56,383 nucleotides of DNA, filler included, from Sphacelaria rigidula (GCA_964200075.2; 4 parts of 4 records of this genome joined end to end with filler, not necessarily neighbours in it); one strand, 5' to 3'; positions 1 through 56,383 are shown, counted from the first letter of the whole stretch. Translations and numbers: made by a program. The notes: generated by a model from the letters alone, not told the origin.

Positions 1-83
1 GAAACGATTCATTCACTGATTGACCGCTTTTCACTCTCAATCGTATCATCTACTACTCTCAATCTCACGGAAACATTGTTACA

Positions 84-215
84 CGTGGAATGGCGCAAAA
101 AAAGTTGCGTGGATACCTCTTGGACCATCGGTCATTTTTTTTTCCCCTTTTGGCAATCAGGCCGAATAAATCGTGGATCTGGTGACTCGAACCCGTGACG
201 ATTCGTCCTGACCGT
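84..215 (+). repeat. Dispersed repeat family; copies at ~32298-32430 and ~46439-46585
   Basis: ACGTGGAATGGCG.AAAA.TTGCGT.GA...GACCA...GCAATCA.GCC...AAATCGT in three places. Confidence 0.75.
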
Positions 216-641
216 GGAAGTTTTTGCGAACGAAAGATCTACCGTTTGGGTCTACTTTCAAACTGACACTCTTGTCTTGATATGCCTGGTATGCTTGTAC
301 GTATTGTGTCCCTCGAGAGGTCCCTCGAGAGGTCAAGATATGGAACCTTGCGATTCTTAGTTCTTTGGTTGATGGTTTTTGGGGCCTTGAGTTTCGCCCG
401 TAGTCGGACCCTATGTTCATGTTCATTTTTTCTACTTGGCCTCGGGCGTCGAGTCGGAAAGCGGGGTACCACCCTCTGAAGTCCGAATGGCCACCTGCGG
501 CACTGGATCTTCTGAGTTTAGTTATATATTCATTATTTTTCTCCTTCATTATCTATTCCTGTTGGCTTGTATCGCGTTTTGTGGGTGTTTCTCTGGGTCT
601 ATTTATTTTAATTTTTTTCCTTACACCTTATTTTAGGTAAC

Positions 642-747
642 TAGCCTGTGACCACGCAAGTCGTCCGCATCAGACACCCAGTACGAGTGTACCGCGCAGA
701 TATCGGAACGACTTTGAATCTGAAAACAACAACAACAACAACAACAA
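642..747 (+). repeat. Dispersed repeat ending in an (ACA)n tail (SINE/LINE 3' end-like); second copy 2333-2430
   Basis: TAGCCTGTGACCACG.AAG.CGTCCGCATCAGA..CCCAGTAC... present twice, each followed by ACA repeats. Confidence 0.65.
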
Positions 748-1065
748 TTCTTTTTCCATGTTATACTGTTCGGTTCATGAATAGAACAAGAAATAAATGG
801 CGCTTTGACGATACCTATTTTATCGATACCATTGAATCTGTCTACATGTACATCGACTCTGTCTACATGTACATCGACTCTGTCTATATGCACTGCCCTG
901 TCGCCGTGGGGTCTTCCCTTCTATCTCTCGATCGCGGGTCTGAAACACGAGTAATGAGTACAACACCGTTTTGGCAGACGGGAACTGAGGAAATCATTAT
1001 CGAATGCAGTACGTCAGAGCTCAGTTCAAGCTGAGGGCGTAAGATAGAGGACAATACAAACAACG

Positions 1066-4000
1066 ATGCAGAGTATGGAGAAACCAGAGAGCCAGTCGGA
1101 CAAGGAGCAAAGAGTGGCCGTTTTTGTCGATGTTGAGGTATGCGCATCCAGAGTAGCATAACATCACTATAAGCTATTCATCTAGTTTTTCTACTTTTTT
1201 TTCGCGGTCGACATAGAGGTATTGAAACTCCTTCGCTGCTCTGTCAGGGACACCAGCCTGAAGTTGATGATTTATTGCGTATAAGGTTATCGTTGTGGTT
1301 TATTCGGCTGGGAAGGAGCTCTAATGAACTTCTCACGCCTTCGGTATTCGTCCGATAAGGCCCGAGCTCCCATTGCCGTCGCATCTTCCCTATGTTTGGC
1401 GCGGCACGACTCTTCGCCTTACATCAGAGAGTGGGGATACGGGAGTAGGGGGACTGACAAATGATTTCGTGATTCCGACAGCGAACCCCAGGGCAGTTTG
1501 GGCAAGGCAAGTAGTGCGTATTGCTGGGTACCCAGCAACTTGTGTTGAGGGGGAACGGGTTACTATTTCCTTGCTCCTGTAGTGGTCTGCACTGTCTGCA
1601 CTGCCGCTAGATGCGCGCTTTGTGTTCGAGGTTCGAAGGCGGATGATGAGACACAGCAGCACAGCGCGAAGTGAGAACCGGCGGAAGTAGCACTACATTG
1701 TATCGTAATTCCGCCGCCTTTTACAGTCTGATTGACCGAGACAGCAAGTTACCCCGGAAACAGCGAGCTTGTTCAGCGAAATCGAGCGTGTGGGTCCTAT
1801 TTCGAAAACCTATTGCAGCGCGGGGAGCGGCTGGGGAGTGGCCGGAGGATGGGCGGCGATACTTAGTACCATTCGCTGATTACCCAAGCAACCCTGTGGA
1901 ACTGAACCCTCCTTCGGTATCCATAGCATACTGAACTTCGCGAGACGACCCCGTTCGTGGGGACTATCATAAAATAAATATTCCGCGCGTGCGTGCTTTC
2001 CACAACAGCGCTGGCCTCCAGCAGATGCGAGTAGGACTTGGCTACACCATTTGACCACCCCGGGATATTTCTCCATTGGATTGGCACCACCTCCACTTGA
2101 AAGTAAACCTTAGACTCAGCCGTCCATCTGCCAGCGCGCTCAGGGTAGACGTTTTTACCGCTAGGTGTCATCATCTGTCGAGCTGGCATCATTTTCACTT
2201 GAAAACTGTCTGTAGGACCCCTGACCATAAATGCGCGTCAACGCTTTTTTTGTACGTGTCGCGTCTGTGTGAATTTTTCTGGATTCGATTTTATTTGTTT
2301 TTTTTAATTTCCCTTCAATATTTTGGAGCAGTTAGCCTGTGACCACGGAAGGCGTCCGCATCAGATGCCCAGTACAGGGTACTGCGCAGGTATCGGAACG
2401 GTTTCGAAGGTGAAGCTAACCACAACAACCATAATGCTTTCTGCCGGAACTGCCTCCTTCCCTCCCCGGTTTAGACGCCTCACTTTCCGCAGTCACCCAC
2501 AATTACAAGCAAAGGATAATTAACAGCCAAGTAAGATCGATGCCCACACAGAGTGAGCACGGTGCTGTGTGCGATCGAGTCAGTTCCGTCCGGAGCATGC
2601 TCAGAGGGGGGGCATTTATTATGAAATATGAAATCTATTCTCGAGTCAAAATCGCGCCCGATTTCAAACGAAATATTGAAAAAAATACTGTGTATGAGGT
2701 ATTTATGCAGGTGTAGGTACGTCCAAGCAGTGATTTGTGTTTTTCAATATTTCAACATTTCCACATCGTACCCACGTTTTTTCACGTCAGGTTGGATTTT
2801 TGTTCCGATGCCGTCCTCGACATCTCTGAACCAAGCGAATCGGGAAAGCGGGCTAGGCTCCTCACGGTGGGGTGATGCAAAGTGTCCAAAACACGTGACA
2901 GCAATATTCCGTGTTGGCGGCAAAAAACTGCGTCAAATGTCCAATAACTGAAAAATCCAGCCAAAAAAACGAACAAACCGTGAGACGACCTAGTGCCTCT
3001 TGAGGGGCCTAGAACTGGGTCAAATGTCCCATATATGAGAAATCCAACCAGAAAGATGAACCAACCTCACGTAAGACCCCCTCCTGTGGCTCGTTTTTCG
3101 GGGGGGGGGGGGGGGAGTCGCAGTTTCCGTTTTCAGGACCTTCGGCACTGTTTTTGGCCCCTACCAGGAATATCGCCATCACACGTCTTCGGCATTTTGC
3201 ATCGCCCCACCAAGGGAAGTCTATTAGCCACTGTTCAGAGTCGCTTGGCTTAAGAGGTTTTTAGAACGGCCTCTGGACAAAAGTACGACAGGATCAAACA
3301 TGCGGTGTCTGGTGTCTGCAGGCTTGTGTGAATACCTGTAGACGTGAAAATACCTGCAGACACCGCATTTGAAAAATATAATACTCTGTCGTATTTTTAT
3401 TCTGGGGGTCGTTCTCGAAACCCCAGAGCCAAGCGAATCTGAAACGTGGGCTAGGCTCCTCCCGGTGGGGTGATGCAAAGTGTCGGACGTGTGACGGCGA
3501 TATTCCCTGTTTGGCGGCCAAAAATCGTGTCAAAGGTCCCAAGGCCCGGTGCGTTGCCATCGGCGCATAAAGCGCAGGGAGGAACCATAGCGCACGTTCT
3601 CATTGATATGCGGGATGCCCCGGCTCCAGCTGCTGATCCTGCTATTGGATACGTTGCGCTCTCGCGTGCTATCGGACTGCGGGGGTTGAAACTGCTCTTT
3701 CCGGTGACGAAGAACAAGTCGAACTTCCATCCCGACAAAGATTGTATCGCCCTGATGAACTGGATGGCGAAGAAGGCCGATGAAACGGCCGCACAGTTCA
3801 TCGGTAACCATAACCGTAACTTGAGCTACACAAACGACAGACTATTCAATTGCCATTGGCGATAATAGTAAACGAGATGAGAACGTGTTGGGCGGTCGGG
3901 TGTTCGTTGTCCCGTTTTCCAGCAAATAGCCATCAGGTACATCGTGTATGACGCCCCCCCACTACTTCACAATCTGGATGCGAACGCCACCCTTCTCGAG

Positions 4001-5262
4001 TTTAGCGATGTGCTTCAAAGTACAGTAGAAACTGCAGAAAAGTGCCGCGGACAACCATATTTTCATTTCAAAACAACGTCATTTAGTTTTGGGATGGTAT
4101 GGCTTTTTTTGCTTCGGTGGTTTTTTTGAGAGGAAGACGAAATAGTTATACCCATCACCAAGATGGTTTTTGCGGAAAATATCTTTTTGAAGAAGCTTGC
4201 ACCTCCAAAGGATGGCGTATCTCTCAGTCTTGGCATCACACCCGATTTTGTTTTGAAAGTCCAACTGCCAAATTCGGCGCGCGCGCTTGTCCGGGGGAAT
4301 TGGTCCAAACCCAAGTAACGGGGCTGTTGGATGTGGTCAGACTTCCGAAAATGAAGTTGTCTCAATTGTCATCAGTATTTCTCTGGACTCAAATGCACTT
4401 TTCTGGACACAGCATATTATTGCAGTATAAGGTCACCGCAAGTCAGAAAGAACAAACTGATGTGGTGTTCAAAAAGCATCACTGAGGCCAAGGGGCTCGC
4501 AGCTTTTGCCACAGGAGCGCATGCCCCCTCCACCCTCGACCCCCCTTTCCCGCAGAGGATTTTGGGATGTAGACCCACGTCGCCGAATAGATGGGACGAC
4601 AAGGATATTGGCGTAGTCCCCCCCTTTCCTCTGGGCGTTTCCTGAGCGAAACGGGCTTTTGTCGATACGGCTTATAGACCATTCTGGACCCAGAAGAAGG
4701 TCACGTAACTGCTCCAAGTGTTTCCTGCCTCACTGGGACTTGGGGACTTCAAGATGAATGATGCTCTCAAACATAGTCTTCGTTATCGATAGTGGCCAGC
4801 AGCACATCCATAGTCATGCCTCAGAGTATACAATGACCTAAACTGATGTATCTCATATCCAAGCCGCTGTATCAACAGAAAGCGTATCGTGTATCTGCAC
4901 GTCTACTGAAGGTGGCATACTCGAAAGGCGTGGGCCACACCGAACGACTCGACCGCCCTTTGTCGAGTCGAGGCGTAGTGGTGTGCCCCCGGAATGTATT
5001 TTGCCGAAAAAGCAAGCGCTGAACGCGCGTTACGCGAGCCTGATCGTACGTTCAAAGCAGGACCCACACAAATCATCACCCAAGCCATGCTCGCCGGAAT
5101 AAACTCTCCCGAGTTCTTCAAAATGTAGCTTCATAGCTTCATACAGCAGGTTCAAAACATTCTGCACATAAGGGGAGATGACTGATTATCCTGCGCACAT
5201 CGGACACGTACTAAAATTATAGCAGTTCCACGACACTTGGCAATTTTTCACACCCTGGACAA

Positions 5263-5300
<38 letters not shown>

Positions 5301-8300
5301 TATCATTATTATTATTTCCGCACATTAGTCCGATCTCGCGAACCCGTGGTCACAGTCGTAGGCTCGCCTTTCCGATACCGTCCCTGCGATACCTTACAAG
5401 ACATTTTGTCTTTCCCTTGCTCAAAAAAATGAATCAACCATCCAACCAACCATCCATCCTCAAACAATCTTGACTTTAATTAATTTTTAAACTACATCCT
5501 CTCCCATTTATTGGCGGAAACGAACTCAAGCGTGGGAATTCCCAGCTTCTCATATTGTCTTTCCCTTGCTCAAAAAAAGAAATCAACCATCCAACCATCC
5601 ATCCTCAAACAATCTTTAATTTAATTAATTAATAGTATATTAATTTGTATATTTTAATTAATTGTTTGTCTTTCCCGTGCTCAAAAAAAATATATCAACC
5701 ATCCAACCATCCATCCTTAAACAATCTTTAATTTAATTAAGGAATAGTATATTAGGTACCAAAAATAAAAATAAAAATAAATACGCCACGAAAACCGGTG
5801 AAAAGTAGCTCCCCCGAGTTCAACGGGGAGAGAAGAGGAAGAAAGGAAAACAAACAAACAAACAAACGACAAACGCCAGATCTGTCAAAAATGTACAATA
5901 TACAGTCAACATATGCAATATACGAGAAGTGTACTGCACTAAGTATAGACGTATTGCAACTCTTGCCGGCCGACAACTCGGTCGCAATAGGCCTATGCTT
6001 TATGCAGTACTTTCGTTGTCTATTGCAACTATTGACCATATGTTGTCCAAGGTGTGCATTTTTACACAACACTTATCCGCTCAAGTGGTTCTTCCATTTG
6101 CTCTCGCAGAACATCCTCGGCTGGCTGAAGAGAGGAGGCTGCGGCGATTTGCTGTCGAAGGCAGCGGAGCGCGGCGTCGTAAGCGTAAGAAGAGCGTTCG
6201 GCGACTTCTCCAATCCGTGCGTGGCTGCTCGACAGGTCGAGCTGCAGCGACATGGGTTCGACCTCGTGCACACTCTCCACCCCGCCAAGGGCAAGAGCAA
6301 CTCGGCGGATATCAGGTATCTGTTGACGAGGCACAAGGTTCCGCTGCGGTTGGCTAGACGTGTGGGATGTTGAGGAAAAAAAACTGACGATGTTCCGGGA
6401 AAATAATCTGCGTGCAGAAATGGCCGTGCGTTGTGTACTGACTTTCGTTTTTGAACTGTAGTATGTTTTCTCCTGAAATAAGACATGGGTGGTAACTTCT
6501 ATTTTGAAATCAACATTCAATTTCGCATTGTTCACATGTCCAAACACCTTCCTTCTGGGGATGAGTCTTGAGTCCGAGGAGATGAGTTGGTTTCTCCTCC
6601 GTGCCCGACTGAAACTTTTGGCACCAACTATACCGAGCATTGGGTCAGTACTCCTGAAGCCCGTCAACTTGCAACTAATTGTGACATATTTTCTGTATGT
6701 GTTGGTGGGCGAATCAATCAGTGCACATCAATCACCCTACGGTTCAACTGTCCCTCACAAGAAACATCTCACATGAAACTTGCTTGTTTTTTTTCTCGCC
6801 CTTTCTCCGTCCGCGGCGCTGTTCTGCCGGTACTTTTGATCCCGTTGATGCTGGCTCATCTCAAACCAACCGCGTCAAACTCCGCCGCCGAAACGGTCAC
6901 TGCTCCGTGGTGTGCAGCATGACGATCGATATCATGGAATGCTGTAGGTGAGTAAAGTCGAGAGCGGAACATGTCGAATGTGATTCCGCGTCGTCTCTCT
7001 TTGCTTTGCGAGCAGCCCCGGCGTCCGTACGAATAGTTTGAAGTATGGTCTCTCTTTGTACTCATGAGTTTGCCCTGTGAGGTAGTCGTCCTTCGACAGG
7101 GTTACTTGTATTTAGGGTGTGATATCTCTCCATCTTTATGGTTTGATTATCTAAGGTAGCCGTACTTCGACGGGGTTGCTTTTGTCACCCCGTGTGCTGA
7201 GCAAAGAGGCGTGTTGACTTCGCCTAGCTTCGGATATTTGCTTCCTGCGCCCGGTCCCAACCATTGCCCTGTCTCTTGCCGCCGCGAACACGTGCGGGCA
7301 AAACGAAAATGCTCTGCTTGCAGGGGGCCGGAGATTTCATGGGTCGTGCTCGCGACCGGAGACTCCGACTTCGGACCGGTCTTCCGCAGGCTGCGCGAAC
7401 TGGGAAAGGGTGTGGTTGGTGTCGGGCCTTCGTCCGTACTCAGCAAGAACGTATCTCTATCATGTCATGAGTTCGTTCTTACCAACACGAACGCCAGGAA
7501 GAGAAGGCACGGGAGAGGGGGACAAGCGGCGGCGGCAGCAGGATCGGGAGCGGCAAATCAACACCGCAGTCTCGGTCACAGCTACAACAGCAGTCCCCCG
7601 AGGGGGACGCCCTCGAGCACGAAGTTCGCGGAGCAACCTCAAGCACTGCTGTCGTCCCGCGGAGGGTTCCGGATCAAGCACCAGGGCGCGGTCGTCGCCG
7701 ACACTTTGGCGGCGAAACTAGATGACATGCACTTCGGGGCGAAAGCGCGGGCAGAGTCTTCGGCGTCATCTTCAGTCTCCACGCCCTCTACAGAACCACT
7801 CGAAGCGAATTCGCCGTCGCCATTGAGAGGGAAGGCTGGTGCTTCGTGCACAGCGGCAAGCCCGTCAGTGGTGAGCCTTGGAGCTAGCGCGACGGCGGTG
7901 GTTGCGGCGAGAATAGCGGCGACACCAGAATCAACGGCGCAACAGGGTTCGGTAGTTCACCAAACGACACCCAGCATTGAAGCAACCCCAGTGTTACCCC
8001 CGGGGCAGCTGCTGCTCCCGGCAATGGTGAACGAGGCTACACCATCATCAGCTGTTGCGGCACCTTTCCAACCTGTACATGTACCCCATTCTGCTGGACT
8101 GGCCGCCCCCGCTGCTCCTGCTTCTACCCCGCCGCTACTCCTCGGCAGCGGTAGTATCGCACGAAGAAACAACGGCGGCGGCCAGGGGGACGATGGTGTC
8201 AGGGCAACGAACCTGCAACCTCCCAACAAGAATGGACCGTTTCCTCGTAGTTCAGACCGTGGGTGCAGAACATCCGAGCTGAAGGCCGGCGGACTAGGCG

Positions 8301-8917
8301 CCCTTTCGGTTGTTCGACCTTCGGAAAAACTGTACCGGCACCTGTTGACGTTGGGAGGTGCTGGGTCGGCGGCGGTGGGAGAGCCCGTCGCGGCGGATGC
8401 CAGGGGAACAAGTGGTGTTGGGGACGCGGGGCGCAACGGCAGACCTGCCGGGAGCGATTGGGGAAGTGGATTGTCGGAAGTTTCGCTGGCGAAAGGACTG
8501 GTGTCGTTGGCTGTGGCTTGTGGGAGTGAGAACAGCGCGCACGTTCGGGCAGTTGAGACTCTCGAGGCAGAAGCCGTCGCATCGTCTACCTCCGTCCGTA
8601 GCCGCCATGAGCATTTCGCGGCGGAGTTTGGTGATGCGTCTGGACGCCAGGACGGGGGAGCAAACACCTCGGTTTCGGCGGGGTTTTCCCGAGAGGAGGC
8701 GTGTTCCGTCGCGGGGTTGTTGCAACGGTGTGGGTTCCTGACGTGGATGAGCGCGGAGCAGCAATGGGTGGTTACGGTTCCCGCTGATGTGGAGGTGTTG
8801 CGGCGGTGCCGGGATGAAGTGATGATGGAGGAGTTGAGGGCGAGGTGCCAGGAGGCCGGTGTGCCGTTCGAGCCGAGCCTTGCGGCCAACTTGCGGTGGG
8901 CTAAGAGGTCGTCTTGA
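1066..8917 (+). CDS. NYN-domain (LabA/DUF88, PIN-fold) putative ribonuclease, 4 exons: 1066-1137, 6110-6315, 6918-6947, 7324-8917; 633 aa
   Basis: Spliced product [31 protein letters not shown]...RRAFGDFS...[53 protein letters not shown] carries the NYN motifs (VFVDxEN, KNSAD-like SNSADI, TGDSDF, LRxxGKxVxGVG). All junctions are GT-AG and phase-compatible (0,2,2); total 1902 nt = 634 codons including stop; in-frame TAG at 1045 lies upstream of the ATG. Confidence 0.88.
3135..3540. repeat. Foldback element related to 50675-51156; extra arm at ~2825-2950
   Basis: AGGACCTTCGGCACTGTTTTTGGCC versus GGCCAAAAATCGTGTCAAAGGTCCC; shared GGTGGGGTGATGCAAAGTGTC core. Confidence 0.7.
3548..3865 (+). pseudogene. 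PIF1/RecD-like SF1 helicase C-terminal fragment (probably Helitron- or virus-derived), in NYN intron 1
   Basis: [16 protein letters not shown]...[19 protein letters not shown] corresponds to PIF1 motifs V (HKxQGxT) and VI (YVALSR); the 5' side is cut by a foldback repeat. Confidence 0.75.
5406..5745. repeat. Three ~80-bp direct repeats (5406, 5556, 5666), downstream of a (TCA)n microsatellite at 5263-5300
   Basis: TTGTCTTTCCC.TGCTCAAAAAAA...ATCAACCATCCAACCATCCATCCT.AAACAATCTT x3. Confidence 0.8.
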
Positions 8918-11900
8918 GGACGCGAGTTCGTGTTTTTTGCCTCGTATATTGATGGAGAGGAAGAAGGGCGACTGTGTTTTCTTTACACGTTTATCCTAGC
9001 GACTGCTCGGTCAAGGTGGAGGGAGCACATGGGCCATATGGATCTGTACGTGCAACAGTAGCAGGTTTCGTTGAATCTGACACAAAGTGCATGTTAACTT
9101 ACTGTTGAGATCGCGTAGCGCGTGACGTAAATGGGCAGTCATTCGAACTTGGTGGCTCCAAGGCGAGAGAGGTGCGTTCACAACTGTGGTGTGTTGTTTC
9201 ATCAGGGATTTTTCAGATATTGTCACCGCCGACATACTGTGGAAATGTGCACGATGTTTACGAGGCGGGAGAGGGCCGATGTGTTTTGTTTGGTTTGCTG
9301 TTATAGCGAAAGAGCGTTGTTCATGAACGTGTATGGGTGTGCGGCGACGGCTGTTGCTGTCCCGCTTGACGAAATTAGTCGGGGGAGGAGGGGGGAGGGG
9401 GGAGGGCTATCCGCATATACACCTATATTGTTCAAACACGGGAGGGGATGAGAGGAGGATCTATTTTGCCACGCGTGGGGGATGGTGCATATTGAGATTG
9501 GGTAGTGTGGAATATCAATGGGAGGGGTGTAAATTTTGTGCGAGTGTTTCGGTGTGCCGGTGTGAATATTTACAAGCATCGGCTACTGAACATTTCGGAA
9601 GCAGGGTGCTGCCTAGTTGAAATACGTAAATGGTGTCTTACCGACCGATTTAGCTACGTATGATTCCCCCCTTCTTGCCCGACCCGATGAGGCGATGTAT
9701 ATTCACGTGATGTGTTTTATACTGGTGCGCTGACTGTGTGTTGGGGCGTCCAGCGGACACCGCGGCAGTCCCGTACGGTCGCCGAAATTCGTGTAGCTTC
9801 GTTTTTTTTCATCAGGGTAACGACCCTCGGCCGTTGAGGTGACGTGAGAACTGACACAAATAGTAGCTGTGTCGCGTCACCTGTACCCGAGTCCGAACGC
9901 GCCATGACCGAGTGCAGCAAGGTCAGCAAGGTCTCTACTGATGGGTATTGCTTCGTCGGTATTTTCTTCACCTTCGTCGGGAACGGACCGAGAATTTGGC
10001 GCGGGGATGGGTTGTGAGTGGGGAGGGGCACCCTCAAGTGCCATGTCGGGGATAGGTTAGGGAGGAATGGTGCGTGTGTAGATTACGAAACAAACTCTGC
10101 CCTGTGCATCTACGGTAGACACACGTACAGCACATCAGTAGCGCTGGACGTGGAGTGAAGTCTTCGGAGGTATTCGTTTAGTGAGCCATTAAATGCTGAG
10201 TGTGGAATATATAAATATATATATTTATGTACATCTTGGTTCATGTTGGGCAACAGACCTCTCTGAGCCTTCGATGATCGTCGGGTTGCTCTAGTTGGGT
10301 TTGGTGCGAAAACCTGTGATTCCCATGTTGGTGAAAGTTTTATTCTTTGTTTGGTTTGTCGTTTTGGTTCCTCGAGAAGCAGCGGCCGCCCCACCGTTTT
10401 GCTTTGCCTCGTTGATCGCGGGCCTCTCAGGCTGATCCTATGTTTCAACATTTGAGTATCGTGATGGTGTTTCGAGAGTGAGATTTATGCCCTGATCTTC
10501 GAAAAGGTCAGCCTATTGTAGTGTTAAAGTGCAGGCTCTTGTCTTTGACTGGCGTGTCATGTCTGTCTGTTTTGTCTTTTTCTTTTTTTTCATGTGGTGG
10601 GTATCAGTCCTTTTCTCGAGTTGTCCTTTAACGCGTGGTTCCCGTTCTGTCACCGTACGTGTGTCTGCAACATCACGGCGTTGGAGTTCTGAGCAGGATC
10701 AGTTGATGATGGGGAAAAGATCGCACTGTCAAAAAGTGTTGTGTTCACAGTATGGAATATGCTGTCGAATGCAACGGACGCAATAGTCGAAGTTGTACTC
10801 ATTATGCTTTTTGGCAATGTAATATACATCTTGTCCGGGATGTGGAGAAAAGTGACATTGAAAAAAATCTTTCGAGTTGAAGGCTCAACACGAACTCGAA
10901 ATACGTGATCCGTGCTACTGTTGTTTTGCTCTTGTTTTTTTTTTCGTGAACAAAGGTGGGGCAAAGGCAGCATCGGACGAATAGAAATTGCTACAGCTTT
11001 TGGTGGTTTTGCGTTTTGTGTTTGTACGGTACTCCAAAATTAGAGGAGTGGCTGTAGTTCGACCTTCCTCCGCGTATGTAGATGGGGAACGTGTGGGTGG
11101 TGGTTCTCTCCCAAGAGGAATAGTGGCAGTCAATGTTCAGTATGTATACTCACATCGTGTACTTTTTCTTTTATTTTTAATTTTGGGAGCAAAAAATTAC
11201 GCCAGCTAGCTGTGCTCATTGCGTGTGTGTGTTCCCTGTTTGTTAAATGTGGCTTTGAATCCTACCGTAGTATTGATTTTCGTTCGTGGTTTCCCTTGGT
11301 ATCAAATGCGATTTGGCTGATTTCTCTTACTTTGAGTGGTTTGCCATGAAAACATTTCGAGGTCGCCTAGGACAGGGTACGTACCCTGAGGCACCCTGGA
11401 TGTTGAGGACAAATATTTTTAGTAGGCAATACTCGAGGGCAAGCAGGACTGCCGAAACCAGCCCATGTCCCAGAATACATGGAGGATCGACGGATGATAT
11501 ACGCAGTATACCAGAGTACTTGTGGTGTTCAGTATCCTACACTACTATCGTGAGCACTTTTGCAAGATTTCATGCGCTCATGAAAGACGTTTTTATGGGC
11601 ACCTACAAGTTTAGGTCAAGTGTCGCAGCTGCTGGGTGCGTGCAAATATTTGTTGCGATTCTTCATTTTTCGTGGAAGTGACATGCCTTTTCGTTTATTT
11701 GGTCGGAGACGAAATCTTTCCTAAACTGTACTCTGTACATAGCTGCTCAACAACCGACCGTACTACTAGAGAAGGAATGGGGTAGAGTTTTTCGTGTGTA
11801 GCAGGAGGAGATCTCCAGTCGGTGGGTGGTTTGACAGACTGGTGACTAGGAGCTGTGTAAGGTTTAGAGCAAGAGTATGAGCTGTCAGGTGGGCCTCAGT

Positions 11901-14022
11901 GCATGGTCTGGATGTGCCACCGTCATGCCATACAACGCAGGTGGCAAAAAGTCGCTCTCGTGACAGTGAAATTGAGACCTCTCGCGGTTTGCTGTTTTGT
12001 GTTTCGTTTTATTCCTGACGTTTCGGTCTACACCGTGGGACGTGAGCCGCTTTCGTCTTTGCTTCGTCTTTGCCCTCTCACATGGGGGGATGTCGAGAGA
12101 GAGGGGACGTCGTTACGGCAGTTGTGAAGAGAAATGGAGGGATGGATTGGCATATTCATGGCCCATTTCGCGTCTAGTCGAGACCGTCGCCACGAAGACG
12201 GGCCCGAAGGATCTGAGTTATGTTGTAGGGGGGGAGCATATGACGCGATGGAGTGTTGTGATCATTCGTCAGTGTAAAGGACGCGGAGTACTTGGACATT
12301 GGTGCTGCACGTAAAGGGGAGCTTGGTTGGTTGTGCCGTGCGGCGCAGTAATTAGCAGATTGTTGTTCACGCGTCGCACGACTGCGCACGTGGTGAGCGT
12401 GACAAATGTGTACCAGAGGCAGACTGAAATTATTACGAAAGTACAGTATGGAAATTTCGTTTACAGACTACTCTCACTGATTCGGCGTCTTGGATTGTAG
12501 GGTGTGTTGAAGCGGTTTGTCCTCCGCAGTATGTATCTGCGTGGCATTGCGGAGGCAGCGTTTTGATCGTGCGTTTTCAGTGATGACTCTCGTGGAAAAT
12601 CGTCACCCAGGCTCACGGCACTCGGCCGTAAAAATTGGTTCGAGAGTCTACGATAGTGGCGCCAGCATCGTTGGGTACGGTACAACCGCGTAGTCGGTAG
12701 ATTTGCAATTTCTTGATGAGAAATATTGCGTGCTTTTCAAGTTTAGAGTGGCCGGTGCATGTTGGCGCAGAGTAGGCGCAGTGGTTGTTGTGGGAGGCAC
12801 ATGTAGTACCATCACACATGATCATGATTATCTGTTTGCTGTCGAAGCGGTCGAGGTGATGGTTCATCTCAAGGCAGTGGTGCCGCCGGTCGTCACGATC
12901 ATTGGCGATGCAGGGGACGGGGTGGGGGGGCAGACGGAGGTTAAGGGGGGTACTGTGAGGACATGTGCCACACGGGAAAATCGCCCCATAGGCAGCTGTT
13001 CAGCAATCCAGGGACCACTTTGCGCCGAATCTTCCTGATTTCGAGCCGAAAAGGAACGTTCGGTGGTCCAGCTGCTATTTTACGGCGGGAGGACACTAGT
13101 TTGAATCCCAACAGATGACGATCTTTTTTAGAAGAATCTTGTATCCGTCGTTGGAAGCGTCAGCACACGAGTAGCAAAGAAAAGTCGACGACAGTTGATG
13201 CGATGCGGGGAGTGCTGCATCCAATCCTCGATGTCAGGCATGTCCCGGGGCAGAGATGGGTTATGTGATGGAGACTGCGGATCGTCAAGAGGGAGGAACG
13301 GAGGGGTTGATAGGATTACGTGAAAATATATATGTTTTATATGTACTACGCACGCCTTGTTTCACCCAAGATCTCGTGATGGTCTCTCCCTATGAGGAAG
13401 CCGGACATGCGGGGGTTTTGAGTGTCTTTGATGGACTTCTCCCGTGGGAAGATTTGTTATTGGCGACTCCAATAACTATCTTGAACGCTCACATGGTCAC
13501 CTGATGAGGGGTGTTTTTCAAGATCCCTTCACAACCGCTTGGGTTTGCTCACCATAGTTGGGCCGTACATTTGGTCAACTCGTCGTGAAGGGGGAAAAGT
13601 CATCCTGCTCTCACAGGCTTTTGCTCAGCTCGGACGTGCGCCTTTCTCACGGGAGGGTTTTGACGATGCAACACTTGATGGCTTGGAGTGGGTGTGCCTT
13701 CCCTCTCTTCGAAGGAGTACGATAACCCGATGACCATTCCAAATATTTGAACACGCTCAATGACTCGCAAGACAAAAACTCGAGATCAGGATTTGAACGC
13801 GCACCTTGCCCTGTCGATGTGAGCTCGTCTCTCTACGGCAAAAGTGCGATTGTATCTCCTCCCGTGCAGGGAGTATCTACAGTCAAGGAATTTCGGAAAA
13901 CGGTCTCCTGTCATTTCAGAATGTCAATTTCTCAGGATCAGAGTGCAGAGTTGTTGTTGTGTGTTGTCGTCCCTTTTATTCTGGGCGCCAGTCTACCCCT
14001 TTCGGGATATGTGGGCGCATCA

Positions 14023-14122
14023 NNNNNNNNNNNNNNNNNNNNNNNNNNNNNNNNNNNNNNNNNNNNTTAATTAATTAANNNNNNNNNNNNNNNNNNNNNN
14101 NNNNNNNNNNNNNNNNNNNNNN
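14023..14122. other. Artificial contig spacer (N44-TTAATTAATTAA-N44)
   Basis: Six-frame stop linker at 14067-14078. Confidence 0.97.
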
Positions 14123-15769
14123 CCTGCTCGTTAAAATCCCCCCCCCGTGTCCCCAACAAAATCATGGGGCCCCCCCCCCCCCCCCCGTGTCGCGAGGATT
14201 TTTACAGGCAGTCCCCCCTGTCTCGCGAATATTTTTGCAGCCCCCCGTCTCGTGAGTGTTTTTGTAGTCCCCCCCTGTTGGCAGTATGTTTCTAGTGGTG
14301 GTAATGGTAGAGGTGTCAGCGATGCCGGAGCTACATGTATGCTGTTTCTCGTGTCCTTCCGTATCTGACGATATTCGCATCTCTGTTCACTTTACCACGA
14401 TGCACGTTCATTTTAACCTTTGCGGTGAAGATGTCACCCTGCCTTCTGATGACGGATATACCCTACCGTGCATGGTGCGGCCGATCGCAGACAAGCTACG
14501 CGCCGGTCTGCTGCAGAATGGCGGAGCTTTGCCCCGTGGTGGGGGAGATATTGTGTCCATGTCAGCGCTGCAGCACGTCGGCAGCGCTGCGCACGACCTT
14601 GTGGACCAGCTCACCGTGCGGGTGCCGCCGGGAAAAATCTCGCCTCAATCACTGCGTCGACAACGTCTATGCGACCTATTCCGACGCGGAGCCATGTCAC
14701 CGCGTCCAACTGCATATCGACTTCCGCGCCCTACTGTTGGACGCTGCTGCTGCTGGCGGGGAGACTGCGAATGGGGTTCACAAGCGTGTCCTCTTTGGCG
14801 AATCACATTTGCGCGCTTGCCCAGGCACACCTTCATTATCTCCTGCGACAAGGATGTTACGCGATGACTCTCTTTGAGGTCATAGGAGTATAGCCGGGTT
14901 GGTTTGGCAGAGCTGACAGTGCAGAGGTGGACGATGGGGAACGAAAATCTGGGTCGGAAGGGGAGAACAGATTTCACCGGATCGCGCGATTGGCCAGTTA
15001 TGGTGTTCGTGGGTGAACGATGGAAGGCGAACGCCTGGGTCGGAAGTGAGAGGTGGGGGGAGATGCACCCCCACCGAAGCGCAATGTCGGCGATTTGTCG
15101 AAGTCGGAGTGTCGTTCGATCTTCGCTTTCTTGTCGAACGTCTTGGCAGGAGCGGTGGGATCAACCACTACGGAGTTGGTGATTTCCACGCCTTCCTTCT
15201 TGTTGCTTGCGTTATACGAGAATTGAGCCGATGAGGGTGCTACCGGGACTGTTCTGAGCTCGTCGGAGGTGGTCGTCGGGCAATACTGTATGGTGAGATT
15301 TCCCCCCACGTGCGTTTACAGTATCGCGAGCGTCATACCCCTCCAGGCTCGGTGCGTATCGCTTTGTAGCGGTCCAATCTACAAACTCGATAGCAACTAA
15401 CTCCGTGCTAGTGACGCAAGTTATGAACGCTATCACTGAGTAGCGTCTGGGGTCGCGCAAACTCTTGTAACCCCACATGGTATGTAACAAACAGATCGAT
15501 GACTGTTCAAATAGTGGTAAATGTCCCAATTATGGTACGTTTAAGGCACCTGACGGGAAAAGCTCCGTTTCGTAGGAACCATGGCACGTACAACAATGCC
15601 AGGGTATCCGCAGAGAGACAATTCAGTCCTCCATCACTCAAACGTTTCAGAATTACAAACTAATCCAACCAAGTTGCAGGAGTAACAGTGACGAATGACT
15701 TTATTGACATGAAAAATGCAGCCAAAATACCCTCTGTTCCAATTAAGGTACACTTTACGTAACAGTTGA

Positions 15770-16380
15770 TTTCTCGCGATCTGGGACGTTTTCAGAGCTT
15801 CCCCCTTGGTACAATCTTCATGAGATTGGTGCGATCCGTTTTGCAGGAGAAAAAAATATATATTGCGGGGATGAAAATGGCCTATCCCCTGGTTGTCCGA
15901 ATAAATTTCGCCATCAAGTCTGTGTTTGGCAACGCCGTACTCGACGTCAACCATTTATTTTTATTTTTACCCCAGTGATGTACGATTTGAGAGTAATCTC
16001 CCAAAACCTTACCACACCAAAACCTGACCACGGGCTGGATTGTTGCAATCAGCTAATGTGAGATGATCAATCAATGAAAACCCCCAAAAGTTGGTGTTAA
16101 TCGGTTACGATGAAGGTACTCTGTGACAAACGTTGAGTGATGCCCCCTGATCACTCATTTTTCACCAGAAATCGATAGTGACTACGGGAATGGAGCACCT
16201 GGGACGTTTCAGACCTTCTCCTTTGGTACAAATGTTCATGAGGGTAGTGCAGTCCGTTTTGCAAAGAAAAAAAAATGCGGGGATGAAAATAGCCTATGCC
16301 CTAGTTTTCGGAACAAATCTGACCATTACGTCTGTGTTTGGCAACGCCGTACTCGACGAAAACACTCTTTTTTTATTTTC
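15770..16380 (+). repeat. Tandem host repeat interrupted by the YR element (units ~15780-15960 and ~16195-16380; continues ~24620-24920)
   Basis: CTGGGACGTT..AGA.CTTC.CC.T.GG.ACAA ... GGCAACGCC shared by three copies, on both sides of the element. Confidence 0.7.
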
Positions 16381-16404
16381 CTTGTTTTTTGACCCATCGA
16401 AATA

Positions 16405-16880
16405 CGTCAGTATTTTCGAGTCCATTCTTCTCCTCAGACAGTATGAGGTCAAAACAGTGGTATCATCTTCCACGGAGGTCGGTGTATCCACTTGTCGTGA
16501 ATAGGAAGAGGAATGAGTGTTGCTTGAACTGGTGATGAGCGATTAAGCAACACTCATTTCTTCTGGATATTCCCGATTTTAATGAATTTCGGAGAAATGT
16601 TTGGACTGAAAATAACTTCTGCTGGGTGGGTGGGTGGTGTCTCAACAGATGACTGTTTTATCTCTGTTTTCCTGTGGAAAACAGGGGATGAAATTGAAAA
16701 GTGAGGCGAGAGGCTGCTCTCTGACAAACATGTCTTTTTATCTTATGACGTAGTTTGTAAATATTACATCTTTATCAAATGACTCTTTTGATAATTCGTC
16801 AGTATTTTCGAGTCCATTCTTCTCCTCAGACAGTATGGGGTCAAAACAGTGGTATCACCTTCCACGGTCGGTGCATCCAC
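16405..16880. repeat. 3' terminal block of the YR element: B2 (16405-16491), spacer with hairpin, A2 (16637-16796), B1 (16797-16880)
   Basis: CGTCAGTATTTTCGAGTCCATTCTTCTCCTCAGACAGTATG... occurs twice; B1 directly abuts A2; a 14-bp perfect stem at 16512-16525/16545-16558 lies in the spacer. Confidence 0.88.
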
Positions 16881-17149
16881 TCCTTCCCTCACTCAAGAAG
16901 CTCTCTGGCTCATCAAGGCGGTTTCGAGGGCTTCATCTACCCCATACTGTATTAAAACCTGAAGACGTTGAGCCTGGCGTTGTTTTATGGACGGAACACT
17001 TATTATATGAAAATAAACTGGAGGCCTTTCACTAAACGCTGCCCACGATTGACTCTGTTCTCGAAGTGGGAACTCGTCTCGTTCTCTCTATATATGCTCT
17101 TCAGTAATACCCTTGACCATACCCGTGCCCTCAGAGCTTGGAGCTGCAA

Positions 17150-18300
17150 CTTCTATCAAGCGCACATACCGCCACGCTGTTTTTGGATTTTACAGTACGC
17201 TGGTTGCATAATTGTCGACAAAGAATCGCCCGCTAAGGCTCGTGTGAGCACCCTACCAGATCGGAAAGAATGCAGGGAAAACTCTTGGGTTTCGCGTGCA
17301 GCGTGTCCATATCGCTTCAGTGCGGCCGACATTTTTTTATGTCGTCACGGGCAAAACGACCCCGTGTAGGCTTTTGCCATATTTCAAATTTTCCGGTTGA
17401 AACATCCGGAAACGAATATCCTGACGTCATGTCTCATCCGAATGCGTTGCATACTGCCACCCATTGTTCTACCGCTCGAAGAGGACAAATGGCACGTAGT
17501 CGTCTTTTATGGTATCGTGATAATGTGATCGGCTCCGTCGCGTTGGTTTTCCTTTGAAAATTGAACATGAGCGCGCTCTTGTTCGGGAGCCTGAGCTAGT
17601 AACACTCTCTTTGTTGCGGATGAAGTGGTTTGTAGTCGCATTCTCATCGGTCCGAGTATGACTGCTAAATGGGTAGGTAGGATTGTCGGGGCTTGTTTTC
17701 GTTCCGCCGTGGTGAACACACCTGTGTGTTTTTGTTCTCCCTTGGTGAGTGTCATATACTGAGCTTTCGCCATACGGGGTTGCCGATCTGCAAAGTACTA
17801 CTCCACGGTGTAACTATCCCCAGATCCTTTTCAAACGCCATGATCAACTCAGATACGTGATTCATTCTAAGGGAACCGTAAGTGTATCGGAGATCACGCT
17901 CTCCCACCGTTGTTGAGCAGGCCGAAAGAGCTGTGGTGCCTACTGCGGTACAGTGCTCAACATGTACAACCGTCCTCCGTCTCCCACCAACAGATGAACT
18001 ACGATGTTTTTGGGTTGAGCGTGTTCGATAGCCGTGTTCGTGCGATTAGATCGCGACTTCAGGGAACTACTGAATAATTCCCATGTTGCCGATCTACTTC
18101 TAGTGGACGCTGCCGAAGCGGTTGTGAACTATCATACATATCTTCTGTGGACTGTGTGTTCATCTATCTGTAACCCCTATCTCCTTGTTTGCAATGGTTA
18201 TCGGAGACCGTATCGCCACATGATTTGGCAAAAACTATATCCCTCGTCATTTTTACTGTGACAAGTAGGACAGAACACGCGTGCGCTTGGAGCAGACGCC
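17150..18300 (-). pseudogene. Tyrosine recombinase remnant with N-terminal Cys motif
   Basis: FCPTCHSKNDEGYSFCQ, RDGADH, CPLRAVEQWV...GYSFP and the catalytic-box motif SLHSFRSG (17278-17255). Confidence 0.8.
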
Positions 18301-18912
18301 CGGAGAAGCGGGCGAGCGCGACCTTGTTCGGCGCTTGGTTGGTGTCCAGAACGAAATAGGGTTCCCAGAATACTCAGAGCGAAAGTGAGCGCCGGGTACA
18401 CAGTTCGCAAAGCCTGGGCATAGTTTCGCGATACAGTCAGTGTAAGCGTAGAAATTGGCGTTGAGATCATTCGATGATAATAATCTGATCATTCCCTACG
18501 TTTTGAAACAGAAACGCTCCTGACCCTTTTGGTGACGAATCTTGAAAATAAAAGGGCGAAGCCCGTGTTGGAAACAAAAGCCTTCTAGTTACCTTGCTGT
18601 AGCGCTGACTAGTCTGGGGGACCAAGGCTGTTTCCGATACGGCACGATGATAACTGCCTGAACCCTGCATTCCTCGAGATGCTGGAGCAGTATCCCGACC
18701 GTACGCGTGGGTGGGAAACCAAAACCAAACATGCTCTTTGCGAACCCGGCATGTGACTGACATCTTGTGTGAATACGTCGACGCGTGCGCACGCACCCCT
18801 GGGTATGGTGAGGCGAGTAGAATTATATATTTTCTTCTGTGCATTTTCTTGCCCACCACCGTTCATGAACCGAGGTAGGAGTAGTCATCAAATCGATATC
18901 AAACCCGCCGGC

Positions 18913-19280
18913 TCAGTCACTTGATTTCACGAGCACGGATTTGTCTAGTCTGACATATTTGTCCGACCCAGGTCGCGATATACCGTCGGCTTCCGCGTTT
19001 GTAGTGAAATGATGCCATGCATAGCCGTATTCCGCGCTCTGCCTCTTTGAAAAGAGCCATGGAGGCCCTTGTTGTCTACATCCGAAATGAGAGGGAACCG
19101 GTGAGCTGACCAGGGTGGTCATCACAGAACAAACTCGACTCTGCTGCAATGCGTACCCTTCCTGCACGTTGATGTGTTATTTTCCTATCTGTGGTGGAAA
19201 TCACCTCTTGCTCTGTAGATAAGATGTTCGGGGCTACTAACCAGACCGCCTCATCCGCTTGAAGACGCATCAGATGCCCT
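18913..19280 (-). pseudogene. DIRS-type RNase H remnant
   Basis: SDASSSG*GGLV followed by HINVQEGYAL (DAS..GWG / HINxxE motifs), directly downstream of the RT. Confidence 0.75.
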
Positions 19281-19454
19281 AGTCAAGGAGAGCATTTTAT
19301 GTTCCACTCTGTACCATGAGACTCCATTGAACTGTGCTCGAACCCGCAACCACTGCTCAACCTCGAACATAAGGCCACTGTTAGCTGGGATGTCGTTACA
19401 GTATCCGCACTTCGCATTTTCCCCCTGTACGTTGAAAATTTGCCATCTGTTTGT

Positions 19455-20185
19455 TCATGTGATGCGTATATAGCTTTCCGCCGGGGTCTCGAAACGACAA
19501 GAAAACTGGATCACAGGTAACACGTAGGAGCACCAAACGGATAGTGGGTTGAAGTTGACACTTCGGGACCGAGATAAAACTATCCCGCTCTGTACTAGAC
19601 CTTCAATGCCAATGCGTCGCAGTCTGTGTGGCTTTGAACTGCGCAGCTGGTTGTAGGGTATTGGTAGACCTGAAACTCGTAACGTAGAAGTCGTCGATCC
19701 ACGTGAGGGTTGAACGCCCTTGGGACGTAGGGATCGAGCTACAGCTTCGGGCAAGGATGTGTACATTACGGGTGTCAAACACCATCCGAAGGCAAGAACG
19801 GTGACCACATGAAAGTGGCCTTCCCGTCCACAAGCAAAATATTGAAATATTTTCACGAATCCTGTTGAAAAGCTACATGGTGATCGCCCGCCTTGTGGTC
19901 GATCGTCATCTGATGGGCCCCTGGCCATGTGCCTTGAGCGACCTTACCTACTCCGTCCAGAGTAAGAGGGACATGATTGCATATCAAATTGAGTCAGCGC
20001 GCGTCCCAAATAAGTCTAGGGTTCGCTGTTTCGACCCCCAAGGGTAACACCGTATGGGGCTTACTGTCGGTTGTCGTATCGGCTATGTCTGCCCAGCGAG
20101 CAACACATCCTCCACGTACGAGTCCTGTGACTTCCTCGGTGACCCAAGAGCGGTATTCAACTGGAATATGATTGGGGAAAATGCA
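19455..20185 (-). pseudogene. DIRS-type reverse transcriptase remnant
   Basis: PHTVLPLGVETANPRLIWDAR, DHKAGDHHV, VVTVLAFGWCLTPVMY and TLTWIDDFYV (WIDD at 19701-19690) across shifted frames. Confidence 0.85.
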
Positions 20186-21485
20186 CCTGTGTAAGGTCTG
20201 CACCATTGAACCTGCGGCCCTGAAACACACCGGTAGCGGTGTGTGTGTGTGTGTGTGTTGTCGTCTCATTTATTCCGGGCGCCAGTCTACCCCTTTCGGG
20301 ATATTTGGGGTCAACAAATGATGCATAGGAACGCCGTGCACCTAGCCAAGTAGGGTGTCACGTTCGGCCTCAGGAGTTTCTTGTAAGATCGCTTTTTTCT
20401 AGTACGAGACTGCCGACTGGAGATGAGCTGGAACAAAACATTTGTCATCCATATCGTAGCCTGTTGTGTTCTACGCTGTTCTTGCAATAGGACCTCATTA
20501 TTGGTGAGGTCGATGGTCGAGCTCTAGTCTTGCGACTCGCTTAGAATCGTACCGTGAACTCTGTGTACCAACGTTTGCAGTACGCTGTACTCGCTCGGCT
20601 CAAAAACGATCCGCCCCAATCCAACCCGCGTACGAGTATTTATTACGGGGTTGGGCAAGTGGAAATATATTTTTATAATAACATGGAAATGGGGATCTGT
20701 TTCTTGTGAAAGACACCGTTGCGAGCTTCCTACGGGAAATTATACCTGTCTACATGTAAAAAGTATGAAATCGTATTTGTATGAATATATACGTCGGAAA
20801 AACATTATGTTTTCATACTTGGCAACAAAAAGTATTGAAACAAAGGTGTGAGAAAACTAAAAGGGTCCTCGCGCTCAACCGTCGACCAAAGTCCGAGCCA
20901 AGAAAAGGGCAAGGTGCAGAGGTGTTTGGAGAGGGTCTGGAGTTGGGTGGGACATTTCATCATGTGAATTCGATGTATGTAAAATATATTCGGATAGGTG
21001 ATTTGTCCTTGCGGCCGCTGAAAGGGAAAACAAAATCGAATCATAATACGATGATTCGATAGCGACCAGCCACTATACCTTTTTGATATGAGCTCGAATG
21101 CAGTATTAATAGTATACTGCAGCGGTCGAGAGGGTGCGGAGTGGCCATAATCTCGGATGGCCTCCCATGCTCTACTGGAAAGGAAACAAAGCAGTGTCGA
21201 AATAGTGAGAAATATTGAATTAATCATTTTTCATCATGCCTTTTCGTTACTGAACATCATGTATCCAGGAGGTCTCACACTGTAAAAGTGACACACACCT
21301 GTCGGCAGTAACTTGGAATTACTGCACGGAACGAAAAGCAAAGGGGGTTGCAAGTTTATATCAAAACAAAGAACTAAAAGGGGCAGACGGAGCAGACCAG
21401 CCGATATCACCCGCTGAAGGGCAGTGATCGACTGCAACCGTATACAATGTCGACGGGACACATGAGCGGACCAGCCCGTCGATCC

Positions 21486-22200
21486 CTATCCATTCGGGCA
21501 GTTACACTTGATATGCCTGAACTGGTGGCACTTTCTGCAATCCACGAGAGGGCACACCCTGTTGAGAATGCAAAAAACCAGCGCCTCGTTTTCCTGCATC
21601 CTTGCACCGGTTACACATAGCCGGCTTCCTTCCACTGTTACTGTTACTACCATCATTCCCGCGCCCGCGTACCGGGCCGTACTGGCTTTGCACTCTGACG
21701 CCCGCGTACGCGGACGATACAGACCATATCGGTTGGTTGTTGTAGCCGCTGGTGTGTCTCGGGTGCATAAACGAGCGGTTCGGCCCCCCGCTCCTGGCAT
21801 CCCCAAGAAATTTGGTTACCTTGGCGAGCTCTTTGACGACCCGGTCCATGTTGACCGTTCGCCCTTGTTTGGATGCACTCATTAGTTTGTTGTGCGTCTA
21901 GATGGCTGCGGCCTCCAATTTGTTGCCGAGCAAGCTGTTCTCGAGCCCCGCTTCCAACGTCGCGATGAACGACCCCTCTTCCTTGAAGTTCGGGTCCATT
22001 TGAGCCAAACGTAGTAACTCACGAACAGTGTAGTACATGTCGTGGATCAGCGGTAGCCTTCCACTGTCGTTCCAATGTCCCACTGACTTGCATGTGGTGG
22101 TCTCCGTCAGCAAAGTGAAGAGCAGGTTTTCGAACTCAGAGCAAAGAACAAAGGCCGGCAACAACAAGCACGTTGGACCGTGAGCGTGTGCCGCGGGAGC
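21486..22200 (-). pseudogene. gag-like ORF remnant of the YR retrotransposon with CX2CX4HX4C zinc knuckle
   Basis: CRKCHQFRHIKCNC at 21539-21498, preceded by CNRCKD and a G/R/N-rich linker; frameshifted. Confidence 0.7.
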
Positions 22201-22790
22201 CAAACACCACATAGCTGGGTGCCTCATGAAAGTGAAAATAACACCGGGATGAACTGAACCGAAAGAAAACCACCGTGAGAAGAGGGGCCTACGTCCGGAG
22301 GTGGCGAAATTGCGAACCACGTACAAAACGATACATTTGAACAATACGATGAGCGATCCCGAACGTAACCCTGTGGTGGCGAAAGGTGGTCCAGTTTTAA
22401 ATCGGCATAATCTGTATTCATTTTTTAAATGACAGTGATGTCGACTTATTAGTAGATCATCTTTCGTGAGCAAAGGTTTAAAATCAGCATTGAAACCTCC
22501 TGGCGGGGTAGAACCACCTCCGAAATAACGCCATCTGGAACTCGCCCGGACTCGAAATGAGTTGGCAAGGAGATGTGAGCACAGCGTAAGTGTAATGAGT
22601 AATAACCGGGAGCGCGAACCAGTTTGAAACCCGAGCGTGTCTGACCCATGCCAGCGGGTTCGAAAAAGGCAAAGACAGCTGGAAACATTTGCCGATCATG
22701 AGCGGAATAGGAAAACAAACGAATAAAGAACGTGCGAATTCGTCGGGACGCAAACCGGGGAGACCTCAACCCAGATCTGTGCATGGCTAA

Positions 22791-23082
22791 GAACAGCCGG
22801 TTTCAAAGAGCCAGGATGAGCTTGAAACTGAAACTAGGCATGAACTATGCCGAGAGCAATGAGAACAGCCAGTGGAAAAGAGCCCGTATGAACTTGAAAC
22901 TGAAACAAGGCATGAACTATCCTGAGACCAATGAGGACAGCCAGAGGCAACGAGCCAGTATGAACCTGACACTAAAACAAGGTATGAACTTATGCAGAGA
23001 GCAATGAGAGCAGCCCGTGTCAAAGAGCCAACATGAAAGTGACACTGAACCAAGGCAGGAACTGTGCGGAGAGCAATGAGCA
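22791..23082. repeat. 72-bp tandem repeat, 4 diverged units
   Basis: CAGCC unit starts at 22794, 22866, 22938, 23011 (spacing 72, 72, 73). Confidence 0.9.
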
Positions 23083-24332
23083 TCATGAGCCAATCTGAAC
23101 GTGAGCTGGGCCGAAACGTCGATGGTGGAAAAAATAGCCTGCACCAATGAGCTAGTATGAATATGCCACTGCACATCGGGAGAGGAGGCGGGGGAAAACA
23201 CCGTCATAATGAGCAAATCCAAACGTAAGGTGGTAGGAGATGTGAAACGGGTATGAATATCGCAGGAAGTAGCTGATACTAATAAAGAAAGGGCGGAATG
23301 AACCCCAGCCAGACAGAAAGGGAGACTGGGCGTGAACTAGGGAGGGAGTCAATTTCCTGCACAAATCCGGTTGAAAGCGAGCTGTCCGGAAATTATGGGG
23401 TCAAGGCATGACCGTGGCCAAAACACCGAGTGGTCGGAGCTGCTTCCACCCTAATTGATGGAGGGAGGGGAGCGAGGGTAGGGAGCTTTGGGACCGGGGA
23501 ACATGTGTTGTTGAAACCTACCGGTGCACATCTGAGTAACGCAACCATATATCGATGGCTCGCAATGTGAGTTGAAACGTTCAACATAATGGAGAGGTCA
23601 AGTCGTGTGTGTATGTATGTCCGTTCCTAGAGAGAAACAGGTACGAGAATAGGTACGGGCGAACATGAAGAAAATTAAAACAAAAACGTCCGCGCGGAAG
23701 ACGTACTAATAATTGCATTTCGAACATAAATTTGGATCCGTAACGCACATACAAGAGTTGGTAAGTGAAACGGGAGGTGACCCATATAACAAAGAAACGA
23801 ATGAACAGAACTCGCTCTACGGAGTGCACAAAGACGAGTAGCGGCAAAATGGGTGGAAAGGATAAAGGAAAACGTCCACGCTCTCGCTGTGGTCCTACGA
23901 TGTAAGAAAGAGAACGATCTTACGCACAGTATAGCGGAATTTCGAGAACTTCTGAACGGCAATCCGTGAGTGGCTGGTATCCACTGATGGAGCGAGTGGT
24001 TGGTAACCACTGAAAATGAAATAAAGAAATTCGAAGCGATACACACATATAGACATGGATATATACCGATGCCGCCGCATCGAACACGGTGTTCCTGGGA
24101 ACTCGTGAAAATACCATAAATCGTGGCACATAAGGTGCGAGAACTGTAGGGAGAGATTGAACAGTAGTGGATCGCCCTCCCGAAAACGTCACGCTTACAT
24201 ATGACTCACCTGTCCGTATTGGACACGAGGGTAAAACGGCGCTTTGAAGTCGATTTGGTCGCGGCGTCCCCCGGAGGGCTGAGGTTGTCCCGCGAGGTTC
24301 TTACGCTCCTCTAGGGATTCAATGGTCTCCTG

Positions 24333-24449
24333 TCCGTCGAAAGCTCATTTCTACTTCCGAGAGACTCATACGTGGAAACGTGAGTCCGGAAGGGTGTAAA
24401 GAACGAAAGCCCCGGGTCGAAAGACCGGGGCGAGTAGACTGACGACGGA
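24333..24449 (+). other. Candidate structured RNA/ssDNA element (nested multi-helix junction with GNRA loops)
   Basis: Hand-folded pairings: 24333-39/24443-49; 24350-55/24433-38; 24356-59/24387-90; 24363-68/24381-86; CGT-GGAA-ACG; GCCCC(G)GGTC-GAAA-GACCGGGGC at 24409-24431. Function unknown. Confidence 0.55.
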
Positions 24450-24451
24450 AC

Positions 24452-24610
24452 GTGTCTCAACAGATCACTGTTTTATCTCTGTTTTCCTGTGGAAAACAGG
24501 GGATGAAATTGAAAAGTGAGGAGAGAGGCTGCTCTCTGACAAACCTGTCTTTTTACCTTATGACGTAGTTTGTAAAAATTACATCTTTATCAAATGACTC
24601 TATTGATTAT
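24452..24610. repeat. Split direct repeat A1 (5' terminal repeat of the YR element); copy A2 at 16637-16796
   Basis: ~160-bp near-identical copies: GTGTCTCAACAGAT...GAAATTGAAAAGTGAGG...ACATCTTTATCAAATGACTC. Confidence 0.9.
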
Positions 24611-25619
24611 ACGTTGTGACAGTGATGTCCCGGAATTTGGTGCTCATGGGTTACAAGTAAAGGTACTATGACGCACGTTGAGAGATGTCCCCTAATAACT
24701 CCTTCTTCACCAGATATGGACAATGACTACGAAAATGGAACACCTGGGACGTTCCAGACCTTCCCCTTCGGCACAAACCTTCACGCATCACAATCCATCT
24801 CTTTCCCGCAGCGAAGAGGGAAAAGAGTCGATTCGAGGACAAAATTGGCCCATCGCCGGAGTTGCGGAAACAATTTTGACATTCTTCTCAGTTTTCGGCA
24901 ACGCCAAACTAGACCAACACGTCCGTAGAGCGCTATGCTTTCCGTTTGTTCGTAACTACCCAACCAATTGGAATTAGTTTCGACATAATTCTCGCAAAAG
25001 TTGGTATTCAATGGATGTGACTGAGATACAATGAGTTTAATCAAAATCGACGATGACTACGAGAACAGCAGACGCAGCTCGCAGACAGCAGCGAACACGA
25101 AACAGAGCAACGAAGCAGTGAAACCTTCGTCGACTATTCCTCCGTGATGACCTTCCACGCCTTGGTCCCTTGCGGAGTAACACCTACGGCGAAGATGTCC
25201 ACGAGTGGCGTCTGTAAAGGAGAGAGGGGAGGGGGTACGGTACAGAGTAGTATGTCGAGTATCGGGTGGTACGCACAGTACTGGCACCTACTCTAGTGAC
25301 GGTACTTGCAACACCTCTACAGACACTAAAGGCAGTACCTGTGTAAAGAAGAAGTGCAATCAACAGAATACGCCGAGACAGCAATGAGCAGACAAACGCC
25401 GAGTGATGTGTGGGCCAAAAATGCGGCGAAATGTTTACCATTTCAAACGCAGCATAATTCAGAGGAGGCGAACACCACTCCTAACTCAACCCTAACTCTA
25501 GCTCTCGACACATGCGTTGTATCACATGAACGGAACGGCTCTCAACCTTTGGGAACCCAGTGCTGATTTTTGTTCTTGTGAATCGGCATAATTTTCGTTC
25601 ATTTTCGTTCATTTTCAAG

Positions 25620-26120
25620 TCAAAATAAGGCCGATTCACAAAAACAAGAATCAGCCCTGGGTTCCCGAAGCGTTAACGGGCTGTAAAGCACCTGCCTCGT
25701 CAGCATTCCATATGTGGTCGGGTGCTGGCTTCTCCTCGTCCATGTTGTCCTGCCATGTCGCATGAAACTTCTGCATGCGCGATCTTCTGCGTCAACCAGC
25801 ACTCCTGAGCCTCGTAGATGGCACCGAGCGGTTGTCGCTGCAGAGTGCCATAACCGCCTGTTTCAGGTCATCTCTAGTCAGGCCCAGTTGACGTGCGGCG
25901 AATATCAGGATATGTTCGACGAAATTTTCTGCCGCCGGCGACAGTACAGTGCGCGGGCCAAACCTGCCAGCTATGCTCACGCTACCCCTGACATGCTTCT
26001 GCAGCAAAGCAAGGGAGATTTCAAAGGTATTTGCAGCAGCACGGAAAGTCATGCGACCGCTGCGTACCGCTTCTACGGCCTCGGCTGCACGTTCTGGGTC
26101 CACCCTTGCTTTCTGCATGC
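25620..26120 (-). mobile_element. pogo/Fot1 (CENP-B-like) transposase N-terminal remnant
   Basis: AAEAVEAVRSGRMTFRAAANTFEISLALLQKHV (psq-type HTH) then GPRTVLSPAAENFVEHILIFAARQLGLTRDDLKQAV (Tc5 HTH); no DDE domain seen. Confidence 0.78.
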
Positions 26121-26449
26121 TTAGCAGCCGATCGAAATTTCTGGTTTTGGAGAAAGACAAGCGCTCATTCGCGGTGCTGTGGGACGTTCTTTTCTTATAC
26201 TATAGGCACCTGCAGTAGCTTAAACGAAGCGTCGTGCTCTTGTGCACACGCAGCAACAAACAGAATGGAAAACGAACAATACTTCGCGGAGTTATGTACG
26301 ATCGAAAACACTTGTACCTTAATTAATACTGTACCTTAATAGGGACATGTACTCTACTGTACAAACAAGACACCCATGAGGCAGTGTGTCAGCCGGGACT
26401 GTCTCAGGACGTGGCAAAACGAGAAAATGAAGCAGCCCATTCGAGGCTG

Positions 26450-26830
26450 TCATCCAAATGCAAGATATTCAGTACGCTTCGCCCCGAAGAATCTTAGCAG
26501 GGTGCAGCTCACCCTCCATGCGACTCGCCGAACACAGCACGGCGCTTCGCACTTGGTGATTGATTGCGAGCCTGGTCCGGCGAAAACCCGGCGTGCTCCG
26601 TTCCGGCTTTGTAGGGACGCGGGGTCAATGGCCATATGGCTATGACATGCAAAATCATGAGGACACCCCCCGGCCTTTGCCCTTTCTTCACAGTTCCCAG
26701 TTACACCAACCGCTCCGCTTCCCTGGTACTCCATGTTTTCTTGCTGCGTACATGGATCTGACCGCCTCGTCGAAGCGGGTGTCGGGGCACGCTTGCCGGG
26801 AAACACCGTTAAAGCGTTGCAGGTAGCGCT
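26450..26830 (-). mobile_element. Second copy of probable hAT C-terminal remnant
   Basis: Homologous to 30870-31030 (shared ...AGTEHA.F.PDQA... and GARRV.AGPG translations). Confidence 0.4.
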
Positions 26831-28144
26831 TTCTCGTGACCCTCTGGGCGGCTGGCTGGACGATCATGGGAGGTCAAGTGGGTACAGCATGTCCTTCAGC
26901 TTCAAACGGAGTCGGAATCGACCGCTACATGAGCACGGTCATTCCTTTAGGGGAAAGAGAGTGGGCATTTGTCAGGGCAGGACGAACTGCCCGAGGTTAA
27001 TCACCCGGCCCGATCCCAACTAAAGTACGGTGGCTTTTACAGGTTCAAGCAGCTCACCGGGGTTGGCGGTCATCCCCATGAACAAAACCACGCACAGAAG
27101 CCCAAGTACTTGTTGCCTAGCGTTAATGGTATGGGTTTGATGCGTTCACGTTCAACATCACGTTGATCAACGAGTTGGAAAACGCAGCTATCAACCGCAG
27201 AATATGCGACTCGGCGATCGAGCGTGCAAACGAATCACAACCATCACGCCCACGGCTGCTGCGCGTAGGTGCGAATTTGTGGGCGCTGCTTCTGCAACTC
27301 GCCTCTGATGAGGTCGTGAGACAAAATGGATGAAGTGTGCATCACCCGCCTGGCGGATGAACATGATATTTAATTGGAGTCGGGTTTTCCCGAGGGATTC
27401 GGGGCATATGGTGTGCGTCGTCTACACGGTTACCGTAGATGAAACTGCGGTAGAAAAGTAGCCCCTTCTGTGTCTGTTCTTTCTTTTTTGATCATGTCGT
27501 GCTGGTGTTGATCTGACCTTGCAACGCTGAGCTGGGCACATGTGCGGGCCTCATTTGATTGGGAGATTTGGTTTACTTCTACCGTGACACCAGTACCAGC
27601 TGGGCTGCAATGTTGGCTACAGGTTCAAATTCCTCACCGCACACTTTATTCGATGTTCCATTTTTTACAACCTGGGCGCGGCGGACGGGGCCCCCGATTT
27701 CAAATATAAAAATAGTTACCTGTGCCAGGAGTCGCACAAGCGAACACCTAGCGTTCACCCATGTTTTTTTCGTATTTCTTTGAAAGTTTTGTTTTTTTAT
27801 TACACTCTAGGCAGGCAGGGGACCACGGGGAGAAGATCTTCACACACGGAGCACCCCCCACCCCCCTTCATGTCAAATTCGCATGGAGGTTGGAGTCTCG
27901 TAGTGAGATACCCGTAAAACCTTACCGGCTTCGATTGGGCGGTGGACGTCTGGTCAGCCATTTCCAGAAATTTCCGAAATTAGGTGCAAAGGGCGCCTAA
28001 TGAAGGCAAGGGGTGGACAATGCATGGTATAAATGCCAAAACCTACTGCACTCATGAAAAAAAACACCTTGCCGATGACCGACCACATGACCTACGAGAA
28101 GGAGCACCAAGCGGTACGTAGACTTCTTGAGATCTTGAAGGATA

Positions 28145-28244
28145 NNNNNNNNNNNNNNNNNNNNNNNNNNNNNNNNNNNNNNNNNNNNTTAATTAATTAA
28201 NNNNNNNNNNNNNNNNNNNNNNNNNNNNNNNNNNNNNNNNNNNN
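28145..28244. other. Artificial contig spacer
   Basis: Identical 100-nt linker. Confidence 0.97.
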
Positions 28245-29030
28245 TCGGTCGTGTGGCGGGGCGGGGGGGGTGGTGGGGGTGGGGGGGGGGGGGGGTGTTG
28301 TGGGCGGGGGCGAATAACCTTATGTTGAGGCACATATTGATACCGCTGTTGTTTTGAAACCCCGAACAAGATAGATATACCTATGATGACTGAGTGGAAG
28401 CACTGAGGCCGTGTCTTCGCGCATCAGTTTTCGATCGAAGAAATGCGGTGGCAAACAAATATCCCGATCTGATAGTAATGATTTCAACCATCTTCAAAAT
28501 GAACTATAATAGTTGACATCACAACCTATTAGATCGGAGTTTTCCGTTTCCACCGCACATTTTCGATCGAAAAATAATGTGCAAATACCAACTTTTACGG
28601 CAACAACAGTAGAGATGTGGGAGTGTCCCGACTTCGGCAAAAAGGTGGTGAACCAAAATTCATCGTCCAGAGAATCCGAGAATTGATGTGGTTCGCTCAC
28701 AGCTAGTCGAAAAACATTGCCCAACGGGCTGGGGTCTGAAAAATCAATCCACCGGAGAAAATCGCTTGTAGACGCGCTGAAATCCTTATATTTGTACAAA
28801 TTGAGATTCGTTGCCATAAAATTTTGTTTGAGACACAGCCCCGCACTAAAAAAACTCGAGGAATAATGCAAGCATTGGATGACTCATCACAACACGTTTA
28901 CTCGTGGTCGAGTAGCGGACTAATATGCTGTTCCCCCAGGATGTACTCTGCCACACCGCTCTTGATTCGTTTCTTACCGAACTTTGAAATTACTCAACAG
29001 CTTATGAATGATGAACTCGAATTCAATCAG

Positions 29031-32000
29031 GTCCGACGAGCCCGGCCGGTGGCCTCCGTAAACCGCGGCTTCGAGCAGCAGCTGCGGGCGTACGGCGCCA
29101 CTCAGTGCGACGTCTTTGCCGCCCACCAAATGATGCTCCGCATCAAAGCGGCGAATATGTACGACAGGAGGGTGCTCGTCCTTCAAAGGAGCGCCAACAA
29201 AGCGGCAGGAGGGAGGGCTAGAGGCCGCGACGCGGGCTTAGACACAGCTACGGGGGAGGGGGAGGGGGAAGGGGCGGACGCGCAGCAGCAACAAGAGTTG
29301 CCGCCATCTACGCCGCCGCCGCAGCAGCTTGCGAGCAGCGCGGGCAGCGCTGGCAGCCTCTCTGTGGGAAGCACAACGGCGGGGGATACGCCGTCAGCAC
29401 CGCGATCACCGAGGGGTAGAGGGAGGGCGGGGCAGTCACCGGGCGATGGGGGGAGCAGCTCGGGATCGTCGATACTTTGGCAGCACAAAGGACGGGGTCC
29501 CGTTGGTGGTTGTGGAGGTGGAGGTAGTACCAATAGCGTGACGTCGATAGGTTCGATTTCGTCGGCGGCATCTTCGATGCTCAGCGCGGTCGGTGGGAGC
29601 GTTGGGGCTAGCGGACCTAAGGCACGGGATGAGCTACACTTCTTGGCGAAGGAGGTATGTTTTCGTCGGCGTTAGAACGGAGACGAGGGCTTGAATTTAA
29701 AAACAGCGTAATTATACGCAGGAATAACGGGGTTTGTTAGTCCAAGGCTCCTCCTCACGGGACTGTGTAACGTATGAATCACGTGCCTATCCTCTGCTAT
29801 TTATCCGGTAAGGCATATATCGTTCTTATCCCGTGAAGAGTGGAGAGTGGAGAGTGTTGCGAAAGTCGTTTTTTTTCTCCCATGTTTTCCAAAGATTCCA
29901 CACGTCGGATAGCTCCATGCACCTCAAATCGAGTCAGCTCATTTTCGTACAACTTAGCGCTGAGCGATACGGTATAACTCAGCGGTACTGATTAGTCGTA
30001 CCTCATACCTGGATTGTGCGACGGGTGACATATTCGATTGTATCAGGTTTATTGAATGCAAATTGATTGTCGGATTACGACCCTTACGATGACCAGTTTC
30101 AGCAAGGTCCACTGGGCTACCACGTGTTGCTCCTCTCGTTGTCCGAGAAGGTAAACGGAGGTGAAGAAAATCATTGCCCTTAAAAATGTGCAAACCCGTG
30201 ACTTTATATCGCTTGACATCGAGAGAAGAAAAATATCAAGAAGAGCATATCCTTGATATCCTTGATCTTCGCCCGAAGATCAGTTTGCACTGAGAGTTTC
30301 GTAAAAATAATCTCCGCTTTTTCTTCAGGCTTGCCGCGGGCCACAGAAATCTCTGTACGGGTTGCAGCTCCAAGCACCTCGTGCGCGGTCTACAGTACTG
30401 TCATGAAGTAAACAGCCCGGCGGTTTGCTGTTGGCATATCATAGTATGTGCTTGTCACGCGTTAGGCAATGATTACGTTGCGCGACATGCGTGTTCGGGA
30501 GTTTTGTATCGAATATAAACAGAAATTACGGGAAAATGAAGAGAAATTGGATGATGACGAAGCAATATCAACACTCCATGTTCCTTTGTTTTGTTTGCCG
30601 TGTGCGGTAGCGATTCACAGTACGAGGCAGATATTGCTCGAACCCTATACTCCTGAGCTTCTGTGAATTCCTTCTCGCTGCTGAGCTAAAGTGCGCGAAA
30701 GCTCGATTTGTATTGCTCTTGACATATAATTGCTTGGAGTCCTCTACACTCACTCTGACACCAATGGAAGCGTCTGCGTTGGAAACCTTTCGACAAGAGC
30801 TTGAAGTCGATGAATATTTCCAGGTTGAAGGTGCTGTCCCACCTGAGAGCAAAAAAAAGAAACAAACTCCAGAGATGGAGGTGATTTCCCCCCTGTAATA
30901 CCGTAGAAGATGGGGGCAGGTTATACTCATGCTCTTGCATGCGGTTTTCATAAGAACATCGACGTCGCCTTCCTACGAAGCTGGGACGGAGCACGCAGAG
31001 TTTCCGCCGGACCAGGCTTGCGATCACCAATATATAGGTGGATTAATATATACATACATTCATACTTCTTGTGTCCCACAAGTAAAGGTCCTTATGGGAG
31101 GGCAGATAACATCTCGCCAATGGAGTTGCCTACGATGCTAAGGGCAGGTCTGCTCAAACACTACTGATACAGTTATGCTCATGAACAAAAACGAAAAATC
31201 CGACTCTGACTTTTTGAGAATTGATGGCTCAAAAAGTAGGAAATCTGGCGGGTTTTGGGGATTCATTTTTGAGTTTTTTCGAAATTTGTTTCGAGGAATT
31301 ATGTTATTTTCGCCGTATGAAGGCCCGCTGCATCCCACAACCACGATGAATCCCCAAAATGTAAACGAAGCGCCTGAGTATCGTTCGGCCGCCATAACGC
31401 CATGGCGGTGGAGATGGCGTTGGCCATTCCACCAGGCAAATCAAAAGTGTCCAAGCGCGCTCTAGCCCCCATCGCGGAGCATTACGGTGTTGGCGCTGGC
31501 TACCCAAAAAAACATTGGTCCGAGTGCAAAGCTAGGAAGGGTGGTAAAATATGATCAGGGAGCCTTTCTGAAGGCTTGAGACTATCTAGCATCAAGCCCG
31601 AGTAACGACGAAGACGATTAAGGAAAATGTTTCCTTGTGCTTTTTTTGGCACTTTTTCGCTCCTGGAAAAGGGGGTGCGACCTTTTTTCGGCCGTTCATG
31701 CATGCAGGGCGGTGTGTGCAGAAAAAAAACGGGTTCAAACTAAAAACAAACCCGAAGATTGAAAAAAATATACCGCCTACGGCGTCGGATACCGTCAACT
31801 CTTCGACCGCGAGGATAGGTCACCTGCTGAATCGGCATCAATTTCACTTGATGGTTTATCCAGATGAACTACCCACATCGCCGTCTAAGGGTTAACCCTT
31901 AGACCGCGAGATTAGTCTTTCTGGACCATGCATACTTTCTTTCACTCGAAATTGATGCCAATTTAACAGAAGACTACCCTCGCGGTCTAACGGTTAAGGG

Positions 32001-35000
32001 GTCCATGTATGGGACAGAAGAAGTACATACATACATGGGAGGACGGCAGTGGCAAAAACCTTCACAGTGCATGTGGACATGTGTGTTGGAGGCGTGTCAC
32101 CTGTACAACTCAGGTATAAGTTTTTTGCAGGCTGGTTTCACCTTTACCAGGGTCAAGTTTGTAAATTTCCCAAGGGTCGGACTAAATAATGATTCTCCTG
32201 GAAGTTATTTGATTTCAGTGTGATTGATTCATGTCGTACGAATCAATCCCTGAGCTTTGTTTTCAGCATTGCAGCCCAGTTATGCGCGGCCCAGGGACGT
32301 GGAATGGCGAAAATTTTGCGTAGAGAACTCATTGACCAGCAGTCAACTTTCTTTTCTCTTTCGAGCAATCACGCCTGAAAAATCGTACATCTAGTGATTA
32401 GAGCCGGCAATGATCCGTCCGAATCGTGATATTTTACTTGAAATTTTCAAACATGTCCCGAAGTATACCACGAAAGGGTATATTTTGTTTTGGTGAGAGT
32501 TTGATCTGGATCTCTAACTTCGAGGTACCCTGGAAATGGCTTTTTGAAATCATACTGGGACACTTATTAACGCCGGATAACTTGCAAACAGAGACCCCGA
32601 TCAAGGTACCCGGAAAGGCAAGACGTTGATATAACCCCTGAACGTTTCGACAGATGTCCAAAACTTCAATTCAAGTAAAGACTCCAACGCCAACCCGCAA
32701 CAACACGGCCTAAAAAAGTCTAAGCGGATCAGTATACTTGAAAATACGCCACTCTAAAATGCTGTGTCTGTTGTCATCCCACCTATTCTGGACGCAAGTC
32801 TACACCTTTCGGTATAAATGGACGCATCAGTTGGGATCACACAAAAGGGAAGGCCAACACAGGAGTTTTTATTTTACTTTTAGTCCCCCACCTTCCCTTC
32901 GTGGTCCTTAATTTATTTTATATCGCAAGAGAGGCTCTGCGGTCTCTTTCCCTCGTCGACCGTGCCGTCGATTTTTTTGTGTACCCTCGACATAGTTGCT
33001 CTCCACTGTCAAGCATGCTGTGAGAAAAAATCCCAGATCCTGTGACTGCACCGATGTTCGAACCCACGATCGAACCGTCAGGAGATTTCGAGGTTACCAA
33101 CTGAGCCAGGGGTGACGGGCAAATGTTGAATGTGTTTTTTATCGGCAATAGGGTGTATGAAAAAACAGGAACAGCAACATGTTGCTCGCAGTCATCTAAT
33201 CTAGGGCATGGGCATGAGTATTTCGTTCAATAATTCCGACTGTGTAATATGTGTAATATTTTAGCAAGCAACACCTCGAAGCTGCCGCCGCAACGCTTCA
33301 TTGGCCTTAGCGCCGAATAAATGGAGAAAGGCAAGATATGGCCTCGTTCCGGATCTACTTACTTGAATGTCTGTCATACTCCGAAGCGTCAGGTGCGGTT
33401 TCCTCATCATGTTGTGGGCGGTGGTCTGTTGTAAGCAGGAATAACGTCATGTAATTGACGTTGATTTCGGGCGTTACAACAGGTATTTTTGCTCGACAAG
33501 TCGCCGACCTCACTTACGTTTCCAGAAAAAAGAGAAGAAAGGTAAAGTCTGCACTACTGACCGTAATGTATCTACTGTCTGTACTTAACTATTGAGCGCC
33601 GCACCGCAGCAACCTGCAGCACTCCTTTCGTGTGGGTATGTGTGCTGGTGTGTTTTGTAGGCCTGTCAGCTGCACAAGATTTTAGAAGTTGGAAGATGGC
33701 CATTTCGGTACAAATGGAAACGAAACGTCTACTTTTTGAGCTCCAACCAACCCTTGCTTGTCTCGCCACGGAGGTAGACAACGCAGGCCGAAATAAGCCA
33801 CGCCGACGTATTCGTCTCGTTTCTGCCGTCAAGTATATGCATTCAAAGCTGCCGTCGCCGTGTATTTCTTGGAGAAAAATCGTGGAAAGGATTCCTGTTT
33901 CCTCCGTGAAATGTGAAATCAGCCAGTACATACAGTGAGTATAAATTGCCGAAACAAGAGCCGCCTGCTGTGTTCAAGTGTTCAACACCTCTGGGTCATG
34001 CGGAAAGCGATCGGGGCGAGGCGGTTTCAATGTGGATGAACGTCCCATCAGTACAGCACCACCAACAATCGACAGTTGACTGTCGCGAGAGGAAGAACGT
34101 ACGAGTAGTGCGAGGTGGCCTCTACTCCGTCCGGGTGGTTTGTGTAGCTGTGCCAGGTTTGTCTTGTTATTGTTGATGCAGTACCTCTCACCCATTGCCC
34201 AGCCCTGTGGAATAGCGCCGAGCTATGACAGTGTGTCATTTTTACAACCTTGACAAGAAAAGAAGGTATTTCATTTCACACATGATGTGCAGCAGCACTA
34301 CTGAAGGAGTTCAACAACAGAATTCCCTCGAGGTTGGCGCTCATGTGTCATTCGTCTTTTGTTCGTTATTTTGCGAAGTGCATGTCGTCGTCACCCCTGA
34401 ATTGTCGGGAGGTTGATGAATTTGAATCGAACGCGTCTGAACACTGAATTCCGCCCCCGCCCCCCTCCTCCTTCGCCGAACGACTGCTCCGGGTACATGT
34501 CTCACGGCCTGTTGCTGTGTAGCCCCGACCTACGCGATTTCGGCTTTGCAGGCCTGGATCGGCCTCGATTCAAGTGATACCGCCACTTAAGTCTCTGGAA
34601 CGGATATATGCTTGCCGCAGCTGCGGCTCATTTCTCTTCACCGGCGGGCATGTAATTAAGGTGTGTGTCGGGGGTTTGTATGTCCCATGTAGTAGGTTGA
34701 TTGCAGATGAAAAAAAAGTTATGTGTTTTGCCGTGGTATCCTCCATATTTCGAACGCGGGGGTGAAAAAAAGGGGCAAATGTGGAAAGTAAAACAAGAGC
34801 TGTGTGTGTTGGTTTTATAAAGGGAAAGAAATATACCGAGGAAAGTCGACTGGCTGTTTACAGGAGGTTCCTCCGGGCAGCCGTTTGTGTTTGGAGAGTT
34901 TGGAGTTTTATGTGCAGTAGGCTTTATTTGAAGGACTTGACTTCAATATTTATGCAGTACTGCAAGAACAGTATATTGTAATCAGTTCATGTGACATATA

Positions 35001-38000
35001 TAAGTCGTTTTTGTCCCTTCCGTCCGCTACTGCTTGCACAAATTCCCTGCCAAAAATGTACACCCCAGACCAACATCGAACTACCGAGCATAAACACAAT
35101 ACTAGTATATACCTCGCAAGCGAGCTCCACGGATGAGCGCCGCCGTAGCTCTCCAGAGAGCGCAGCGTCGCGCAACTCCCCAGAGGACTCCGCGCCGCCG
35201 CCACCCGCCGTCGCCGGCGATGCCCCGCTGATGGACACTCCAGGCAGCGCAGCCGCAGCGTCCAAGGCGTTACCGCTGCACCCGGCCGACGGCTCCCCTG
35301 CCGGGGACGGGGCAAGGATATCATCGAAGCCACCGCTGCCACCGCCGGATCAGTCCGTGGACGAAGCGAAGTTCCGGTCATCCGCGAAGAGCGCTTATCC
35401 CACGGGCACGACGTCGACGTCGGGGTGGAAGCGACCGGGATCGACCCTCGAAAATGGTGCGCTCGTCATCGGCGGCGAGGGGGCGTCTGGGGAATTCCGG
35501 CTGGAGAGGCCACGCGCGCACCTAGGCCGATGGCCGTGCTTGCCGCCAGAGGCGGAACAGCCCCCGGACGCATCGACTCCCGCGATCGGAGTGAATAAGG
35601 TAGAGGATGTAAAGGTAGTGGGTGGGGAGAACTTGATGGTGAAGGCCGGCGCCCCGCAATTGGGAGACTTCCAGCCGGAAAGACCGCCAGCGCATTTGGG
35701 TCGGTGGCCCGAGGTTATACCGGAAGCCCCGACGGACTGCGTTTGTGAGCGACGGAAGAGTGGGGAGGTCGAGGGGAGGGTAGGGTCGTCCGATAGGACG
35801 GTGCCGCCGAGCTTGCCGCATTCGGGTATGTCGTCTGCGCATGCGGGTGGGGCGGGGCATGCCGGCCGTGGGGTTCAGTCTCCGCTGGCGTTTGCGCCTC
35901 CGTCGAGGCCTTGGGCGGCGGGAAACAGCCACAATTGTGGCCACCGCAACAAGCCTGCGTTTGGGTTCGAAAGCGAGGATGATACGAGCACGGTGGACCT
36001 GGGGGAACAAAAGGAGGGCGGCGGTGGCGGCGATAGTAGCAAGGCTTTGAACAGTGCGGGCAGTAGCGTCGGCAGCGGTTGGGGAGGGTCGCGGAATCAG
36101 AGCAAAAATACCGTGGCCGCGTCCTTCTCTATGGCAGGGGGCTGGAGTACCTCGGTAATGCAGGCTTACCCACGCGCCGGGCGGCGTGGAATCGAGAACC
36201 CTAGCCCCGATGGCGAAAGGTTGTTGACGCCGCGGTCGCCTAGCACGCCCTCGGCAAGGCCGTTATCGTCGGTGGGCAGCGCGAGTCCGGCCGCGTCTGA
36301 GAGCTCGACGCTGTCGGGGAGGCCGCTGTCGACAGAGAAGCAACAGTTTCTCGTGAAGGTAGGTTTGGATTTCGTTGTTGGTGTTTTATGTGACGAACAT
36401 GCTGAACAGACGACGGGTTGTCTACCCGTCCTCCATGCTGTTGGCGACACCCTAAATACTGCCCACTGCCAGAAGTAGGATACGTGCCCGATTCCCGCGA
36501 CCGATTGTTGCATTTGAACCCAACGTCAGATACTCGAAAAATCCACTTGAAGAGAGAGAGGAGAGAGAGAGCACACCACCATGGATGATGACATATGAAT
36601 TGAATACTAATGATAGACAACAAAATATGTCGCTCGTCTAGTACAGGCGGTGGGTAATTATTTGTCATTAATGTTGACAAAACAACAAGCTGCATGCACA
36701 GGCAACTCATTATTTGTCGTCATTTCAAATTGCCAGTAGGTTCATCTCCTTGAAAGGGGAGTAGAGTGGAATGGTGTAAGCGTACTTGGCTGAAAGAAAA
36801 ACGTGTCGATCAGAGACGTGAGTCGGTCACGATGATCCTGTAGTTCTCGCCGGAAGGGCTACCACCCAACGGATAAAATGCACGTATACTGGAGATAACC
36901 GGCTAATGATCCTTTAGAGTCCCTATCGATAGGTTCGGCTGACATTTCGATATCGAACCATCGCATCCTGTGTATTGTCATCCCATTTATCCTGGACGCT
37001 GGTCTATACCGTTAGGTATATGCGGGCGCATCAGCCGGGGTCACACGTGAGGAAAACCAACCTATTTTTTTCGTTTTCTTTTGTTTTTAGTACTCCACCT
37101 TCCTTCTGCGGTGCTTGTCTTCTTTTTTTTATCGCGAGAGAGGTCCACCAGTCCCTTTCCCCCGTCGACCGTGAAGTCGATTTTTTGTGCACCCACGACA
37201 TGGTCGCTCTCCACTGTTGGGCATGGTGTGAGAAAAATCCCAGATTATGTGACAGATGCGAACTCACGATCCAGCCGTCAGAAGGATTCGAGGTTACCGA
37301 CTGAGCCACGGGGGCGACTGGTAGGAGCTTGATATGGTTCCAAGGGAGTCGGGTCCAGCATTTCCGCCACGCCCCCGTGGCTTGAAATAAAATGTTGATA
37401 ACAGCCAGTAGATGCGAAGGGTTGCGGGTCCCAAACCCGACATACACATTTTCTCTGGAGATAATCTGCCCCATGTCATCGAATGCGTGGGGATTCGCGT
37501 AGCGATGATGATTCGTATTAAGGGGCGGGTGTATTAATTCACTCCTTGATGACATAATGTAAGACAGATGGGGAAGGGGAGAAAGATGAGTACCCCTTCA
37601 GACCGCGGGCTTGTTCCCGAGATGGAGGATGGGCTGCACGTGTCATGAATAAATAAAAACAAGCATGAGAAAACTCGTGAAAATTTTACATGGTCACATT
37701 ATATACCATACCACTGTTGACGACGAGTACCAAAATACAAATCCTCTCTTTTTGGCTGTTGACAACGCAGATGCACTTGTTGGAGGCGTCTGGTTACACG
37801 GGGAGCTCTTCGGTAAACTCTAGCAGATCTATGGTACCGGACAGTAATAGATCTTTGGCAGCAGATCCAGATCTTTCAGAGAGGAACAGCTCGCGGGGCG
37901 GGCGGTGGCTGTACGTGGATTGGTTGGAGTGGATGGGAGACATCATGAATGCACCTGCCGGTCGCATTTGCTGTCCCAGCTTTGGATGCGGGTGAGTGCC

Positions 38001-41000
38001 ATTATGGAGTACGACGGTAACGAGGAGTGGCATATAATCCTCGCTTGCAAGTGTTCGTTTTCTGTTTGTTTCGTGTAGGTGAAACGTCTTTTTATACGTA
38101 CATGTTATTCGGGTTTCTTGTTTTTTTTCAAATTCTACAGCCACCCAACTCTTCGAGCGCGCGCGCCCCATAGGGCTTTCTGTTCCGAGAATACGGTATG
38201 ACACTCCCGCGGATATTTGTAGTATGACCATTACACGCGTCCGTGTCCCGTTTACGGCCCTCAGACTCTAACTTAGAAATCACAAGCGAAGTTTTCTTTT
38301 GCATCATGGCAATCTTGAAATCGAAAATCATGGCGGAGCGCGGAAAGGTGGACTTTTTAGGCGTCTCCATCTCACAGCATGCACGGGTCTCGCAGTTGTA
38401 TCGCCAAAGTGTCAAGTCAACACAGGGCCCTCACTCGCAACACCTCCGTACTCTGTGCTGTACTAGGTCTATCGACTATGACACGGATATGTGCGAGGCA
38501 ACAATCCGGTAGGCCGATACTCCCTGTTTCCATGCAGGTATTGTGTCTTCCCTCAAAGTTATTTTGAACCCCCCTCAATAGCCAAGCCGACGAAACGAAC
38601 GATTGGACGCTGTTAGTGTCAAAATTTGACCTCCTTTTATCTCCCTGAACATTTGGCCACTGTCAGCCCAGGTAGATGGATGCCACATGACCGAGAGCGG
38701 GTGACAAGTGAAATGCAAAATTAGAAGTTTCAGCAAATTCGTGCACAGAAGCCTTTTACCGCGGCTGAGAGAAGAGGATGTATTTTTTTTATTTCATCTT
38801 GTGGGGCGAGAAGAACACGCACTTCGCCTATTTTGGGTGTCGAAAGATCGTGCAAAAAAGCCGCAATTACCTCTTACAACTGAAACAAGAACGTTGTATG
38901 AAAAAATTTCCTCAACGACGGAAGCCAGGTTTTGCCAAAAAAAAGAGTGCCACAGGTCATGCCGGAATTTGAATTCGTTATGTCTGTAACCAGAGTCTCC
39001 TTCATCGGTTAGATCAGACTACCGGGGTACAGCGTTGTAACATAAGCAGATGCACGCGCAGCGCAAGTTTTGGAGTTTTGAGCCCAAAGTTTACAGAGAT
39101 GTTATGCGCGCAAGTTAGATTTTTTTACCGAAGTAACCCCGTTTTTTTGTTTCGTTCTCGTGTTCTTTGGTTCTTGGAGTTGGGAGATACGGCAGCTATC
39201 TAGTTTTTGCTAGAACTTCAAATTGCTCTAAGTCTTGTCATGTTGTCTCTTCCATCACGAGTCAGCTTTCATGGTATTAGTAGTAGTATTAATAGTCCCG
39301 AACCCGGTGAGGAAAAGCTGCGCCCATGCACCGTCCGACTCAGTTGTCGGTGCGTTTTCAAAGAGTTGAACGTATGTGTTCGCGCTCCTGGCCTCCCTCC
39401 ACCCCCATTTTACTTCGTGGTACCATACCCGATGGGCGGAGAATTCGATGCACTTTCATTACTCAAAAATGCCCCACGTGTGACAACGACGAAACTACAC
39501 AACTGGCCAGGGTGGAGCTGGGAAACTGGTCTTGGGAGCGAAATACGGAGCCAATGCGCGCACCGACCGGCCCGCCAGTGATCATGATGGACAAAAATAC
39601 TGTCAAGGCGACGAGGTGTGTGCCGATGCTCTCAATGTCCCTGGGTGGCACAACTAGTCACCTCGTATCATAGTTCAACAAGCGTCATACCAACAACTTT
39701 GTGGCGGGCTTTTCTGCCTCAGTGACGAAGCAGAATCTCCGAGTTTGGCTGTGGTTTGCTAATCGGGGCAGGTGATGTTTGTTACTTTGGGTCTCGTGTA
39801 CAGGGTGGTTCACGCTTGTCAACCTGAAAACACTCATCCGCAAAAATTCACGCCGCTTTCAGGCGTTGGACCCTGAAACTTTGCACAATTTTTCTATGGG
39901 CCATTATGCAACTTTTGAAAGTCGACTTTTTTTTTCACCTCTCTAGTTTTTCACCGTTTTGCAAGAAACCTAGGGTTTGGGTGGAAACTTGTATCCCGTC
40001 GGACCTGCGCAAAACGGTATGTTTTGTTCTAGATTAAATGAAGAAAACCTCGTCCATCGAAAGTTGCGTAGTGATCCACAGCACATTTGTGCAAAGTTTC
40101 AGGGTTTTGACTCCTAAAACGGCGTGGATGTTGGACCGGTTGTGCGGATGACATGAGCTTGGAACGTAAAAACTCTTGAATATGTGGTTTTAGTTTAAAA
40201 TGTCTGTTTTTGGTGTAGGTTACATCAAGGCGACAAAACTTGATGAGGTTTTTGACTTTCTCGACCAAATATTGCACATTGGTTGCTTGGACTACCCCGT
40301 GACGCATCATTTTATTTTGTCATCTTGAAGTATTTTATACCCGCCCTCTGAGGGTTCTTCACCCTAGGACCCCCGGAAGCCGCTAGAAAACTCAGAAAAA
40401 TTGAAACAATGTCAAGAATACAATTTTTCCATTCAGAGCATCAACACCTACGGCCTGAGCTATTCTACGACAGATGTGGAGGAAATTGTCACGAGGCTTC
40501 CCGAGTCTTGCGGGCGTATCATCAGGGGAAAGTAGACGACGCCAAAACCCCACATCACCGACACACCATAGATTCGGGTATTATTCGACCCCTTAGTAAA
40601 CGCTTTCAGATCTGCTTTTTCCGTTAGACTCTCAAGCTTATGGCGATTACTACGGTTTGAAGTATTTGGAGAGTGGGTGAGAATTGGGCTTGGAATTAAT
40701 ATTTTGATATCAGAACAGTTTGGAGGGCGCTGATTGGTCGAGGTACCTTTTCGCCCTTAGCGCCGCCACTATGGCCTTGAACACAAATCCGACCTTTCAC
40801 ACTCTTCAGCTGTCCGTGCCGGTCAGTATGATATCATGTATGTGACTATTGGCTAGGTATTGCGAAAGATATTTGCTGATGACATAATTTTGGGTGATGG
40901 ACGTGAAGCAGACTTTCGTGTGCGGATGTAATGAGAGCCATATGCTAGGCATGAGATGCCCAACATCCGCACGAACATATCAACATATGTTCACCTGTCA

Positions 41001-41816
41001 CTGGTTACAGTGTGGAGCGATTAGAGCGGTCAGTCCAACCAGCCAAGAGGGCCACACCTCCACGCGCAGCACGAGAAATCTAAATCTAAGCCCTCACACG
41101 AGTAGTTTGCACTCGACCAGACTCTCTCAGCTCCCTAGGGTATCTGACTTGAAGAAATGATGCTGCGGGTTACGGCTCCTATAATACTACCCTAAAATAG
41201 TACAGTACACTGTCGAAGCCGACCCATAACGCTTCCTCTTCATGTCATGGTTCGCTCAGCTGTGTCTGTGCCATACGTCAGTATGCACGGTTATGTACAC
41301 TTGTGATCGTGTTGGACTTTTGAACCCTTCCCCTTCCCGCACGCTTGCGTCACCAACCCCCGTCCTACTGCTGCTGGTTGTGTCACCCTTTTGTAACAAC
41401 GCAGCTCCATACTCTCACACTACGATAATCGCAACAGCGTGAGCCGAGATAACACGCCCAGGAGCTCCCCGACATCCAAGAAGGTAGCGGCACCCAGTAA
41501 AATGTCGCCGTCCGAGCTTGCGCTTTTGGGTAGCGGCGGCAGTGGCGGAGCTTCGAGCAGACGACCGTCTGGAATTTTGGAGAGCAAGCTGGCTGAGTTT
41601 GCTGCACAGCAGGCCCAAGCTCACAGTCAAAAGCACCAGCTGCAGCAAGCGCCGGGGTCTTGTCGAGGATCGCCACCGTCTCCCATCATCAATGTTGAGG
41701 ACAGCAGCATGATCGAGATGCCCTCTTCTCATTCCAAACAATCGCCTGTGCCATCGCCCGACCAAGAGGTTGTACTAAGGGTCCAGAGAGGAGCACAGCC
41801 AACTTACCCTGGCTAG
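29031..41816 (+). CDS. Dual-specificity protein phosphatase, YVH1/DUSP12-like, 5'-partial; exons 29031-29654, 34523-34660, 35069-36358, 37771-37991, 39511-39615, 41438-41816 (918 aa visible)
   Basis: First visible exon starts VRRARPVASVNRGFEQQLRAY, the DSP C-terminal motif. Later exons give YACRSCGSFLF, WLYVDWLEWMGDIMNAPAGRICCPSFGC and GVELGNWSW, resembling the DUSP12 zinc-binding domain. GT-AG junctions are phase-consistent (0,0,0,2,2), total 2757 nt. The catalytic HCxxGxxRS exon was not found; the acceptor at 35069 is the least certain. Confidence 0.8.
30450..31030 (+). mobile_element. Probable hAT transposase C-terminal remnant; related inverted copy at ~26450-26830
   Basis: ELEVDEYF...ISPL*Y...SYEAGTE pattern loosely resembles the hAT dimerisation domain. 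Nucleotide similarity between 30925-31030 and the reverse complement of ~26555-26660. Confidence 0.45.
31799..31993. mobile_element. Inverted tandem pair of ~95-bp piggyBac-type MITEs sharing a TTAA
   Basis: Element 31896-31993: TTAA|CCCTTAGACCGCGAG ... CTCGCGGTCTAACGG|TTAA. A diverged copy in opposite orientation lies at 31799-31891. Confidence 0.75.
32770..33117 (-). mobile_element. tRNA-derived SINE, second copy; 3' fragments also at ~13955-14022 and ~20240-20315
   Basis: Minus-strand TGGCTCAGTTGG (A box) and GGTTCGAAC (B box); shared GGGCGCCAGTCTACCCCTTTCGGGATAT-like tail in the other fragments. Confidence 0.7.
36975..37319 (-). mobile_element. tRNA-derived SINE in DSP intron
   Basis: Minus-strand head GTCGCCCCCGTGGCTCAGTCGGTAAC...GTGAGTTCGCATC with A-box and B-box-like motifs; body homologous to 32770-33117. 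Confidence 0.7.
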
Positions 41817-42264
41817 ATATGCCCCATGTATCCCCCGCAATCATTATACATGTGGGATGTCAACATGCGTTCTGCACCAGTGTACCCCGCTTTTGCTGCC
41901 TGTATTTCGTCTCCCCATGTCGCGCTTCTCGCGTGTGCTTGGCTGGATGAATGGATGAAGGAGGGCCCCCCCCGTATCCCCCCTCTCTCCGATCCTCGTG
42001 ATGTGTTCATGTGTGTGGTGGGTGTTTTGTGTTGTATGTTGTGCTGTGGGTGTTTTCGCCGTTGCAGTCACCGTTGTGTCGGGGCGTGATGTACTTGTTT
42101 CTGCGTGAAAAATGAGACGTGAGTGTCTTTTAGGTAATGGGTGGAATATAGTGAGCTGGGAGGGAAGGGGGGGGGGGGGCAAGGAGTGGGTTCGGTAGGT
42201 GGGACCCAAACCAATTCATCAGGGCGGTTGTGGAAAAGAAAGAAAATTTGGGGGAAAAGATTTT

Positions 42265-42364
42265 NNNNNNNNNNNNNNNNNNNNNNNNNNNNNNNNNNNN
42301 NNNNNNNNTTAATTAATTAANNNNNNNNNNNNNNNNNNNNNNNNNNNNNNNNNNNNNNNNNNNN
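42265..42364. other. Artificial contig spacer
   Basis: Identical 100-nt linker. Confidence 0.97.
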
Positions 42365-43608
42365 TGCCCTATGCACTGTCCATACCTCATTTGAGGGTCC
42401 AACTCTAAATGTATGAAAGAGCATGGGCCTATCGAAAACCGGGTCGGTAGAAATTCGGAGCAGTATTTCGCAGGCTACTCACCGGCTCAAGTTTGGTTTT
42501 CGTGAATTGAAATTTGGCATGGGCGCTCTCTAAGGCATATTCAACAAGAAAAAATGGGTCAGGTTGATTTTTTTCAATTTTTTTCACTGGTTTAGGGCCG
42601 TTCTACTACGGTGAAGACCATTTTTTCAAAAAAACGCCCTAACCTCTATTAAAAAAAAAATGGGAGGTCCTTTTTTTTTTTTTTGCACTCTTTTTTTGTT
42701 TCTCCACACTAAAATTCTTCTCCATCCGCTAAATACATCGATCGGGAGTTCCATAGAGATTTTAGTATTGGCAAGGTATTGGCGCTATCTCCCTTTGGTA
42801 TAGGAATTACTAGACATGGGGTTTTATCAACGAGAGAATACGGGCTCAAACTTTTGAGCAGATGGGCACCTTCCCCTTGATTAGAAGATTAATACGACAT
42901 GCGGATCACGGCCCAACTCGTCTGCGTCGATGAGATATTGCTTTTAGAGCTTAAATCCGTTTTTAGGCTGGCCCAGCTCGTACAAAGGCGTGCGGCCGTC
43001 GAGCGAATTTACCCTGGCAATCCAAGAATAACGAGCTAAAGTAGACGTACGGGAACAAGACGTCGGGAAAGATATTTTTCATGACATCGTCATCACGAAG
43101 CAGCACACCACGCCACAAACACCAAGACAAGACCGTAACATGGCGCTTTGGTCACCTTATGGAGCTCTTCCTTGTACCGTGATGGATCAAGCTCCTGATA
43201 TAATGGTAACGTACGGCACAAAGGGGCCACACGGAAAGCACAGCCAGGAAAGGCTTCAGCATGAGTATGCTACTGCAAAAACAAATTAGCAGCTTTGATC
43301 AGCAACAGTAATAATGATGAGAATCGACAGTGATGATCTCGACCTACATCCAAGCACACCAGTTTGGACATTCACAAGGAGGGAAGGCAGCAACAGAACC
43401 CCCCACGGTACCGCTGACCATTTTCAGGACACGAAGTGATGCGAGCCGTAAGGCAGGCCAGGGTCCAACTCGCCGACTCGTGAGGTGAGTAAACTGAGGG
43501 CATCGCGGTTGTGATGGACTCATGTAGTTGGACATGATCATCGACGAGTCTAGAGGCACAGTGTTAGTTGCCCTGGTTTTCTCCGTCAAACCGACACGTT
43601 TCACACAC

Positions 43609-46600
43609 CTTCCTGTCCAGAGCCTCCCTCATCTTGGCGCGGTGATACTTCGCCACGAAGGGGTCACGGTAGTGTCTCAGCTTGAATCCCACCACGTCCG
43701 GCACGCTCTCCTGCTTGAAGTTTCCCACCAGTCGCAGCAGCCCTCGGTGCGACGCCTTTTCATGCAGAGCTGCCTCCAGTGCGTCCAGGGTGAGGTCAAG
43801 CGACCTGTTGTATTTTTTGGATTGGAGTAGTGCGTTCAGCAGTCAGGCGTTCGTTAGACCTGCGGTCGAATGAGCCGAGGGGCACCCCGTCGCCGATGCC
43901 GCAGTGGACTTACTACAAACTACCAATACCCAGACCTAACGAGCGCTATCCGATAACGTACGCTTCGGCGCCACTGTGTTTTGTCGATGACGGCTGTGGC
44001 GTAACAAGTGAAAGCTCCATGTCTAGGGTTATGTATTGTATAGGCGCAGATGAATACATTTGATAATATTGTTCCATGTGTCTTGTGTCGAACATCGAAA
44101 TATCGCTCAGAGTGTTACACAGTTTGGGCCAACTTCGATGAGATATGAAGCACAAGCGTTCCACGTTTTCAGCCTACGGCCGCCTGCTCGCTGCGCTCGC
44201 CGTTTTTTTTGCGATATACCGGCTTCATCGATCTCCGATAATTTCCTTGTGTTATTTACAGGTACCGATACACAGCCTCATTGATATCAGCTTTGTACCC
44301 TAGCTCAGAGATCGCCCCCGATGGAAGACGGTATGCTGTGATGAATATTCAACTTCACACCCGTACCATGGTTGACTGAAACACCATTACCATCAGCGCA
44401 GCCATATTTGATCCACGCCTCACATATGTGCGTTGCACCACTACAGTAACTCGAATTAACTTCAGCGTAGACTCTGCAGTGCCACTTGGGCCTACAGCAA
44501 ACATCATTGTGAAAGTGCATCACAGCCGCCATGAGCTAATCATGGCAAAAAAATCTGTATTTGTACAGGCAAAAGAGATGCTCATCTCAGCAGATAGATG
44601 AGTCAGTCACCTGTTAGGGTCGAGATCAAAGTAGCCGATAAGCCGGCGCATGTTCTCTTCCGATTCTGCGGCGTTCTGGTCCTTGACGCCTCCCAGCAGA
44701 ACAACTAGCTTGGCGAAACCCTCCGTTTCTTCCCGCTGCAAGTTGAATCGGTGCTGCTTGTACACTAGCTCCGTGTTTTTCTAATTAAGATGAAAGGGGA
44801 AAGGGTCAGGAAAACAGAATACGGGAGAAGCCAGGAATTCGGGAAGTAACGAAAACAGATTCAACCAAAGAACCTGGGGTTTCGCAGGAAAAATACAACA
44901 TGAACGGTACAAAAGCGTATTAACGGGCTAAAAAAAACGACGATCGACAGATAAATAGATAGATGTATTTCGGCTTCACCCCGGCTACATCTCACCAACA
45001 TGCACCACACTTTGGGTAATTGCGCTGATCAGTGTTGACAACTAAACATCACGTCGCAATGCCTTACGTCGTGCACTCGACTCTTGCCTTGGACCCTTGG
45101 ACCCAGCGGTTGGACAGAGCTTCCGAGTTGTGCAAGCTTGCGATGAAGTACGGTACACAACGTTGACTCCTGCGGGCAGCCACTAGCCCAATTGCCCCGA
45201 CACTTGCGTGCAGCACAGTATACAATTTAGCTTCAATGACTCCAACGCACAGCTCCACCACATTTCGCAGTAAATCGAAGCTGCCCTGTCCGAACGCTTC
45301 GAGTCTCAGACGGGCTTACCTTGAGCAACATCTTGCGCAGTACGGTGCTTTTCTTGCCTGCCCTCACCACCGGAGGATCGATAATTCTCGCCCCCACCAG
45401 TAACTCCTCCTAGATGATGATGATGCGACAGCAGCAACAGCAGGGAATTGTCCGTTAATACTACGATTATAAGACTGCAACGGCAAAGCCAGCAACGGGG
45501 GTATCAACACTGGAGAAAGGAACCAAGGCAAACAAACAGAGAAGATAGTGTACCCGTATGGCGTGATATAATGGGACAGAATGTCGTACAGTACATCAAT
45601 GTCCACCGTTGGTGTAACAACACGAGGGGCAGGGATGGGCAGTGTTGCGCCAAAATAAAATAAAAGTCTCATGTGTGCCGATTTTCGCATGCAAGATCAT
45701 GCGCAAAGTAGGTGTACTTCACACGAACGACGTGCCCCGGAAGGAGGACCTACGGCCCAACACGCGGCATATCTGAAAAGCTGTGTTCAAGGTTGGATCG
45801 TCGGCACAAGTTGCAGGCTGAGAACGTGATTATGTCCCGCGTTCGATGGAGTGCACGATATTGCTCGGTATGGGTGCCTTACGAGCCCCATCGTACGACG
45901 ATAGGCGGCGACCACGCTTCGCGTTCCAGCGCATCACCACGCCTGGGGCGTCGTATACAGAGTGTGCAATTTGCCTGAAAAACAAGCATCTCAATTGCTT
46001 TCGAAGAAGACGAGAACGGCACGATTGTTTGCATCCACGTCTGGCCGGGCAGCTGATGGCCTTGAAATTTGAAAACTTCGTCATGACCACCATAAAATGC
46101 AGTATAGTACGCTGATACAATGAACGGTCTAGAGGCATTACTTGTACCGTAATACTGCGTGACCGCATCTGATATGCGGCGTAGCCAGGGCGTAACCGCA
46201 TCTAATGGATATTTCGATACTTTCCTACGGTAAACTCCGAATTTCCAGTGCAACTTTGCTTGTTGATTTTCGCCTACGACTCCGCGTTCCATCACGAAAC
46301 TTTGCACACTTGTCCAAGGGTCGGACAAAAAATGATTCGTCTGGAAATGACTTGGTTTTAGTATGATGAGTCGACTCGTGACGAATCAATCCCTAGGCTT
46401 CATTTCAGCGTTGCAACCCAGGTACACGCAGCCCAGACACGTGGAATGGCGCAAAAGTTGCGTGGATACCCCTTGGACCAGCGATCAAACCCTAACCCTG
46501 ACCTTTTTTCTCCATTTGGGGCAATCAGGCCCAAGAAATCGTGAATTTGGTGATTTTGAGTCGTGATTATTTGTCCTAACCGTGCACTTGTCGGACAAAA

Positions 46601-49600
46601 CAAAGACGGCATATGCGCGAAGGATACGCGCGATTGGGCCCCAGACTTCCCTACAACATGGCCACAAGCGATTTGGAGGTACCGTCCATGCGCCCTCAAA
46701 TCGGCTACACAGCAGCCCAGACTTGCGCACTACAGACAAATGCATATATGCACGCGTAGATGCACAAACTTAGACATGTTGAACAGCTGGGCGGCCGGTG
46801 TGGTAGCAAACTGACATAGGTCTGTACTGCGACCCTTTCTGGATCATGACTAACTACCGATCGCCATACAGTCTGTAGAGCTGTGCAGTTCACGACGCAC
46901 GACCCTACGCGCGTTGTAGCCGCTGCGAGATGCTCAAACTTCGCTCGTATGTTTTGCGAACAAGTGTCAACAGTGCCACGTCGCTATATATGGTGCTGTG
47001 CGCTGCAGCAGTGCGCAATAGAGGGAAAAGCGGTCAAATTATGTTCCGTTTTTTTTTTTGCGCAACGATGTAAGTGTTCACATTGCTCCGTTACTACAAT
47101 GTTCGCAGATATAGTTTAGGACAAATGATCAACGCCCTTTCGGCAGGAAGGGGGCGAGCACACGATAAGACAGGTTAATCGACTCGATTTGCTGCGTTTG
47201 ATGTGCACAGCTTGCTATGCCTACCCTAGTTATGAGACCGCCCGCATACATGATTCGTCGTGGAAGATGACATGAAATCGCACGAAATACAACCCCACAA
47301 GAAGAAAGACTGCGGGAGCGACATATCCACCCGATCAATGCCACGTCGTGCTAACTGCACCGCGGAACCCCGATCATTTGCAATGCTGCTACACGCGATC
47401 ACGAACGTATCAGCGTTGAAAATACTTTTGTAGCTTCTTGCTCGTCCAAGATAGCGTACGCAGCATCACCACAACAATGTCGCCTGCACGAAAAACATCC
47501 TCTTCATCACAAACAAGAGCCGCTTGGCCATCATCCATTTCATACTCATGGTTGAACGTGCCTTCACCATGACATTCCTTCTTCAAAATACACATGCTGT
47601 CAAGGATACGCATTAGATTTCAGTAGGAGCAAATTTCGGCCGGCAAAAGGAGACGTACCGGGAGCAACAAGCGGGCGAGAACATGACGGATAAAAGTGTC
47701 CAGTAGTTAGTAGCCAAGGCAACGAAAAAACACAGCAGTAACACAAAATACTTATCAAAACACGAAACACCCACCGGAAGCAAAGAAAGAAGAAGATCGT
47801 CGGGGACGATTCCGGTCTCCCTCAGCTGGGAAACAAGCGTGCACAGCCGTCCCCACTCCCGGTTATCCGCCAGCCTCTCCAGAAAGTTCACAGTCACCGT
47901 GCCTCGCACCATGGCTTCCACTCCCCACAATGTATCACACAAGCACTCCATAACAGACCTGGCTTGTAGCTCCATTTCCCTCTCTCCCGGAGTCACCGCT
48001 GCCGCAATATCAACGCCACCGCTGGTGCTCGACTCTAATTTTTCGCCATCCCCCTCTTTTTTTTCTGTCGCCGCCGCCGCTGCTCTTCCACCTGGAGACA
48101 GCTTGTTCTCGAACGGTACATCGGAGGCTAGGTAGTTGACTACTGTTTCCGCTGGCAGGGCGCCGTTAACCACGCGCCAGGTCAGCTCCGAAAATAGCTC
48201 CGATAGTCGTGGGATAGGGACTCTGTTCGAGCAAATCGCAAACATGAATAATGACATGGGTTGCTTGAAGTTGCGTATATATATTATATAAGCGATTGAC
48301 GAAACATGGGGTATGGTACAGTAGTTGTTGGTACAGGATGCACAGAAGAACGAGTTGGCGGTGATGTCTTGGCGTTTCCGTGAACTGCAGGCATATAATA
48401 TTCGTCGTTATCAAATCCTCACCCTTTTTTCAGGCGAGGGCAAAGCCAGTCCTTGTCGGCTCAAGTCGAGAACGATCAAAGCGAGCCGTATCGATCTTCA
48501 CATCACTAGGTCTAGTAGTATTGGTGCCATACGCTCAAATGGTCCAGGACGTTGAGATCGCTCATTTTCCAGGATCTGGCTTTCAAGACGCAAATCTCAG
48601 CGATCTTCACTACAAGAGCACACATGGCCGAACACCTCGAATCTTGCCTATTTTCTAGTCTTTCTCGTTTTCTTCGTTCTCCCTCCCCTCTCTTTTCTTC
48701 TCTCAAGTTTGTTGTCTGCCCTTCTATTCGATATTTCTCCTTCCTCAATCTTCCTTCAGCGAGTGTGGCAAGTTACTTCGTCTCGGTTCGTCATGTGGTG
48801 ACCACAGATGTTTTTGTAGAGAATCAGTTCAATACGACAATCAATCGACTATTCAATTGATGACATTCACACATGATACTGAAAATTCTGCGAAGCGGGC
48901 GTCCATGGTGAACAGCTGGATCTCAGGTGTTCGACACACCCTTGGCTAGCAATTATTGCACTGATCTACACAAAACAACGACCACATACTTGCGGAGAGC
49001 GGCGCCCATGAAGAAAGGCAGCAATAAAATTACAGCACGACTTTCCAATATTTTCGTTCGTTTCACTGGTTTCGGGTCCAGAGAGATTTCGCAGAACACA
49101 ACGAAAAAAGGCGCGGCGAAAGGTGCCAACCAACGGGGAACGATACGTCCCATGTCAGATATGTTCACGTTCATTACGATACAAGCCTCCCAACTCAACT
49201 GCTGATGGCCCGGGCCGTAACTCTCAGTGAATCAATTTGCGATATGCTTAGTTCTATGTCAATTGCCAACAGTTATTGAAGCACATCTGCACTGGTGACC
49301 AAGTTCAACACAGACTGCTGTTCGTAACCCAATATCGTACGAACTCTTACGAAATAAAGTGCCTCTTCCTGAGGTGGACAACGGCTCACATCTGAAGGTG
49401 TCATGCATCTGCCTTGAGAGTCTGTGACCACTGACCGTTGAAATCGAGGCAATACATCATTTGGCACAGTGCAGCAGTGCCCTCCACATCCGTCTCGGCC
49501 ATCATCCCACTCCCACCTTCCTCGACCAGACTCCCCATGTTCCGATCAGCCAGTCAGCATATGTAGGGAGGATATGAAGTGTCTCTCATTTCACCAAAAC

Positions 49601-51984
49601 TACCGGGATCACACAACTACCGTCTGTGCCATTGGAAAGATTTCGTTAAAAATCTGTCCTTTTCACACTTCTCCTTCTGTAAGAAAATCGAAGCAGTATA
49701 TTTGTTTTCCCATGAAGCGAGCGTGGGGTATGACACAAGATAGGATGCGACTGTACTCAGAAGTTAACCTTTTGACCACCAGGATAGGCCATCTAGGTCT
49801 TGCGGTCATTTTTCAGGTGAATATTATACCGATTCTGCGCATGACCTCTCCTAGCGGTCAAAGGGTTAAGTTGCCATTCTTGTACCGCAGGAGTCGAGCA
49901 AGGACATCTTTGCGCGGTACTTTGATAAATTCTACGTTGCTACAGTACACGGGTGTCGAACGTTCGAGATGTCCGACGCCGCATGGGTATGGGACCAAAC
50001 TTTTTTCTCAGGGTGGTGTTGGCAGCATCGCACATGCCTCAAGGCCCGTTTGAACGAGACAAGGAAAATGAGAACGCGCGGTCACAGTGAGGGTCGTTCT
50101 GGCGGTTTTGGTGGTGTTTTCCTTGTTTTTTTTGCCCGTCCGACGGCTTAAGAGCTGATGGGCAACAAATTGGAACGAAGAAAAAAAAAGCCCCGTCATA
50201 ATCACCCTCACTCTCACGGAGCGTTCTCACTTTTTTGTCTCGTTAAAGCACGGTCTTAGCGGAGAGTGCTCGAGGATGGTCAACAGTCAAGGCAACATAT
50301 TAGACCCCAGTTCGTTGGGCAATGTTTGTCGGCTAGCGGTGAGCAAACCAGATCAATTCTCTGATTTTCTGGGCGTCGACGTTCGATACATGACCGTTCT
50401 GCTGAAATCGGCACACTCCTGCACCTCCCCCGATTTTTTCAAAAAAAATCGGGGGAGACGCGGTAGTGTCCCGATTTGGGCAGAAAGGTGGTCAACCGAA
50501 AGTCAACTTCCAGATAATCGGAGAATTGATCTGGTTTGCTCACAGCTAGCCGACAAACATTGCCCAACGGACTGGGGGCCGAAAAGTCAATCCACGCGAG
50601 AAAATCGCCTGTAGACGGGCTGAAATCCTCGTATTTGTACAAATCCAGATTCGTTGCCATAAAGGTGGGTCTGAGGCCGGATGTTATGGCACACAGATTT
50701 TTGGCACACAGATTTTTGGCCCACGGATTGTTCACCTTTGGGACGTTTGACTCCCCCTTTGACCCCCAAACAGGGTAAATCACCAACACGCGTCTTGAAA
50801 CACTTCGCATCACCCCACAGAGGGGAGCCCAGCCCACTTTTCAGATTCGCTTGGCTCCGAGGTTTCGAGATTGGCCGCTGAACAAAAAATCGTGTGCAAA
50901 AATCTGTGCTTGCCGACCCCCGCCAGTTTGCCGAATAATCTGTAGAGATGGCCTCAGATTTTGTTGCACACGGATTTTTGTTCAGCGGCCAATCTCGAAA
51001 CCTTGCAGCCAAGCGGATCTGAAAACCTGTGGGGCGATGCAAAGCGTCTAAGACGTGTATTGGCGATTTTTCTCGTGTGGGGGTCAAAAAGTGGCTCAAA
51101 CGCCGTAAAAGTGAACAATCCGTGGGCCAAAAATATGTGTGCCATAACATCCGGCCCTAGTAACGGAACATATACTCTCATTTCGTCGCTGTTGATCGGG
51201 TAGATGACCCCTCGATTCTCGGGTCTGAGCGAGATTTACGTTATTCTTCCCGCCGAAGATTTCCTGGAAACAATAATGGTTGACTTTGCGAGCATCATCT
51301 CTAGTGAAAAACAGGACGTGTACAACGGTCGAAGGGTCACCTCCTCGGCCACCAGGGTAGACCATGTGATATTCCATCCATGCTTTTGAGCAAAAATGGC
51401 GCCGATCGGGGAGATGACCCACCCTGGCGCTGAAGGTCAATCTTGCAACCGCCCTCACAACCACCCCTTTCCCCTCTCGGCACCCCTGGCAGCTGGATAT
51501 CCTCGTGACAATCACAGCCGGCGAAGATGTTCCGAGATGAGGCTGCCGGTCAATGAATTGAGGGGGTATCATCTATGCCAAGTGCTGCGTTATTCTACTA
51601 TTCAGTAAAACAGCAAAGAAAGCCATGGTTCGAATAGTGTCACAAAACTACGCAGGCTATACCAGAGCACAAGGATCTTCAGCAGCTAGCATTCGTCCTG
51701 TTGTGAAAAGATGACGCCTGTGCGGCAAAGTGTTTTGTACTACTACTACAATGTCTTTGAATGTCGAATACTGCATCTCACCTCATACCATCTTCATCGC
51801 CATCAACCCCGGCTTCCGTGCACTCCGCGGTCAGCAGTTGTTTCTCGGCTTCTCGAAACAACTTGCTGATGTTCTCAGGAGGCAGTTCATGCTTGGAAGC
51901 CAGCCACGCCTGCACCTCTCCATGCACCAGCACCGTGTACACTTGCTGGAACTTGTCCACCACATCGTGCTCAGTGTTTGCCAT
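43609..51984 (-). CDS. THOC2: THO complex subunit 2, N-terminal 369 aa, 3'-partial; exons 51984-51782, 48222-47775, 45409-45320, 44780-44611, 43804-43609
   Basis: Spliced sequence includes KNTELVYKQHRFNLQREETEGFAKLVVLL...RRLIGYFDLDPNRSLDLTLDALE...DVVGFKLRHY, matching the THOC2 hallmark YKQQKFNLLREENEGYAKL...IGCFNLDPNRVLD...ILGFK. Junction phases (2,0,0,2) are consistent; the gene runs off towards the contig end at 42365. Confidence 0.93.
49768..49865. mobile_element. 98-bp piggyBac-type MITE
   Basis: TTAA|CCTTTTGACCACCAGGA ... TCCTAGCGGTCAAAGGG|TTAA; same length and TIR style as 31896-31993. Confidence 0.75.
50305..50662. repeat. Palindromic (foldback) repeat centred near 50440; right arm also present at ~28620-28820
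   Basis: CCCCAGTTCGTTGGGCAATGTTTGTCGGCTAGC... pairs with GCTAGCCGACAAACATTGCCCAACGGACTGGGG; the 28.7-kb copy shares ...TTTGTACAAAT..AGATTCGTTGCCATAAA. Confidence 0.8.
50675..51156. mobile_element. Foldback/MITE element with ~230-bp inverted arms
   Basis: Starts GGCCGGATGTTATGGCACACA, ends TGTGTGCCATAACATCCGGCC; arms pair through to CAGATT at ~50905/50955. Confidence 0.85.
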
Positions 51985-53399
51985 CGGCGATGCCTGTGTC
52001 GCCGAGGAAGCTGAGCGAGCTCACGGGGTGATGTAGCGCCCCGAGTTTACAGGATAATGAAACAAAAAACACTGTTCAGCTCGTTGCGAGTCGAGGCATA
52101 GATTGAAGCAAACTCTATCGGGTTGCCAATCTCCAGGATCTACTCAGATGTGACTCGCGCCTCGGGGATACTGTACAGCACTGCAGAAAGGGTAGGTTCG
52201 GGAAAACCCCTGTGGGGGGTATGACCTGAATGCCCAGGAAAACAATCGTTTCACCTCGTTGTGCTCTTTGATACTAGCTTTCACGTAGCGTGAAGCGCAA
52301 TGATAACTGCTTGTGCTAAACTACCACCATTCCAGATAACTCGGCTCGACTATTACACATCCCCGCGCAGCCTCCACCAGAGCACGAAGTACCATGTTTG
52401 CGGACGTACGTAGTTTTGTTTTGACAACGGGAACTCAAGAGAGTCCAACTGGATCGAAAATAATCAAGCCCATGAAGTCAAGTCATACACATCACGAAAC
52501 CAAAGAATTATTATGGTGAAATATGCTGTGTTGTCATAACTCTTTCCTCCAAAGAGAGAAAGATTGCAGGAAGAGAGTGTACCACCTCCTCGATCAGTTG
52601 GCTTTAACGAACTTTGTCTCTATCGCTGTTCTAATGTGAGTTATTGAGAGGGAGGAGATTCTGGAAAACAACACGTTGCTAGTACGTAGATTCAACCAAG
52701 ACGGATATACAAGTACAACAGTAGCAGGATACAGCTGGAGACCGACGATCTGCGCTCGAACATGCTGCAGAGACCGGACAGTACCAGCCGCGGGATATCG
52801 AAATTTCGCTCTACATGTCCACCATGATGCGATGGAGAGATTGGAATTTTGTTCATCCACGCGGTAAGATACAAGGACGAGTCGTTGCCAGATGGACCCC
52901 GGTCCAAATAGCTCCAAGATGTACCCCTTTGGTCTGACACGAGCCAAGTTTGCTCGACCTGTGTTACCCCCAGTTTAGTGTCACGCTCGTCATCACCACC
53001 CCAAAAAGTAAGACGCGATGGAGTGAAAGAAGTGGGAAGAGCATGAGATCACAGTGGTGGCGATTTTCAGCTGTAGAAAGTATCTTAAGCTATGTCCTCA
53101 TTGCAGTCTGGCTCAATTGCACCCAGTCCAGCTCACAATCCAGCGATGGATATCCCTCCCAAAGCAGCTCAGTTACCATTTGTACGTGTACAGGCGAAAA
53201 AGTCATTTTCCAATATACCCACCTGACACGCGATAGAATATATCTGACTACTGACGAATATCACCCAGCCCAAACTCCGTAGGCAGGTACAACTAGCTAC
53301 TAGCCGTCGTTCAAGATCAATAGAGCTCCAATTGACTGTCGGGATAGTGCAGTATATGCGGTGGATGATTTGCACAGTATAGAGCTCCAATTGACTGTC

Positions 53400-53735
53400 G
53401 GTACCCGCTTGATCGGATATTTTCAAACTCATACCTACAATACCCATGACACCAAGGTATTTCGAGATACCAGTACCTACCGTACCCGCTCAGTCAGGTA
53501 TTTTCAAATGTCGTACCTACGATACCTACGAGACCACGGTTTTTCGAGATACCAGTACCTACCGTACCCGCTCATTCAGGTATTTTCAAAACTCATGCCT
53601 ACTATGTCACGGTATTTCGTGATTACAGTACCTACCGTACCCGCTCAATCGGGCATTTTCAAAACTCATACCTACGATACCCACGTATACCACAGTATGG
53701 GATACCCCGCTAAATACTGGGGGTATACCCGGTAA
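53400..53735. repeat. ~80-bp subrepeat array; related copy at ~54617-54885
   Basis: GTACCCGCT recurs at 53401, 53482, 53563, 53637 with GGTATTTTCAAA and CAGTACCTACC motifs. Confidence 0.8.
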
Positions 53736-56383
53736 ATGCCGGACGCGATGCACTCCCCACGGTGCAGCAGCTGGCCCCAACTACAATACGCTAAGGCCAG
53801 AAATTGTCGGAGCAGGTACGTCTTGTTTTCACAAGTAATGTACACTCAGGTTCCCCCTGGTGTTCGTATTTGGATCAAATCAGATGGGCTTACTATCATG
53901 TAGTCTGATGTTCTTGGTAAATGGATATGAATATTATATCATCGTTACGGTGCTATACATTGTTTTATCATTCATGTCGAAGATGAACATCATACACAAT
54001 AATATTCCACGTGCAAACAAGCAGAGAGAAAAAAACGAAGAGGAGGAAAAACAACGAAACATATTAAAGGACCGCAGGAGGCATACAAAATGGACAACGT
54101 TGCATATATACACACATATATATATATACCGTAAATACTGCGCAATTTCCGGGTGCTCTAAAAGAAAACATACAACTACATTGAGAGGCAAACCGTGCTC
54201 TTACGTACTGCTGCACCTGCTCTTACGTACTGCAATGCCTTAGTGCCACAAGTTACAGCGCTACCCCCTCGAAATGATATTCGAACCATGGAATTTCAAC
54301 TTTGCACTTTCTACTGCTCTATTTTCAGAGTGCTTTAGTCTCTGCGCCCACGTCAACCACCACAAAAATCACCACGCGGTACTCATGGTCGATCCATGGA
54401 TTGGGTGTCTCACTCTGTCAGCTGATTTCAACAATCCAGCAGGTGGTCAGGGCGAAGAGCATGAAAAACAAGAAAAATCATGCAAAAGCGTTGTGCGCTC
54501 GTGTGCGGGTGGGGGTGGGGCTGCCTATCTTGGGCACCTAAAAATTTAACTGCCCAACTTGCAGAGGGATCTGCAACACTTCTCCCCACTGCCGGGTGAC
54601 AACTTTGAAATTGGTGCAGAGGGTAAGGCAGATACCCGGTACTGGTATTTGGGACACATTATACCTTACCGATACTGACCCAATCGGGTATTTTCAAATG
54701 TCATGCCTACAATTTCTACAGTACCTACGATACCACGGTATTTTGATATACCAGTACCTACCGTACCCGCTCCATCGGGCATTTCCAAAACTCATACCTA
54801 CGATACCCACGCATAACACGGTATGGGATACCGCGATAAATACCTGGGGTACGCTCGGTACGGTACCTTGCCTACGGTTCCCGTGATGATCTGTACTTTA
54901 CCTCAATATTTTCATCAGCGGCAAAGGTCTCCGCCGCCAGAAACCGGAGGACTGCAGGTATGCGTCTTACCTGCACAGAACCATGCGGTGCCTCTGCAGC
55001 TCCCGTGTGTATCGAGATATTGTCATCTTGGGTGGGGGGTGGTATAGTATGTGAGATGCGGCAAGGCCCCTACCGATTATGCTGGTTTCGGCCGCTTCTT
55101 ATGGGGCTTGAATGCGTCACCTCCATCACTTGGTAGGCCAACAGGGGTTGTCATCAACGGGGCTGTTTTACTTCAAACTTTTACGACTTTTTCAGAAAAA
55201 TGTTTTTTTCCCCTCCGAAAGATATGACTGCAGATTTCCCAACCAGATCAGCGAATGGAACGATTTGAGACCGAATTTCATCCAAAAATCTAGCGTTCAT
55301 TTTGTTTTTTTTAAGTTCGAAATTCGCCCCAAAAAATCGAAATTTCTGAACAAATAAAGTGCTGTTAATAATCACCATCAGAGTTGTCAATCGCGAGGAA
55401 GCCTTGTCTGTTCCCTACATCGTACGCCCGGGCTGGCTTAAAAGGAGCGCGAAAGCATTCTGCTTCGCCAGCGCTGACCCCCCTGTGCTTTCGTCCAAAG
55501 AAGACCTGGTTATCTTAGTACTCGTCTCAAGTCCGCTGCAACTCCAACCCTCTCGCTAACTTGTCGCTACCTTCACTCTGGCTCTGCTCCACGACTAGGT
55601 GTTATTCTCCTTCTATTTCTCCCTTCCTCTCGCCCGCTTTCTTCTCTTCCTCTTTAGTCTTTTGACCTCATCTTGACTAGCCTGCCCATCTGTGTGGCTG
55701 TCCCCACTCCTCCACTCATGGCTGTCATCAAGACCATCGCCAGTGCCATCTGCGTTAAACCTTACCACCTCGCAGCCCCCCTTCAGGCTGCCGTCGCCCA
55801 TTCCGTGAGTTTCCCATCATTGTGTCCGCCGTCTTGTGGGCATCAGGTAAGTGTTGGGACGTTCCTTCTACAAACCCACGTTCTCAGATGTATGTCCACG
55901 CATCAGAAGTGGCGAAGGGACGCAAAATGGCGCATTCGGCTCAAAACACTCTTGCTCAGGAGGTCCCTCCTTGGAAATCCTCAGACGATCCCTGCTGGCG
56001 CTTCCTTACCGCCTTCGGTGGCCACTATTTTACGCTGATAACTGTGTAGCGCGAAAGTGACGATACGAGGGAGGGCAGTTGCCCATTGCGTAGGGTGTAT
56101 GAATCCACACGTTGAACGCGTCATTGTGAAAAATACGGACGAGTCATGACTTTGGTCTTAAGAGGCGTTGAGACGAGTGAGGACGAGTCGGACTCGACTC
56201 ATGAGAATATTTGGGGAAAATTATCCAGACTTGTCATCGCGGTGGATGATGATTTGTATGACTCAAGCCGTTGATTGATTGATCGATTATCTCACATTGG
56301 CTGATTGCAACAGTCCAGCCCGTGGTCAGGAGCAGCAAAAATAGAACAGAATAATAAAAAAATACAATAGAGAAAGAAAGGAA

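Follow-up and report, generated by a model that had tools for sequence, protein, structure and literature searches.

The closest described systems to the locus analyzed here are the Ngaro elements, which belong to the DIRS order, a group of tyrosine-recombinase (YR) retrotransposons. Their published layout, as given in the available part of PMC8547959, is A1-[ORFs]-B1A2B2, with direct repeats that are split. The available part of PMC12477816 reports that Ngaro elements are abundant in the brown alga Ectocarpus, where they form 15 families. According to the accessible sections of PMC7192593, the primer for reverse transcription in DIRS-order YR retrotransposons is not known, which agrees with the original prediction for our locus, where priming in this order was described as poorly understood. 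For DIRS-1, the same sections describe a hairpin proposed as the primer and identify a linear single-stranded antisense cDNA as a true intermediate. PMC4600332 describes self-priming in Tf1 and Tj1, where the principle is a duplex formed within one molecule at the PBS position. In those portions of the literature that our search covered, we found no account of a structured leader signal in Ngaro elements.

The window, by which we mean the whole stretch of 56,383 bases that was analyzed, consists of four pieces of ~14 kb joined by linkers, and continuity of features should therefore not be presumed at the following positions:

14023-14122: linker, N run around TTAATTAATTAA
28145-28244: linker, N run around the same sequence
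42265-42364: linker, N run around the same sequence

The fold under study and its host element both lie within the piece at 14123-28144 (14,022 nt). At the start of this piece, straight after the linker, there is a run of 17 G on the minus strand (C on the plus strand) at 14170-14186.

Judged from its repeats and coding remnants, the fold resides in a Ngaro-type YR retrotransposon of the minus strand, an ordinary dead member of this known group. The original prediction had placed the fold beside the 5' repeat of a decayed minus-strand YR retrotransposon, and the repeats, together with homology in pol and YR, bear this out. Read in the sense direction, the element consists of a short B tail, A1, the fold, a leader of ~1.7 kb, gag, RT/RNase H, YR, B1, A2, a 144-nt spacer and B2. 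The repeats and the features next to them are as follows:

24452-24614, minus strand: repeat A1, 163 nt, 95% identical to 16637-16799
16880-16890, minus strand: purine run GAGGGAAGGAG, 11 nt, polypurine-tract-like, abutting the start of B1
16793-16881, minus strand: repeat B1, directly upstream (in sense) of A2, 92% identical to 16401-16492
16637-16799, minus strand: repeat A2
16493-16636, minus strand: spacer between A2 and B2, 144 nt, with a 19-bp hairpin at 16505-16563 (z = -5.97)
16401-16492, minus strand: repeat B2, the 3' end of the element

The locus resembles Ngaro elements in that its split direct repeats stand in the order A1-[ORFs]-B1-A2-B2 and in that a gag knuckle, RT/RNase H and a putative tyrosine recombinase are all found on one strand. 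It deviates from the published scheme by the structured spacer that separates A2 from B2, and it also differs from these elements in its long leader before gag and in being a dead copy. The fold that follows A1 and the spacer that follows A2 share no homology (local alignment score of 19, equaled or exceeded in 19 of 300 shuffles). The spacer hairpin, which lies near the 3' end of the element, recalls the 3' hairpin that accessible sections of PMC7192593 discuss as a proposed primer for the DIRS-1 RT.

On its sense strand, the 14,022-nt piece has 17 purine runs of at least 10 nt, among them the run at B1, and by our own estimate the chance that such a run falls within a few bases of B1 is ~0.01-0.02. 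B1 begins with TG right after the purine run and A ends with CA(C), and these termini resemble LTR ends. Both A repeats contain a perfect 9-bp hairpin with a 3-nt loop (CTGTTTTCC paired with GGAAAACAG), located at 24479-24499 and at 16664-16684. A1 and A2 differ at 8 of 163 positions, and seven of these eight differences are transversions, which is unusual for neutral decay. Four tandem units of 72-73 nt that are 69-81% identical occupy 22774-23080 in the leader/gag region.

The coding remnants of the element all lie on the minus strand:

21498-21539, minus strand: gag-type CCHC zinc knuckle, CX2CX4HX4C, read by eye in translations
18487-20449, minus strand: RT/RNase H pseudogene, with YxDD at 19681-19701
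17255-18308, minus strand: putative tyrosine-recombinase ORF remnant; an intact relative aligns with its N-terminal zinc ribbon and ALOG-like part

The RT/RNase H is of the type found in YR elements. When 18500-19872 is read through its 14 in-frame stops (457 codons), the translation matches 73 library proteins at E values of 1e-3 or below, with a best E value of 6.5e-45. RVT_1 is present in three of the eight homologues that were scanned, and the alignment shows both the YxDD and the RNase H blocks. With nine relatives as tblastn queries, every match falls within 18487-20449, and therefore the window contains no other element of this kind.

The candidate recombinase was recognized through a related contig (L009), to whose ORF3 positions 17591-18308 align by tblastn (E value of 8e-35). 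This ORF3 matches the Pfam family ALOG_dom at 26.6 bits, exactly the cut-off. ALOG is related to the domain through which DIRS-type recombinases bind DNA. At 17255-17272, a recombinase-like "HSFRSG" was recognized by eye only. Pfam searches with the stop-rich read-through frames of the element recovered only the zinc ribbon DUF7577, and no integrase domain was detected by Pfam in these frames. A methyltransferase domain, the feature by which Ngaro is told from DIRS1/PAT elements, likewise gave no Pfam match, which in frames so full of stops is weak evidence. A word-based protein search with the element returned no match.

The fold itself lies between A1 and the remainder of the leader. Its parts, including two that had been proposed earlier, are listed here:

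24333-24339, plus strand: 5' strand of helix P1, TCCGTCG, with pair probabilities of 0.64-0.97 (plus) and 0.68-1.0 (minus)
24443-24449, plus strand: 3' strand of P1, CGACGGA, the first helix strand after A1 in element sense
24356-24390: hairpin 1, 13 bp with two bulges, loop at 24374-24377 reading GGAA (plus) or UUCC (sense strand)
24391-24408: A-rich single-stranded linker between hairpins 1 and 2
24409-24431: hairpin 2, 9 bp and a single bulged G, loop at 24419-24422 reading GAAA (plus) or UUUC (sense strand)
24350-24355 with 24433-24438: inner helix of the original prediction, TCTACT/AGTAGA, with pair probabilities of 0.05-0.10 on both strands
24266-24318: "GCGA-looped" 5' domain of the original prediction, unsupported

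P1 is a 7-bp closing helix whose last pair (24449) falls 2 nt short of the start of A1 at 24452, just as had been predicted. Hairpins 1 and 2 and P1 have pair probabilities that are mostly at least 0.9 on either strand, and all three persist when 381 nt of the sense leader are folded together. Thus the outer helix, the two hairpins and the A-rich linker were found where the original prediction had put them. The proposed second closing helix was not upheld, given its low pair probability, and this leaves the junction ill-defined. The structure as first drawn has 35 pairs, all 35 of them Watson-Crick with no G-U, and energies of -44.2 (plus) and -43.2 (minus) kcal/mol versus MFE values of -48.5 and -47.3 kcal/mol.

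Folding energies were compared with those of 200 dinucleotide shuffles. The core (24330-24452) reaches z = -3.42 on the plus strand, where one of 200 shuffles is as good, and z = -4.47 on the minus strand, where none is. With DNA parameters, the plus strand gives z = -4.52, and again no shuffle is as good. The whole span of 24266-24451 is no better than its shuffles (z = -1.28 with 20 of 200 as good, and z = -1.65 with 7 of 200). The core thus folds better than shuffled controls and the full span does not, and the GCGA-looped domain is therefore not supported. We regard P1 and the two hairpins (24333-24449) as a real local structure in the 5' leader. The A-repeat hairpin combined with hairpin 2 gives z = -5.6 for the segment 24403-24525 on the plus strand.

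We propose that the core fold may be a cis-acting leader signal for replication of the element. Our confidence in this reading is evenly balanced, and with one dead copy at hand it is a lead rather than a result. The location of the fold 2 nt past A1, taken together with the purine run at B1, fits an LTR-like scheme with B+A as the LTR. In such a scheme the fold, with its first helix strand immediately beyond A1, would occupy the place where an LTR element has its PBS domain. B+A would act as the LTR, and the integrated A1...B1A2B2 arrangement would correspond to the opening of a two-LTR circle at the B|A border. First-strand synthesis or a template switch would then be organized just downstream of A1, and second-strand priming would take place at the purine run before B1. 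As in the PBS domains of retroviruses and LTR elements, there is a multi-helix domain ~2 nt past an R-U5-like repeat and a purine run before the other repeat, and like their leaders the fold would work as a leader cis signal. Unlike those elements, the locus shows no TGG or tRNA complementarity in the sense sequence read just after A1, and it carries a putative recombinase instead of an integrase.

We place roughly even weight on the two strands that could act, about half on the sense genomic RNA and about half on the plus-strand first-strand cDNA. On the sense RNA, the structure would be a PBS-domain or packaging-type leader fold that organizes initiation, strand transfer or packaging. On the cDNA, it would be a plus-strand fold-back near the 3' end of the first-strand product. 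The cDNA version is suggested because the GNRA loops occur on the plus strand only, because every pair is Watson-Crick, and because the fold is equally good with DNA parameters. The loops do read as GNRA only on the strand opposite to the ORFs, as was predicted, and they are the sole argument that discriminates between the strands. The lack of any G-U pair fits a fold that forms as DNA or on both strands, and it equally fits plain DNA palindromes.

That last point belongs to the principal competing explanation, which we regard as a real possibility though one held with less than balanced confidence. It states that the helices are functionless short palindromes, produced by chance or through local template-switch mutation within a long, decaying noncoding leader, and that their adjacency to A1 and their GNRA loops are coincidences noticed post hoc. 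To gauge the chance background, we folded 696 segments of 123 nt from the piece at 14123-28144 with 30 shuffles each. Values of z at or below -3.42 occur in 20 of the 696 segments and values at or below -4.47 in five. The fold is thus among the top 1-3% of local 123-nt segments in a favorably chosen register, and it is not unique. Other spots in the piece, at 25563, 16483, 22363 and 25203, are equally or more structured. A 7-bp helix that begins 0-5 nt past the boundary, as P1 does, appears in 268 of 5,000 shuffles (5.4%). All of these results favor a functionless origin, as does the failure of the full span to exceed its shuffles.

Hairpin 2 provides a further example in the same direction, in that its 23-mer recurs identically in an unrelated bacterial terminator located after groEL (the one match in a metagenome scan). 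GAAA-capped GC hairpins like hairpin 2 evidently recur by chance. Against a functionless origin stand the nesting of three independent helices in a compact domain exactly at the repeat boundary, a core that beats 199-200 of 200 shuffles, and the matching purine run at the other repeat boundary. The loops also argue against it, because GNRA sequences account for only three (plus) or four (minus) of the 81 perfect tetraloop hairpins with stems of at least 5 bp in the window, whereas both loops of the fold belong to this class on one strand, an unusual outcome, though one noticed post hoc.

The element is dead, which also suits functionless palindromes, and the state of its pairing was originally offered as a sign of function on the grounds that pairing is intact although the ORFs have decayed. 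The decay of the ORFs is confirmed by the stops in the RT/RNase H frame. The argument drawn from it carries little weight, because the divergence between A1 and A2 and between B1 and B2 predicts only ~2-3 changes in the 70 paired bases since insertion. By our own arithmetic, the probability of observing zero changes is ~0.07-0.18, and the existing bulges of the fold may be such postinsertion hits. The many stops alongside repeats that look young suggest, we infer, that the copy was already defective at insertion or that its repeats have been homogenized.

Copies and relatives were sought in sequencing runs of the organism and in other collections. For each of the runs X1, X2 and X7, the fold is covered by a single contig, whose depth is the same as the summed depth. 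A single copy in three runs is again compatible with a functionless origin. In the contigs of these same runs, the fold was not seen as part of another repeat, which counts in favor of the leader-signal reading; the original prediction had named occurrence in an unrelated repeat as damaging to its case. Many contigs from the runs of the organism pile up from 24640 onward. Among the variants listed, T24312C and G24401T are the only ones in 24266-24451, and both are unpaired and uninformative. The latter (run X9, one contig) is the only listed variant inside the core and lies in the A-rich linker. Run X9 has diverged copies, such as a 769-nt record that aligns only to 24411-24612.

A search of viral contigs by protein alignment and two DNA patterns gave no relative. 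A MAG from a prokaryote genome collection (G001) yielded three contigs with related pol genes. These three contigs (G001 loci L002, L009, L010 and L011) carry intact or nearly intact Ngaro-like pol ORFs that are 40-63% identical to P0013. The bin is labeled as a Rickettsiales bacterium, and its Ngaro-like contigs very probably represent contamination of eukaryotic origin. G001 shows no DNA similarity to the leader (best E value of 1.4), and a covariance model of the fold found no match in its contigs, which may not reach the leader. Upstream of pol, these contigs, again with the reservation that they may end before the leader, show no comparable fold; the contig ends give z = -0.7 and z = +0.3, and the best sliding segment reaches z = -3.5 in one of two contigs. 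When the single-sequence covariance model (R1) was run against the window and the loci, it recovered only itself, at 160.7 bits, and the next hit scored 11.7 bits (E value of 0.59).

The cis-acting leader signal could in principle be a primer arrangement of a known type, and the sequence next to A1 was compared with each. A TGG-type PBS is absent after A1, where the sense sequence begins GTTCCGTCG, and ARAGORN finds zero tRNA genes in the window. A self-primer of the Tf1/Tj1 type is likewise absent, in that neither A1 nor the 186 nt upstream contains a complement of at least 7 nt to the post-A1 sequence. Long-range complementarity between the fold and the remaining element is limited to three chance 10-mers. 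The locus shares with Tf1/Tj1 an intramolecular duplex at the PBS position, but here the post-repeat strand pairs 104 nt downstream and not with the RNA 5' end. With DIRS-1 it shares the order and a hairpin suggested as primer, and an antisense single-stranded DNA intermediate like that covered in the accessible sections of PMC7192593 could carry the plus-strand fold; DIRS-1 differs by having inverted repeats plus an ICR.

A more ambitious form of the leader-signal proposal, which we consider rather unlikely, is that the fold represents the module through which YR retrotransposons with split direct repeats carry out initiation or strand transfer. P1 would then serve either on the genomic RNA, as an intramolecular primer/PBS duplex, or on the single-stranded first-strand cDNA, where it would form a GNRA-capped fold-back close to the 3' end and prime or protect that cDNA. 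If this were true, the module and the purine run together would mean that replication of Ngaro elements follows the pattern of LTR elements, with B+A in the role of the LTR. A structured signal at the repeat/leader border, paired with a purine tract at the other border, would supply a concrete model open to mutational testing. Such a model addresses a gap in the understanding of DIRS-order elements, namely the start of reverse transcription and the completion of the ends, insofar as this gap is laid out in the available sections of PMC7192593.

Very unlikely is the idea that the plus strand acts as an antisense RNA, either as a self-cleaving ribozyme of a new class or as an antisense primer or regulatory RNA. 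The restriction of the GNRA loops to the plus strand and the z value of the plus-strand fold (-3.4) are in its favor, and accessible sections of PMC7192593 describe antisense species in the cDNA and RNA biology of DIRS-1. As judged by family models, however, the fold belongs to no known ribozyme or RNA family. A search of Rfam at gathering scores returned no hit anywhere in the window (including twister, pistol, hatchet, HDV-like, group I/II and tRNA models), and at E values up to 10 the region 23500-25200 gave nothing besides a subthreshold match to Hammerhead_1. The earlier statement that the fold lacks hammerhead and group I/II matches is consistent with this search, and its description as ribozyme-like is without motif support. 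No link between ribozymes and Ngaro or DIRS elements appears in the titles and abstract openings of the literature searched. Furthermore, there is no sign of an antisense promoter or transcript, and the opposite strand folds equally well.

The hammerhead was rejected as a candidate on the basis of its score (15.4 bits against a gathering score of 34, with an E value of 4) and because the CUGAUGA box aligned to gaps. The fold resembles type I/III hammerheads in having three helices around a junction and in the presence of "GAAAC", but without the CUGAUGA core it is not a member.

Core sites of Cre/FLP/Xer-type tyrosine recombinases have spacers of 6-8 bp between their inverted arms. It is very doubtful that the fold is a duplex-DNA site at which inverted repeats bind the tyrosine recombinase of the element or another DNA-binding protein, since, although the palindromes are perfectly Watson-Crick and a YR is encoded by the element, the spacers within the hairpins measure just 4 nt, the integrated element ends at the B/A border and not at the fold, and the long-range pairing of P1 is meaningless in duplex DNA.

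Several repeats lie outside the element in the same piece. One of them, a high-copy repeat ~118 nt long and distinct from the YR element's own repeats, occupies 24660-24777 and also matches 16088-16232. Sharp loose ends mark it at 24660 and 24777, and its summed contig depth in run X9 is very high. The strongest structure in the piece, with z = -6.55, is a 49-nt inverted repeat at 25547-25670 whose arms are 88% complementary around a 26-nt spacer. Just past the 3' end of the element, a direct repeat pair occupies 15781-15967 and 16199-16379, and its two copies are 81% identical.
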